48,048 nucleotides of DNA from an uncultured Anaerolineales bacterium. GTDB taxonomy: Bacteria; Chloroflexota; Anaerolineae; Epilineales; JAHCIE01. The notes under the pieces were generated by a model. That model searched no databases and was not told the origin of the DNA. It was given only the letters and a program-made list of their open reading frames with translations. The stretch lies in assembly GCA_964557745.1 (NCBI GenBank), contig CAZLBQ010000002.1, forward strand, positions 1-48,048, read 5' to 3'. Positions within the stretch are counted from its first letter, which is position 1; each line of letters starts with the position of its first letter. Of the stretch, positions 1 through 48,048 are shown one piece after another. The translations under genes were made by a program, and so were the position numbers.

Positions 1-711
1 CAGGCGCAGTACACCGTGGACGGCATACGGCTGGCGCGCGAGCAGTGGCCGTGGGCGGGCGCGTTCAACATCTGGTACTTCCGCCAGGTCGGGGACAAGG
101 GGCCGGACCGTTCCGACTACTACTTCCGCATGGTCGACGTCGACTTCACGCCGCGCCTCGTCTACACTCGAGTGAAAGAGGAGACGCCGAGGCTGCGGCT
201 GGCGGGGGAAGGCTTCTACCAGGAGACGAGCGCGCCCGTGACGGCGTCCCCCGGCTGGGTGATGGTGTTGGCGCCCGACGCCAGCGGCGGGACGTACCTG
301 AACAGCGACCGGCCTGGCTCAAGCCTGACGTTCAGCTTCCAGGGAGGCTCGATTGCCCTGGTTACGTCCCACGGGCCAGAGGCTGGGCGCTGCCTCGTCA
401 CGCTGGACGACCAGCCCGTGCCTGGTCTGCCTAAGGACGCCAAGGGCCGCTCGTACGTGGAACTGTACAAGACCGAGGGCCAGTGGCAGGTGCGCGAGAC
501 CATCGCCCAGGGCATCGGGCGCGGCCAGCACACCCTGAAGCTCTCTGTCGCCGAAGGCCCCAGCCAGGGGTCGCCCGGCCCGCGCTGCCTGGTCGACGCC
601 TTCGTCGTCGAGGACAGCGGGCCGAGCCTGCCGTGGGGCTGGATATCGTTGCTGCTGGTAGGATTGCTCGGGGCGGTGACAGCCCTCATCTGGCAGCGCC
701 GCCGCGCGTAG
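1..711 (+). CDS. C-terminal part of a membrane-anchored exported protein (possibly glycoside-hydrolase-like); 5' end outside window
   Basis: Frame 1 is open from nt 1 (QAQYTVDG...) to TAG 709-711. It ends in a hydrophobic helix plus basic anchor (WISLLLVGLLGAVTALIWQRRRA). Function not securely recognisable. Confidence 0.6.
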   Translation, partial: QAQYTVDGIRLAREQWPWAGAFNIWYFRQVGDKGPDRSDYYFRMVDVDFTPRLVYTRVKEETPRLRLAGEGFYQETSAPVTASPGWVMVLAPDASGGTYLNSDRPGSSLTFSFQGGSIALVTSHGPEAGRCLVTLDDQPVPGLPKDAKGRSYVELYKTEGQWQVRETIAQGIGRGQHTLKLSVAEGPSQGSPGPRCLVDAFVVEDSGPSLPWGWISLLLVGLLGAVTALIWQRRRA

Positions 712-718
712 GGACTCC

Positions 719-1327
719 CTACGGCGAGAGGCGCTCGATGAGCCAGCCGTCGTCGGCCTGGCGGGTGTAGCGGAAACGGTCGTGGAGGCGGTTGGCGCCG
801 CTCTGCCAGAACTCGAAGGTAGCCGGGGTCAGGCGGAAGCCGCCCCAGAAGGGCGGCAGAGGCGGATCGTCGCCGAACTGGGCCGTCACCGCGCGCAGCC
901 GCGCCTCCAGGGCGTCACGGTTTGGAACGGGCTGGCTCTGGTCCGAGGCCCACGCGCTCAGGCGGTGCCCGACCGGGCGCGTGCTGAAGTAGGCCGCCGA
1001 CTCGTCGCGCGCCAGGCGGCGAACTGTCCCCGTCACCCGAATCTGCCGTCCCAGACCATCCCAGTAGAAGACCAGGGCCGCGTGGGGGTTATCCGCCAAC
1101 TCGCGGCCCTTCTGACTGTCGTAGTTGGTGTAGAAGACCAGACCGCGCTCGTCAAAGCCGCGCAGCAGGACGAGGCGCGCCGAGGGGATGCCGTCGCGCG
1201 TCGCCGTCGCCAACGTCATGGCCTTCGGCTCGGCCAGCTTGGCCTCAACCGCCGTCTGGAGCCAGGCGGCGAACTGCCGAAAGGGGTCGGGGTCCAGGTC
1301 GTGGCGGCGCAGGGTGGGCAAGTCCAT
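719..1327 (-). CDS. pdxH: pyridoxamine 5'-phosphate oxidase
   Basis: 202 aa. Typical PdxH motifs (MTLATATRDG.PSAR.VLLRGFD..G.VFYTNY.S.KG.EL..NP.AALVFYW, final FEFWQ...RLHDR..Y). GAGGGGG RBS upstream of the ATG at 1327. Confidence 0.93.
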   Translation of the reverse strand: MDLPTLRRHDLDPDPFRQFAAWLQTAVEAKLAEPKAMTLATATRDGIPSARLVLLRGFDERGLVFYTNYDSQKGRELADNPHAALVFYWDGLGRQIRVTGTVRRLARDESAAYFSTRPVGHRLSAWASDQSQPVPNRDALEARLRAVTAQFGDDPPLPPFWGGFRLTPATFEFWQSGANRLHDRFRYTRQADDGWLIERLSP

Positions 1328-1336
1328 AGAACCCCC

Positions 1337-1897
1337 TCAACCCAGGATGTCGTTGACGGCCAGCGCCAGGCCAGAAACGGCCTCAAACTGCACTGTCTCG
1401 CCCCGCCGGTACTGGCGTATCACCTGGTAGACGCCATAGGCCGGCCGGGCATAGTACACGACTTGCTCGCCGTTCAGGTCGACCAGGAGCGCCTCCGGAA
1501 TCCCCGCCTCGGCGTAACGCGGTATCTTCTCATCACGGTCGAACAGGAACCAGGTCTCCGCCACCTCGATGACGAGGAGGACGTCTTTGGCCTGGGGCTT
1601 CGCCAGCGCGTAGAAGTCATCGCGCCAGCGCAACAGGGCAACATCGGGCTGCGGTTCCGACAGGTCGGACAACTGGACCGGGTCCTGCACGCTGACAATC
1701 GCCAGACGCTCCACCGTGCTATGGAGCAGCGCGTTCAGCCGTTTGACACACGCCATGTGTCGATGTCCCACTGGACTCATGCGAACAATCTCCCCCTCGA
1801 TGAGTTCGACACGGTCGTCCTCGCGCAGAATCCCCGCCTCGCCCATGCGCTCGTACTGCTCGACCGTAAACTTCACCCGTGGCATGTGCGTCGTCAT
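1337..1897 (-). CDS. Uma2 family (DUF820) putative endonuclease
   Basis: 186 aa. FTVEQYERMGEAGIL..DDRVELIEGEIV.MSP.G..H is the Uma2 N-terminal signature. GGAGGAGG RBS. Confidence 0.85.
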   Translation of the reverse strand: MTTHMPRVKFTVEQYERMGEAGILREDDRVELIEGEIVRMSPVGHRHMACVKRLNALLHSTVERLAIVSVQDPVQLSDLSEPQPDVALLRWRDDFYALAKPQAKDVLLVIEVAETWFLFDRDEKIPRYAEAGIPEALLVDLNGEQVVYYARPAYGVYQVIRQYRRGETVQFEAVSGLALAVNDILG

Positions 1898-1911
1898 CGG
1901 CCCTCCTCCGC

Positions 1912-3111
1912 CTAGCGCGCGATGGCGTCGATCCCCGTCGTGAAGCGCCCGACAATGAGCTTCTGGATCTGCGTCGTGCCCTCGTAGAGCGTCGCCACCT
2001 TCGCGTCGCGGAGGTAGCGCTCGACGGGGTACTCATCCGAGTAGCCATAGCCGCCGTGAACCTGGATGGCGTTGAGCGCCGCCCGCACCGCCGCTTCCGA
2101 GGCGTACCACTTGGCGAGGGACGTCTCGCGCGTGTTGGGCACGCCCTTGTTCTTGAGGTAGCCCGCGCGGTAGACGAGGAGGCGCGCCGCCTCCAGGTCG
2201 AGGACCATGTCGGCGATAAGTTCCTGGACCAGTTGGAAGCTGGCGATGGGCTTGTCGAACGCCATGCGCTCCGTCGCGTACTTGACCGAGGCATCCACGC
2301 AGCCCTGGATGATGCCGACGCAGCCCGACGCGACGCCGAAGCGGCCGTCGTCCAGCGCCGACATGGCGATGCGGAAGCCCTGGCCGATGCTGCCCAGCAT
2401 GTTCTCGCCCGGCACCCGCACGTCCTCCAGGCTCAGTTCCGCCGTGTTGGACGAGCGCAGGCCGAGCTTGCCGTGGATGGCCTGGGCGCGGAAGCCCGGC
2501 GAGTCCGTCTCGACCAGGAAGGCGGCCAGGCCCTTGTGGCCCAGCGCGGGGTCGGTCTGGGCGAAGATGATGGCGAGCTGGGCGATGCCGCCGTTGCTGA
2601 TCCACATCTTCTGGCCGCTGAGCCGCCAGTCATTGCCGTCGCGCACCGCGCGCGTCGAGAGGTTCGAGGCGTCCGAGCCGGCGCCCGGCTCCGTCAGGCC
2701 GAAGCAGCCAATCCACTCGCCCTTCGCCAACTTCGGCAGGTAGCGGCGCTTCTGGTCTTCCGTTCCCCAGCGCAGGATGGGCAGCTCGGTGAGGGAGATC
2801 TGGACGGAGAGGGTGGTGCGGATAGACGAGTCGGCGCGGCCAATCTCCTCGAAGATGATCGACTCGGAGATGAAGTCGAGGCCCATGCCGCCGTACTCTT
2901 CGGGGACGGTCGGCCCCATGAAGCCCAGCGCGCCGAGCTTGGCGATGATGTCGTGGGGGAAGCGTTCTGCGCGGTCGCGGTCGCGCGCGCCGGGCATAAT
3001 CTCGCGCTCGGCGAAGTCGCGCGCCGTCTGCTGGATCAGGCGCTGTTCGGGGGAGAGGTCAAAGCGCATCCCTTCGGGATCAGCGACTTTGATGATCGCG
3101 GGGGTTGTCAT
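1912..3111 (-). CDS. acyl-CoA dehydrogenase
   Basis: 399 aa. GCFGLTEPGAGSDA, WISNGG, and C-terminal QVHGGYGYSDEYPVERYLRDAKV..LYEGT.QIQ. AGGAG RBS. Confidence 0.92.
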   Translation of the reverse strand: MTTPAIIKVADPEGMRFDLSPEQRLIQQTARDFAEREIMPGARDRDRAERFPHDIIAKLGALGFMGPTVPEEYGGMGLDFISESIIFEEIGRADSSIRTTLSVQISLTELPILRWGTEDQKRRYLPKLAKGEWIGCFGLTEPGAGSDASNLSTRAVRDGNDWRLSGQKMWISNGGIAQLAIIFAQTDPALGHKGLAAFLVETDSPGFRAQAIHGKLGLRSSNTAELSLEDVRVPGENMLGSIGQGFRIAMSALDDGRFGVASGCVGIIQGCVDASVKYATERMAFDKPIASFQLVQELIADMVLDLEAARLLVYRAGYLKNKGVPNTRETSLAKWYASEAAVRAALNAIQVHGGYGYSDEYPVERYLRDAKVATLYEGTTQIQKLIVGRFTTGIDAIAR

Positions 3112-3174
3112 TGGGGTTCTCCTATTGGCTGAGAGAGGAATGTGGTCGTCGCGTGTTACGTGTGATAGGTGTCG

Positions 3175-3618
3175 TTAGGGAAGCCGTGGCGGCAGCAGCC
3201 GCGTCAGCAGCGGCGGGCCGAGGATGAGCAGGCCGACGGCGACGGCTGCCATCGCCAGCAGGAAGACCGCGCCCGCCGCCGCGTCCTTAGCGACCTTCGC
3301 CAGCGGGTGGTAGCTCGGTGAGGCCAGATCAACCAGCGCCTCAACGGCGGTGTTCATGACCTCGGCAGCCAGGACGACGCCCATCGTTAGCGCCAGGATG
3401 GCCCAGTCGCGGGCGGGCACGCCAACCCACAGGCCGACGACGATGACCGCCGCTGAGATGCCCAGGTGAATCTTGAAGTTGCGCTGGGTGCGCGCCGCGT
3501 GGACGATGCCCTGCCACGCCCAATCAAACGACTTGAGCAAGCCAGGCGCCGGATGCCGACTGAAGTCGGCGCTACGGGGCGCAGGCCGACTGGAGTTGGC
3601 GCTACCGGGCGCCTTCAT
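3175..3618 (-). CDS. dgkA: diacylglycerol kinase / undecaprenol kinase family membrane protein
   Basis: 147 aa. F.WA..G...A...Q.NF+IH, E.MNTA.E..VDL and AKD.AAGAV motifs, 3 TM helices. The ATGA start overlaps the ybeY stop. Confidence 0.85.
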   Translation of the reverse strand: MKAPGSANSSRPAPRSADFSRHPAPGLLKSFDWAWQGIVHAARTQRNFKIHLGISAAVIVVGLWVGVPARDWAILALTMGVVLAAEVMNTAVEALVDLASPSYHPLAKVAKDAAAGAVFLLAMAAVAVGLLILGPPLLTRLLPPRLP

Positions 3619-4085
3619 CCTTCATCCTTGAGATGAAGGGCGGCCTTGCCCAGCGCCTGCTCGCCCAGCGCCACCATCTCCGCCCAGCCGTCTTCACTCT
3701 CGTCGTCGTAGCCCGACAGGTGGAGGACGCCGTGAATGACAAGCCAGGCCAGTTCGTCGTCGGTAGCCCAGCCGGCCTGCGCGGCCTGCGCCACAGCGCG
3801 CGGGTAGGAGACCACGACGTCGCCCAGGAGGCGCGGTATGTCCGGCAGGGGCGGCGTGTCGTCGTCGCCCTGGCCGAAGGAGAGGACATCCGTCGGCTTG
3901 TCCTGGCCGCGATACGTGCGGTTCAACTCCTGGAGCGTCTCGTCGCCGGTGATGAGGATGGACACCTCGACGGGGTCGACCGCGCCGACGACGGCCAGCG
4001 TCCGCTGCGCGGCCGCCTCGACCGCTGCGACGTCCACGGCCTCAGCGTACGCGTCGTCGACGCTCACGTCAATCACGTGGGGCAT
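3615..4085 (-). CDS. ybeY: rRNA maturation RNase YbeY
   Basis: 156 aa. HGVLHLSGYD metal-binding motif and TDVLSF motif. Confidence 0.93.
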   Translation of the reverse strand: MPHVIDVSVDDAYAEAVDVAAVEAAAQRTLAVVGAVDPVEVSILITGDETLQELNRTYRGQDKPTDVLSFGQGDDDTPPLPDIPRLLGDVVVSYPRAVAQAAQAGWATDDELAWLVIHGVLHLSGYDDESEDGWAEMVALGEQALGKAALHLKDEG

Positions 4086-4088
4086 AGG

Positions 4089-6287
4089 CTATCGATTGCG
4101 CTCCGTAAAGCGGATGACGCGGGCGCGCCGGGCGGGACGAGTGTCGGGGACGGCAGCCGGCATGGTCAGCGGCACGTCGTTCTCTACCGGCGGCGCGGGC
4201 TGGACCGTCGGGTACTCGACACGCGGGTGGTAGACGCCCTGCAGGACGTTCTCGAACGCGTCGCGCACCCGGACAATCTCGCGCCGTGTCAGGGGGCTGT
4301 CGTCGAGTTGTCCCTCGTTGAGCCGCTCGTCAATGACCCGCCCGATGATGGCGCTCACGTCCTGGGTTGTCGCGGGCCGCTTGGCGCGGACCGCTGCCTC
4401 GCAACAGTCGGCCAGCATGAGAATGCCGGCCTCGCGGGTATGCGGGCGCGGGCCGGGATAGCGGAATTGGCTCTCGTCCACCGCGCCGCCCGCGAGTTCC
4501 TGCGCTCGGGCATAGAAGAAGCGGACCAGGGTTGTGCCGTGGTGCTGGGCAATGTGCTCGAGCAGGGCGCGCGGCAGGCGAGCCTCGCGGCCCATAGCGA
4601 GACCCTCGCTCACATGGCCGATGATGAGCTGGGCGCTCGTCTCCGGCGGCAGGCTGTCGTGGGGGTTGGCGCCCGCCAACTGGTTCTCGATGAACATGTG
4701 CGGGTTGTTGAGCTTGCCGATGTCGTGGTAGTAGGCCCCGACGCGGCACAGCAGGGCGTCGGCGCCGATGCGGTGCGCGGCCTCCTCAGCCATGTTGCTG
4801 ACGATGAGACTGTGGTGATAGGTACCCGGGGCGCGCAGTTGCAGGTCACGCAGCAGGGGCTGGTTGGGACGGGCCAGTTCCATCAGGCGCAGCGTGGTCG
4901 TCAGGTCGAAGAGGTTGCCCAGCAGGTAGTAGCCTAGCGTCGTCAGCGAGACGGCCAGGATGCCGCTGCCGATGGCGGCCAGCCCCAACTCGATCAAGCC
5001 CTGGACGTCGTACTCGGCTCGTATCAGGCGGAACGAGGCGATGCAGATGAGTTGAGCCAGGATGGCATACACACCCGCCCAGGCAAAGGACATCAGGCGC
5101 TCGGTGCGCCACAAGGTCAGCGAGGCGACGATGCCGCCGAGCAGGATGTAGACCAGCAGGTCGAGGGATCGCCCGGCCAGGAAGCTGACCATGAGCGCCA
5201 GCAGGAGCGTGGTGGACAGGGCGAAGCGCGGTTCCAGCAGGACGGTCAGCAGCATGGCTGCCGCCGCGCCGGGGAAGAGGTAGGGCAGAACGGTGCGGCC
5301 CGGCACCATGAGCTTGGCCAGGAGGACGAAGCTGAGGACCACCAGGACCAGCAGCAAGGCGCGCCGCCCGTCGACCCAGAAGTCGGGGTTGCGGTAGACG
5401 ACGTACAGGCCCAGGGTGAAGACCGTCAGGCCGACGAGCAAGAGCGTGCCGACGACGCTGCGCCAGTCGAGGCTGTCCTGGAGCAGTTCGAGTTTCTCCA
5501 GGGCTTCCAGGTGACGCGGCTGGACGATGTCGCCCGCCCGCAGGATGGTTTCGCCGCGCTCGATAGTGCGCGTCGTGGTGGGGACGTTAGCGGCGGCCTG
5601 GCGGCGCGCCAGTTGGGTGGCCGCCTCGTCGAGCAAGCTGTTGGGCTGGATGAAGCGGCGGGCGTACTCGGCGACGGCGGCGGCCTCGGCGTCGGACAGG
5701 TTGAGGCTGATGTAGTTGGACAGCGAGCGCCGCGCCTCGTCCAGGTTGTCCTCGCGGATGGGCTGGCGCATGGCCTGTTCGACGACGCGCAGCGTCTCGC
5801 CCTTGATGCGCTGCCAGCCCTCTTCCGACGCGCGCAGCGTCAGGTCGAGCGTCTCCGTGGGCAGGTCACGCAATTCGGGCACGCCGCGCAGCATGGCGCG
5901 CTTCTCGTCGAGGGTCGCGCCCGGGTTGCCGCGCACCCACTCGGCGGTCTCAAAGACCTCGGACGCGCGCTTGACGGCCTGGCGCGTGATGCGCAGGTCG
6001 GGCGGCAGGTAGATGGACTGGACGCGCCGAATCGCCTCGGCCCGCTCCTGGGCGGTGAGGACGGCGCTCTCGTACTGAATCTTGCGCGGAGCGCGGATGT
6101 CGGTCGGGCTGACGTCGCCTTCCTTGAGCTGGACGGTGCGGGCGGTCGGGAAGACGAGAATGGCGGTCAGCGCGACGGACAGCGCCAGGGCGAGCAGGAT
6201 GGCGCTCGCGGCGCGCCAACGCGGGTTGGTAGGGATAGCAAAGGGCAGGCCTCTCACGATGGCGCCTGCCCCTTCGCGGATGGACAT
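4089..6287 (-). CDS. 7TM-receptor / HD (HDIG) domain phosphohydrolase, PgpH/YqfF-like
   Basis: Polytopic central region followed by HHSL.VSN..E.AA..IGA...L.RVGAYYHDIGK. I prefer the ATG at 6287 (GGAG 9 nt upstream). The ORF-track start at 6311 is a TTG lying inside the repeat element. Confidence 0.88.
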   Translation of the reverse strand: MSIREGAGAIVRGLPFAIPTNPRWRAASAILLALALSVALTAILVFPTARTVQLKEGDVSPTDIRAPRKIQYESAVLTAQERAEAIRRVQSIYLPPDLRITRQAVKRASEVFETAEWVRGNPGATLDEKRAMLRGVPELRDLPTETLDLTLRASEEGWQRIKGETLRVVEQAMRQPIREDNLDEARRSLSNYISLNLSDAEAAAVAEYARRFIQPNSLLDEAATQLARRQAAANVPTTTRTIERGETILRAGDIVQPRHLEALEKLELLQDSLDWRSVVGTLLLVGLTVFTLGLYVVYRNPDFWVDGRRALLLVLVVLSFVLLAKLMVPGRTVLPYLFPGAAAAMLLTVLLEPRFALSTTLLLALMVSFLAGRSLDLLVYILLGGIVASLTLWRTERLMSFAWAGVYAILAQLICIASFRLIRAEYDVQGLIELGLAAIGSGILAVSLTTLGYYLLGNLFDLTTTLRLMELARPNQPLLRDLQLRAPGTYHHSLIVSNMAEEAAHRIGADALLCRVGAYYHDIGKLNNPHMFIENQLAGANPHDSLPPETSAQLIIGHVSEGLAMGREARLPRALLEHIAQHHGTTLVRFFYARAQELAGGAVDESQFRYPGPRPHTREAGILMLADCCEAAVRAKRPATTQDVSAIIGRVIDERLNEGQLDDSPLTRREIVRVRDAFENVLQGVYHPRVEYPTVQPAPPVENDVPLTMPAAVPDTRPARRARVIRFTERNR

Positions 6288-6300
6288 GAGTACTCCATCG

Positions 6301-6403
6301 ACAAGTATCAAGTGTCAAGTAACAAGTTTCAAGTATGAAGGAAGCAGTTCCAGCCTCTGGACTTGAAACTTGAGACTTCTCACTTGAGACTTGACACTTG
6401 TAG
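6301..6403. repeat. heptanucleotide-repeat hairpin, CAAGT/ACTTG family (copy A)
   Basis: CAAGT at 6302, 6309, 6316, 6323, 6330. ACTTG at 6361, 6368, 6382, 6389, 6396 (ACTTC at 6375). Perfect 12-bp stem CAAGTTTCAAGT (6323-6334) / ACTTGAAACTTG (6361-6372). Confidence 0.9.
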
Positions 6404-6922
6404 TAATGCGCGGACGACGTCGCTGACGAGCTTGCCGTCGGCCTGGCCCTTGACGCGCGGCATGAGCACGCGCATGACCTGGCCTGCCTGCGACGGGGCC
6501 GTCGCGCCGGTTTCCTGGATGGCCTGGCGCGCCAGCGCCTCCACCTGCTCGCGGCTCATCTGCTGGGGCAGGTAGGCTTCGAGGATGGCGAGTTCCGCTT
6601 CCTCGCGCTGGACCAGGTCGGCGCGGCCAGCCTTGGTAAAGTCGGCGATGGACTCGCGGCGCTGCTTGACCTCGCGCTGGACCACGGCAATGCTCTCGTC
6701 GTCGGTCAGGGCCAGCGCGGCCTCGTCCAGCTTGACCTCAGCCTCGCCGAGTTGCCCACCGCGTCGCTTGGCCTCGGCGTCGATGGCGGCCTTGCGCTTG
6801 GCGTCGGCGGCCTTCTGGAGCGCCGCCCGCAGCCCGCGCAGCGTCGTCTTGCGTATCTCGTCGCCCTCGCGCAGCGCGGCCTTCACGTCCACCGCTACGC
6901 GTTCGTTGAGTGACTCAGGCAT
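6380..6922 (-). CDS. yqeY: GatB/YqeY domain-containing protein
   Basis: 180 aa. REEAELAILEAYLPQQMS.E.VE and GQVM+.LMP.VKG.ADGK.V...V+ are typical YqeY. The last codons (QVSSLK*) are encoded by repeat copy A. Confidence 0.85.
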   Translation of the reverse strand: MPESLNERVAVDVKAALREGDEIRKTTLRGLRAALQKAADAKRKAAIDAEAKRRGGQLGEAEVKLDEAALALTDDESIAVVQREVKQRRESIADFTKAGRADLVQREEAELAILEAYLPQQMSREQVEALARQAIQETGATAPSQAGQVMRVLMPRVKGQADGKLVSDVVRALLQVSSLK

Positions 6923-6931
6923 GGCTCAGGT

Positions 6932-7055
6932 ACCAAGTAACAAGTGACAAGTTTCAAGTCGTAAGTGGCAAGTCACAAGTGGCCGATGACAAGTTTCAAG
7001 CCAACGACACCAAGTTCTTACTTGAAACTTGATCCTTGTCACTTGACACTTGTCG
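6932..7055. repeat. heptanucleotide-repeat hairpin, CAAGT/ACTTG family (copy B)
   Basis: Twelve nnCAAGT-type units in unbroken 7-nt phase from 6934 to 7011 (three degenerate). Then ACTTG-type units at 7020, 7027, 7034, 7041, 7048. Confidence 0.9.
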
Positions 7056-7084
7056 CAGGAATTATAGCCCGCCGCCCCCGCCCG

Positions 7085-7423
7085 TCAAATTGGGGGCCAG
7101 CCCATTTGCCGGCCGCCCAGGACGTGGAGGTGGAGGTGGAAGACGTGCTGGCCGCCTTGCCGCCCGATGTTGGTCACGACGCGGTAGCCGCCCTGGACGC
7201 CGGCGATCTCGGCCACCCGCCGACACGCCAGCACAAGCCGTGCCGCCAGGTCGGCGTCCGCCTCGGCCAGGGCGTCCAGGTTCTCGACGTGGCGGTTGGG
7301 GATGACGAGGATGTGCGTCGGCGCGACGGGGTGGATGTCGTGGAAGGCGGTGACGTGGTCGTCCTGGAAGACGACGCGGGCGGGCAGTTCCCCCGCCACA
7401 ATCTGGCAGAAGATACAGGCCAT
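7085..7423 (-). CDS. HIT family (histidine triad) protein
   Basis: MACIFCQIV..E.PA..V..D and HLHLHVLGG. AGGAGG lies 5 nt upstream of the ATG at 7423; the ORF-track start at 7444 has no RBS. Confidence 0.92.
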   Translation of the reverse strand: MACIFCQIVAGELPARVVFQDDHVTAFHDIHPVAPTHILVIPNRHVENLDALAEADADLAARLVLACRRVAEIAGVQGGYRVVTNIGRQGGQHVFHLHLHVLGGRQMGWPPI

Positions 7424-7446
7424 GAAACCTCCTGGGCTACACACGC

Positions 7447-7475
7447 TTGCCCGGCGTCGCAGCGTGGCTTATACT
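7447..7475 (+). promoter_or_regulatory. candidate sigma-70 promoter for the ArsA-like gene
   Basis: TTGCCC (7447-7452), 17-nt spacer, TATACT (7470-7475), about 45 nt upstream of the ATG at 7522. Confidence 0.5.
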
Positions 7476-7495
7476 TGCAGGGTACGCCATTCCAA
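7468..7495 (-). promoter_or_regulatory. candidate divergent promoter for the HIT gene
   Basis: Minus strand: TTGGAA (7495-7490), 16-nt spacer, TATAAG (7473-7468). Its -10 box overlaps the plus-strand -10 box. Confidence 0.4.
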
Positions 7496-7521
7496 CGACA
7501 AAGGAAACGCCAGCCAACACT

Positions 7522-8709
7522 ATGGCACGCATTATTCTGTACACCGGCAAGGGCGGGGTCGGCAAGACCAGCGTCTCGGCAGCGACCGCCGTCCGCTGCG
7601 CCGACCTCGGCTACCGCACCATCGTCCTCAGCACCGACGCCGCCCACTCGCTGGGCGACTCCTTCGACCTGCCCCTCGGCCCAGAGCCGACGCCCATCGC
7701 AGCCAACCTGTGGGGCCAGGAGATTGACGTCCTGCACCAGATGGACGAGTACTGGGGCACGGTGCAGAATTACCTGTCGGGCCTGCTGGTGTGGCGCGGG
7801 GCCGACAGCCTCGTCGCCCAGGAGGCTAGCGTCCTACCGGGCATGGAGGAACTGGCGAGCCTGCTCCAGATCACCCACCTCCACGAGGGCGGCCAGTACG
7901 ACGTCATCATCGTGGACTGCGCGCCGACGGGCGAGACGCTCAAGTTCCTGTCGTTCCCGGAGGCGGCGCGCTGGTACCTGGCGCAGATTTTCCCCTTCCA
8001 GCGCAAGATGGCCCAGATCGCCGGGCCGATCATCCGCGCCATGACCGACATGCCCACGCCCGATGATAACGTATTCGAGTCGATTAAGCAACTGCTGTTG
8101 CAACTGGACCGCATGAACGAGCTGCTAAGCGACCCGGCGCGGTCGTCGGTGCGCATCGTCCTCAACCCGGAAAAGATGGTGGTCAAGGAGGCGCAGCGCA
8201 CCTTCACCTACCTCAGCCTCTACGGCTTCCCCACCGACGCCATTATCTCCAACCGCATCCTGCCCGACATCATCAACGACGCCTACCTGGAGGGCTGGAA
8301 GGACATGCAGGAGCGCTACGGCAAGCTGGTGGACCAGGCGTTTAGCCCGCTGCCCATCTTCAAGGCGCCGTTGTTCCAACAGGAGATGGTGGGCTTGGAC
8401 ATGCTGCGCCAGATGGCCGGCGCCATCTACGGCGAGAGCGACCCGACACGGGTGCTGTACCAGGGGCAGACGCAGACGATTGCGCCGGTCAACGGCGGCT
8501 ACGACCTGCGGCTGCGCCTGCCGCTGGTGGACCGCTCCCAGGTGGACCTGGGCCGCTTTGGCGATGAACTGGTCATCGACGTGGGCAACTTCCGCCGCAA
8601 CCTCATCCTGCCGCGCTCGCTGGCCGGGCTGGACGTGGCGCGGGCCGGCTTCGACGACGACACGCTGGTCGTCCACTTCGCCCAGCCCGCCGAGCCAGCC
8701 GAGGCGTAG
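7522..8709 (+). CDS. ArsA/Get3-family ATPase with C-terminal HSP20-like domain
   Basis: MARIILYTGKGGVGKTSVSAATA (deviant Walker A), LSTDAAHSL, DCAPTGETL+FL. The C-terminal beta-rich segment (DLRLRLP...LVIDVGNFRRNLILP...DDTLVVHF) resembles the ArsA_HSP20 domain. Start at 7522 rather than 7447. Confidence 0.9.
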   Translation: MARIILYTGKGGVGKTSVSAATAVRCADLGYRTIVLSTDAAHSLGDSFDLPLGPEPTPIAANLWGQEIDVLHQMDEYWGTVQNYLSGLLVWRGADSLVAQEASVLPGMEELASLLQITHLHEGGQYDVIIVDCAPTGETLKFLSFPEAARWYLAQIFPFQRKMAQIAGPIIRAMTDMPTPDDNVFESIKQLLLQLDRMNELLSDPARSSVRIVLNPEKMVVKEAQRTFTYLSLYGFPTDAIISNRILPDIINDAYLEGWKDMQERYGKLVDQAFSPLPIFKAPLFQQEMVGLDMLRQMAGAIYGESDPTRVLYQGQTQTIAPVNGGYDLRLRLPLVDRSQVDLGRFGDELVIDVGNFRRNLILPRSLAGLDVARAGFDDDTLVVHFAQPAEPAEA

Positions 8710-8851
8710 CCCCGACTTGACAGTCGTCCGCGAAATTGACAATTTGAAGGCAAGAGAATTCGTCTGTCCCCCCTATATAAGAGGCTGTGGATGGACGAAT
8801 AAAGAGGGCGCGTCACTTGACTCGCGCCACCCTGTATAGGGAGTCAGCAAC

Positions 8852-8885
8852 AGACCTGGCAGGGTTTCGGAACCCTGCCAGGTCT
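8852..8885. terminator. perfect 15-bp palindromic hairpin (AGACCTGGCAGGGTT-TCGG-AACCCTGCCAGGTCT)
   Basis: Read directly. Lies in the convergent intergenic region between the ArsA-like gene (+) and the sigma/anti-sigma operon (-). No U-tract. A related copy is at 29665-29697. Confidence 0.6.
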
Positions 8886-8999
8886 AGCGTAAGGCGGTGA
8901 GCCAACCTTCTATATATAGAGATATGTAATCTATATTACTAGGTTAATTCATCCGTCCACGACCCCCTCTCTAAGGGAGAGGGATGAATTACGCTATCG

Positions 9000-9431
9000 C
9001 TACTGGGCGTGGGCGCGGCGGCGGAGGTAGGCCCACACGCCGGCCCCCGTCAGGACGGCGGCCAGGACCCAGGTGCGGGGCGGCGGGGCGTGCTCGGCCC
9101 ACAGCGGCGGCGTCCAGTCGGGCAGGTGGCGGCGGGCGTATTCCACCCACTGCTCGGCGTCCTCGCGCCAGGCATCGAGCGCGGGCAGCGGCGCGCCGAC
9201 CTGGCGCTGACGAGCGGCGGCCAGCAGGTCGCGGCGCAACTCAGCGCGGAAGGCGGGCGCCGGGCGGACCGGGCGCAGCGCCACTCGGACCCGCGCCGCC
9301 AACGCCATCAGGCCCATCAACTCCTCGTCGGCGTCGGGGAACAGCCGCACGTACACCTCGGCGTCGTCCTCACCCTCGACCAGCCGGTCGGCGTGGGCGG
9401 CCAGAATCTCGCTGATGACCGATTCCTGCAT
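9000..9431 (-). CDS. putative membrane-anchored anti-sigma factor (hypothetical)
   Basis: 143 aa. Stop of the ECF sigma gene is 19 nt upstream. AGGAG RBS. Single C-terminal TM helix (WVLAAVLTGAGVWAYL). No recognisable zf-HC2 motif; the call rests on position only. Confidence 0.45.
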   Translation of the reverse strand: MQESVISEILAAHADRLVEGEDDAEVYVRLFPDADEELMGLMALAARVRVALRPVRPAPAFRAELRRDLLAAARQRQVGAPLPALDAWREDAEQWVEYARRHLPDWTPPLWAEHAPPPRTWVLAAVLTGAGVWAYLRRRAHAQ

Positions 9432-9449
9432 AGGGTCTCCTACTGCCTC

Positions 9450-10034
9450 CTACTTCCCCCAACCACGTCTCTCCAACTCTTCCCGTAGCGACAAAAGGGT
9501 ACGATGGTAGAGGGCCTTCACCGCGCCCTCGGTGCGGCCCAGCCGCCCGGCAATCTCGGCGTTGGACAGGCCCTCGGTGAACTTGAAGATAAGCAGGCGC
9601 TGGCGGTCATCCGGTAGCGTGCGGATGGCCTCCATCAGCATCCCCTCTTCGTCGGCCACCTCGGCCTGCGCTTCGGGCTGGTGGCGCTGGCTGGGCAGCG
9701 TCTCCTCCAACGGGACCACCGGCCGCCGCCCCTGGTCGCGGTGCCAGTTGGCGACGAGGTTGTGGGCGATGCGGAACAGCCAGGCCGAGAACGGCACGCC
9801 GCGATCGACATACGCCCCAATGTTGACCAGCGCGCGGTGAAAGGCGCGCGCCGTCAGGTCTTCAGCGTCGTGGTGGTTGCCGACGCGGTGGAAGATGTAG
9901 TTGTACACCTTGTCCACGTACAGGTCGTAGAGCTGGCCGAACGCCCGCGCGTCCGTCTTCGCCTGCTGCACCAACTCCTCTTCGCTCTCCACCACGCGGC
10001 CCCCCTGTGGGGTTTCGATGATTAGAACACCCAT
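9450..10034 (-). CDS. ECF-type sigma-70 family RNA polymerase sigma factor
   Basis: 194 aa. Region 2 (F..LY..Y...VYNYI...VGN..DAEDLT...F..A, FSAWL.RIAHN...) and region 4 (LP...R....F+F.EGLS..EIA..LG.TEGAVK.L.HR). Confidence 0.88.
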   Translation of the reverse strand: MGVLIIETPQGGRVVESEEELVQQAKTDARAFGQLYDLYVDKVYNYIFHRVGNHHDAEDLTARAFHRALVNIGAYVDRGVPFSAWLFRIAHNLVANWHRDQGRRPVVPLEETLPSQRHQPEAQAEVADEEGMLMEAIRTLPDDRQRLLIFKFTEGLSNAEIAGRLGRTEGAVKALYHRTLLSLREELERRGWGK

Positions 10035-10064
10035 AGCTATCCCAAGTTACGTTGTCAAAATGGA

Positions 10065-11255
10065 TTATTGGGCGATCAGCGGGCCGACGCCATCCGTCGC
10101 CCGCGTGACGTAGATGGGTGGCGGCGCGCCCGTCGCCGCCGCGTAGGCCTGCGCCACCTCGCGCTCGAAGTCGGGCACGGCCGCGTCCGCCACCAGGCTC
10201 ACCGTCGCCCCGCCAAAGCCCGCGCCCGTCATACGCGCCCCGTAGACACCCGGCACGCGCCGCGCCATCTCGACCAGCATATCCAGGTTGGGGTGGCTGA
10301 CGGCGTAGTCGTCGCGCAGGCTGCGGTGTGACTCGTTCATCAACTGGCCGAACGTCTCGACGTCCCCCGCTTCCAGCGCTGCCGCCGCCTGGAGGACGCG
10401 GTCGTTCTCGCTCACGACGTGGCGGGCGCGCCGCATGAGCAGGTCGGGCAGGGCCGTGGCCCGCGCCGCGAACCCTTGCCAGGGCACGTCGCGCAGGCTC
10501 TTGACGCCCAACTGCTCAGCGGCGGCCTGCGTCTCGCGGCGGCGCGCGTTGTACTCGGAGTCGACCAGGCCGCGCTTGACGTTGGTATCGGCGATGACGA
10601 CGCTGACGCCCTGGGGCAGCGGGACGGCGCGGTAGCTCAGGTCACGCGTATCGATGAGCAGGGCGTGGTCGGCCTTCCCCAACGCGGCGATGAACTGGTC
10701 CATGATGCCCGACGCAACCCCAACCCACTGGTTCTCGGCCTTCTGCATCAGTTGCGCCAGCCGCGCCCGCTCGACGGTCTGCCCGGCCAATTGGCTGAAC
10801 GTCCAGCCCAGCCCGACCTCCAGCGCCGCCGACGAACTCAGCCCCGCCGCCAGCGGCACGTCGCTCGCCAGGACCACCTCACCGGCGACGAGGGGAACGC
10901 CCGCGTCGCCCAGCGCCCAGGCCACGCCGCGCGCGTACTCGCCCCAGCCCTCGCCGTGGACCGGGGCGCGCGGGTCGAAGGCGTCCTCGGCCTGGAGATT
11001 GGCCGAGTAGACGCGCACATCCTGGCCGTCGCGCGCCGGCCGGGCCGCCAGGACCACCTGCCGCTCGATGGCGATGGGCATGACGAAGCCATCGTTGTAG
11101 TCGGTATGCTCGCCGATGAGGTTGACGCGCCCTGGCGAGCGCACCCACAGCGTCGGCGCGCCGCCAAACCGCGCCCCAAACGCCTCGGCCACCTGCGCCC
11201 TCAGTTGCTCCACTGTACTCGTTCCCGCCACACGAACCCCCTTCCACGTTCCCAC
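10065..11255 (-). CDS. galK: galactokinase
   Basis: SPGRVNLIGEHTDYNDGFVMP, GAGLSSSAA, RMTGAGFGG. Start uncertain: GTG at 11255, or GTG at 11231 preceded by AAGGGGG. Confidence 0.93.
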   Translation of the reverse strand: MGTWKGVRVAGTSTVEQLRAQVAEAFGARFGGAPTLWVRSPGRVNLIGEHTDYNDGFVMPIAIERQVVLAARPARDGQDVRVYSANLQAEDAFDPRAPVHGEGWGEYARGVAWALGDAGVPLVAGEVVLASDVPLAAGLSSSAALEVGLGWTFSQLAGQTVERARLAQLMQKAENQWVGVASGIMDQFIAALGKADHALLIDTRDLSYRAVPLPQGVSVVIADTNVKRGLVDSEYNARRRETQAAAEQLGVKSLRDVPWQGFAARATALPDLLMRRARHVVSENDRVLQAAAALEAGDVETFGQLMNESHRSLRDDYAVSHPNLDMLVEMARRVPGVYGARMTGAGFGGATVSLVADAAVPDFEREVAQAYAAATGAPPPIYVTRATDGVGPLIAQ

Positions 11256-11313
11256 CTGTAGCGCCGCCTCTAGTCGGCCGCTTGCTGACTGAAGTCAGCG
11301 CTACATGCCTCAC

Positions 11314-11370
11314 GCCTTCTGGCCTTCTGCCCCCTGGCCCCTGGCCCCTGTTCCCTACCCCTCCCCCACC
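11314..11370. repeat. C-rich (G-rich on coding strand) degenerate 7-8-nt tandem tract across the galT stop
   Basis: GCCTTCTG x2, then CCCCCTG, GCCCCTG, GCCCCTG, TTCCCTA, CCCCTCC. C-runs at 11330-34, 11338-41, 11345-48, 11353-55, 11358-61, 11363-67. Confidence 0.8.
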
Positions 11371-12386
11371 TCGCGCAGGCGTTCCGCCGCCGTCTCGGCC
11401 GTAATGTCGCGCTGCGGCTCGCCCAGCATCTCGTAGCCCACCATGAACTTGCGCACCGTCGCCGAGCGCAGCAGCGGCGGGTAGTAGTGGGCGTGGAGGT
11501 GGGCCGCGTCGGTTAGCGGCCCCCGCGCCGGGCGCTGGTGAAAGCCCATCGAGTACGGAAACGAGACCGAGAAGACGTTGTCGTAGCGCCGCGTCAGGCG
11601 GCGGATAATGTCCGCCAGGCCGTCGCGCCCCGCGTCGTCCAACTCGCCGATGGTCCCGACAGGCGCGCGGGAGATGACCAGCGTCTCAAACGGCCACACC
11701 GCCCAGAACGGCACGACCACCACGAAGTGGTCGTTCGCGCACACCAGCCGCTCCCCGGCCTTCTCTTCCAGCGCCAGGTAGTCGGCCAGCATCCCCCGCC
11801 CGTGGCGCTCCTGGTAGGCCGCCAGCCGCCGCAGCTCACGCTCCGGCAGCGTCGGCACGCTGGACGAGGCCCAGATCTGGCCGTGGGGGTGCGGATTACT
11901 CGCCCCCATCATCGCCCCCCGGTTCTCGAACACTTCGATATGGGCGATGTTCGGCTGGCTCGCCAGGTCGTCGTACTGCTCGGCCCACGTATCGACCACG
12001 GCGCGGATGGCCGACGGCTCCATGTGGGCCAGCGTCAGGTCGTGGCGCGGCGAGAAGCACACCACGCGGCTCGTCCCCGCCTCGCCCTGGGCCTGGAGCA
12101 ACTCCCCCTCGGACCACGCGTCGGTGGGCGTGTCGAGCAGCAGGGCGGGGAAGTCATTCGTAAAGACATACGTCCCGCTGTAATCAGGGTTCCGCTGACC
12201 ATTGGCACGCGAGTTGCCAGGACACAGGTAACACGTCGGGTCATACGCCGGACGCGCGTCAGGCGGCGGCGTCTCGACCTGCCCCTGCCACGGGCGGTGC
12301 GTGCGGTGCGGGGAGACGAGCACCCACTCGCCCAGGAGCGGATTGAAGCGGCGATGGGGCTGGGTACGCAGCAGCGAGCCTGACAT
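11355..12386 (-). CDS. galT: galactose-1-phosphate uridylyltransferase
   Basis: CYLCPGN zinc motif and HPHGQIW active-site motif. The ATG at 12386 has GGAGG 7 nt upstream; the track start at 12404 lies on top of that RBS. Confidence 0.93.
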
Positions 12387-12424
12387 GGATACGTCCTCCT
12401 GCAACGGATTGGACTTGACTACGT

Positions 12425-12452
12425 AGTATAGTCAAGGCGGCATAGACGGCAA
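12425..12452 (-). promoter_or_regulatory. candidate galT promoter with overlapping 7-bp inverted repeat
   Basis: Minus strand: TTGCCG (12452-12447), 16-nt spacer, TATACT (12430-12425). The palindrome TTGACTA-N7-TAGTCAA (12415-12435) covers the -10 box and predicted start. Confidence 0.45.
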
Positions 12453-12460
12453 GAAACGGG

Positions 12461-12489
12461 TTGCCTAAAGTCCCCAGGGGCTTTATAAT
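12461..12489 (+). promoter_or_regulatory. candidate sigma-70 promoter for the DUF1232 gene
   Basis: TTGCCT (12461-66), 17-nt spacer, TATAAT (12484-89). Confidence 0.6.
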
Positions 12490-12527
12490 TGACACGGTTT
12501 GCACCTGAAGCAAGTAAGGAGATCACT

Positions 12528-12881
12528 ATGGCACGGCAAGACCCTACCGGCGGCAAGTCCGGGCGTAGCGGCATCGGCATCATCGCCGAGATGTGGGAAG
12601 AGATCCAACTCGCCTGGCGGCTCATCCGGGACGACCAGGTTCCCCTGTACCTGAAGGCGATCCCCGTCGCCGGCCTGCTGTATGTCGTTTCCCCCGTGGA
12701 CCTGATTATGGACGTCATCCCGGTCCTGGGTCAGATGGACGACATCGCCGTCGTGGCATTCACCATCAAGACGTTTGTCGACCTGGCTCCCCAGGACCGC
12801 GTGGCCTACCACCGCGCCATGCTGGAAGGCCGGACGCCGCCGGAGACGGACCGCACCATCGACGGCCGCTACAAGAGTTAG
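12528..12881 (+). CDS. DUF1232 (YkvA-like) membrane protein
   Basis: Y..SP.DLI.D.IPVLG..DD..V motif. AAGGAG lies 6 nt upstream of the ATG at 12528. Confidence 0.85.
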   Translation: MARQDPTGGKSGRSGIGIIAEMWEEIQLAWRLIRDDQVPLYLKAIPVAGLLYVVSPVDLIMDVIPVLGQMDDIAVVAFTIKTFVDLAPQDRVAYHRAMLEGRTPPETDRTIDGRYKS

Positions 12882-12888
12882 GCCACCG

Positions 12889-12917
12889 TTGCGCAACAGA
12901 CACCGTTCGTGTAGAAT
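12889..12917 (+). promoter_or_regulatory. candidate sigma-70 promoter
   Basis: TTGCGC (12889-94), 17-nt spacer, TAGAAT (12912-17). Confidence 0.55.
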
Positions 12918-12933
12918 ATAGGTAGTTGAGAAT

Positions 12934-12962
12934 TTGCGTGTTGCGTGTCCCGTGTCGCGTGT
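12934..12962. repeat. short heptanucleotide tract (TTGCGTG TTGCGTG TCCCGTG TCGCGTG)
   Basis: Four units in exact 7-nt phase. Covers the GTG at 12945 that the ORF track uses as a start. Confidence 0.8.
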
Positions 12963-14066
12963 GAAACCGGTTCCCGCCTGCTCTCGCAGGTCAGCCGCGA
13001 CACAGACGCGGAACGCGCTGGAGGCCTCGTGGCAGCCGCTGCGCGCGCGTTTGGACTCCGGGATGTACCACTCGTCCATAGCTTACAACGCTCGGGCGCT
13101 CCGCTCGACCTCGAAAGCGCCATCGTCGAGCCGACACAGCCGTTGACGGCTGCCCTACGCTACTACTGGAGCCGAGCCGTTGGCCGCCCCACGCGGATGA
13201 CGCATGTCATCGATGGCCGTGAGGGTGGTCAACGGCTACGTGGTTTTATCCAGGTGACGGCGCGCCGCACGCGGCCCGAAGCCGACGTCGTGTTCCTCGC
13301 GCCCTCCCTGGGCAGCCGCGTCGGCGTCGCGGCGGGCGAGGTGTGGGAGCGCCTGCTCCACTACACCTGCCAGCAAGCGGCTGTCTACCAGCGCCAGCGC
13401 ATCTTCGCCAAGCTGCCCGCCGGCGACAGCGACGCCATCGAAGTGTTCCGCCACGTCGGGTTCGCCGTCTACGCCCAGGAGCACGTCTATCGCCTGGACC
13501 GCCTCGCCTCCGCCGTCGCGCCGCCCCCTCTGGCTCTGCGCCCGTACCGTACCAAGGACGACTGGGGCGTCCAGCGCCTCTTCTGCCACGCCGCGCCACG
13601 CCAGGTCCAGCAAGTCGAATGCCAGCCTGGGAACGGCTGGGACATTCCGGGGGCGATGATCCAGCGCCGCGCCCAGCGCTTCACCTGGGAGGTGGCGAAC
13701 GAAGTGCGCGGCTACGTTAGCCTGCGCCGCGGTGTCCACGGCTCCTGGCTGCGCGTCCTTCTGGACCACGACGATATTCAACACGCCGACGAGCTGGTGA
13801 CGTGGGGGCTGGCGCAGATTGGCCCCAGCCTGCGCCCCGTCTACTGCTGCGTGCGGAGCTACGAACCGGGCCTCCAGCACGCCCTCCAACAGCTTGGCTT
13901 CCGGGTCCAGGCGTCGTCCTTGCTGCTCGTCAAGCACACGGTCGCCCCCATCAAGGAAACGGTTCTCAACTGGGCCATCGTCCCAGAGCGCGGGGTCGAG
14001 GCTGCGCCCACGACCTCCCGCATTCACACGCTAACAGGTATCCAGGATGCAATACGAGATAACTGA
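12945..14066 (+). CDS. hypothetical protein with two GNAT-fold-like halves; start uncertain
   Basis: 373-aa ORF. Two segments end like GNAT C-termini (AIEVFRHVGFAVYAQEHVY; GLQHALQQLGFRVQASSLLLVKH). The GTG start lies inside a repeat; an alternative ATG (MTHVIDG) is about 85 codons downstream. Confidence 0.6.
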   Translation: MSRVACETGSRLLSQVSRDTDAERAGGLVAAAARAFGLRDVPLVHSLQRSGAPLDLESAIVEPTQPLTAALRYYWSRAVGRPTRMTHVIDGREGGQRLRGFIQVTARRTRPEADVVFLAPSLGSRVGVAAGEVWERLLHYTCQQAAVYQRQRIFAKLPAGDSDAIEVFRHVGFAVYAQEHVYRLDRLASAVAPPPLALRPYRTKDDWGVQRLFCHAAPRQVQQVECQPGNGWDIPGAMIQRRAQRFTWEVANEVRGYVSLRRGVHGSWLRVLLDHDDIQHADELVTWGLAQIGPSLRPVYCCVRSYEPGLQHALQQLGFRVQASSLLLVKHTVAPIKETVLNWAIVPERGVEAAPTTSRIHTLTGIQDAIRDN

Positions 14067-15639
14067 CGATCTTGACGCGTTATTAGCCGTCTTACCGCCC
14101 CGCGTCCGCGCCGCCCTGACTGCGGCCGACGACCAGGAGGACTTGCTGGAGATTGTGCTCGACCTGGGCCGCCCGGCCGAGGCGCGCTACGCCGACCGCG
14201 AGATTACCCTGGGCGACGACGAGGTGACGCAAGAGGACATTGACTACGTGGTGGCGCGCATCGGCGACTTCGGCGAAGACAACCGCGCTGGCATCGAGCG
14301 CACCTTACACCGTATTTCGGCCATCCGCAACCGCAAGGGACGCATCGTCGGCCTGACCATGCGCGTCGGCCGCGCCATCTCCGGCACCATCGACATCATC
14401 AAGGACATTGTCGCGGGCGGGCAGAGCGTCCTCCTCCTCGGTCGGCCCGGCGTAGGAAAAACCACAATGCTGCGCGAGGTGGCGCGCGTGCTGAGCGAGG
14501 ACCGCCGCGTTGTCATTGTGGACACATCCAACGAGATTGGCGGCGACGGCGACATTCCGCACCCGGCCGTCGGGCGCTCGCGGCGCATGCAGGTCCCGAC
14601 GCCCATGCTCCAGCACGAGGTGATGATCGAGGCAGTGGAGAACCACATGCCCCAGGTCATCGTCATCGACGAGATTGGCCGCGAGCAGGAGGCTGAGGCG
14701 GCGCGCACCATCGCCGAGCGCGGCGTCCAGCTCATCGGCACCGCCCACGGCCAGAACCTCGCCAACCTGATGAACAACCCGACCCTGGCCGACCTGGTCG
14801 GCGGCATCCAGACCGTGACCCTCTCCGACGAGGAGGCGCGGCGGCGCGGGACGCAGAAGTCGGTGCTGGAGCGCATGGCCCCGCCGACGTTCGATGTCGT
14901 GGTCGAGATTCAGGACTGGGAGCACCTGACGGTCCATCCCAACGTCTCGGAAGCCGTGGACGGCATCCTGCGTGGACGGCCCGCGCCCGCCGAGTTGCGC
15001 TACCGCGACGAGGACGGTCAGGTCAAGAGCCAACAGACGACGCTGGCCCCGCCGACGCGCCAGCAGCGGGGCCGCAGCACCGCGCCTCATCTGGCCGAGG
15101 ACGAGGTCGAGGACTTCGAGGTGGCGATGGCAGCGCCGCGTGGCACGGCGCGGGGAGCGGAGGCCCCGACGCGGAGCATCCGCGTCTTCCCCTATGGCAT
15201 CAGCCAGAACCGCCTGCGCCAGGCCGCCAAGTCGCTCCAGTTGCCGATCCTGCTGGTAGACAGCCTGCGCGACGCCGACGTCTTGCTGACGCTCAAGAGC
15301 TACTACCGCAAGCGCCAGCAGCCTATCCACGACGCCGAGACGAGCGGCATTCCAGTCTACGTCCTGCGCAGCAACACCGTCGCCCAGATTGAGAGCGCGC
15401 TCGCGGATGTGTTCGGCCTGGAGGTCCGACCTGACCCTTTCGACTTAGCCATGCGCGAGGCTCAGACCGCGATTGAGCAGATTCTGCGCGGCTCTCGTAG
15501 CATGGTAGAACTCAGCCCGCAAAACTCGTACGTCCGCCGCCAGCAGCACGACCTGGCCCGCTCGGCCAAGTTGTTCTCGCAGAGCAGCGGCCAGGAGCCG
15601 CAGCGTCGCGTGCGTATCTATCGCAGCAATGGCCGCTAA
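14047..15639 (+). CDS. R3H-domain AAA ATPase (SpoIIIAA/Ycf45-like)
   Basis: N-terminus DDLD.LL.VLP..+..L......L.E+V+DLGR.P.AR; Walker A LLLGRPGVGKTTMLRE; VVIVDTSNEIGGDGD.PHP..G..RRMQV; C-terminal R3H-like region. Confidence 0.85.
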   Translation: MQYEITDDLDALLAVLPPRVRAALTAADDQEDLLEIVLDLGRPAEARYADREITLGDDEVTQEDIDYVVARIGDFGEDNRAGIERTLHRISAIRNRKGRIVGLTMRVGRAISGTIDIIKDIVAGGQSVLLLGRPGVGKTTMLREVARVLSEDRRVVIVDTSNEIGGDGDIPHPAVGRSRRMQVPTPMLQHEVMIEAVENHMPQVIVIDEIGREQEAEAARTIAERGVQLIGTAHGQNLANLMNNPTLADLVGGIQTVTLSDEEARRRGTQKSVLERMAPPTFDVVVEIQDWEHLTVHPNVSEAVDGILRGRPAPAELRYRDEDGQVKSQQTTLAPPTRQQRGRSTAPHLAEDEVEDFEVAMAAPRGTARGAEAPTRSIRVFPYGISQNRLRQAAKSLQLPILLVDSLRDADVLLTLKSYYRKRQQPIHDAETSGIPVYVLRSNTVAQIESALADVFGLEVRPDPFDLAMREAQTAIEQILRGSRSMVELSPQNSYVRRQQHDLARSAKLFSQSSGQEPQRRVRIYRSNGR

Positions 15640-16306
15640 CCTACCCGGCCTGTTCATCACTTTCGAAGGAACAGAGGGCAGCGGCAAGAGTACCCAGGCC
15701 CGCGCCCTGGCGCACACGCTCCAGGCGCGGGGCTGGCCGGTTCTTCTGACCCGCGAGCCGGGCGGCACGCCAATCGCCGACCAGATCCGCCAGGTCATCC
15801 TGACGCCGAGCAACCAGGCAATGGTTCCCCAGGCTGAGGTGTTGCTGTTCTCGGCCGCCCGCGCCCAGCATGTCTACGAGAAGATCCGGCCGGCGCTGGC
15901 CGAGGGCTATCTCGTCATCTGCGACCGCTTCGCCGACTCGACTCTGGCCTATCAAGGCTATGGGTTGGGGCTGGACCTGGACGAACTGCGCCGCCTGACG
16001 CGCTTCGCCACAGGCGGGCTGACGCCCGACCTGACGGTGTATCTCGACTGTGATGTCACCCTGGGGCTGGGGCGCAAGCAGCGGGCGGCGAGCGGAGGCG
16101 GGGAGTGGAACCGTCTAGACCAGAAACTCGTTGACTACCACGAACGTGTCTACCAGGGCTACCACGAACTGGCGCGCGCCGAGCCGAGTCGCTGGCTCGT
16201 GATCGATGCCCGCCCCGCGCCGTCCCTGGTCGAACAGTCTATCCGCGAACAGGTGGCTGCCCACCTGGAGGGTGTATGGACCCCGCACTGCTCATCAAAA
16301 AACTAG
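15629..16306 (+). CDS. tmk: dTMP (thymidylate) kinase
   Basis: FITFEGTEGSGKSTQ P-loop and DRF.DST.AYQG motif. Confidence 0.93.
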   Translation: MAANLPGLFITFEGTEGSGKSTQARALAHTLQARGWPVLLTREPGGTPIADQIRQVILTPSNQAMVPQAEVLLFSAARAQHVYEKIRPALAEGYLVICDRFADSTLAYQGYGLGLDLDELRRLTRFATGGLTPDLTVYLDCDVTLGLGRKQRAASGGGEWNRLDQKLVDYHERVYQGYHELARAEPSRWLVIDARPAPSLVEQSIREQVAAHLEGVWTPHCSSKN

Positions 16307-16626
16307 TCGTCGCCATTATCCATAGCGACGACGCGCCGGGCCTGGTCGAGGCCCTCAACCGGCGCGGCTACTCCGCGACCGTCATCTCCACCACAGGTGG
16401 CTTTCTCCGCGAAGGGAACTCTACGGTCCTGATTGGCACCAGCGAGACCAGCCTGGCCGAGGTGCTGCGCATCATCAAGACCAACGCCCACGCCCGTACC
16501 CAGTACGTCAACCCGTTGCCCCCCGTCGTCGAGCCGGGCGAGCTGTACATGCCCCAGCCCGTCGAGATCGAGGTGGGCGGCGCGGTGTGCTTCGTCCTCA
16601 ACGTCGAGCGCTTCGAGCGGTACTAG
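16276..16626 (+). CDS. darA: PII-like cyclic-di-AMP receptor (DarA/PstA, YaaQ family)
   Basis: KLVVAIIHSDDA..LVEAL...GY.AT.ISTTGGFLREGN.T.LIG. GGAGG lies 4 nt upstream of the ATG. tmk-yaaQ adjacency as in Bacillus. Confidence 0.85.
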   Translation: MDPALLIKKLVVAIIHSDDAPGLVEALNRRGYSATVISTTGGFLREGNSTVLIGTSETSLAEVLRIIKTNAHARTQYVNPLPPVVEPGELYMPQPVEIEVGGAVCFVLNVERFERY

Positions 16627-16793
16627 ACCTGGATGGGCCAGGACGATACGATAGCGAGGGCTGTGGCGCACGGAAGACGCGGCAGGACGCGGACATCACG
16701 GAGGAGAACCGGCGGGACGAGGGTCTGCCGCGTTTTCCGCGCTATTCTGTGACCCCCGTGGTCCAGACCTTCCCTGACCGCAAGCCCCGGCGC

Positions 16794-17186
16794 TTACTCG
16801 AAATCCCCCAGCCCACCCTGGTCGTCGCCGCCGCCCAGGTCGGGCATCGACGCCTCGATGGACTCGGGGCTTTCGCCGGCTTCCAGCCGGTCGACCATCT
16901 CGTTGAACTCCGGCCCCATCTCCTCCCCCATCTCACCCCCCATCTTGCGCATCCAGCGGCCCAGGCTCGCCGGGTCGTTCTCGTCGACACCGGACAGGTT
17001 CGACGGGTCGGCCAGGTTCTCCAGGCGCGACTCTTCCGAACGCAGCAGGGCGACACGCGAGACGAGGCGGTGCGTCTGGGTACTCTGGCAGTGCTCGCAG
17101 GCGGGCGACTCAGGGGCATTGAACGAGCGAACGAGGACGGTAAAGCGCTTGCGGCAGGCTTGACAACGGTACTCGTAGAGTGGCAT
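16794..17186 (-). CDS. FmdB-family zinc-ribbon protein with acidic C-terminal tail
   Basis: MPLYEYRCQACRKRF ... CEHC (CxxC...CxxC). Start at 17186 rather than the track start at 17255. Confidence 0.85.
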   Translation of the reverse strand: MPLYEYRCQACRKRFTVLVRSFNAPESPACEHCQSTQTHRLVSRVALLRSEESRLENLADPSNLSGVDENDPASLGRWMRKMGGEMGEEMGPEFNEMVDRLEAGESPESIEASMPDLGGGDDQGGLGDFE

Positions 17187-17369
17187 AGTTGTTGATACGT
17201 GAGGCGTGGTCGGGAATGGGTAACATTGGGCGGGTTGGCAGCGTCCAACGAGCAATATTATAGCCCCAACTGGCCGTTGCTGTCCATTGAACCTGACGCG
17301 CAGGCGCGTCCTTCCGCCATAGGCGTTTTCCCGTCCCGCGTATCACGTTCCACGTATGGAGTACCTGGC

Positions 17370-18068
17370 ATGACCCTCAATCCGGCTCCGACCGTCGTCG
17401 GCACTCTGCCGGCCCAACTGCATCCCCTCCTCGACGAGGTCGAAGGTATCACCGGCCTCCCGGAGACTGTCTTGAACCCGCCGCCCCTGCTCATCGTCAT
17501 ATCCGGTCCGTCCGGAGTCGGCAAGGATACGGTGCTCCAGCGGCTCCAGGAGCGCCAAGTGCCGTTCCACTTCGTCGTCACCGCGACGAGCCGCCCTATG
17601 CGGCCCGGCGAGGTCCACGGCCGCGACTACTTCTTTGTCTCCGAGGACGAATTCCGTCAGATGATCCAGGCCGGCGAGTTGTTGGAGCACGCGCTGGTCT
17701 ACAATCATTACAAAGGCATTCCCAAACAGCAGGTTCGCGACGCCTTCGCCAGCGGCAAGGACGTCATGCTGCGCATTGACGTTCAGGGCGCGGCGACGAT
17801 TCGCCGCCTGGTGCCGGAGGCGGTCCTCATCTTCCTGGCAGCCGGCAGCCTGGCCGAACTCATGGAGCGCCTCATCGCCCGCAAGACCGAGACGGTGGAC
17901 GACCTGGCGAAACGGATGGCGACCGCCCGCGCCGAGATGGACCAGCTCGACCTGTTCGATTATGTCGTCATCAACCGCGACGAAGAGCTAGACGCGACGG
18001 TCGACCAGATCATTGCCATCGTCCACGCCGAGCACGCCCGCGTCCACCCCCGCGAATGCCGCCTCTGA
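17370..18068 (+). CDS. gmk: guanylate kinase
   Basis: ISGPSGVGKDT P-loop, TTR.MRPGEV.G.DY.FV, and Y.G.YGT-like block. ATG at 17370 preceded by GGAG; the track start at 17199 adds 57 unsupported codons. Confidence 0.93.
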   Translation: MTLNPAPTVVGTLPAQLHPLLDEVEGITGLPETVLNPPPLLIVISGPSGVGKDTVLQRLQERQVPFHFVVTATSRPMRPGEVHGRDYFFVSEDEFRQMIQAGELLEHALVYNHYKGIPKQQVRDAFASGKDVMLRIDVQGAATIRRLVPEAVLIFLAAGSLAELMERLIARKTETVDDLAKRMATARAEMDQLDLFDYVVINRDEELDATVDQIIAIVHAEHARVHPRECRL

Positions 18069-18181
18069 GACGTGAGACGTGAAACGTAAAACGCGAAGAC
18101 CAGCCACCGCTATTACGTTTCACGCTTCACTCATCACGCGAGACGTGTCACGCCTCACGGTTCACGCCTCACGTTTGACGC
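18067..18181. repeat. heptanucleotide-repeat hairpin, ACGT-word family
   Basis: Left arm: GAGACGT GAGACGT GAAACGT AAAACGC GAAGACC (18067-18101). Right arm: ten ACGnnnn units in exact phase (18115-18181). The first unit starts inside the gmk TGA (18066-68). Confidence 0.9.
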
Positions 18182-18185
18182 TGCT

Positions 18186-21100
18186 ATGTATGCCGAGATC
18201 GCCGTCAACGTCAGTCTAGGTCCGTGGACCGGCGGCCAGGGCGCGCCGCCCCCGGCCTACCACTACCGCGTCCCGACGGCGCTCGCGGCCGCCATCGCGC
18301 CCGGCCAGCTCGTCCGTGTCCCCTTTGGCGCGCGCCCGGCCCAGGGCATCGTCCTGAGCCTGACCGAGACTGCTCCCATCCTCCCCAACGGCGCGAAGAT
18401 TCGCCCCCTCGACGCCATCGCCGACCCTCGCCCCGTCCTGGCGCCCGCCCACCTCGCCCTGGCGCGCTGGATCGCTGACACGACCCTCAGTCCCCTGGCC
18501 GACGTCGTCTGGGCCATGGTCCCCTCCGGCCTAGAGGAGAAGGCGCACGTGGTGGTGGAGTTGGTGGCAGGGGAGAAGGCGGAAGGCGGAAGGCGAAAGG
18601 CGAAAGGCAGCGCGCCGCTCGCAGCAGGCAGCACGCAGGAGGTGGATGAAGAGGCGACCGAAGGCGAGCGCCGACCCACGACCCACGACCCACGACCGCC
18701 GACCGACGACGAGTTACCTGCCACTGACCACCAACCAGCGACCACTGGCGACACACCAACCACCGACCACCAACGACCGACCACCGACGACCGACCACTG
18801 CGTCTGGGGCCGGTGCAGCAGGCGATTGTCAACGCGCTGACGGAGAGCGGGCCGCTGCGGCTGGACGACCTGACCGCGCGGGTGGGCGGCAAACCGACCA
18901 GCGCCCTGAACAGCCTGGTCGAGCGGGGTCTAGTGCGGCGGACGTGGGCGCTCGACCCGCCGACCGTTCGGCCGCGCACCGTGCGCGTCGTGGTCCTGAC
19001 GGCGACGCCTAGCGAGGTCGAGGCGGCGCGCCCAACCCTGGGCCGCGATACCCCTGAAGCGCGCGCCCTGGCCTGGCTCGCGGCCTGCGGCGACCCCCTG
19101 CCCTCGCTCGCAGCCCTGCAACAAGCCAGCGGCGCGTCGGCGGGCGCGATCCAGCGGCTGGCCGCCGAGGGTGTCATCGGCGTGACGGGCAAGCGGACGC
19201 TTCTGGCCCTGCGCGTGAGCCGCGTCGAGGCCGCGGCATCGCCCCACAAGGAGGGGAAGGTCGGGCCAGCCCTTGGCCTCCTCCTCGCCAGCCCCGTCCC
19301 CCTCGACCTGGCCGACCTCAAGGCGCAGGGGGTGACGGCCCCGCATGTCAAGCGCCTGGTCGAGGCGGGCCTCGTCCAGCGCATCGAGGAGGAGCCGAGC
19401 GTCTACCTGACCATCCCGCTAGACCACATCCCCGACGCCCTGGTCCGGCTGCGTAAGGCGGACGGCCAGGCCCATGCCCTGGCCCACCTGCTGGCCCACG
19501 GACCTGAGATGGATGCCGCGACCCTGGCGCAGGCGAGCCAGGCCAGCCTGGAGGACTTGCGCGCCCTCGAAGCGCGGGGGCTGCTCCGTATCGAGGAGCG
19601 CCCGGCCTGGCGCGACCCGCTGGCCGGCCAGAGCTTCGCCCTCGCCATCCCGCCCCACCTGACCGACGACCAGGCGCGCGCCTGGGCAGCCATCGAGGCG
19701 GCCTTTGACACTCCTGGGGAGAGGCGGGCGTTCCTCCTCCACGGCGTCACCGGCTCCGGCAAGACCGAACTCTACCTGCGCGGCGTCGCGGCGGCCCTGG
19801 CGCGCGGCCAGCAGGCGCTCATCCTCGTGCCCGAGATCGCGCTGACGCCACAGACCGTCCGCCGCTTCGCCGCTCGCTTCCCCGGCCGCGTCACCGTCTG
19901 GCACTCGAAGCTGACGCCCGGCCAGCGCTATGACACCTGGCAGCGCGTCCGCGCCGGCGAGATTGACGTCGTCATCGGCTCGCGCTCGGCCCTCTTCGCG
20001 CCCCTGTCCCGCCTGGGGCTGATTGTCGTGGACGAGGAGCATGAGCCGTCGTACAAGCAGGATGCCACGCCACGCTACCACGCCCGCGAGGGCGCGCTGC
20101 GCCTGGGCCGCGAGACAGGGGCGGTTGTCCTGCTGGGTAGCGCCACGCCCGACGTCGAGACCTATGCCCGCGCCGAGCAGGGCGAGTTGACCCTGCTGAC
20201 CCTACCGCGCCGCGTGGTCGGGCATCGGGCGATGGCTGACCGCCAGGCGACGATGGATCACGGACGATGGACGGTGGGGGAGGGCGTGGAAAAGGCGGGC
20301 GTCATGCATGCTGGCCCCACCTACGGTGACCTGCCGCCGGTGCAGGTGGTCGACTTGCGGGCCGAGCTGCGGGCGGGCAACACGAGTGTTTTCAGCCGCG
20401 CCCTGCAGGCGGCGCTGGCCGAGACACTGGCGCGGCGCGAGCAGGCCATCCTGTTCCTCAACCGGCGGGGGGCGGCGACATTTGTCATGTGCCGCGACTG
20501 CGGCCACGTCCTGGCCTGCCCCCGCTGCTCGACGCCGCTGACCTACCACACGGCGACGGGCGCGCTGGTCTGCCACCACTGCGGCCAGCGCCAGACTCAG
20601 CCGCGCGCCTGCCCAAAGTGCGGGAGCGAGCGGGTCAAGCACTTTGGCGCGGGGACGCAGCGCGTCGAGGAGGCCCTGCTGGCCCTGTTCCCCCAGGCGC
20701 GCGTCCTGCGCTGGGATAGCGATACCACCGGCGGCCGCACCGCCCACGCCGAGTTCCTGGACGCCTTTCTGCAGGGCGACGCCGACGTGTTGGTCGGGAC
20801 GCAGATGATCGCCAAGGGCCTGGACTTGCCGTTGGTGACGCTGGTCGGCGTGGTCAGCGCTGACACCGGGCTGCACCTGCCCGACTTCCGGGCCGCCGAG
20901 CGCACCTTCCAGCTGCTGACCCAGGTGGCGGGGCGGGCGGCGCGCGGTCCCCTCGGCGGGCGCGTCATCTTCCAGACCTACACGCCCGAGCATTATGCCA
21001 TTCAGGCAGCGGCCCGTCACGACTACCTGTCATTCTACGCGACCGAGATGGAGTTTCGCCGCGCGGCGGCCTACCCGCCCTACACGCGGCTGGCGCGCCT

Positions 21101-21368
21101 GCTGTATCTCGACCCCACGTGGGAGCGGGCGCGCGCCGAGAGCGAGACCCTCGCGCGGCGGCTGACCGACTACATCCGCCGCCAGGGTCTCACCAACACC
21201 AGCCTCATTGGCCCGGCCCCGGCCTACTTTAGCCGCGAGCGCGGTGAGTACCGCTGGCATATCGTGGTGCGCAGCCCCGACCCGGCCGCGCTGCTGCGCG
21301 CCTTCTTCCAGACGGCCCGCCCGCCCTATGGCTGGCGCATCGACATGGACCCGGTGAGCCTGCTATGA
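18186..21368 (+). CDS. priA: primosomal protein N' (replication restart helicase PriA), unusually long
   Basis: Walker A LLHGVTGSGKTE, DEEHE box, Cys-rich zinc region (CRDCG...CPRCS...CHHCG...CPKCGS), C-terminal domain. About 290 extra residues lie between the N-terminal DNA-binding domain and the helicase core. Confidence 0.93.
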   Translation: MYAEIAVNVSLGPWTGGQGAPPPAYHYRVPTALAAAIAPGQLVRVPFGARPAQGIVLSLTETAPILPNGAKIRPLDAIADPRPVLAPAHLALARWIADTTLSPLADVVWAMVPSGLEEKAHVVVELVAGEKAEGGRRKAKGSAPLAAGSTQEVDEEATEGERRPTTHDPRPPTDDELPATDHQPATTGDTPTTDHQRPTTDDRPLRLGPVQQAIVNALTESGPLRLDDLTARVGGKPTSALNSLVERGLVRRTWALDPPTVRPRTVRVVVLTATPSEVEAARPTLGRDTPEARALAWLAACGDPLPSLAALQQASGASAGAIQRLAAEGVIGVTGKRTLLALRVSRVEAAASPHKEGKVGPALGLLLASPVPLDLADLKAQGVTAPHVKRLVEAGLVQRIEEEPSVYLTIPLDHIPDALVRLRKADGQAHALAHLLAHGPEMDAATLAQASQASLEDLRALEARGLLRIEERPAWRDPLAGQSFALAIPPHLTDDQARAWAAIEAAFDTPGERRAFLLHGVTGSGKTELYLRGVAAALARGQQALILVPEIALTPQTVRRFAARFPGRVTVWHSKLTPGQRYDTWQRVRAGEIDVVIGSRSALFAPLSRLGLIVVDEEHEPSYKQDATPRYHAREGALRLGRETGAVVLLGSATPDVETYARAEQGELTLLTLPRRVVGHRAMADRQATMDHGRWTVGEGVEKAGVMHAGPTYGDLPPVQVVDLRAELRAGNTSVFSRALQAALAETLARREQAILFLNRRGAATFVMCRDCGHVLACPRCSTPLTYHTATGALVCHHCGQRQTQPRACPKCGSERVKHFGAGTQRVEEALLALFPQARVLRWDSDTTGGRTAHAEFLDAFLQGDADVLVGTQMIAKGLDLPLVTLVGVVSADTGLHLPDFRAAERTFQLLTQVAGRAARGPLGGRVIFQTYTPEHYAIQAAARHDYLSFYATEMEFRRAAAYPPYTRLARLLYLDPTWERARAESETLARRLTDYIRRQGLTNTSLIGPAPAYFSRERGEYRWHIVVRSPDPAALLRAFFQTARPPYGWRIDMDPVSLL
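18672..18797 (+). repeat. 18 tandem heptanucleotide units translated in frame within priA
   Basis: CGACCCA x3, CGACCGC, CGACCGA, CGACGAG, TTACCTG, CCACTGA, CCACCAA ... CCGACCA, in unbroken 7-nt phase. A second tract of 5 units (GGAGAAG GCGGAAG x2 GCGAAAG x2) lies at 18572-18606. Confidence 0.9.
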
Positions 21369-22306
21369 CGCCCTGGGACCGCGCCTACAACCACCTCTAC
21401 GACATCTGGCGGCAGTTCAAGCGAGACCACCCGCGCGGGGCGGGGGTCATCCTGTTTCTGAAGCGAGTATGGGATGAGTTTGGCGCCGACCACGGCACGC
21501 TGTTGGCCGCGGCGCTGGCCTACACCGCGCTGTTCGCCCTGTTCCCGCTCCTGCTGGCCGTCATCGGGGTGGTGGGATTCCTGCTAGCGAAGGGGTTGCC
21601 GACGGTCATCGATGTCCAGTCCTACGTCCTGGCGCGCGTCGCCGAGTTCCTGCCGGGCGCGTTCACCTTCGTCGCCGACACCCTCGCCCAAGTCGAGACG
21701 CAGCGCGGACCGGTCACGGCCTGGGGCCTCTTCCTGCTCGTCGTGTCCGGCTCGTACATCTTCGGCCAGGTGGAGTACAGCCTGGACCTTATCTTCGACT
21801 GCCCCCCGCGCATCCGCAACCCCCTGCAAACGCTGCTGGCGCGGGCGCTCTACGCGGCGCTGGTGCTGGGCGTCGCCTTGCTCCTCCTGGCGGGCATCCT
21901 GCTGGACACGCTGGGCAAGATGGTCAACGACAATGTCGTCTGGCTTGCCAACCTCGAAGGGCCGCTGCCCCTGGCGACGCCCGTGTTCTCCATCGTCATC
22001 ACGGCCTTTCTCTTCGGCCTGTTGTTCAAGGTCTTGCCCATGCAGCGGCCCCCCTGGCGGGAGGTCCTGCCGGGCGCGGTCCTGGGCGCGCTGCTCTGGG
22101 AACTCGGCAAGCAGATTCTGACGTGGTACCTGGGCCGCCCCATCTACAACGCCGTCTACGGGCCGGTGACGGGCGTCATCGTCCTGCTGTCGTGGTTCTA
22201 CTACTCGGCGCTCGTCTTCTTGCTCAGCGCCGAGTTTAGTTCGACGCTGGGCCAGGTCCGCGCCGAGCGGGCGACCCAGCCAGAAACGAGGAAGCAGGAA
22301 GGCTGA
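21365..22306 (+). CDS. YihY/BrkB family membrane protein
   Basis: 313 aa, about 6 TM helices. AAALAYTALFALFPLLL and YYSALVFLLSAEF motifs. The ATGA start overlaps the priA stop. Confidence 0.85.
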   Translation: MTPWDRAYNHLYDIWRQFKRDHPRGAGVILFLKRVWDEFGADHGTLLAAALAYTALFALFPLLLAVIGVVGFLLAKGLPTVIDVQSYVLARVAEFLPGAFTFVADTLAQVETQRGPVTAWGLFLLVVSGSYIFGQVEYSLDLIFDCPPRIRNPLQTLLARALYAALVLGVALLLLAGILLDTLGKMVNDNVVWLANLEGPLPLATPVFSIVITAFLFGLLFKVLPMQRPPWREVLPGAVLGALLWELGKQILTWYLGRPIYNAVYGPVTGVIVLLSWFYYSALVFLLSAEFSSTLGQVRAERATQPETRKQEG

Positions 22307-22344
22307 ACTAGGAAGGTTGAAAGACAACTTATCCCTATTACCAA

Positions 22345-22398
22345 AAGACACGCCGGGCATACGAGGCTGATGCAAATCTCGTCTGTCCGGCGTGTCTT
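22345..22398. terminator. bidirectional terminator-like hairpin between convergent genes
   Basis: 12-bp stem AAGACACGCCGG (22345-56) / CCGGCGTGTCTT (22387-98), with inner stem ACGAG/CTCGT. Confidence 0.6.
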
Positions 22399-22416
22399 CT
22401 CTAACCCGGCTGAGTG

Positions 22417-23460
22417 TCACATCGTCGGCGTAGGGACGATGGCCGTCGCGGGCGCGAGGCCCTGGTTGGGCAGGCGGCGGAAGAGCAGCGTCCACAGCGT
22501 CTCGTAGAAGACGACGAACAGCGCGTTCAGCACCGCCATAACCAGGACGGTCAGCACAACCCCCGGAATGGCGGCGGCGATGGCCGCCCCGCTCGACTGG
22601 GTGAGCGCATAGGTGAGAAAGCCGACGCCCGCGCCAAGCAGCCCGCCGGTCAGCAGCGCGATGATGAACAGGATGATTCCCCACACCGCGCCGATGATGA
22701 ACAGGATAATGAGCAGGATGACGACGTTGCCCCAGTTGGCGCGGAACAATCGCCAGCCCTCGCCCAGGCTCTCGATCACCCCCGCCTCACGTAGCACGAT
22801 GAAGCGGGAGGCGAAGCTCTGCACCGCCGTGAAGATAATCGAGCCGATGAGGGCCAGGGGCAAGAGGCACAGCACGCCCAGGCAGATGAGCAGGCCAAAG
22901 GCCCCACCGGCGCCGCTACTCTGCTGGGAGGCGACGCCCGTCGCCAGACCCAGGCCGACGAACAGGGCTGCGATGAGAAGCGCAATCACGAAGACGACAA
23001 TCCCCAGCAGCAGTTCCATGAGGAAGTTGCGCCAGGCGAAACGCGACCAGCCCACGCCCCAGCCGGACCGCACGCTCGTCTGCCCAACCGTCTCAACCTG
23101 GTCCACCATGCCGATAAGCGCGACGCGGGACACGTTGCGCAGGATGGTGCCGAGGACGCCAAAGAAGAGGAGCGCCAGGACAAAGATGACGGCCAGCGCA
23201 ATCCAGACGCCCGTCGGGACGCGGCCCAACTGGGCAAACAGGAAGCTGGGGTCGAGGCCGGGCGGCAGGCCGGGGACGGCGGGGGTCCCGCCCGGCGCGC
23301 CGGGGGTGGTGGGGACGGTGGGCGCGTTCCCACTCGGCAATTGGAAGTTGACACCGCCGCCAGCGCCGCCGAACAGCGCCAGCAGAAAGCCATACAACCA
23401 CAGGGCGCGGTGGCGGATGGTAATCTGAAAAGCACGGCCCAGGAGTTGGCCAAAGTCCAT
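22417..23460 (-). CDS. polytopic membrane protein, paralogue A (uncharacterised family)
   Basis: 347 aa from the ATG at 23460 (AGGAGG 5 nt upstream). MDFGQLLGRAF..., a Gly/Pro-rich loop, then about 6 further TM helices. Clear paralogue of 23830-24873. Confidence 0.75.
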   Translation of the reverse strand: MDFGQLLGRAFQITIRHRALWLYGFLLALFGGAGGGVNFQLPSGNAPTVPTTPGAPGGTPAVPGLPPGLDPSFLFAQLGRVPTGVWIALAVIFVLALLFFGVLGTILRNVSRVALIGMVDQVETVGQTSVRSGWGVGWSRFAWRNFLMELLLGIVVFVIALLIAALFVGLGLATGVASQQSSGAGGAFGLLICLGVLCLLPLALIGSIIFTAVQSFASRFIVLREAGVIESLGEGWRLFRANWGNVVILLIILFIIGAVWGIILFIIALLTGGLLGAGVGFLTYALTQSSGAAIAAAIPGVVLTVLVMAVLNALFVVFYETLWTLLFRRLPNQGLAPATAIVPTPTM

Positions 23461-23511
23461 ACGTCCTCCTTTCATGGACGCCCGGTAAGCAGCGATGCGC
23501 CTGGCGGCTTG

Positions 23512-23539
23512 ATTGTACCGGATAGGCATGCGGAGTCAA
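23512..23539 (-). promoter_or_regulatory. candidate promoter of paralogue A
   Basis: Minus strand: TTGACT (23539-34), 16-nt spacer, TACAAT (23517-12). Confidence 0.55.
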
Positions 23540-23829
23540 GGCTGCGTCCCGCACAGGTTTCAGAGGGAAGGAGAACGCCAGGGCGCTGAGGCGCAACACT
23601 GCCAATCGGCTGAAGGCCTATGCCTCTTGGTGTCATCGCGCCGTTGCGCCTCAGCGTTGCCATTCTATGTTCCAGGGAGCCTCCTCACTCCGCTGCTCAG
23701 CCCCTTCGACTGTCACCCCGAACGGAGTGAGGGGGCTGCTCTGCCAACGCCATCAGAGCAGATGCCTCACTGCGTTCGGCATGACCGTTGTGAGGGTTGC
23801 TCCCACCGGCGTCCTCGTTATGCCAAGTA

Positions 23830-24873
23830 TTATTGGGCAGGCTCCGGGGTGGGGAGCGTGGGCGTCAGCGGCGGCGCGTAGGGGCTGGGCAGGGCGCGGT
23901 AGGCTAGCGTCCACACCGCTTCCTGGAAGATCGCCCACCACGTGCCCAGCAGGGCAAAGACCACGAGCAGGATGATAAAGCCTGGCAGCGCGGCCAAGAT
24001 AGCCGCCCAGGTCAGGTTGGTCAGCAGGAAGGTGAGCAAGCCCGGCCCACCGGCCAGGCCAAAGCCAATCACCCCGCCCACAATCGCCAGGAACACTGCC
24101 CACAGAATACCCACGCCCAGCAGAATGATGATGAGCAACACCAGGTTGCCCCAATTGGCGCGGAAGAGATGCCAACCCGCGGCAATGCTGTCGAACACAC
24201 CGGCGTCCCGAATCACCACGTGCCGCTGCGCCAGATTGCTGACCGTGGTAGTGATGATGAGCAGCGGGATGAGCAAGAGCAAGAACAGGCAGCCGAAGGC
24301 GATAGCCACGCCGCCGAGGGCCGCATTACCCGAGTTGCCCTGACCGCCGAATGCCAGACCGGTCCCGGCGATGATCCCCGCGCCTGCCAGAACGAGGGCA
24401 ATGACGAGCAGCGCCCCCAGGAAGCTCACAATGAACGTGGCGGCGAAGGTGCGCCAGGCGAAGCGCGACCAGCCGAAGCCCCAGCCCTGGCGGACACTCG
24501 TCGGCTGCCCCTCCTCCACCTGGTTGATCATGCCAATCAGCGCCGCCCGCGACACGTACTGGATGATGATGCTGACGATGCTGAGGACCAGGATGAGGGC
24601 GACCAGGCCGAGGCCGAGGGCCACCAACGTCTGGGGCGAGAGACGGCTGAAGGCCTGGCCGATTTGATCGGGGTTGAAGCCCGGCGGCAGGCCGGGAATG
24701 GCGGGAATGCCTTGCCCACCGGGGGTCGGAGTGGCTGGGGTACCGCCACCTCGTCCCCCGCCCCCGCCTCCGCCCCCGGCGGTCGTCAGGGCGAGCAAGA
24801 AGCCGAAGAGCCACATCGCCCGCTGGCGAAACGCGATCTCCACACTACGACTGATGATGCGGCCGAAGTCCAT
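23830..24873 (-). CDS. polytopic membrane protein, paralogue B (uncharacterised family)
   Basis: 347 aa. MDFGRIISRSVEIAF..., poly-Gly/Pro loop. Conserved blocks shared with A: SR.ALIGM..QVE..Q.TSVR.GWG.GWSRFAWR.F and R.AGV..S...GW.LFRANWGN. GGGAGG RBS. Confidence 0.75.
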   Translation of the reverse strand: MDFGRIISRSVEIAFRQRAMWLFGFLLALTTAGGGGGGGGRGGGTPATPTPGGQGIPAIPGLPPGFNPDQIGQAFSRLSPQTLVALGLGLVALILVLSIVSIIIQYVSRAALIGMINQVEEGQPTSVRQGWGFGWSRFAWRTFAATFIVSFLGALLVIALVLAGAGIIAGTGLAFGGQGNSGNAALGGVAIAFGCLFLLLLIPLLIITTTVSNLAQRHVVIRDAGVFDSIAAGWHLFRANWGNLVLLIIILLGVGILWAVFLAIVGGVIGFGLAGGPGLLTFLLTNLTWAAILAALPGFIILLVVFALLGTWWAIFQEAVWTLAYRALPSPYAPPLTPTLPTPEPAQ

Positions 24874-24982
24874 CTGTTACCTCCCTCGAGGGCATGAGGC
24901 CATTGCACGACGCTCTTGAATGACTCTACGATTCACATCGCGCCGGGTTGCTCGTGTGATACCGGGAAAGGGCGTCAGGTTC

Positions 24983-26260
24983 TCAGGTGGAGGTAGCGGG
25001 GAGCGCGCCGAGGCCGGCGTAGAGGTCGATAATCTCGTCGGCGACATTGGACCAGGCGTAGCGTTTGGCCGCCTCCGCCGCGCGGCGGCCAAAGGCGCGG
25101 CGCAGCGGCTCGACCTGGAGCAGGAATTCCAGGCGGTCGGCGAGCACCTCCGGCTGCTGGTCGGGCACCAGGAAGCCGGTCACGCCATCCTCGACAATGT
25201 AGGACAGCCCACCGACATCCGAGGCGATGACAGGCGTCCCACACGCCAGGGCTTCGACGGCGACCATGCCAAACGACTCGTAGTGCGACGGCACAACGAC
25301 CGTCTCGGCCGCCGCGTAGTACAGCGGCAGCGAGGCCTGGTCCTGCTTACCCAGGAACGTCACCAGGTCTTCGGCTCCCAGTTCAGCCCGCAGCGCCTGC
25401 AAGCGGTTCATCTCGGCTGACATCTTGGCCGGGTCATCACTGACGTCGCCGCCGATGATGGCCAACTCGACCTCACCGCGTAGGTCCACGCGGTGCTTGA
25501 AGGCCAGGGCCATCGCCTCAATGAGGGTGTCGATACCCTTAAGCGGCTCGATGCGGCCGACGAACAGGACGAGCTTATGGTCGGGCGGCAGGCCCAGCGC
25601 CGCACGCGCCTCGGCTTTCGGGATGGGGTGGAACAGGTCGGTATCGACGCCGGGGGGAATGATGCTGATCTTGTCGGGGTCGGCCCCGTACAGGCGGACC
25701 ATCTGGGCCATGTCGCGGGGCGTCGCCGCCACAATGCTGTCGGCCCAGCCCATGATCTGGCTCTCGATATAGTTGCGGTGGCCGACCTCGCGCTCCTCCG
25801 GCCGCCGCGCTACCAGGTCCTTCATCCGCCCCAGGGTATGGAACATGTGGACCATCGGCGCGGGGTAGAGGGATTGCAGGGCATGGGCGACCCAGCCCGA
25901 CAGCCAGTAGTGGCTGTGGTAGACGTTGTAGCGGATGCCCTCATCGTGGATCAGGCAGCGCACGCCCTCGACAAACTGGGGGATGTAGTCCCAGATAAGT
26001 TCCTTGGGATAGGGTGACTCGGGGCCGCACTTGACGTGGATGACGCGGACGGTCGGACCCAGGTCCGAGTCGGGGATGTGGGGTATCTCCGGGTTCTGCG
26101 AGCGGGTGAAGGCATCCACGAAGAAGCCGCGCCGGCCCAACTCGCGGCTCAACTCGCGGACGTAGACGTTCATGCCGCCGGTCTCTTTGCCGCCCAGCGC
26201 CGCCAATGGGCAGGTATGCACGGACAGCATGGCGATACGCGGCGCAGCACCGTCAACCAT
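24983..26260 (-). CDS. GT4-family glycosyltransferase, MshA-like
   Basis: RIAMLSVHTCPLA.LGGKETGGMNVYVRELSRELGRRG at the N-terminus and a GT1/GT4 C-terminal E..FG.V..EA.A.G.PV motif. ATG at 26260 has AAGGAGAGG upstream and lies 12 nt after the upstream gene's stop. Confidence 0.88.
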   Translation of the reverse strand: MVDGAAPRIAMLSVHTCPLAALGGKETGGMNVYVRELSRELGRRGFFVDAFTRSQNPEIPHIPDSDLGPTVRVIHVKCGPESPYPKELIWDYIPQFVEGVRCLIHDEGIRYNVYHSHYWLSGWVAHALQSLYPAPMVHMFHTLGRMKDLVARRPEEREVGHRNYIESQIMGWADSIVAATPRDMAQMVRLYGADPDKISIIPPGVDTDLFHPIPKAEARAALGLPPDHKLVLFVGRIEPLKGIDTLIEAMALAFKHRVDLRGEVELAIIGGDVSDDPAKMSAEMNRLQALRAELGAEDLVTFLGKQDQASLPLYYAAAETVVVPSHYESFGMVAVEALACGTPVIASDVGGLSYIVEDGVTGFLVPDQQPEVLADRLEFLLQVEPLRRAFGRRAAEAAKRYAWSNVADEIIDLYAGLGALPATST

Positions 26261-26271
26261 CACCCCTCTCC

Positions 26272-27282
26272 TTACGTCCGCCTGACCTTCAACCGCCGCA
26301 CTTGCGTATCCTTCCCCCCAAAGCGATACTTGTACTCCTCGTTGCCCTGAAGGAAGTCGAAGACGCGCAGCCCCCGCGCGATGGCGTCCTGAATACACAG
26401 GCACAACAGGACGATGCCGCTGCTCAGGTTCGAGCGGTACGCCGGGTCATAGCCGGAGTTGTAGACCAGTACCTGGTCGTGGTAGCGAAAGTTGTACATG
26501 GCGGCGGCGGGCCGCTCGTCAATCGTCAGCAGGCACAGCTCGACCCAACCCGCCGCGCCCAACACATCGGTAATGGCGCGGAAGAAGCCCGCCATGCGCT
26601 CGTCCATGAAACGCGCCTTGTCCGTATGGCTCAGGCGGTGGAGGACGAAGAAGTCGTCGAGCGCGGCCATCAGCTTGGGCCCATCTTTGTAGACGTGGTA
26701 GGCGTACTGCGCTTCTTCCTGCATCTTACGCAGCTTGCGGCGCGCCTCGTGACGCTGGTGCTTGTTCAGCGTCGCCAGGTACTCGTCCCACGTGGCGGGC
26801 AGGGTAATGATGGGGCACACGTCTTCGGGGGTTTCGACGGCCTGCCAGCCGCGGGCCTGAGCGAGCGCAGGCAGGTGAACAAGGCTGGGTGAGGCGGCGG
26901 GGACGTTGCACAGGTCCAGTTCATCCCAGGCGTCGGGCTGCCCGGCCAGAGTGTCCAGCACGGCAGCGAGAACGACCCCTTCCTGACCCTGCCGGGCGAT
27001 GATGTCCAGGTAGTCGGACACGTCCTCGCAGCCGACCAGGGACAGCGCTCGCTGTCCCGGCTCCCCGGTCGCGTAGAACGGGGCAATACCTGCCAGGCGG
27101 CCGCCGCCGTCGCGCACCGCCAGGACCAGCAGGTCGCCTTCGCCCAACTGCCGCCACCACGTCGACTGCCACTCCCACGTCAGGAACAGGGTATCCGCCG
27201 CACTGTCGGCGAGCAGGGCATTCCACTCAGGCCGCAGACGGTCGAAGACAGAGGCATCGGAGAAGACCTGGACATGCATCAT
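26272..27282 (-). CDS. CelD/BcsL-type (FemAB-like) GNAT acyl/aminoacyl-transferase
   Basis: 336 aa. W..L......TLFLTWEWQ..WW..LG and C-terminal D.LQGNEEYKYRFG.K, characteristic of the Acetyltransf_6/CelD family. Confidence 0.8.
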   Translation of the reverse strand: MMHVQVFSDASVFDRLRPEWNALLADSAADTLFLTWEWQSTWWRQLGEGDLLVLAVRDGGGRLAGIAPFYATGEPGQRALSLVGCEDVSDYLDIIARQGQEGVVLAAVLDTLAGQPDAWDELDLCNVPAASPSLVHLPALAQARGWQAVETPEDVCPIITLPATWDEYLATLNKHQRHEARRKLRKMQEEAQYAYHVYKDGPKLMAALDDFFVLHRLSHTDKARFMDERMAGFFRAITDVLGAAGWVELCLLTIDERPAAAMYNFRYHDQVLVYNSGYDPAYRSNLSSGIVLLCLCIQDAIARGLRVFDFLQGNEEYKYRFGGKDTQVRRLKVRRT

Positions 27283-27288
27283 GGTTCA

Positions 27289-27317
27289 ATTATAGTCCCC
27301 CGCAGACAAAGGCGAAA
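27289..27317 (-). promoter_or_regulatory. possible promoter giving a leaderless mRNA for the GNAT-GT4 operon
   Basis: Minus strand: TATAAT (27294-27289) is only 6 nt upstream of the ATG at 27282. The -35 (TTTCGC, 27317-12) is weak. Confidence 0.35.
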
Positions 27318-27381
27318 CCCCTCGGACGCCAAGCCGCCCCGCATGGCAAGCGGGGCGGGGCCAGACGGCGGAGGGACAGGA

Positions 27382-28083
27382 TTACGCGCTCGGCGGCAGC
27401 ATCGGCGCGAGTGGCGCCGGGCCGACCTGACCACGCTGGCCCTGGGCGACCTGGCCGTACAGGTGATAGCTCAGCACACCCGCGACGAAGGCGAGCCACG
27501 GCGCGGGTAGACCACACAGGACGCCGGAGACGAGCGACGCGATGAGCGGCAGCACGATGGCCGCCAGGAAGGCCAGCAGGTAGGGCGTGAGATTGTCGCG
27601 GATGAGCGCCCAGACCTCGCCGATCTTGAAGGCGGCGGCGATGTCCTGATGGGTAACGTAGCGCAAAATGGCAGCAGGCGAGAAGAAGGCGGCGAACAGC
27701 GCCAGCGGGATGGCGAGGCAGCCCAGGCAGGCCAGGAAGGCGTTGAGACTTGGGTTGGGGTTCGCCTGCCCACCGGAGGCGCTGCCGCTCACCGCCAGCC
27801 CGGCGACGCCCATGCAGCAGGCGATGAGGATGACCGGCAGGGCGTAGACCAGGCTGATGACAATGGCGGTCGCGCCGCGCACAAACAGGCCGCCCCAGTC
27901 GTCCCAGGCAGGCAGGCGATCGTCGCCCGCCGCCGCGCGGCGCATTACGTCAACCTGATAGCCTTGCACCAGGAAGACGGGAACTATCAGAAAGGAGAGC
28001 AGAACCATGACGCCGCCAATGAGAATCTTGACGAGCCAGTCGGAGTCTTCGGAGAGGGTGCGCCAGGCGCGCGAGAAATCCAT
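27382..28083 (-). CDS. DUF4013 family membrane protein
   Basis: MDFSRAW....DSDWLVKILIGGVM.LL..L.VP.F...GY.V.V.R......D.LP.WDDWG.LFV.G, typical of DUF4013. AGGAGG lies 5 nt upstream of the ATG at 28083. Confidence 0.8.
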   Translation of the reverse strand: MDFSRAWRTLSEDSDWLVKILIGGVMVLLSFLIVPVFLVQGYQVDVMRRAAAGDDRLPAWDDWGGLFVRGATAIVISLVYALPVILIACCMGVAGLAVSGSASGGQANPNPSLNAFLACLGCLAIPLALFAAFFSPAAILRYVTHQDIAAAFKIGEVWALIRDNLTPYLLAFLAAIVLPLIASLVSGVLCGLPAPWLAFVAGVLSYHLYGQVAQGQRGQVGPAPLAPMLPPSA

Positions 28084-28112
28084 GTCATCCTCCTTGAATG
28101 AGCGCTGGGCGG

Positions 28113-28140
28113 AGTATACCAGAAAGGGGACAAAGCGCAA
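28113..28140 (-). promoter_or_regulatory. candidate promoter of the DUF4013 gene
   Basis: Minus strand: TTGCGC (28140-35), 16-nt spacer, TGgTATACT extended -10 (TATACT = 28118-13). Confidence 0.5.
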
Positions 28141-28158
28141 ACTTTGTCGCGCCGCCGG

Positions 28159-28188
28159 TTGCACCCGTGTGTGGGCTATGCTATAATT
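28159..28188 (+). promoter_or_regulatory. candidate radA promoter
   Basis: TTGCAC (28159-64), 18-nt spacer, TGcTATAAT extended -10 (TATAAT = 28183-88). Confidence 0.6.
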
Positions 28189-28218
28189 GACACATCCGTT
28201 CTAGAACGAGAACAGTCT

Positions 28219-29649
28219 ATGCCTAAGCTACGCACCCGCTGGATCTGCCAGCAATGCCAGAGCGTCCAGGCCAAGTGGAGTGGCCGCTGCCCCGAGTGCG
28301 GCGAGTGGAACTCCCTGGTCGAGACGGTCGTCGACGAGAGCAAGACCGCCCGCGCCAAGACGCTGTTCATGGCGTCGGCGACGGGCAGCCAGCCGCAGCG
28401 CCTCGGCGACATCGCTGCGGACTCGCTGACCCGCCTCGAATTGCCGACCCAGGAGTTCAACCGCGTGCTGGGCGGCGGGATCGTCCCCGGCTCGCTGGTC
28501 CTCATCGGCGGGGATCCCGGCATCGGCAAGAGCACATTGCTGTTGCAGGTGTCGGCGCTGATGGCGCAGCGGCTCAAGCCCGTCCTGTACGTATCGGGCG
28601 AGGAGTCGGCGCGCCAGGTGAAGCTGCGCGCGGACCGTCTGGGGGTCGACGCCGACGACCTCTACCTGCTGTCGGAAACCAACCTGAACAGCGTCATAGA
28701 GCAGGCGCGCCAGCTCAAGCCCCGCCTGCTGGTCGTCGACTCCATCCAGGCCGTGTACTTGGATGAGCTTGAGTCGACGGCCGGCTCGGTGTCGCAGGTC
28801 CGCGAGTGCGCCTCGCGCCTCATGCACCTGGCGAAGGGCGACAACATCCCGATCTTCGTCGTCGGCCACGTCACGAAGGCTGGGGCCATCGCCGGCCCGC
28901 GCGTCCTGGAGCACACCGTCGATACCGTCCTCTATCTGGAGGGCGAGCGCTTCCACTCCTACCGCCTGCTGCGCTCGGTCAAGAACCGCTTTGGCTCGAC
29001 CGACGAGGTGGGCGTGTTCGAGATGCGTCGTGAGGGGCTGGCGGAAGTCCTCAACCCCTCGGAGGCCTTCCTGGCCGAGCGCATGACCGCCGTCCCCGGC
29101 TCGACTGTCGCCGTAACGGTCGAAGGGACGCGCCCGCTGCTGGTCGAGGTCCAGGCGCTGACGAGCGCCACCGCGGCCGCCCTGCCGCGCCGCACGGCCA
29201 ACGGCATCGACCCTAACCGCCTGCTCCTGCTGACGGCGGTGCTGAGCAAGCGCGTCGGCCTCAAGCTGGCCGTCCAGGACATCTTTGTCAATATTGTCGG
29301 CGGGCTGCGCATCACCGAGCCGGCCGTCGATCTGGCCGTCGCCGCCGCCATCGCCTCATCGCAGCGCGGCATGCCCGTCGCGCCCGACCTTGCCATCTTC
29401 GGCGAGGTGGGTCTGTCAGGCGAGTTGCGGTCGGTCGGCCACACCGAGCGGCGGCTCAACGAGGCGGCCAAGCTGGGTTTCAAGCGCGTGCTGATGCCGC
29501 GCCACCCCCGCAACGCCGACCTGAGCGTGCCGCCCGACCTGAAGGTCATCAGCGCCCGCTCGCTGGGTGAGGCGCTGGACGTCGCGCTGCAGAACTCCGG
29601 GCCTCGCCCGCCGGTCGCTGCGGCCCATCCCGAGAGCGACGACACCTAG
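28219..29649 (+). CDS. radA: DNA repair protein RadA/Sms
   Basis: N-terminal zinc finger CQQCQ...CPECGEWNS, Walker A GGDPGIGKSTLLLQ, KNRFG motif, C-terminal Lon-like domain. Start at the ATG at 28219. Confidence 0.95.
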   Translation: MPKLRTRWICQQCQSVQAKWSGRCPECGEWNSLVETVVDESKTARAKTLFMASATGSQPQRLGDIAADSLTRLELPTQEFNRVLGGGIVPGSLVLIGGDPGIGKSTLLLQVSALMAQRLKPVLYVSGEESARQVKLRADRLGVDADDLYLLSETNLNSVIEQARQLKPRLLVVDSIQAVYLDELESTAGSVSQVRECASRLMHLAKGDNIPIFVVGHVTKAGAIAGPRVLEHTVDTVLYLEGERFHSYRLLRSVKNRFGSTDEVGVFEMRREGLAEVLNPSEAFLAERMTAVPGSTVAVTVEGTRPLLVEVQALTSATAAALPRRTANGIDPNRLLLLTAVLSKRVGLKLAVQDIFVNIVGGLRITEPAVDLAVAAAIASSQRGMPVAPDLAIFGEVGLSGELRSVGHTERRLNEAAKLGFKRVLMPRHPRNADLSVPPDLKVISARSLGEALDVALQNSGPRPPVAAAHPESDDT

Positions 29650-29664
29650 AGAAGCGCCCAGACA

Positions 29665-29697
29665 AGACCCGCAGGGTTCGACAAACCCTGCGGGTCT
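29665..29697 (+). terminator. palindromic hairpin downstream of radA (AGACCCGCAGGGTT-loop-AACCCTGCGGGTCT)
   Basis: 14-bp stem, 16 nt after the radA stop. Same consensus as 8852-8885. Confidence 0.6.
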
Positions 29698-29718
29698 ATA
29701 GACATCGGCGGCGCTGCG

Positions 29719-29747
29719 TTGACATTACCTCCCGAGTGTGATACACT
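29719..29747 (+). promoter_or_regulatory. candidate promoter of the PIN/TRAM gene
   Basis: TTGACA (29719-24), 17-nt spacer, TGaTACACT extended -10 (TACACT = 29742-47). Implies a leader of about 200 nt. Confidence 0.55.
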
Positions 29748-29953
29748 TTTCGTATCATTTCATCATCCATCATCTGCACTTATCCCGTCCCTCTATCTTC
29801 CTGGTTCCGTATGGGGTATGGCCGAGGCGTTATCGTTTGCTCCGCCATGTTGATGTCATCTCTGTCCGAGGGTTCCGGCTGTGATCGCATGGTAACGCGG
29901 ATTTGTCGCCCGTGACACGAGCGAGTCGCCTGACCATACCGAGGTAGAGACGG

Positions 29954-31024
29954 GTGGGAGGTACTGTGAGCCTCGCCCTCGTCAAGTGGGTCGTGCGCAT
30001 CCTGGGCCTGTTGGTGCTGGCCGCCGTAGGATGGAGCATCGGCCAGTCTCTCGATCTCCAGGTTCCGATCCCCTTTGTCCAACTGAAGTACGTCCTCGCG
30101 GTCGTCGGTGGGTTGATTGGTTTCTTCGTGACCGAGCATGTCACCCTGTATCCGCTGCTGGCCCTCCAGCGCGAGATGCGCCGCGTCCCCATCCAGAGCC
30201 TGCTCGGCGCGACCATCGGCCTCGCCGTGGGCCTCCTGCTCTCGCTGCCGTTGGCCTACGCAGCCCAATTCCTGCCACTGTCGTTGGGCAACGTCGCGCC
30301 GGTGGTGATTTCCGTCGCCCTGGGCTACCTGGGCATCATGGTCGGGCTGACCCGCCACAAGGACATCGCCGCCCTGCTGCCAACGCGGCGCTCGCGCCAT
30401 GCGAGCAGCGAGGCCATCCTGCTCGATACATCCGTCATCATCGACGGGCGCATCGCCGATGTCGCCCAGACGGGCTTTATCCAGGGTACGCTCCTGGTGC
30501 CGCGCTTCGTCCTCAACGAGTTGCAGCATATCGCCGACTCGCCCGACACTCTGCGCCGCAATCGGGGGCGGCGCGGTCTAGACATTCTCAACAAGCTCCA
30601 GAAGAACGACCGGGTGCCCATCGAGATCAACGACATGGACGCCGAGGAGGCCCGCGAGGTAGACGCTAAGCTCGTCCAACTTGCCAAGCGGCTCCAGTGC
30701 CCGGTCCTGACCAACGACTACAACCTCAACCGTGTCGCTGAGCTGCAGGGCGTCCGCGTCCTCAACATCAACGAACTGGCGAACGCAGTCAAGACCGTCC
30801 TGCTGCCGGGCGAGTCGCTCAAAGTGCGCATCATCCAGGAAGGCAAGGAAATCGGGCAGGGCGTCGGCTACCTGCCCGACGGCACGATGATCGTGGTCGA
30901 GAATGGCCGCCGCTACCTCAACAACAGCCTGGACGTCACCGTGACCCGCGTCCTCCAGACCGTCCAGGGCCGCATGATTTTCGCTGCGCCGGCCAGTACT
31001 AATGGGACGGCTAAAGACGAGTGA
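29954..31024 (+). CDS. PIN/TRAM domain membrane protein (YacL-like)
   Basis: 356 aa, GTG start. Four N-terminal TM helices, PIN domain (LLDTSVIIDGRI.D...TGF..G.L.VP.FVL.ELQ..ADS), C-terminal TRAM (V.V.RVLQT..GRMIFA). radA-yacL adjacency as in Bacillus. Confidence 0.85.
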   Translation: MGGTVSLALVKWVVRILGLLVLAAVGWSIGQSLDLQVPIPFVQLKYVLAVVGGLIGFFVTEHVTLYPLLALQREMRRVPIQSLLGATIGLAVGLLLSLPLAYAAQFLPLSLGNVAPVVISVALGYLGIMVGLTRHKDIAALLPTRRSRHASSEAILLDTSVIIDGRIADVAQTGFIQGTLLVPRFVLNELQHIADSPDTLRRNRGRRGLDILNKLQKNDRVPIEINDMDAEEAREVDAKLVQLAKRLQCPVLTNDYNLNRVAELQGVRVLNINELANAVKTVLLPGESLKVRIIQEGKEIGQGVGYLPDGTMIVVENGRRYLNNSLDVTVTRVLQTVQGRMIFAAPASTNGTAKDE

Positions 31025-31036
31025 GGAACAACGGTC

Positions 31037-31711
31037 ATGCCTATCGTAACCCTGTCACGGATGTTGGGGACTACAGGGGACGAGATTGCCGGCCAGGTGG
31101 CGCGCGAGCTAGACGCGCGCCTGGTGACCAAGCATTCACTCTATGGGGCGGCTCAGGAGACGGGCGTGACGCCCCACGTCCTGGCAGAGATTCAGGGCGA
31201 GGGGATTCTCGGCCTGGCCGACCGCATCGTGAACGCCATGCGGACGATGCCGACCATCCCGCGCTCCCGTGGCGCCTCCCTCTTGGACGCCGCGCCGCTG
31301 CCACTGGCCCACGAAGGCTACCTGGCCGACGTGCCGACCCAGTTGGAGGTCGACCAGAGCGCCCGCGTGATCGAGAGTGTCATCCGTAACCTGGCCGAGG
31401 CCGGCAACGTTGTGATTGTCGGGCGCGCGGCCAACGCCATCCTGCGCGACCGGGCGGATGCTCTGCACGTCCAGGTCGTCGCCCCGCTCCCGGCGCGTAT
31501 TGACGCAGTCGCAGGCCAGGAAGGCGTAGCTCCTCGTATGGCCGTGGCGCGTATCCGCACCAGCGACCGCGCCCGCGCCGACTACGTGCGCCGCTACTAC
31601 AACCTGAACTGGTGCGACGCGACCACCTACGACCTGGTCATCAACAGCGCCCGCGTCGATGTGCCGACGGCGGTCAAGCTAATCGTGGACGCCGCCCGAG
31701 CGCAGGCTTGA
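31037..31711 (+). CDS. cytidylate kinase-like family protein
   Basis: 224 aa. +TLSR..G..G.EIA..+A..L and VIVGR.AN.IL and Y.R.YY...W.D...YDLVINS. Confidence 0.8.
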   Translation: MPIVTLSRMLGTTGDEIAGQVARELDARLVTKHSLYGAAQETGVTPHVLAEIQGEGILGLADRIVNAMRTMPTIPRSRGASLLDAAPLPLAHEGYLADVPTQLEVDQSARVIESVIRNLAEAGNVVIVGRAANAILRDRADALHVQVVAPLPARIDAVAGQEGVAPRMAVARIRTSDRARADYVRRYYNLNWCDATTYDLVINSARVDVPTAVKLIVDAARAQA

Positions 31712-31742
31712 CCTCCGTTGCGCCGCCACTTGAGAGACCTGT

Positions 31743-33131
<1,389 letters not shown>

Positions 33132-33156
33132 GCGAGATTGGAAAAAGGTAAGTTCT

Positions 33157-33444
33157 ATGACAGCTTATGTTATTGCCGATGTCGAGGTCAAGGACCCGGT
33201 CACCTATCGAGAGTATGTGGCGGCCGTGCCGGCGACGCTCGCGCCGTATGGTGGGAAGTTCCTCGCGCGCGGCGGACAGACCGAGACACTGGAAGGGGAG
33301 TGGGAGCCAAAGCGATTGGTCATTATCGAGTTCGACAGCGTCGAGCAGGCCAAGGCGTGGTGGGAGTCGGAGGCGTATGCTGGTCCCAAAGCACTGCGCC
33401 GCAGCGCCTCCGTCGGGAAGCTCATCCTGGTCCAGGGTGTCTAG
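33157..33444 (+). CDS. DUF1330 domain protein
   Basis: 95 aa. AYVIADVEV.D...Y.EY.......L..YGG+FLARGG....LEG.W.P.R.VIIEF.S...A..WY.S..Y. Confidence 0.85.
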   Translation: MTAYVIADVEVKDPVTYREYVAAVPATLAPYGGKFLARGGQTETLEGEWEPKRLVIIEFDSVEQAKAWWESEAYAGPKALRRSASVGKLILVQGV

Positions 33445-33501
33445 CGCTCACTCATGTGCCAGACGCAGCAGTTCCGACCATTGCCTGGGTTGGAGTAGGC
33501 T

Positions 33502-33807
33502 GTGGCACAGTTTTACCCTAAAGTGCTGGCTGTGGAAGTTATGTCAGACTACATCCTCCGCGTGACGTTCGCCGATGGCAGCGTCAAACGCTACGACTGC
33601 GCTCCTCTCCTGGAGCAACCGGCCTTCCGACTGCTGAGAGACAGAGCCTTCTTCCGCGCTGTTCACGCTGACCGACACGGTTATGGAGTTGTCTGGAATG
33701 ATGACCTCGACCTGGCCGAGTCGGAGTTGTGGCTGCACGGCGTCGCCGAGGAGACAGCTTTGCCCTCTCCGTCTGAAACGCCACGTCCGCAGTTCGGGAG
33801 AGCGTAA
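33502..33807 (+). CDS. DUF2442 domain protein
   Basis: V.V..DY.L.V.F.DG....YD..PLL....F..L.D...F..V........+.W.....DL....L. Confidence 0.8.
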   Translation: MAQFYPKVLAVEVMSDYILRVTFADGSVKRYDCAPLLEQPAFRLLRDRAFFRAVHADRHGYGVVWNDDLDLAESELWLHGVAEETALPSPSETPRPQFGRA

Positions 33808-33856
33808 GGTCTTATCAAGATGGCTGAGGATTCTCACACGCCGTTGACTGATTTCG

Positions 33857-34513
33857 ATGATGCCAGTCCTGTTTGAGAATGAGGACGTTGTCGTCGTCGC
33901 TAAGCCCGAGGGCGTAGCGACGATTCCGGGCGCGCCGGGCGACGACCTGTCCGTACTGGCGCGGCTGGAAGCCGAGCGGGGCGAGAAGCTATACATCGTC
34001 CACCGTCTCGACAAGGACGTGAGCGGTGTTCTCCTGTTCGCCCGCCACGCCGATGCCCACCGCTTCCTCAACACCCAGTTCGAGAGCCGCCAGGTCCACA
34101 AGACCTACCTGGCCGCCGTCCAGGGCGGCATCCGCGAGGCGGAGGGGGTCATCGACGCGGCGCTACGCGAGTTTGGTTCCGGGCGGGTGGGGGTCGATGA
34201 GGCGCGCGGTAAGCCCGCCGTGACACGCTTTGAGAAGGTCGAGCGGCTGCGCAAGGCCACCCTGCTGCACGTCTATCCCCTCACTGGGCGGCGGCACCAG
34301 ATCCGCGTCCACCTCTACAGCATCAGCCACCCGATCCTAGGCGACCGGCGCTATGGCGACAAGGCCGAGCAGAGCCGCTTCCCGCGCCTCATGCTCCACG
34401 CGCTGCGCCTCACCTTCCCGCTGCCCAGCGGCGAGACGGTTACGGTCGAAGCTCCACCACCCGACAGCTTCGAGAGCGTCATGCGCCGTCTCGCGCTACC
34501 CAACTCCCAGTAG
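33857..34513 (+). CDS. RluA-family pseudouridine synthase (short form, no S4 domain)
   Basis: VVVAKPEGV...PG and the catalytic HRLDKDVSGVLLFA and K.Y.A.V.G motifs. Confidence 0.88.
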   Translation: MMPVLFENEDVVVVAKPEGVATIPGAPGDDLSVLARLEAERGEKLYIVHRLDKDVSGVLLFARHADAHRFLNTQFESRQVHKTYLAAVQGGIREAEGVIDAALREFGSGRVGVDEARGKPAVTRFEKVERLRKATLLHVYPLTGRRHQIRVHLYSISHPILGDRRYGDKAEQSRFPRLMLHALRLTFPLPSGETVTVEAPPPDSFESVMRRLALPNSQ

Positions 34514-34518
34514 CGCCC

Positions 34519-35127
34519 ATGTCCCACTCCCCCTACGACTACGCAACGCGCCAGAGCATCCTGCCCATCAGTTGGGACGACTTCCACGCCCTCTGCAAAG
34601 GGCTGGCGCGGACGGTCGCGCCGTTTCGGCCCGACGTCATCCTGGCCGTGGCGCGGGGTGGCCTCTACCCAGGCGCGCCGCTGGCCCACCTGCTCCAGAC
34701 CGAAATCTACCCTATCCGCCTCTCGCGGCGCGTGCACGACGTCGTCCGCTATGAGACACCGCAGTGGCTGGTACGACCGCCTGACCTGGTGCGCGGGCAA
34801 CGCGTCCTGGTCGTGGACGAGATCGCCAGTACGGGCGAGACGTTGGGCATCGTGCGGCAGGAGGTGGAGCAGCTGGGAGCCGCGGCCGTGCGCACCGCCG
34901 TCCTGTACGCCCATACCTGGGGCGCTCACGTCCCCGACGTCATCGGCCTCATCTCCGACGCCCTCATTCTCAATCCCTGGGACCGCGAGGTCTACCGCGA
35001 CGGCGCATTCCACTTCCATCCAGAGTATGTCGAGGCGCTGAGCCACCAGGGCGTGCCGCCTAGCGCCGACCTGCTCATCACGACACGCGTGGCGGACATC
35101 GCGAAAGGCGGGAATGCCGATGAGTGA
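34519..35127 (+). CDS. phosphoribosyltransferase (type I PRTase fold)
   Basis: PRPP loop RVLVVDEIASTGETL. N-terminal ISW.DF..L...LA..V....PDVILAVARGGL.P. Confidence 0.8.
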   Translation: MSHSPYDYATRQSILPISWDDFHALCKGLARTVAPFRPDVILAVARGGLYPGAPLAHLLQTEIYPIRLSRRVHDVVRYETPQWLVRPPDLVRGQRVLVVDEIASTGETLGIVRQEVEQLGAAAVRTAVLYAHTWGAHVPDVIGLISDALILNPWDREVYRDGAFHFHPEYVEALSHQGVPPSADLLITTRVADIAKGGNADE

Positions 35128-35848
35128 CGTCATTTATGGGCGCCACCCCGTCCTGGAAGCGCTGCGGGCGGGGGAGAAGGTTCAGCGGCTGCTTGTCGCA
35201 AAGGGGACCCAATCGGGTGGCCCACTGGCCGACGTCCTGAAGCTGGCCCAGGAGCATGGGGTGCGGGTGGTGTGGGTCGAGCGGCGCGAGTTGGACAAGC
35301 TAGGCGGGGTCCACCAGGGCGTCGCCGCGGAGATCGCGGAGCACCGCTACGCCGACGTGGAGGACATCCTGGCGCGCGCGAAGGCCCAGGGCGAACCGGC
35401 CCTCATCCTGGCCCTGGACGCCATCCAGGACGTCAATAACCTCGGCTCGCTCATCCGCACCGCCGACGCCGTCGGGGCGCATGGCGTCATTCTGCCCGGC
35501 CACCGTGCCGCTGGCGTGACACCCGCCGTCCGCAAGGCGTCGGCAGGGGCCGTCGCGCACCTGCCCATTGCCCAGGTGACGAACCTGACGCGGACGCTGG
35601 AGGACTTGAAGCAGCAGGGGGTGTGGGTCGTCGGGCTGGACATGGCAGGCCAGCAAGCCTACGACCAGTACGACTGGTCGACCCCGACGGCCCTGGTCGT
35701 CGGCAGCGAGGGTAAGGGGCTGGGCCGCCTCGTCGCCCAGACGTGTGACGTCCTGGTACGGCTGCCCATGCGCGGCCACGTCGACTCGCTCAACGCCGCC
35801 GTCGCCGGCTCGATTGTGTTGTACCACGCCTGGCGGTCGCGGGGGTAA
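35114..35848 (+). CDS. rlmB: 23S rRNA (guanosine-2'-O)-methyltransferase RlmB (SpoU/TrmH family)
   Basis: IYG.H.V.EAL, LD.+.D..NLG...RTA.A.G..GV+, G.EG.G+ and SLNA.VA..I. Confidence 0.9.
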   Translation: MPMSDVIYGRHPVLEALRAGEKVQRLLVAKGTQSGGPLADVLKLAQEHGVRVVWVERRELDKLGGVHQGVAAEIAEHRYADVEDILARAKAQGEPALILALDAIQDVNNLGSLIRTADAVGAHGVILPGHRAAGVTPAVRKASAGAVAHLPIAQVTNLTRTLEDLKQQGVWVVGLDMAGQQAYDQYDWSTPTALVVGSEGKGLGRLVAQTCDVLVRLPMRGHVDSLNAAVAGSIVLYHAWRSRG

Positions 35849-35903
35849 GGTTTACCCAGCGCGTACATCATACCTTTGCGTCGGTGCGCGAGTCGCCCGG
35901 CGT

Positions 35904-35932
35904 TTGACTTGCCCTACCCATGCGGCTATAAT
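35904..35932 (+). promoter_or_regulatory. near-consensus sigma-70 promoter of the tRNA-tuf-S10 transcription unit
   Basis: TTGACT (35904-09), 17-nt spacer, TATAAT (35927-32), 25 nt upstream of tRNA-Thr. Confidence 0.65.
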
Positions 35933-35956
35933 TGGGTGTCGCGGGCAGTCTGTTGC

Positions 35957-36029
35957 GCCGACGTAGCTCAGTTGGCAGAGCAGCCGACTTGTAATCGGCA
36001 GGTCGTGGGTTCAAATCCCACCGTCGGCT
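35957..36029 (+). tRNA. tRNA-Thr (anticodon UGU)
   Basis: Hand-folded perfect cloverleaf: acceptor GCCGACG/CGTCGGC, D arm GCTC-AGTTGGCA-GAGC, anticodon arm GCCGA-CTTGTAA-TCGGC, T arm GTGGG-TTCAAAT-CCCAC. CCA not encoded. Confidence 0.95.
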
Positions 36030-36045
36030 CTGCCAAATCGAATAT

Positions 36046-36128
36046 GGAGGGATACCCAAGCGGCCAAAGGGGGCTGACTGTAAATCAGCTGGCAGACGCC
36101 TTCGGTGGTTCGAATCCGCCCCCGTCCA
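36046..36128 (+). tRNA. tRNA-Tyr (anticodon GUA), long variable arm
   Basis: D arm CCC-AAGCGGCCAAA-GGG, anticodon arm GCTGA-CTGTAAA-TCAGC, variable stem GGC/GCC, T arm GGTGG-TTCGAAT-CCGCC. As I fold it, the acceptor GGAGGGA/CCCGTCC has two non-Watson-Crick positions (4:69 G-G, 7:66 A-C). Confidence 0.8.
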
Positions 36129-36218
36129 CTCACTCGTAGGAACTCATGGGACACCGTGGGAACTCGCCGAGCTGTAATGAGTTCCCGGCGGTCCCTGGCA
36201 AGCCTACGAGTTTTGTAT

Positions 36219-36290
36219 GCCTGTGTAGCTCAAGCGGCAGAGCGCTCACCCCCGGTGAGAGTGGCGGTTCAAGCCCGCCCATAGGTTCCA
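36219..36290 (+). ncRNA. tRNA-like element with non-canonical 5-nt anticodon loop (tRNA-Gly-derived?), CCA encoded
   Basis: Acceptor GCCTGTG/CATAGGT (2 G-U), D arm GCTC-AAGCGGCA-GAGC, T arm GGCGG-TTCAAGC-CCGCC, discriminator T plus CCA. The anticodon arm is CTCAC-CCCCG-GTGAG and the variable region only 3 nt, so the element is 3-4 nt shorter than any standard tRNA. Confidence 0.5.
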
Positions 36291-36329
36291 GCCAACCGAT
36301 ACGAGCAATTTTCAGGAGGATTTGCCCCC

Positions 36330-37532
<1,203 letters not shown>

Positions 37533-37612
37533 CGATTGACGATGGACGACGGACGATGGACGATAGGGGAGGCTCTCATGCTCCGTCTATTGTCCCTCGT
37601 CCCTCGTCCCCG
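37533..37612. repeat. heptanucleotide-repeat hairpin, GACGA/TCGTC word
   Basis: CGATTGA CGATGGA CGACGGA CGATGGA CGATAGG, loop, TCCGTCT ATTGTCC CTCGTCC CTCGTCC. Starts on the nucleotide after the tuf TAA. Confidence 0.9.
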
Positions 37613-37626
37613 GTAAGGGGAGAAGC

Positions 37627-37935
37627 ATGGCTAGGCCGAAAGTCAGGATCCGCCTCAAGGCATACGACCATCGCGTGCTGGACCAGTCCGCGCAGAAGAT
37701 TGTCGACGAGGCCGAGCGCACCGGGGCGACCGTGGTCGGTCCCATCCCGCTGCCGACTAAAATCGAGAAGTTTACCGTGATGCGCAGCACGTTCATTGAC
37801 AAGGACTCGCGCGAGCAGTTTGAAATCCGCACCCACAAGCGCCTGGTCGATATCCTGGAGCCGACGAGCAAGACGATTGACGCGCTTACCAAGCTCAATC
37901 TGCCCGCCGGTGTGGATATCGAAATCAAGCTGTAG
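37627..37935 (+). CDS. rpsJ: 30S ribosomal protein S10
   Basis: [22 protein letters not shown]....[12 protein letters not shown]; 102 aa. Confidence 0.98.
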
Positions 37936-38046
37936 GAGCGACGGAAGGCAACAACGGCTGACCAACAGGTCTTTCGTTCTTCGTCCTCCACCGGGCGCCC
38001 TATGTTCCCCATCCTTCCCTCGAAGGGGAACCACTAGGAGAACACC

Positions 38047-38682
38047 ATGAAGGGAATCATTGGCAAAAAGATTGGGATGACCCAGGTCTTCACCGCGAAG
38101 GGTGAGGCCGTGCCGGTGACGGTCATCGAGGCCGGACCGTGCTGGGTAACCCAGGTCAAGACGCCGAAGCGCGACGGCTATAGCGCCGTGCAACTCGGCT
38201 TCGACGAGGTGGACCCAAAGAAGGCCCAGCGCAAGCTGAGCAAGGCCGAGCGGGGCCATCTCAAGGACGTCCGCCCCCTGAAGGTACTGCGCGAGTTTCG
38301 CGTTGAGGGTGAGGCGTTCGAGGTGGGCCAGAAGCTGGACGTCGGCGTGTTCGCCGAGGGCGAGCACGTGGACATTACGGGGACGTCGAAGGGTAAGGGC
38401 TTCGCGGGCGGCATGAAGCGCCACAATTTCCGCGGCGGCCCCAAGACCCACGGCCAGTCGGACCGCCAGCGCTCGCCTGGCTCCATCGGTTCAGGCACCA
38501 CGCCCGGCCGCGTCCTCAAGGGCATGCGCATGGCGGGTCATCTGGGTGACGAACAGGTGACGGTTCAGAATCTCGAGGTTGTGCAGGTCGATCCTGAGCG
38601 GAACCTGCTCCTCGTCCGCGGCGCCGTCCCCGGCGCCAAGAACGGCCTGCTGATTATCAAGCAGGCTGTGAAGGGGAGGTAG
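38047..38682 (+). CDS. rplC: 50S ribosomal protein L3
   Basis: MKGIIGKKIGMTQVF ... GTSKGKGFAG.MKRHNF.GGP.THG. Confidence 0.98.
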   Translation: MKGIIGKKIGMTQVFTAKGEAVPVTVIEAGPCWVTQVKTPKRDGYSAVQLGFDEVDPKKAQRKLSKAERGHLKDVRPLKVLREFRVEGEAFEVGQKLDVGVFAEGEHVDITGTSKGKGFAGGMKRHNFRGGPKTHGQSDRQRSPGSIGSGTTPGRVLKGMRMAGHLGDEQVTVQNLEVVQVDPERNLLLVRGAVPGAKNGLLIIKQAVKGR

Positions 38683-38686
38683 GACA

Positions 38687-39352
38687 ATGCAGGTTCCTAT
38701 CATTAACGTGCAAGGCGCGCAGGTCGGTACGCTAGACCTGCGAGACGACATTTTCAACATCGAGCCGAACACGGCGGTGATGCACCAGGCCTTGGTGCGC
38801 CAGCTGGCGAATGCGCGCCTGGGCACGGTGAAGACCAAGACGCGCGGCGAGGTGTCGGGGTCTGGCACCAAGATGTGGCGGCAGAAGGGCACCGGCCGCG
38901 CCCGCCAGGGCCAGAAGCGCGCGCCCCACTGGCGCAAGGGTGGTATTGCGTTCGGGCCGCGCCCACGCAGCTACGAGCAGGCGATGCCCAAGAAGATGCG
39001 CCGCCTGGCGCTCAAGTCGGCGCTGTCGGCGAAGGCGCAGAGTGGCCAGATCGTCGTGTTCGAGGGCTTCAATCTCGCCCAGCCGAAGACCAAGGAGATG
39101 GTGGGCTTGCTCAAGCAGGTCTCGAATGCCCGTAGCACGCTCATCGTCCTACCCGCCGGCGACAACACCGCGGTCATGCGCTCGGCCAACAACCTCGCCA
39201 ATGTCAAGACGCTCCGCCACGACTACTTGAACATCCGCGACCTGCTGGGCTACGATGTGGTGCTGCTGCCGCTGGCGGCCATCTCTCAAATTGAGACCCA
39301 CTACTTTGGTGGCGCGGGCGCAGCCGACGCCGCGTCGGGTGACGAGGCGTAA
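38687..39352 (+). CDS. rplD: 50S ribosomal protein L4
   Basis: R.G...TKTRGEVSGSG.K.WRQKGTGRAR.G....P.WR.GG..FGP. Confidence 0.97.
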   Translation: MQVPIINVQGAQVGTLDLRDDIFNIEPNTAVMHQALVRQLANARLGTVKTKTRGEVSGSGTKMWRQKGTGRARQGQKRAPHWRKGGIAFGPRPRSYEQAMPKKMRRLALKSALSAKAQSGQIVVFEGFNLAQPKTKEMVGLLKQVSNARSTLIVLPAGDNTAVMRSANNLANVKTLRHDYLNIRDLLGYDVVLLPLAAISQIETHYFGGAGAADAASGDEA

Positions 39353-39364
39353 GGAGGTAGCTCG

Positions 39365-39649
39365 ATGCACATCTATGAAGTGTTGCGCCGTCCCATTGTG
39401 ACTGAGAAGGGGACGCGGATCGCGGAGAACGCGCAGTACGCCTTTGAGGTGTCCAAGGACGCCAATAAGGCGATGGTCAGGGAGGCCGTGGAGAAGCGCT
39501 TCGGGGTGAATGTGCTCGCGGTGAACGTGATGCGCATGCCCGGCAAGACGCGCCGCTTTGGCCGCCACGTGAGCAAGACGTCGTCGTGGAAGAAGGCGAT
39601 TGTCACCCTCGCGCCTGGTCAGACCATCGACATTTTCGAGGGAGTGTAG
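39365..39649 (+). CDS. rplW: 50S ribosomal protein L23
   Basis: +Y+VLRRPIVTEKG......N.Y.FEV...ANK..V+.AVEK.F.V.V..VN. Confidence 0.97.
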   Translation: MHIYEVLRRPIVTEKGTRIAENAQYAFEVSKDANKAMVREAVEKRFGVNVLAVNVMRMPGKTRRFGRHVSKTSSWKKAIVTLAPGQTIDIFEGV

Positions 39650-39652
39650 TCC

Positions 39653-40495
39653 ATGCCTATTAAGATTTACAAGCCTACCTCCCCGGGCCGACGCGGCATG
39701 ACGAGCCAGAACTTCGAGGACATCACCCGCAACGAGCCGGAGCGCTCGCTGGTTGAAGTCCTCAAGAAACACTCCGGCCGCAACACCCGGGGTAAGGTGA
39801 CGGTCCGCCATCGCGGTGGCGGGACGCGCCGGCTGTATCGCATTATCGACTTCAAGCGCGACAAGGTCGACGTGTCGGCCCGCGTCGAGAGTATCGAGTA
39901 CGACCCCAACCGCACGGCCCGTATCGCCCTGGTCCAATACGAGGACGGCGAGAAGCGCTACATCATCGCTCCGCTAGGCCTGAAGGTGGGAGACACCATC
40001 AGCAACGGCCCGCGCGTCGAGGCGCGGGTGGGGAACAGCCTCCCGCTGGGCAGCATCCCCGTCGGCACCCAGATCCACAACATTGAGCTGGAGCCGGGGC
40101 GCGGCGGCCAGATGGCCCGCTCGGCGGGCGCGTCGGCGCAGTTGATGGCGAAGGAAGGCAACCTGGCGACGGTGCGCCTGCCCTCGGGCGAGATGCGCCG
40201 CGTCAACATCAACTGCACGGCGACGGTTGGCCAGGTCGGCAATGTCGACTGGGGCAACGTCAAGATTGGCAAGGCCGGGCGCGTGCGCCACATGGGCCGC
40301 CGCCCGACGGTGCGTGGCTCCGCGATGACCCCGCGCGACCACCCGCACGGTGGCGGTGAGGGCAAGGCGCCGGTCGGCCTCAAGAAGGGTCCCAAGACCC
40401 CGTGGGGCAAGGTCGCCATGGGCCTCAAGACCCGCAAGCGCAAGTACACCGACCAGTTCATCATTCGCCGCCGTGTGAGCAAGCGCAAGAAGTAA
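39653..40495 (+). CDS. rplB: 50S ribosomal protein L2
   Basis: [16 protein letters not shown] ... GRNN.G..T.RHRGGG.+R.YR.IDF+R ... [15 protein letters not shown]+. Confidence 0.99.
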
Positions 40496-40507
40496 GAGGA
40501 GTCTTAG

Positions 40508-40792
40508 ATGAGTCGTTCACTCAAGAAGGGGCCGTTTGTCGAGCCACGGCTGCTGCAACGGGTGGAGGAGATGAACCAGAAGGGCGAGAAGCGTGTCCTC
40601 CGCACCTGGTCGCGCGCCTCGACAGTCTTCCCCCAGTTCGTGGGCCACACCATCAGCGTCCACAACGGGCAGAAGCACATCCCGGTCTACATCACCGAGA
40701 ACATGGTCGGCCACAAGCTCGGCGAGTTCGCCCCCACTCGGACCTTCCGCGGCCACAGCGCCAAAGAGAAGGTCACGAAGGCGAAGAAATAG
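40508..40792 (+). CDS. rpsS: 30S ribosomal protein S19
   Basis: [11 protein letters not shown] ... [45 protein letters not shown]. Confidence 0.99.
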
Positions 40793-40801
40793 GGAGGCGC
40801 G

Positions 40802-41152
40802 ATGGAGCAGAATGTGAAGCCCACGGCGCGGGCGCAGCACAAGTACCTGCGCCAGTCGCCCCAGAAGGTGCGCCTCGTGGTCGATATGGTGCGCGGCATG
40901 CCCGTTACGCAGGCGCTCAACGTCCTGCGCTTTAGCACCAAGCGCGCCGCCGTGCCCGTCTACAAGGCGGTCAAGTCGGCGGCGGCCAACGCCGAGGACA
41001 CGCTGGGCCTGTCGGCTGACGACCTGGTCATCAGCCGGATTTATGCTGACGAAGGGCCGACGATGAAGCGGGCGCGCTTCGGCGCGCGCGGGCGCTACAA
41101 GCCGGTCCTGAAGCGCTCCAGCCATATCACCGTCGTCGTGACGGAGAAGTAA
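40802..41152 (+). CDS. rplV: 50S ribosomal protein L22
   Basis: A.A...YLR.SPQKVRLV.D.VRG..V..AL..L+F...+AA..V.K.+.SA.ANAE. Confidence 0.97.
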   Translation: MEQNVKPTARAQHKYLRQSPQKVRLVVDMVRGMPVTQALNVLRFSTKRAAVPVYKAVKSAAANAEDTLGLSADDLVISRIYADEGPTMKRARFGARGRYKPVLKRSSHITVVVTEK

Positions 41153-41231
41153 CAGCAGTGCTGAGTGGCCAGTCCTGAGTGCTGAGGAAGATCAACACTC
41201 AGCACTCGACACTCGGTACTCAGGACTAGAC
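41153..41231. repeat. heptanucleotide-repeat hairpin, TGAGT/ACTCA word
   Basis: CAGCAGT GCTGAGT GGCCAGT CCTGAGT GCTGAGG, loop, ACTCAGC ACTCGAC ACTCGGT ACTCAGG ACTAGAC. Starts on the nucleotide after the rplV TAA. Confidence 0.9.
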
Positions 41232-41245
41232 GAAGGAGAGAGCCG

Positions 41246-41899
41246 TTGGGCCGCAAAGTTCATCCCTATGGGTTCCGTCTCGGCGTCATCAACGACTGGC
41301 GCGCGCGCTGGTACGCCGATGGCCAAGAGTATGGCGACCAACTGATTGAAGACATCAACATCCGCAAGATCATCCGCCAGGACCTGGGGCGCTCCGGCGT
41401 CGCCGACCTGGAGATCGAGCGCTATCCCAAGCAGGTGTCCATTACGATCCACACGGCTAAGCCGGGTATCATCATCGGACGTAAGGGCGCTAAGGTGAAT
41501 GACCTCAAAAAGAAGTTGGAAGCGTTGACCAACAAGAAGGTCCGCATTGAGGTCGAAGAGATCAGCCGCCCCGAACTAGTGGCGGCGCTGGTCGCCGAGA
41601 GCATCGTGCAGCAGGTCGAGAAGCGCGTCTCGCACAAGCGCGCCATGAAGCAGGCGGTACAACGCGCCATGCGCCTCGGCGCCAAGGGCGTCCGCATCGC
41701 TATGTCGGGCCGCCTGGCCGGGTCGGAAATGGCCCGCCACGAGAGCGCCCAGGAAGGTCGCATCCCGCGCCACACCCTGCGCTCCGAGATTGACTACGCC
41801 ACCGACGAGGCGCTCACGACGTACGGGCGCATCGGCGTCAAGGTGTGGATCTACAAGGGCGACAAGCTGCCCACGCTGCGCGAGACGGCCCAGGCCTAG
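41246..41899 (+). CDS. rpsC: 30S ribosomal protein S3
   Basis: TTG start with [24 protein letters not shown]+..DW.++WYA....Y; KH domain; 217 aa. Confidence 0.97.
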
Positions 41900-41900
41900 A

Positions 41901-41974
41901 CTTGGAATTAGGAAGGAAGAATTAGGAAGTAAGAAGCCATTCATCATTCCTAATTCATCATTCTTAATTCGAAA
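41901..41974. repeat. heptanucleotide-repeat hairpin, AGGAA/TTCCT word (AT-rich)
   Basis: CTTGGAA TTAGGAA GGAAGAA TTAGGAA GTAAGAA, loop, TTCATCA TTCCTAA TTCATCA TTCTTAA TTCGAAA. Starts 2 nt after the rpsC TAG. Confidence 0.9.
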
Positions 41975-41986
41975 GAGGAGTCTGTT

Positions 41987-42430
41987 ATGTTGGTACCGAA
42001 GAGAATGAAGTATCGCAAGGCGCATCGCGGGCGCATGAGCGGCAAGGAGACGCGCGGCGTCTCGGTCGCGTTCGGCGACTACGCCCTGCAGGCCCTGGAG
42101 CCGGCGTGGATTTCGAGCCGCCAGATTGAGGCCGCCCGTCGTGCCATCACCCGCTCGGTCAAGCGCGGTGGCAAGGTCTGGATTCGCATCTTCCCCGACC
42201 ACCCCGTGACCAAGCGCGCCGCCGAGACGCGCATGGGTTCCGGCAAGGGCGCGGTGGACCACTTCGCGGCGGTCGTCAAGCCGGGCCGTATCCTGTTCGA
42301 GATGTCGGGTGTGAATGAGGAGGTGGCGCGCGAGGCGCTGCGCCTGGCCGCCCACAAGCTGCCCATCAAGACCCAGATCATCACCAAGCCCGTCATCGGC
42401 GCGGCGGCTGGGCAGGAGGCCGAGTCATGA
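41987..42430 (+). CDS. rplP: 50S ribosomal protein L16
   Basis: [17 protein letters not shown] ... [13 protein letters not shown]+SRQIEAAR.A+TR. Confidence 0.99.
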
Positions 42431-42660
42431 AGCAGCGTGAGATGTTGCAGGCCGAGAAGCTGCGTGGCATGGCCAGCGACGAGTTGGCGAACGCTCTCGA
42501 CCAGAAGTACCTGGAACTGATGAATCTGCGCTTCCAGTTCTCGACCAACCGGTTGCAGAACACGAACCGGATGAAGGAAGTGAAGCGCGAGATCGCGCGG
42601 CTCAAGACCGTGATGCGCGAGCGCCAGCTGTGGCAACAGTACGAGCAGGAGAAGTCATAA
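42427..42660 (+). CDS. rpmC: 50S ribosomal protein L29
   Basis: LR.M...EL...L.....EL.NLRFQ..T.+L.N....+.V+R+IAR+.TV. Confidence 0.95.
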
Positions 42661-42968
42661 TGACCGAGCAGCAGCCGCAGTCGCGCCGCCGCCGCATGGT
42701 GGGCCGTGTGACGAGCAATAAGATGGACAAGACGGCGGTCGTCGCTGTCGAGACAATCAAGCAGCATCCCTTGTACCGCAAGACCATCCGCACCACGAAG
42801 AAGTACAAGGCGCATGACGAGAACAACCAGGCTCAGATTGGCGACGTCGTCCGCATCGAGGAGTCGCGCCCGCTGAGCCACGAGAAGCGCTGGGTCATTA
42901 TCGAGTGGCTGCGGCGCGGCACCGGCGCGGTGGAAGAAGTCGCCGAAGTCGTCGTGCCCGAGGAGTAA
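42660..42968 (+). CDS. rpsQ: 30S ribosomal protein S17
   Basis: GRV.SNKMDKT.VV.VE....HPLY+K.++.+KKY.AHDE.N....GD.V.I.E.RPLS..KRW. The ATG at 42660 overlaps the rpmC TAA by 1 nt. Confidence 0.96.
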
Positions 42969-42971
42969 GCC

Positions 42972-43340
42972 ATGATCCAGGAATATACCCGCCTGAAAGT
43001 GGCGGACAACACGGGCGCGAAAGAGCTGATGTGTGTCAAGGTGCTGGGTGGCTCCAAGCGGCGCTACGCCGGCATCGGCGACATCATCATCTGCTCGGTC
43101 AAGCAGGCGGCGCCGCAAGGCTCGGTCAAGAAGGGTGACGTGGTGCGCGCTGTCGTCGTCCGCACCGCGAAGGAGTACGGCCGGGCGGACGGGACGTACA
43201 TTCGGTTCGACGAGAACGCGGCTGTCATTCTGGACAACGAGCGTAACCCCAGAGGAACGCGTATCTTCGGCCCCGTCGCGCGCGAACTGCGCGAGAAGGG
43301 CTTCATGAAGATCGTCTCCCTCGCGCCGGAGACCCTCTAG
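42972..43340 (+). CDS. rplN: 50S ribosomal protein L14
   Basis: [53 protein letters not shown]+VRT. Confidence 0.99.
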
Positions 43341-43524
43341 CGCGAAGGAGTGGGGGCAATCGGGTGATTGCCCAGGCGAGCCGTAGGGGCATCAGCCTAC
43401 GGTCGGAGGTTAACAGCGGCATAGTGACACAGTGGTCGAGCGGCCAGCGCCGCCCGATGGGGCGACGCGAGCCGCCGGGTGGCCGACGCCGTGGAGGCGT
43501 CGGAACGCCGGAAGCTGGGCGGGC

Positions 43525-43612
43525 GGCAAGTGTCAAGTGTCAAGTAGCAAGTTTCAAGTAGGAAATCCGAGAGGCCGAACTTGAAACTTGAGACTTGAAA
43601 CTTGTCAGTTGG
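43525..43612. repeat. heptanucleotide-repeat hairpin, CAAGT/ACTTG family (copy C)
   Basis: CAAGT at 43527, 43534, 43541, 43548, 43555. ACTTG at 43579, 43586, 43593, 43600 (AGTTG at 43607). Same 12-bp stem CAAGTTTCAAGT/ACTTGAAACTTG as copies A and B. Confidence 0.9.
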
Positions 43613-43685
43613 GAGTTCGCCGCGTTGGACCCCTCTGTCACTGGGCCGCGCATGGTCTCCTGCGGGAGAAGAGTGAAGGTCAAAG

Positions 43686-44000
43686 ATGCAACGGATTAAG
43701 AAAGGCGACACCGTCGAAGTCATCAGCGGTGACGAGAAGGGTAAGCGGGGCGAGGTGCATGAGGTGATCACCAAGGACAACCGCGTGATTGTGTCCGGTG
43801 TGAACCTCGTCAAGAAGCACCAGCGCCGCACGGGCAACGTCCGCACCCAGGTGGGCATCATCGAGCGCGAAGGCCCGCTCCACCTGTCGAATGTCATGCT
43901 CGTGTGCAAGAGCTGTAACGAGGCGACCCGCGTCGGCTACCAGGGCGAGGGCCGTGACAAGGTCCGCATCTGCCGCAACTGCGGCGCGGCCATCGAGTAA
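43686..44000 (+). CDS. rplX: 50S ribosomal protein L24
   Basis: +IKKGD.V.VISG.EKGK+GEV..V......[10 protein letters not shown].+ ... KOW motif; 104 aa. Confidence 0.97.
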
Positions 44001-44011
44001 GGGGGACGGCG

Positions 44012-44548
44012 ATGACACTCAAGACCCGCTACAGCGAACAGATCGTGCCCCAACTCATCCAGGAGTTTGGCTACAAGAATATCATGCAGGCGCCGAAGGT
44101 GGAGAAGGTTGTGGTCAACATCGGCGCGGGCGAGGCGCTGCAGAACCCAAAGGCCCTCGATGCCGCCGTGCGCGACCTGACGACCATTGTCGGCCAGAAG
44201 CCTGTTATCACTCGGGCTAAGAAGTCCATCGCTACGTTCAAGGTGCGCGAGGGCAACCCTATTGGGGTCAAGGTCACGCTGCGCGGTCAGCGCATGTACG
44301 ACTTCCTCGAGCGCCTGATGCGCATTGCGCTGCCCCGCACCCGCGACTTCCGTGGCGTGCCGCGTGATGCCTTTGACGGGCGTGGCAACTACACGCTCGG
44401 CCTGCGCGAGCAGTTGATCTTCCCCGAGATCGACTACGACAAGATTGATAAAGTGCGTGGCATGGAGATCACCATCGTCACATCAGCTCAGACGGACCAG
44501 GAAGCGCGGCGGCTGTTGGCCCTGATGGGCATGCCGTTCCGGCAATAG
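44012..44548 (+). CDS. rplE: 50S ribosomal protein L5
   Basis: L...Y...+.P.L..EFGY.N.MQ.PK+EKVV+N.G.GEA ... RGMEI.IVT+A.TD.EAR.LL..+G.PF. Confidence 0.99.
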
Positions 44549-44564
44549 AGAATGAGGTTGACAC

Positions 44565-44747
44565 ATGGCTAAGAAGTCAATGATCGCGCGTGAGACGCGC
44601 CGCAAGTATCCGACTCGGGTACGCAATCGCTGCCAGGTCTGTGGCCGCCCGCGCGGGTACATGCGTCGTTTCCACCTGTGCCGGATTTGCTTCCGCCAGC
44701 TCGCTCTGGAAGGCAAGATTCCAGGCGTGGTCAAGTCGAGCTGGTAA
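44565..44747 (+). CDS. rpsN: 30S ribosomal protein S14, zinc-binding type Z
   Basis: 60 aa. [10 protein letters not shown] ... [22 protein letters not shown] (CxxC...CxxC). Confidence 0.97.
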
Positions 44748-44759
44748 GGAGGTGTTCTC

Positions 44760-45158
44760 ATGCAGATTTCTGATCCTATCGCTGACATGCTGACGCGTCT
44801 CCGCAACGGGACGATGGCCCGCCACGCCTTTGTGGTGATGCCCAGCTCGAAGATGAAGGAAGCCATCGCGGCGATCCTCAAGAGCGAGGGCTTTATCCAG
44901 GATTACGAAGTCCTGGCCGACGGCGTCAAGAAGACGCTGCGCGTTCAGCTCAAGTACACGCCGGAGCGCCAGCCCGTGCTGAGCGGCCTCAAGCGCGTCA
45001 GCCGCCCCGGTCGTCGGGTCTACTCTGGCCGTGACGAGATCCCTCTGGTGTTGAGCGGCATGGGCATCGCCATCGTGTCTACCCCGCGTGGGGTCATGAC
45101 GGGCAAGGATGCGCGCCGCCAGGGCGTGGGCGGTGAAGTCCTCGCCTTCGTGTGGTAA
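44760..45158 (+). CDS. rpsH: 30S ribosomal protein S8
   Basis: DPIADMLTR+RNG ... I..IL..EGFI.DYEV ... G+[12 protein letters not shown]...AR..GVGGEVL..VW. Confidence 0.99.
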
Positions 45159-45169
45159 GGAGTTTCGCC

Positions 45170-45718
45170 ATGTCCCGAGTTGGCAAGATGCCTATCCCCC
45201 TCCCCCAGGGGGTCACTGCGACCATCGATGGTCAGACGATTACCGTCAAGGGGCCGCGCGGGCAGCTTTCCCGCGTCGTGCATCCGGCCATCACCGTTGA
45301 GCAACAGGACGGCACGCTGAACGTCACGCGGCCGACCGACAACAAGCTGCACCGCTCGCTGCACGGCCTGACCCGCGCCCTGGTGGCGAACATGGTCACC
45401 GGCGTGTCGACGGGCTTCCAGCGCAACATGCAGATCGAGGGTGTGGGCTACCGCGCCGAGGTGCAGGGCCAGAACCTTGTCCTCAACGTCGGCTACTCTC
45501 ACCCCGTCCCCTTCGAGCCGCCCACGGGCATCAAGTTCTCGGTGGATAAGACCGGCCGCATTGTCACCATCGACGGCAACGATAAGGAAGTCGTCGGTGA
45601 GGTGGCGGCTAAGATCCGCCGCGTGCGCCCACCCGAGCCGTACAAGGGCAAGGGTATCATGTACCAGGGCGAGCGTATCCGCCGCAAGGCCGGTAAGGCC
45701 GGCAAGGCGAAGAAGTAG
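45170..45718 (+). CDS. rplF: 50S ribosomal protein L6
   Basis: MSRVGKMPIPLP.GV...IDGQTITVKGP+G.L. ATG at 45170 after TAAGGAG; the track start at 45152 overlaps rpsH. Confidence 0.98.
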   Translation: MSRVGKMPIPLPQGVTATIDGQTITVKGPRGQLSRVVHPAITVEQQDGTLNVTRPTDNKLHRSLHGLTRALVANMVTGVSTGFQRNMQIEGVGYRAEVQGQNLVLNVGYSHPVPFEPPTGIKFSVDKTGRIVTIDGNDKEVVGEVAAKIRRVRPPEPYKGKGIMYQGERIRRKAGKAGKAKK

Positions 45719-45782
45719 ATTGACGACCGACGACCGACGACCGCCCAATGGTTCGGTGGTCAGCGGTCGGTCGTCGGCGGTC
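45718..45782. repeat. heptanucleotide-repeat hairpin, GACCGAC/GGTCGTC word
   Basis: GATTGAC GACCGAC GACCGAC GACCGCC, loop, GGTGGTC AGCGGTC GGTCGTC GGCGGTC. The first unit starts on the G of the rplF TAG. Confidence 0.9.
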
Positions 45783-45842
45783 CTATCATGGCGTCCCGCG
45801 CACGTCGACCCAACGTGTCCGGTGGTGGCCTGAGGAGATAAG

Positions 45843-46211
45843 ATGGCTAAGACATCCGAGCGCCGGCTCTCGCGCCAGCGCCGTCACGAGCGCGTGCGCC
45901 GCAAGGTACAAGGCACCCCGGAGCGCCCGCGCCTGAATGTATATCGCAGCTTGACCCACATCTACGCCCAGGTGATCGACGACACGCGCGGCCACACCCT
46001 GGCCGCCGCCTCGACCCTCGACGGGTCGTTGAAGGCGCAGTTGGGTGAGATGAACAAGACCGAGGAAGCGAAGGCCGTCGGGCGGCTGGTTGCCGAGCGC
46101 GCCAAGGCGGCGGGGATTGATAAGGTGGTCTTTGACCGCGGTGGGTATGTGTATCACGGTCGCGTCAAGGCGCTGGCCGATGCCGCCCGCGAGGCCGGTC
46201 TGGACTTCTAA
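45843..46211 (+). CDS. rplR: 50S ribosomal protein L18
   Basis: RR..R+R.K+.GT.ERPRL.V+[18 protein letters not shown]+L ... [25 protein letters not shown]. Confidence 0.98.
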
Positions 46212-46296
46212 CGCAATCCGTGACATAAGCGAGTCGGGCGGGGCGACGCGAGTCGCACGGCCGCCCGGCGTGAGCACACAGAAGGGTAACTCAGCT

Positions 46297-47073
46297 ATGG
46301 ATGAGATGACACGTAGACCGGCTGGCGGTTCCGGCGGTGGTCCGGCCGGCGGTGGCCGCGGTCGGAGCGGCGGTGGTGGCGGCGGCCAGGGTGGTCGTGG
46401 TCGCGGTCCAGGTGGCCCGGGCGGCGGTGGCCGTGGTCCGGGCGGGCCGGGCGGTGGTCGTGGCCCTGGTGGTCAGGGCGGTCCTGGCGGCCAGGGGGGC
46501 CGTGGTCCGCGCGGCCAGGGCGGCGATCGCGGGGATCGGCCGCGTGGCGACCGCCGCGAGCCGCAAGAGGAGCGCGAGCAGCTCGATGAGCGCGTGATCG
46601 ACATCGCCCGCACGGCGAAGGTCATCAAGGGCGGTCGGCGCTTCGCCTTCCGCGTGGTCGTGGTCGTCGGCGACAACCAGGGCCGCGTTGGCCTGGGCAT
46701 CGGCAAGGCGCGTGAAGTTCCCGAGGCGATCCGCAAGGGCATCGAGCGCGCCAAGAAGAACATGATCACCGTGCCGATGATGGGGACGACCATCCCCCAC
46801 GAGGTCACGACGCGCTACAGCGCCGCCAAGGTCATGCTCAAGCCCGCTACGCCGGGCACGGGCGTCATCGCGGGCGGCAGCGTCCGCGCCGTCGTCGAGG
46901 CCGTGGGCATCAAGGACATTCTGACCAAGTCCATGGGCAGCAGCAACGTGCTCAACGTCGTGCGCGCCACGATGCAGGGCCTGAGCGAGCTAAAGGACTA
47001 CAACGAAGAGGCGCGCCGGCGCGGTAAGACGCCGGCCCAGGTGCAGCCAGTGTGGAGCAAGACCAATGGCTAA
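46297..47073 (+). CDS. rpsE: 30S ribosomal protein S5 with long RGG-rich N-terminal extension
   Basis: Core [42 protein letters not shown]+KG... preceded in frame by about 90 residues of G/R/P repeats. I chose the ATG at 46297; the track ORF start at 46090 overlaps rplR. Confidence 0.9.
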
Positions 47074-47308
47074 GTATCTTCGCGTGACGTATGTCAAGAG
47101 CGCCATTGGCAACCTCCAGCGCCACAAGGACACCATCCGGGCGCTGGGCCTGCGCAAGCTGGGCCGCACCGTCGAGGTGGCTGATACCCCCAGCATGCGG
47201 GGTATGGTCAACTCCGTCATCCATCTGGTCAAGGTCGAGGAAGTGGAGCGGGCGGACGCGCCGTCAGCGGCCAATGGCCAGACTCCCGCGCCAGGAGGGC
47301 CGCAATGA
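47066..47308 (+). CDS. rpmD: 50S ribosomal protein L30 (with about 20-aa C-terminal tail)
   Basis: L+VTYVKSAIG....+.TI+[28 protein letters not shown]. Confidence 0.95.
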
Positions 47309-47769
47309 AACTCAATGATCTGGCTCCCAACCCAGGGGCTACTAAGGCGCGCAAGCGCAAGGGACGCGGTACAGGCAGCGGCAACGGGACGTATGCCGGC
47401 CGCGGCCGCAAGGGACAAGGCTCGCGCTCGGGCGGCGTGAAGGGGCCATACTTCGAGGGCGGTCAGCTGCCCCTCGTACGGCGGCTGCCCCACAAGCGTG
47501 GCTTCGTCAACATCTTCCGTCAGGAGTACGCCGAGGTGAACCTGGACCGGCTCGCCGAGACGTTCGAGGCGGGGGCTGAGGTGACGCCCGAGGTTCTGGT
47601 CGCCAACGGCCTGATCCGCAACATGAAGAACCCCGTCAAGGTGCTGGGTCGCGGCGAGTTGGACAAGCCGCTGACCATTCGCGCCCATCGCTTCTCCGCC
47701 AGCGCCAAGGCTAAGATCGAGGCCGCGGGCGGGAAGGCTGAGGAACTGGCAGCCGCGGCTGCGGAGTAA
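47305..47769 (+). CDS. rplO: 50S ribosomal protein L15
   Basis: MKLNDL.P.PGA.K.RKR.GRG.GSG.G.T.GRG.KGQ.SRSGG....FEGGQ.PL.RRLPK+GF. Confidence 0.98.
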
Positions 47770-47789
47770 CGCCTGGAAAGGACTCTGTC

Positions 47790-48048
47790 ATGCTTGAAGC
47801 CGTGCAAAATGCCTTTAGGCTGCCGGACCTGCGACGGAAGATTCTCTTTACCTTCGCCATCCTCGTCATCTTCCGCCTTGCAGCCCACATCCCGGTGCCT
47901 GGCGTGAACCTGGAGGCGCTGCGGCAGCTCTTCGCCAACAACCAGCTCCTCGGCTTTCTGAACATCCTGTCGGGTGGCGCGTTGGAGAACTTCTCCGTCG
48001 TGGCGATGGGTGTCTATCCCTACATCACGGCCTCGATTATCATCCAGC
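47790..48048 (+). CDS. secY: preprotein translocase subunit SecY, N-terminal fragment (runs off window)
   Basis: My own translation from the ATG at 47790: [40 protein letters not shown]...[27 protein letters not shown]. Not in the ORF track because no stop codon is reached. Confidence 0.93.

Follow-up and report, generated by a model that had tools for sequence, protein, structure and literature searches.

The yqeY gene of an Anaerolineae genome is bracketed by two hairpins, A and B, which are genuine and are evolving quickly. In the 48,048-nt stretch of DNA analysed here (the window), they lie at positions 6301-6403 (A) and 6927-7054 (B), and each has tandem CAAGTnn heptads opposite ACTTGnn heptads. 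The pair is a new occurrence of a little-studied repeat type reported in cyanobacteria and Xanthomonas, and not a new kind of element. Judging from sequence and predicted folds, we lean towards the view that these are slippage-generated, STRR-like heptad hairpins that, as stem-loops in the RNA, would protect its ends or direct its processing.

Among the long simple repeats of many bacterial genomes, those with a heptanucleotide unit are the most over-represented. Their two-arm hairpin form is common beyond cyanobacteria and Xanthomonas and populates ribosomal-protein operons and tRNA arrays, and the number of units shifts between near-identical strains while the hairpin stays. With a 5'-terminal and an intercistronic stem-loop in one small operon, the yqeY locus offers test cases for the tuning of mRNA stability or processing versus tolerated slippage debris. 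On the practical side, heptad repeats break short-read assemblies, spawn spurious ORF extensions and change protein C-termini.

Layout and folding of the hairpins at yqeY

Both elements belong to the yqeY-pgpH-ybeY-dgk transcription unit. The gene between them (6380..6922, minus strand) encodes a GatB/YqeY-domain protein of 180 aa. B occupies its 5' UTR, from the near-consensus promoter and approximate transcription start to the yqeY start codon, and A reaches from inside the final yqeY codons to the pgpH ribosome-binding site. The repeat units can be read directly in the sequence, and all of the coordinates that the initial annotation had given for them were found. In A, CAAGT occurs at 6302, 6309, 6316, 6323 and 6330, and ACTTG at 6361, 6368, 6382, 6389 and 6396; the unit at 6375 is ACTTC and thus degenerate. 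The first arm of B has 12 units in phase from 6934 to 7011, of which eight are perfect CAAGT and those at 6962 (TAAGT), 6983, 6997 (CAAGC) and 7004 are degenerate; ACTTG-type units follow at 7020-7048. TRF reports period-7 arrays at 6302-6340, 6361-6400, 6934-6981 and 7020-7052, and an inverted-repeat search pairs the arms of A and B over the same arrays, in agreement with the earlier description of STRR-like heptanucleotide repeats arranged as inverted arms. The same search finds the outer arms of A and B to be 85% complementary across 46 nt. The 12-bp stem CAAGTTTCAAGT/ACTTGAAACTTG, described at the outset as perfect in A and mismatched once in B, is indeed so (6323-6334 / 6361-6372 in A; 6990-7001 for the imperfect copy in B), and B additionally holds a perfect second copy at 6948-6959.

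On the transcript, the 5' arm of A (6360..6403, minus strand) consists of six CAAGUnn-type heptads, which read ACTTGnn on the plus strand, and includes the last seven yqeY codons and the stop codon (6380-6382). As had been proposed, copy A supplies the C-terminus of YqeY, which ends in ...QVSSLK* inside the repeat; relatives end in SGK or SGN instead, and comparison with them shows a C-terminus that has been overwritten by A and is three residues longer. A non-repetitive loop (6337..6359, minus strand) leads to the 3' arm (6301..6336, minus strand), whose five ACUUGnn heptads (CAAGTnn on the plus strand) stop 4 nt ahead of the pgpH ribosome-binding site. The pgpH translation start (6285..6296, minus strand; GGAG at 6293-6296, ATG at 6285-6287) is unpaired in the fold, right at the foot of hairpin A. 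The TTG-extended pgpH reading frame was rightly called spurious, the true start being the ATG at 6287 with GGAG ahead of it, in line with the gene call in L001.

Upstream of B, the sigma-70-type promoter of yqeY (7061..7088, minus strand), with TTGACG, 16 nt and TATAAT, matches the consensus at 11 of 12 positions, and transcription probably starts at ~7053-7054, at the start of the 5' arm. This arm (7020..7054, minus strand) has five CAAGUnn heptads. The 3' arm (6927..7015, minus strand) has ~12 ACUUGnn-type heptads, four of them degenerate; in the fold its outer five pair with the 5' arm and its inner seven form a sub-structure, and it ends ~5 nt before the yqeY ATG. A promoter of sigma-70 type (TTGACC...TATAAT) also precedes yqeY in relatives that do not have this hairpin (L002, L003, L005 and L006), and the relatives' yqeY UTR behind the same promoter is short (~40-65 nt) and free of heptad repeats.

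A 28-nt sliding self-match over periods 3-12, with a threshold of at least 22/28, returned 73 windows for period 7, none for periods 3-6 and 8-11, and five for period 12. Period 7 is the sole enriched period in the window and is far beyond chance. On the minus, transcribed strand, A and B each form a helix of ~30 bp (-48.8 kcal/mol, z -6.6 and -51.2 kcal/mol, z -4.6, respectively), and both fold better than 200 of 200 dinucleotide shuffles; against such shuffles, all eight two-arm elements of the window have z scores of -3.3 to -8.1. The helices are more continuous than had been supposed. Only the 5-nt cores had been expected to pair; in the fold of the transcript most of the 2-nt spacers are paired too, in part by G-U, and the helices are near-continuous (13+8+4+6 bp in A). 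In seven of the eight elements the sense strand gives a better fold than the antisense strand, a bias that becomes weak once other genomes are included (~16 vs 7, with gene orientation assigned crudely). Arms can be unequal (5 vs 12 units in B, 4 vs ~10 in C). Reshuffling the order of units inside the arms left the folding energy nearly unchanged (mean z ~-0.6 for 12 elements, one individually significant), and as this test was essentially negative, fine-scale template-switch homogenisation of the arms is not supported.

Heptad elements in the window, in strains and in relatives

Two-arm heptad hairpins number eight in the window (A-H). This count agrees with the initial annotation, whereas the shared CAAGT word does not hold up, since it occurs in A, B and G only; at least six different words are found among the eight, each arm pair with its own. 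C (GAGACGT/ACGnnTC; 18062..18182, plus strand) lies in the gmk/priA spacer, where it overlaps the gmk stop and adjoins the priA ATG; its z is -3.3 and its antisense strand folds much better. The remaining five, all on the plus strand, are D (GGACGAn; 37530..37612; -43.8 kcal/mol, z -5.3), which begins at the tuf stop codon in the tuf/rpsJ spacer, E (GAGTGCT/AGCACTC; 41157..41228; -37.6 kcal/mol, z -4.1) in the rplV/rpsC spacer, F (14-nt, or 2x7, unit GAATTAGGAAGGAA; 41905..41970; z -6.2) in the rpsC/rplP spacer, G (CAAGTnn/ACTTGnn; 43527..43609; z -7.9) in the 345-nt rplN-rplX spacer, and H (GACGACC/GGTCGTC; 45722..45782; z -4.9) in the rplF/rplR spacer. The inner 12-bp stem of G is that of A. 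Further, a one-armed heptad tract of GGGGCCA type, G-rich on the transcript strand, occupies the galT/galK spacer (11314..11367, minus strand), and period-7 tracts of GAAGGCG, CGACCCA and CCACCGA inside the priA coding sequence (18560..18800, plus strand) encode a low-complexity insert at ~aa 125-205.

All nine heptad spacer loci in the 48 kb lie between co-directional genes or in a 5' UTR. Six of the eight hairpins overlap the upstream stop codon or begin 0-5 nt from it, and in five (A, B, D, E and F) the 3' end is at most 20 nt from the next start codon. A clear unpaired Shine-Dalgarno sequence is present at A, D, E and F, with none at B. By a tally from the gene map, elements sit at 5 of ~22 junctions in the ribosomal operon vs 3 of ~25 elsewhere, a difference that looks small.

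The elements are not an assembly artefact, as they are carried by independent assemblies. These copies came from a look-up of RplX (L127 and L128) and from a near-identical YqeY homologue, P0001 (L001); exact-protein look-ups for the YqeY, RpsC, HIT and PgpH of the window returned no further alleles on record. The tracts are present in L001 and L128, G being identical in the latter; H is identical in L127, whose contig breaks inside G. L001 is a strain 98.8% identical to the window, yet its copy A has 4+6 units vs 6+5 in the window, which bears out the earlier proposal that the arms change by 7-nt slippage. The loop of A is entirely different there, and the hairpin is kept at -41.8 kcal/mol. 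Between these two sequences, 49 alignment columns differ, 36 of them within the 73 nt of element A; B hardly varies from strain to strain, with a single change in ~130 nt.

Most relatives with a 63-71% identical YqeY are without heptads, and the syntenic loci of L002, L003 and L005 have none. L006 carries hairpins at the same junctions, including yqeY/pgpH, built on another word, GAGTGCT, which is that of element E. Similarly, at the rpsC/rplP junction, the site of F, heptad hairpins with other words occur in L129 and L025. Finding hairpins again at orthologous junctions is not compelling statistically, since ~40% of the window spacers of at least 60 nt are occupied by heptad elements. A metagenome scan with RpsC gave a best relative of 65% identity and no intermediate-distance relatives, and its loci were used as background.

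Known repeat families and other lineages

The two-arm architecture, which the initial annotation took to be undescribed, has already been reported in Xanthomonas (PMC4692102) and in cyanobacterial STRRs (PMC2670836). As the initial annotation itself held that a described repeat family with this architecture would undo the claim, novelty has to be given up. Hairpin-forming 7-bp STRRs are 'not unusual' in filamentous cyanobacteria, the hupS-hupL spacer being one example, and it has been proposed that they contribute to the stability of transcripts or to translational coupling (PMC2670836). Like the present elements, they are tandem 7-nt units with several words per genome, in intergenic and intra-operon positions, and capable of forming hairpins (PMC2670836). 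Besides the hupS-hupL example, they are found upstream of hoxW. The present host differs in being a member of the Anaerolineae (Chloroflexota) with 66% GC, and the words are CAAGTnn, GAGTGCT, GGACGAn and others. Strict STRRs are said to have been defined by Mazel and colleagues in 1990 for heterocystous or filamentous cyanobacteria, with the words CCCCAGT, TTGGTCA and CAACAGT, and in work by Vioque from 1997 STRRs reportedly lengthen helix P12 of RNase P RNA. In that strict sense the repeats described here are not STRRs, given their host, which its YqeY homologues place in the Anaerolineae, and their non-canonical words. They do have the features of heptanucleotide SSRs of STRR-like type, with at least three head-to-tail 7-nt units, intergenic or intra-operon placement at many loci (nine in 48 kb), and unit-number polymorphism in A; B, G and H are unchanged.

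The GGGAATC heptamers of Xanthomonas form paired convergent tracts capable of stem-loops, 70 in X. campestris pv. campestris (Xcc) and 75 in X. axonopodis pv. citri (Xac) (Rehm et al. 2015, PMC4692102). Related genomes keep the type of repeat but differ in its length, most of the repeats are transcribed, and the same study states that no detailed literature on heptanucleotide repeats exists (PMC4692102). Both systems have intergenic heptamer SSRs with stem-loops or cruciforms in a GC-rich, non-cyanobacterial genome (PMC4692102), and in A and B, too, tracts of complementary words lie close together on opposite strands and can form stem-loops. However, Xanthomonas has one dominant G-rich, quadruplex-forming word, whereas the window has many words, and A and B, with CAAGTnn, are not G-rich; the one G-rich tract is the one-armed one at 11314-11367. 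The Xanthomonas study does not describe repeats in ribosomal operons or at 5' termini (PMC4692102). A third group, the TAACTGA direct heptamers, occurs in Beggiatoaceae, some cyanobacteria and Bacteroidetes, and polymerase-linked slippage has been proposed as its origin (MacGregor 2015, PMC4679880). Long heptanucleotide SSRs are over-represented generally according to Mrazek et al. 2007, as summarised in PMC4679880. The TAACTGA repeats share the 7-nt unit, the intergenic position, often beside start or stop codons, and a phylogenetically scattered distribution (PMC4679880), but they are almost all direct, one-armed and single-word (169 direct sets vs 1 indirect), whereas here two arms are the rule.

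The role proposed here is also that of REP/BIME elements, intercistronic stem-loop mRNA stabilisers and 5'-terminal stem-loops, as transcribed operon-spacer palindromes that protect or segment mRNA, and REP/BIME adjoin stop codons as the present elements do. Mycobacterial interspersed repetitive units (MIRU) are likewise tandem repeats between operon genes that overlap stop and start codons and vary in unit number between strains; their units measure 46-101 bp and have small ORFs, and they are not inverted and form no hairpins. REPs are characterised as palindromes of 20-40 bp that share a conserved consensus, bear a GTAG/CGTC tag and come with a RAYT transposase (PMC3733652). In contrast, the present elements vary in length and have no consensus beyond the locus-specific heptad, and in A, B and G the termini differ, the loops are unrelated and the REP/BIME consensus and tag are lacking. 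Rfam returned only two tRNAs for the whole window at gathering threshold, and for 6200-7150 at E up to 10 only sub-threshold, miRNA-like generic hairpin noise.

Multi-word heptad hairpins were also found at S10/spc operon junctions of a Thermomicrobiales MAG and in tRNA-array spacers of a Gemmataceae MAG, and heptad hairpins adjoin stop codons in Pyrinomonadaceae, Desulfonema and others. Several heptad hairpins in other phyla lie between convergent genes. Across the S10-operon loci of 80 other organisms (512 kb), five period-7 tracts were found vs 11 in the 48-kb window. In a sample biased by having been collected by searching for CAAGT, two-armed CAAGT tracts numbered 1/12 in cyanobacteria, 5/14 in Chloroflexota and 6/17 in Acidobacteriota. 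One locus classed as two-armed by the automatic rule, L024 (Waterburya), was unconvincing on inspection.

Proposed role and rival explanations

In the explanation towards which we lean, each locus would consist of a tandem tract of one 7-nt word and, facing it, a tract of the complementary word. Replication slippage in 7-nt steps would lengthen and shorten these tracts, for the most part separately in each arm, and expansion would continue until functional sequence such as a stop codon, ribosome-binding site or promoter is met. Since both arms have a core word in common, the RNA (or single-stranded DNA) would form a long helix in any register, so that gains and losses of units would spare the hairpin. 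B could then shield the 5' end of the mRNA as a terminal stem-loop that leaves no more than 1-2 nucleotides unpaired ahead of it. A, as an intercistronic stem-loop, could stop 3' exonucleases and/or be processed by a double-strand-specific (RNase III-type) nuclease, and it would leave the pgpH ribosome-binding site free. Neither would be a site for a sequence-specific protein or an intrinsic terminator. The hypervariability of A, the unequal arms, the lack of a unit-by-unit match, the patchy presence and the invasion of coding sequence are equally expected of functionless slippage.

The strong rival is a neutral by-product, in which a high rate of 7-nt slippage inflates any short palindrome into two functionless heptad tracts; tracts would persist only in unconstrained sequence and would therefore exactly fill spacers. 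Unit-order shuffles that fold as well as the real arms, arms of unequal length, the occurrence of one-armed tracts and the invasion of priA and of the yqeY C-terminus all sit well with such a process, as do the mutational hotspot at A between near-identical strains, the syntenic L002, L003 and L005 without any heptads, and the yield of 5 period-7 tracts in 512 kb from 80 organisms vs 11 in 48 kb. It accounts less readily for the placement of each of the eight two-arm elements in a 5' UTR or between genes transcribed in the same direction, the better folding of the sense strand in 7/8, the near-invariance of B between strains (1 change in ~130 nt), the same operon junctions again carrying hairpins with their words replaced, and the density of elements in ribosomal-protein operons, where expression and constraint are presumably high. 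Overall, we judge this rival to be somewhat unlikely. A copying mechanism is improbable, namely that A, B and G form a CAAGT family of mobile miniature palindromes (REP/BIME- or MITE-like) spread by a transposase (e.g. RAYT) or by recombination. A common word and the inner 12-bp stem CAAGTTTCAAGT/ACTTGAAACTTG in A, B and G, the 85% complementarity of the A and B outer arms across 46 nt and the recurrence of words between genomes (GAGTGCT in L006 and element E, CAAGT in many phyla) would fit it. However, the loops are unrelated, the termini are not conserved, unit numbers vary freely and the 48 kb contain six or more unrelated words; the window elements have no target-site duplications and no consistent GTAG/CGTC tag, the CAAGT distribution comes from a CAAGT-seeded, biased search, and Rfam at E up to 10 gave only generic sub-threshold hairpin noise.

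It is very improbable that the heptads are binding-site arrays for a repeat-reading RNA- or DNA-binding protein (HutP/TRAP-like antiterminators, iteron binders), with the 5-nt core and 2-nt spacer as the recognition unit. The conserved core with a variable spacer (CAAGTnn) does look like a protein-read repeat, and in Nostoc deletion of heptamer repeats altered the expression of a reporter, for which the authors postulated a binding partner without naming it (bioRxiv 10.1101/2022.06.06.494920). Yet the occurrence of at least six words in one window, each arm pair with its own, and of more in other genomes argues against a single sequence-specific binding factor; further, both orientations always occur together, words are swapped at orthologous junctions and unit numbers are not conserved. 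Intrinsic terminators or attenuators are scarcely credible. Strong hairpins do stand directly after stop codons, and several lie between convergent genes in other phyla, but neither A and B nor the other window elements are followed by a U-tract, B sits at the 5' end of its own transcript, and some elements interrupt ribosomal-protein operons or a tRNA array, in which termination would be harmful. A terminator scan of 6000-7600 gave nothing at A or B, where the tails read GUCGAUGGAG and GGUACCUGAGCC and have no U-tract, and the terminator reading was rejected on these grounds.

A broader conjecture, which we regard as doubtful, is that two-arm heptad hairpins may form a self-renewing class of transcribed spacer element, widespread in Chloroflexota, Acidobacteriota, Planctomycetota, Verrucomicrobiota and some Proteobacteria, and may be under selection as modular signals for RNA processing or stability where genes meet in ribosomal-protein operons, tRNA arrays and ordinary operons. 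The 7-nt word would change over time at a position that persists, and some dedicated mechanism of the lineage, in replication, repair or otherwise, would keep the unit at 7 nt. Long-range pairing or conversion was considered as a source of the cases in which the same word brackets a gene (A and B, both L006 hairpins and two GCCGGTA hairpins of L025), and in a tally biased by the CAAGT-seeded search ~4 of 19 adjacent pairs have a common word.

Heptad hairpins in the window and their predicted folds

yqeY (6380-6922) lies on the minus strand in a gene order, assigned by Pfam and homologue searches, of HIT (7085-7444), yqeY, a pgpH-type 7TM-HD gene (4089-6287), ybeY and dgk, which is also found in relatives. 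The gene is flanked by two arrays of heptads on the same transcript strand. In element A (6301-6403), CAAGT heptads at 6302, 6309, 6316, 6323 and 6330 face ACTTG heptads at 6361, 6368, 6382, 6389 and 6396, with ACTTC at 6375. Element B (6927-7054) has a long arm of 12 CAAGT-type units in phase (6934-7011; eight of the 12 perfect) facing five ACTTG-type units (7020-7048). Tandem Repeats Finder and a repeat finder recovered both arrays and their inverted pairs alike, and layout and unit positions agree with the initial annotation. A 28-nt sliding self-match across the window (threshold at least 22/28) returned 73 hits at period 7, five at period 12 and none at periods 3-6 or 8-11; period 7 is singular within the window.

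The initial annotation also counted eight such hairpins in the window. The count stands, but the CAAGT word is confined to A, B and G. Element C (18062-18182) is built from an ACGTGAG-type word, and five further elements lie between ribosomal-protein genes: D (37530-37612; GGACGAn) at tuf|rpsJ, E (41157-41228; GAGTGCT) at rplV|rpsC, F (41905-41970; 14-mer GAATTAGGAAGGAA) at rpsC|rplP, G (43527-43609) at rplN|rplX and H (45722-45782; GACGACC) at rplF|rplR. In six of the eight, the element starts no more than 5 nt from the upstream stop codon. Separately, the galT-galK spacer holds a one-armed, G-rich heptad tract (11314-11367, transcript minus) with GGGGCCA/GGGGGCA-type units and six G-runs on the transcript strand. 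Judging from these runs it is a possible G-quadruplex former, resembling the G-rich Xanthomonas and Nostoc heptamers.

With the flanking genes of A and B on the minus strand, it is the reverse complement that is transcribed. Its predicted folding energy is -48.8 kcal/mol for A, where shuffles average -27.3 (z -6.6), and -51.2 kcal/mol for B (z -4.6); in either case 0 of 200 shuffles did as well. All eight elements beat their dinucleotide shuffles (z -3.3 to -8.1), and the sense strand folds better than the antisense in every element except C. The earlier view that only the 5-nt cores pair was too pessimistic: many of the 2-nt spacers pair as well, partly via G-U, so that the predicted helices are nearly continuous (13+8+4+6 bp in A). 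In B, pairing joins the five 5' units to the five outermost of the 3' units, and the inner seven fold into a sub-structure.

Placement at yqeY and turnover among relatives

A promoter is predicted at 7088-7061 (TTGACG-16-TATAAT, 11/12). Relatives carry TTGACC...TATAAT at the corresponding position, with an ordinary leader of ~40-65 nt behind it. Given this promoter, B starts 1-2 nt past the inferred transcription start and stops ~5 nt short of the yqeY ATG, and is in effect the entire yqeY 5' UTR. A starts within the yqeY coding sequence. As initially annotated, it supplies the end of the protein: YqeY has 180 aa and terminates in ...LLQVSSLK, its last six residues being heptad-encoded, whereas relatives have 177 aa ending in ...LLSGN, SGK or EGK. 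At its other end, A stops 4 nt upstream of the pgpH GGAG/ATG, which remains unpaired in the predicted fold; the TTG-extended pgpH ORF (to 6311) is a repeat artefact, and had rightly been called spurious. Further along the operon, the ybeY/dgk gene overlap (3555-3629) contains 1.9 copies of a 30-nt unit (GCCGACTGAAGTCGGCGCTACCGGGCGCAG) followed directly by 2.6 copies of CCTTCAT.

The elements are present in independent assemblies. G is unchanged in L128, an rplX locus from a separate sequencing run (SRR15734600), and H is unchanged in L127, an rplX locus from ENA sample ERZ27282907. The heptad-hairpin feature is real, non-random and no artefact. The short-read L127 contig, from the same organism, terminates inside G (L127 1-20 against window 43593). 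Heptad repeats break assemblies in this way, so counts from short-read MAGs are probably too low. A yqeY locus from the same ENA sample (L001) is 98.8% identical to the window across 3.5 kb. Among its 49 differing alignment columns, 36 fall in A (73 nt), one in B and 12 in the other ~3.3 kb. The initial annotation had proposed looking for unit-number polymorphism in a related strain; here A has 4+6 units against 6+5 in the window, with an unrelated loop, and this allele still folds at -41.8 kcal/mol (z -6.4). By these comparisons the elements are fast-evolving.

Three relatives with the same synteny (L002, L003 and L005; YqeY 63-70% identical) are free of heptads over the 13-20 kb examined per genome. 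Another, L006 (YqeY 71% identical; JGI 3300012212), has heptad hairpins at yqeY|pgpH and in the stretch from HIT to the yqeY promoter (464-556 and 1185-1232). Their word, GAGTGCT, is that of window element E and differs from the CAAGT found at yqeY in the window. Bracketing of yqeY by a single word, seen in two genomes, may stem from neighbouring elements being copied or converted locally. At rpsC|rplP, the closest relative in the metagenome collection (L129; RpsC 65% identical) has a GGAAGTT-type hairpin; this junction is occupied in the window (F), in L129 and in a Thermomicrobiales MAG (L025), by a different word in each. S10-operon loci of 80 organisms, 512 kb in all, yield only five period-7 tracts (in two loci) with the same detector, as against 11 in the 48-kb window, a ~23-fold difference in density. 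The trait is therefore lineage-specific and patchy.

Precedents and wider distribution

Tandem heptamers, known as STRRs (short tandemly repeated repetitive sequences), are classic in filamentous cyanobacteria, where hairpin-forming 7-bp STRRs in the hupS-hupL spacer and upstream of hoxW were termed 'not unusual' and proposed to act in transcript stability or translational coupling (PMC2670836). In Xanthomonas, Rehm et al. described pairs of convergent GGGAATC tracts on opposite strands that could form a stem-loop or cruciform, numbering 70 in X. campestris pv. campestris and 75 in X. axonopodis pv. citri; tract length varies from species to species, and the majority are transcribed (PMC4692102). 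Xanthomonas resembles the present host in being GC-rich and non-cyanobacterial with paired inverted heptamers. The suggestion that the two-arm architecture was undescribed in such genomes therefore fails. MacGregor reported TAACTGA direct repeats beside start codons in Beggiatoaceae, and a summary in the same source names heptanucleotides as the commonest long SSRs in most surveyed genomes (PMC4679880). In Nostoc, deletion of heptamer repeats changed recF/recO reporter expression (bioRxiv 10.1101/2022.06.06.494920). Within the incomplete coverage of our literature search, we found no report for Anaerolineae or other Chloroflexota, Acidobacteriota or Planctomycetota, nor of many words per genome in two-arm form, densely occupied ribosomal-protein junctions or tRNA-array spacers, or word replacement at conserved junctions. 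A and B are a known repeat type, functionally unexplained, in a new lineage, and these data demonstrate no new mechanism. Heptad hairpins are under-studied, and the present loci offer good test cases.

When one genome per species was searched for four CAAGT heptads, at least 120 loci in many phyla matched. An inverted ACTTGnnACTTG lay within 200 nt in 21 of the 120 matches listed; among these matches the partner occurred in Acidobacteriota (6/17), Chloroflexota (5/14), Planctomycetota (2/4), Verrucomicrobiota (2/5), cyanobacteria (1/12) and Bacteroidota (0/16). The S10/spc operon of L025 (contig DATBFX010000377.1, 1-8000) has six two-arm hairpins, at rpsJ|rplC, rplC|rplD, rplB|rpsS, rpsC|rplP, rpsQ|rplN and downstream of rplE, built from at least four different words, and an additional one-armed tract at rplN|rplX. 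In a long-read Gemmataceae MAG (contig CAVZCU010000009.1, 4611-5422), heptad hairpins built on CCAGTCT and CAAGTTT occupy the exact length of three spacers in a tRNA array (Asn, Gly, Gln, Lys, Phe, Pro). Those in the complete Desulfonema magnum genome and several Pyrinomonadaceae MAGs often lie between convergent genes and start no more than 8 nt from a stop codon in 10 of 11 cases.

Origin, possible role and further repeats

When unit order was permuted within each arm of 12 elements, the folding energy stayed almost the same (z ~ -0.5 each), only L111, a locus outside the window, being individually significant. Stability is thus due to the shared core word and not to unit-by-unit complementarity, and there is no support for one arm having been copied from the other at fine scale. 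Expansion of each arm seems largely independent of the other, as the unequal arm lengths also suggest, and many registers are open to the modelled helix. Such a pattern is consistent with slippage on both arms of a seed palindrome; the 12-bp stem that adjoins the loop, perfect in A and G and present in B too, is a candidate seed. The tracts would be products of 7-nt replication slippage. Word turnover at orthologous junctions is observed. As RNA, B would be a 5'-terminal stem-loop shielding the mRNA 5' end; A would be an intercistronic stem-loop, either a barrier to 3' exonucleases or a substrate for a double-strand-specific RNase; yqeY stability would no longer be tied to that of pgpH-ybeY-dgk, and the ribosome-binding site of pgpH would stay accessible.

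So many different words speak against a sequence-specific binder, and intrinsic terminators are disfavoured by the absence of U-tracts and the location within ribosomal operons and tRNA arrays. The main rival, strong but in our view less likely, is that the hairpins are functionless slippage products restricted to unconstrained spacers. The unit-permutation result, the unequal arms, the behaviour of A as a mutational hotspot, the patchiness among relatives and the invasion of coding sequence all agree with it just as well as with a functional reading.

Some repeats in the window lie inside genes. In PriA (18186-21368; 1060 aa), ~380 aa separate the 3'-DNA-binding domain (aa 24-113) from the helicase core, which begins at aa 494. 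A low-complexity stretch at residues ~125-205 (GEKAEGGRRKAKG...RRPTTHDPRPPTDDE...TTDHQRPTTDDRP) is encoded by period-7 tracts, especially at 18560-18800, so heptad expansion also occurs in-frame within a gene. The 5' part (46297-46580) of rpsE (ORF 46090-47073) encodes a Gly/Arg-rich S5 N-terminal extension of ~95 aa from GC-rich 9-30-nt repeats, the S5 domains beginning near ORF aa 165. The rplN-rplX spacer (43341-43685), at 345 nt unusually long for an spc operon, has no Rfam match. Beyond G it carries ordinary GC-rich hairpins at 43354-43373, 43381-43403 and 43440-43510 (z -2.1 to -2.9), and the whole spacer is identical in L128.

Follow-up and report, generated by a model that had tools for sequence, protein, structure and literature searches.

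A heptanucleotide repeat array read in frame inside priA of an uncultured Anaerolineales bacterium

Tandem repeats whose unit is not a triplet are normally eliminated from open reading frames (ORFs) or, in surface genes, serve as phase-variation switches. According to the account of Mrazek (2007) given in PMC4679880 and PMC4692102, heptanucleotide repeats are the most abundant long-SSR (LSSR) class in many bacterial genomes, and polymerase-footprint slippage has been proposed to explain them; repeats within coding sequences favor multiples of 3, and heptamers are under-represented in ORFs. How, then, did a conserved replication-restart helicase gene come to carry 18 consecutive heptamers, and what do they do there? 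We examined this in a 48,048-nt stretch of DNA from an uncultured Anaerolineales bacterium (Chloroflexota; Anaerolineae), referred to below as the window.

Structure of the array and its place in PriA

The array lies at 18672-18797 on the forward strand and grades from CGACCCA into CCGACCA. Direct reading gives the units as CGACCCA three times, CGACCGC, CGACCGA and CGACGAG; then TTACCTG, CCACTGA, CCACCAA, CCAGCGA, CCACTGG and CGACACA; and finally CCAACCA, CCGACCA, CCAACGA, CCGACCA, CCGACGA and CCGACCA. The first three alone form an identical run, and TRF reports 90% matches for 18672-18710 and 72% for 18721-18798. All 18 units keep a single phase over 126 nt, or 42 codons, so this claim of the first-pass annotation holds on direct reading and against shuffles. 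Lag-7 identity of the array is 0.70, compared with a background of 0.27 +/- 0.06, and no 126-nt stretch elsewhere in the 48 kb scores higher. That value was reached by 0 of 20,000 mononucleotide and 0 of 20,000 codon shuffles, whose maximum was 0.52. Position 18672 is the first base of a codon, 486 nt into the ORF, and translation in frame yields RPTTHDP RPPTDDE LPATDHQ PATTGDT PTTDHQR PTTDDRP, a six-fold 7-residue repeat rich in Pro, Thr and Asp. The 7-residue period reported earlier is thus the same string, shifted by one residue.

A second periodic tract precedes the array at 18572-18641 on the same strand. It begins with five purine-rich heptamers, GGAGAAG, GCGGAAG twice and GCGAAAG twice (18572-18606; TRF period 7, 4.9 copies, 96% matches), which translate to EKAEGGRRKAKG, just as previously described. 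Five more heptamers of the GCAGCNN type, absent from the first-pass annotation, follow in phase at 18607-18641 (GCAGCGC, GCCGCTC, GCAGCAG, GCAGCAC, GCAGGAG), and TRF calls period 7 at 18621-18642. Unit parsing shows that a degenerate junction of 30 nt (18642-18671, forward strand), across which the phase slips by 2 nt, separates this tract from the array. With 18 plus 10 head-to-tail 7-nt units beyond chance, the locus has the makeup of a heptanucleotide LSSR or STRR-like repeat.

The host gene had been named priA, and domain order and structure matches agree. The ORF (18186-21368, forward strand; 1060 aa) scores 600 bits against TIGR00595 (NCBIfam) and contains the Pfam domains 3'BD (aa 24-113), DEAD (aa 494-659), CRR (aa 778-803) and PriA_C (aa 965-1056). 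This is the PriA order of 3'BD, SF2 helicase core with Walker A, Cys-rich zinc ribbon and C-terminal domain. The solved PriA structures 4NL4 and 6DGD match the protein at E = 2e-110, and its GSGKT, DEEH and four-Cys motifs are invariant in our orthologue alignment A1.

Both tracts fall within a lineage-specific insertion of about aa 126-205 (18561-18800, forward strand), in the linker from 3'BD to the first winged-helix (WH) domain; on the solved PriA structures the site maps to the 3'BD-WH junction. In the alignment the gap from AHxxVE to RLGPVQ measures ~7 aa in most orthologues and ~80 aa in the window PriA, which establishes the segment as an insertion, as had been supposed. At the DNA level the interval is 285 nt in the window and 69 nt in L001-L004, a difference of 216 nt, or 72 codons. 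AlphaFold2 assigns a pLDDT of ~30 and no secondary structure to aa 130-204 and models the domains on either side confidently, although low pLDDT is partly expected wherever a segment has no aligned homologues. The inserted segment is accordingly described here as a predicted disordered linker.

The earlier description went further and spoke of an exapted low-complexity linker. Insertion and disorder agree with it; exaptation is unproven. Deviations from the unit consensus number 17, 10 and 11 at codon positions 1, 2 and 3, and GC3 is 0.64-0.69 in the insert (0.69 over 18561-18800) versus 0.90 in the remainder of priA. The missing third-position excess, together with the flattened GC3, points to a peptide that is tolerated, not selected. 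Judged by its substitution pattern and composition only, the linker peptide is probably near-neutral.

Heptamer arrays in relatives and in the rest of the window

Relatives carry different heptamer arrays at this insertion site, usually as hairpin-forming inverted pairs. In L081 a loop separates (GGACGAT)n from (ATCGTCC)n, and the RNA folds into a hairpin at -91 kcal/mol (z = -6.6). The pairing partners in L082 are (GAGGACG)n and (CCTCCGT)n (z = -2.45), and L082 also carries GAAGGCGGAATGCAGCAGGCGGAG where the window has its GCAGCNN units (18607-18641), a resemblance that suggests partly shared ancestry of the two tracts. L001 has just a short palindrome, GACGGAGGA-ta-(c)TCCTCCGTC, possibly a seed for array growth. 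In a distant clade, P0052 contains a 7-aa periodic segment at aa 111-156.

Taken over all sites, priA arrays recur at five PriA loop/linker positions in at least 8 clade/site combinations. The in-CDS arrays of L081, L037 (-92 kcal/mol), L007, L009 and L012 are hairpins; several others, including L020 and L034, are not. At one site the sister species L020, L022 and L034 have the units AATCCGA, CAATTGT and CAATTCA, which are 2-3 nt apart, and each array is internally homogeneous. Units that differ between sister species while the arrays stay homogeneous are a signature of in-situ turnover. The pre-Walker-A site also hosts, in P0037/P0124, a 24-nt (8-aa) repeat in six copies, which indicates that this loop is generally tolerant of repeats. 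All 28 period-7k arrays inside priA lie wholly within ORFs of 854-1299 codons. A search for 7-aa periodicity on the protein level was insensitive; it flagged 5 of 116 PriA homologues, and the window protein was not among them.

The window copy does not share the hairpin architecture of its relatives. It folds no better than shuffled sequence (RNA z = -0.40, DNA z = +0.33), the insert has three inverted repeats, all short, and the vestigial complementarity is limited to 18556-18569 against 18717-18736. Its history is therefore more complex than a single simple expansion. An Rfam scan of the window matched the arrays to no family, and only two tRNAs reached the gathering score. We also considered a G-quadruplex or i-motif and rejected it; inspected by eye, the sequence has zero GGG runs and just three CCC runs.

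Outside coding sequence, heptamers are common in the window, with ~10 intergenic loci that are mostly hairpins. One lies in the gap that separates gmk from the priA start codon (18066-18181, forward strand); by TRF and RNA folding, its TGAGACG units pair with TCACGNN units (-41.7 kcal/mol, z = -3.1). In L082 and L001 this gmk-priA gap contains other heptamer arrays. Downstream of tuf, the hairpin at 37532-37564 is built of GGACGAT, identical to the unit of the L081 priA insert. Between rplF and rplR (45722-45782, forward strand), GACGACC pairs with GGTCGTC, and this hairpin shares the word CCGACGACCGAC with the priA array. The resemblance of the array's units to the rplF-rplR word, claimed in the first reading, is real but narrow: with at most 1 mismatch the word occurs 8 times versus 0.76 expected, and 7 of the 8 occurrences are in these two places. 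The priA array and the genome's intergenic heptamer hairpins are members of one repeat class. Across 791 kb of Chloroflexota loci, TRF found 44 arrays of period 7 and 31 of period 14, versus 7-14 arrays for each of the periods 8, 10, 11 and 13; within these loci, then, period 7 exceeds its neighboring non-triplet periods, as it does among LSSRs.

Taken together, we think it likely that the tract represents a low-complexity insertion of ~80 residues in the 3'BD-WH linker, translated and probably near-neutral, and built by local 7-nt expansion and turnover. The 7-nt units would expand and turn over locally at the DNA level, with replication slippage or template switching as the most plausible mechanism, and the same process would fill the intergenic regions of the lineage with heptamers, usually in inverted pairs able to form hairpins. 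To survive inside a gene, such an array would need a net length change that is a multiple of 3, a frame without a stop, and a permissive surface loop or linker, and the window array has all three. The case looks like tolerated repeat growth rather than a genetic switch.

Concentration in priA and competing explanations

Among nine gene-annotated genomes, in-gene heptamer arrays occur in 6 of 9 priA genes and in 0 of 182 other genes (Fisher p = 1.3e-9), and in the wider set 28 of 84 arrays are inside priA; the sampling behind these counts took in the neighborhood of priA only. Arrays that seemed to lie in long ORFs outside priA were discarded, since nearly all of them fall upstream of true starts, within 50 codons of where a stop-to-stop ORF begins, or are GC-rich two-copy 13-14-mers. 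Apparently, priA is the preferred coding host of heptamer arrays across Anaerolineae. Tolerance alone does not account for this concentration, which hints at targeting or selection.

Selection could mean that the arrays are cis-acting elements and that their coding capacity is a side effect. In that case hairpins, or else the SD-like purine tract GGAGAAGGCGGAAGG, would slow translation, make ribosomes pause where domains meet, or alter mRNA stability, and PriA would be kept at a low copy number. The enrichment in priA (6/9 versus 0/182; 28/84 in the wider set) is what this idea would lead one to expect, as are the strong folds of many in-CDS copies, such as those of L081 and L037, and the recurrence at five loop/linker sites in at least 8 clade/site combinations. 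However, the window copy folds like shuffled sequence, the unit is different in every species, the arrays of L020 and L034 form no hairpin, and the 24-nt repeat of P0037/P0124 marks the pre-Walker-A loop as generally repeat-tolerant. The enrichment, moreover, was sampled around priA only. We consider such cis elements unlikely.

A broader proposition is that structure-forming arrays are preferentially gained or retained in priA at the five sites, are read by ribosomes and are functionally coupled to this replication-restart helicase gene. The coupling might take the form of hairpin throttling or autoregulation of PriA expression, or of a mutational process tied to the locus. We regard this as rather improbable; if true, a non-triplet repeat class would for the first time be seen to reside systematically in one housekeeping ORF.

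Rickettsia palindromic elements (RPEs) are reportedly selfish palindromic DNA that sits in frame in protein-coding genes. They are mobile, a single sequence of 100-150 bp being present in dispersed copies. A similar element might have transposed in frame into priA and then decayed. In both systems, surface loops of conserved proteins accommodate in-frame palindromic DNA, which is translated as extra peptide; the inserts of L081 and L082 are palindromic in this way, and the window copy is not. GGACGAT is common to the L081 insert and the window's hairpin at 37532-37564, and a 12-nt word is common to the priA array and the rplF-rplR hairpin. Unlike RPEs, the arrays here have no dispersed full-length copies and no sequence shared between loci beyond words of 12-14 nt, which are themselves repeat units; each locus has its own unit. 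They appear to grow in situ, as the turnover signature in L020, L022 and L034 and the short seed palindrome of L001 at the same site argue, and no target-site duplications were noted. A mobile origin is thus very unlikely.

The first-pass annotation had left a choice between length constraint and a slippage switch, that is, a phase-variable contingency locus in which slippage by a number of units that is not a multiple of 3 reversibly turns PriA off and on. Such loci, for example the tetranucleotide repeats of Haemophilus influenzae, are non-triplet SSRs in ORFs (PMC2651432). Like them, the array has a unit length coprime with 3 within an ORF, so that a change in unit number shifts the frame. 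Indeed, a frame with 1 or 2 CGACCCA units added or removed runs into a stop at aa 175-222, in accordance with the frameshift predicted earlier, and the frame returns with a change of 3 units. Perfect units are also present, three of CGACCCA and three of GAAGGCG. Contingency loci, however, have long perfect tracts, reside in surface or restriction-modification genes and show ON/OFF polymorphism between strains. Here the gene is a housekeeping one, the perfect tract does not exceed 3 units, and the degeneracy of the remaining 15 (the rest of the array is 72-90% matched) would suppress slippage. The frame is open in 28 of 28 arrays inside priA, and the sole split priA found, in L106, is due to an additional G in a homopolymer G-run and not to a 7-nt step. 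We found no frameshifted heptamer variants in any relative examined and no 7-aa-step variants in the clusters to which array-bearing PriAs belong; where a member is shorter, the cause is fragmentation, an alternative start or a homopolymer frameshift. For the window PriA itself, the public collection contained no identical copy, the nearest relative found being 68% identical, and a scan of JGI metagenomes returned relatives at <=45% identity only. Length constraint stands in a trivial sense, seen in the stops that changes of 1 or 2 units create and in the open frames around all 28 arrays. A reversible switch of the contingency type is highly improbable, given that no perfect tract exceeds three units and that the units are degenerate.

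Finally, an assembly or sequencing artefact is scarcely credible: the source is an uncultured Anaerolineae genome assembled from a metagenome, assembly is error-prone in repeats and the protein is without an identical public copy, but the degenerate units make k-mers unique past the 21-nt perfect tract, the ORF is intact with both flanks in frame with orthologues, and analogous arrays occupy the same site in independent assemblies of relatives.

Relation to known heptamer repeats

The tolerated growth of repeats that we favor has counterparts in other bacteria. As LSSRs are summarized in PMC4679880 and PMC4692102, they resemble the arrays here in being tandem 7-nt repeats, over-represented against other non-triplet periods, presumably formed by slippage and mostly intergenic; unlike them, the arrays described here are commonly hairpin-forming inverted pairs and include one of at least 18 units read in frame inside a conserved helicase. 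Named heptamer families are STRR of Calothrix/Anabaena and TAACTGA in Beggiatoaceae (PMC4679880), and GGGNATC in Xanthomonas/Nostoc (PMC4692102). These too are genome-wide tandem heptamers of filamentous or large-genome bacteria, concentrated near gene ends. They differ in having one or few fixed units per genome, where in our case nearly every locus has its own, in belonging to phyla other than Chloroflexota, and in that none is reported systematically in frame in one housekeeping gene. STRR proper is defined by the consensus STRR1-3, intergenic in heterocystous cyanobacteria; the present array is coding, has a locus-specific unit and belongs to Anaerolineae. That a translated heptamer repeat makes a 7-residue peptide repeat was already noted by MacGregor 2015 (PMC4679880). 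Our literature search found no report on heptamer repeats in Chloroflexi or Anaerolinea, and a search for STRR heptanucleotide repeats gave no match.

Besides purging and phase variation, the priA arrays represent a third outcome, apparently common in one phylum: in-frame arrays, often whole hairpins, persist in a conserved DNA-replication helicase, turn over fast from one species to the next and lengthen loops and linkers with disordered peptide. Should the apparent restriction to priA extend to whole genomes, it may reflect an unrecognized selective or mutational link of structure-forming repeats with replication restart. The other possibility is that PriA is a scaffold of unusual permissiveness, in which case it would inform how linkers are gained de novo from non-coding repeat processes. 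The tracts also matter for annotation, since they yield 7-residue periodic low-complexity segments, and single-base assembly errors at such tracts split the gene, as in L106.

An in-frame heptamer array in the PriA linker

Pfam, TIGR00595 (600 bits) and solved PriA structures (E = 2e-110) identify the 1060-aa ORF at 18186-21368 (+) as priA. Its Pfam domains are the 3' DNA-binding domain (3'BD, aa 24-113), DEAD (494-659), a Cys-rich zinc ribbon (778-803) and the PriA C-terminal domain (965-1056). The first-pass annotation had described 18 heptamers translated in frame inside this gene. Indeed, 18672-18797 (+) holds 18 units in one phase, 126 nt or 42 codons, running from CGACCCA ×3 through degenerate units to CCGACCA, and a codon boundary falls at 18672, 486 nt into the ORF. 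The encoded peptide reads RPTTHDP RPPTDDE LPATDHQ PATTGDT PTTDHQR PTTDDRP. Lag-7 identity is 0.70, the top value for 126 nt in the window (background 0.27 ± 0.06), and was matched by 0 of 20,000 mononucleotide shuffles and 0 of 20,000 codon shuffles; the periodicity is far above chance. The purine-rich heptamer tract claimed at 18572-18606 (+) is also present, and unit parsing adds five in-phase GCAGCNN units that extend the periodicity to 18641 (18607-18641, +). Given these tracts and the 18-unit array, 18572-18797 is pieced together from heptamer arrays, their phase slipping once, by 2 nt.

In the insert GC3 is 0.64-0.69, versus 0.90 across the rest of priA, and codon positions 1, 2 and 3 are flattened in composition, the pattern to be expected if every column of the unit takes each codon position in turn. 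Purifying selection on the array peptide would give a third-position excess of departures from the unit consensus. These number 17, 10 and 11 at codon positions 1, 2 and 3, with no such excess, so the signature is one of nucleotides rather than of codons.

The window comes from an uncultured member of the Anaerolineae (Chloroflexota), and the PriA sequences closest to its own share 63-68% identity with it. In an alignment of 20 sequences, the stretch from 'AHxxVE' (the end of the 3'BD) to 'RLGPVQ' (the first winged-helix domain, WH) spans about 80 residues in the window and about 7 in most orthologues. At the DNA level this is 285 versus 69 nt, a gain of 216 nt, and the segment is an insertion, as had been proposed. 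In the Klebsiella PriA structure the equivalent site is the 3'BD-WH junction. AlphaFold2 assigns aa 130-204 a pLDDT of about 30 and no secondary structure, with both flanking domains confident; this is supportive rather than decisive for predicted disorder, as low pLDDT is partly expected without aligned homologues.

The window PriA and close relatives have four tandem WH-like domains separating the 3'BD from the helicase core (18810-19610, aa ~209-474; AlphaFold2 aa 209-271, 275-342, 346-408 and 412-474). PriA of E. coli and of Klebsiella has a single WH domain there, and two of the four are absent from shorter Chloroflexota orthologues (~830 aa).

Probable turnover at the linker site, and the reading frame

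We consider local expansion of a heptanucleotide repeat the probable origin of the priA tract. Units would expand locally in priA, the expanded repeat would be tolerated as a disordered linker between domains, and purifying selection against non-3n length changes would keep it in frame. At the same site in L081, a relative's priA locus (PriA 65% identical), the insert is an inverted pair, (GGACGAT)n, loop, (ATCGTCC)n, folding at -91 kcal/mol (z = -6.6). The relative L082 pairs (GAGGACG)n with (CCTCCGT)n (z = -2.45). Its insert and that of the window both contain GAAGGCGGAA...GCAGCAGGC. This suggests that the two arose in part from one ancestor and have turned over since. In L001, closely related to L082, the site holds just a short palindrome, GACGGAGGA-ta-(c)TCCTCCGTC, a plausible seed of an array, and L002-L004 have no array or palindrome at the linker site. 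The window copy folds no better than shuffled sequence (RNA z = -0.40, DNA z = +0.33).

The first-pass annotation had also suggested a slippage switch, reasoning that a non-3n change in unit number would frameshift PriA. It does: ±1 or ±2 CGACCCA units truncate PriA at aa 175-222, and ±3 restores the frame. However, the perfect tract has at most three units and the remainder is degenerate, priA is a housekeeping gene, and none of 28 in-priA arrays breaks the reading frame. The single split priA, in L106 (2526-5547, MAG GCA_037045275.1), goes back to one G too many in a G-run where the linker insert begins; no 7-nt step is involved. Its annotation shows two ORFs, of 153 aa (the 3'BD) and 848 aa (the remainder); priA is intact in L104 (10001-13021), which is otherwise near-identical and in the same 90% cluster, and the split may be a sequencing error or real. 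We found no strain-level records of the window organism. The switch is not borne out; the original observation is confirmed and its interpretation partly supported.

Heptamer arrays in priA across Anaerolineae

In 98 priA loci, 28 of 84 arrays with a period that is a multiple of 7 lie inside priA, all wholly contained in open reading frames of 854-1299 codons. They occupy five sites (query numbering): the 3'BD-WH linker (aa ~127-163), aa ~299-326, the loop just before Walker A (aa ~505-526, the commonest), aa ~704-707, and the Cys-rich region (aa ~808). At the same PriA site units differ by species, each array being homogeneous within: AATCCGA ×6 in L020, CAATTGT ×5.6 (perfect) in L022 and CAATTCA ×3.7 in L034. 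Many have an inverted partner in the CDS (L007, L009, L010, L012, L015, L037, L099, L102, L104). Under uniform criteria in nine genomes with gene calls (200 kb, 191 genes), arrays lie inside 6 of 9 priA genes versus 0 of 182 others (Fisher p = 1.3e-9, for loci all picked for containing priA, with ±10 kb neighbourhoods and some priA cases of common ancestry); 30 further arrays are intergenic or at gene edges. We regard the enrichment as real in this sample, but unexplained. These recurrent, fast-turnover, often hairpin-forming arrays are the main interest beyond the earlier reading.

Three PriA homologues (P0037, P0124, P0130) carry six tandem copies of the 8-residue EEQWSKGA (24 nt) in the pre-Walker-A loop that hosts heptamers in other species, which shows this loop to be tolerant of tandem repeats in general.

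Intergenic arrays and known repeat families

TRF on 791 kb of Chloroflexota loci returned 44 arrays of period 7 and 31 of period 14, with 7-14 each for periods 8, 10, 11 and 13. The window has about 10 intergenic heptamer loci, most of them hairpin-forming inverted pairs with five fixed and two variable unit positions. One family, CAAGTNN paired with ACTTGNN, forms hairpins at 6301-6400, 6934-7052 and 43527-43604, one of them within the ribosomal-protein gene cluster; the two variable positions leave a stem mismatch every 7 nt. Just ahead of the priA start, TGAGACG pairs with TCACGNN (z = -3.1). Units at the gmk-priA intergenic spot differ among the window, L082 and L001, and the spot is a hot spot in its own right. 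Downstream of tuf, a hairpin of GGACGAT/ACGATGG units (37532-37610) has the unit of the in-CDS priA hairpin of L081 (1827-1953); one unit thus occurs at non-homologous loci in different genomes. The priA units had been likened to the hairpin word between rplF and rplR (GACGACC units), and the two do have a common word, CCGACGACCGAC, with 8 matches versus 0.76 expected, 7 of them in these two loci.

Heptanucleotide repeats are over-represented among long SSRs, and a proposed mechanism is slippage tied to the polymerase footprint; in-CDS repeats favour units in multiples of 3, and heptamers are under-represented in ORFs (PMC4692102, PMC4679880). Fixed-unit heptamer families include STRR of cyanobacteria and TAACTGA of Beggiatoaceae (PMC4679880) and GGGNATC of Xanthomonas/Nostoc (PMC4692102), and MacGregor 2015 already noted a 7-residue peptide from a translated heptamer repeat. 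The priA tract belongs to this known repeat class, as a new in-frame variant. Our literature search gave no publication describing heptamer arrays in Chloroflexota, nor any describing them in frame in PriA, and Rfam has no matching family. Rickettsia carries in-frame palindromic elements in genes, the nearest functional analogue; the priA arrays do not qualify as such elements, because they have no dispersed shared sequence.

An AT-rich intergenic hairpin in which 14-nt units pair, GAATTAGGAAGGAA with ATTCATCATTCCTA, lies at 41905-41970, after a gene ending at 41899, in a genome of 66% GC. The ORF at 46090-47073 (+), downstream of rplR, is by position presumably ribosomal protein S5, following L18; its N-terminal Gly/Arg/Pro-rich low-complexity extension of ~100 residues (46294-46600) has repeats of period 21-75 nt, not heptamers. 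A RadA/Sms-like gene near priA (Zn-ribbon, AAA_25, ChlI/Lon_C) contains an intein (Intein_splicing + LAGLIDADG) in L081 (11225-14119, 964 aa) and none in L082 (9352-10773, 473 aa). In the guanylate kinase ORF upstream of priA (17199-18068), the Pfam match begins only at residue 98 of 289 aa, so the true start is probably well downstream of 17199.
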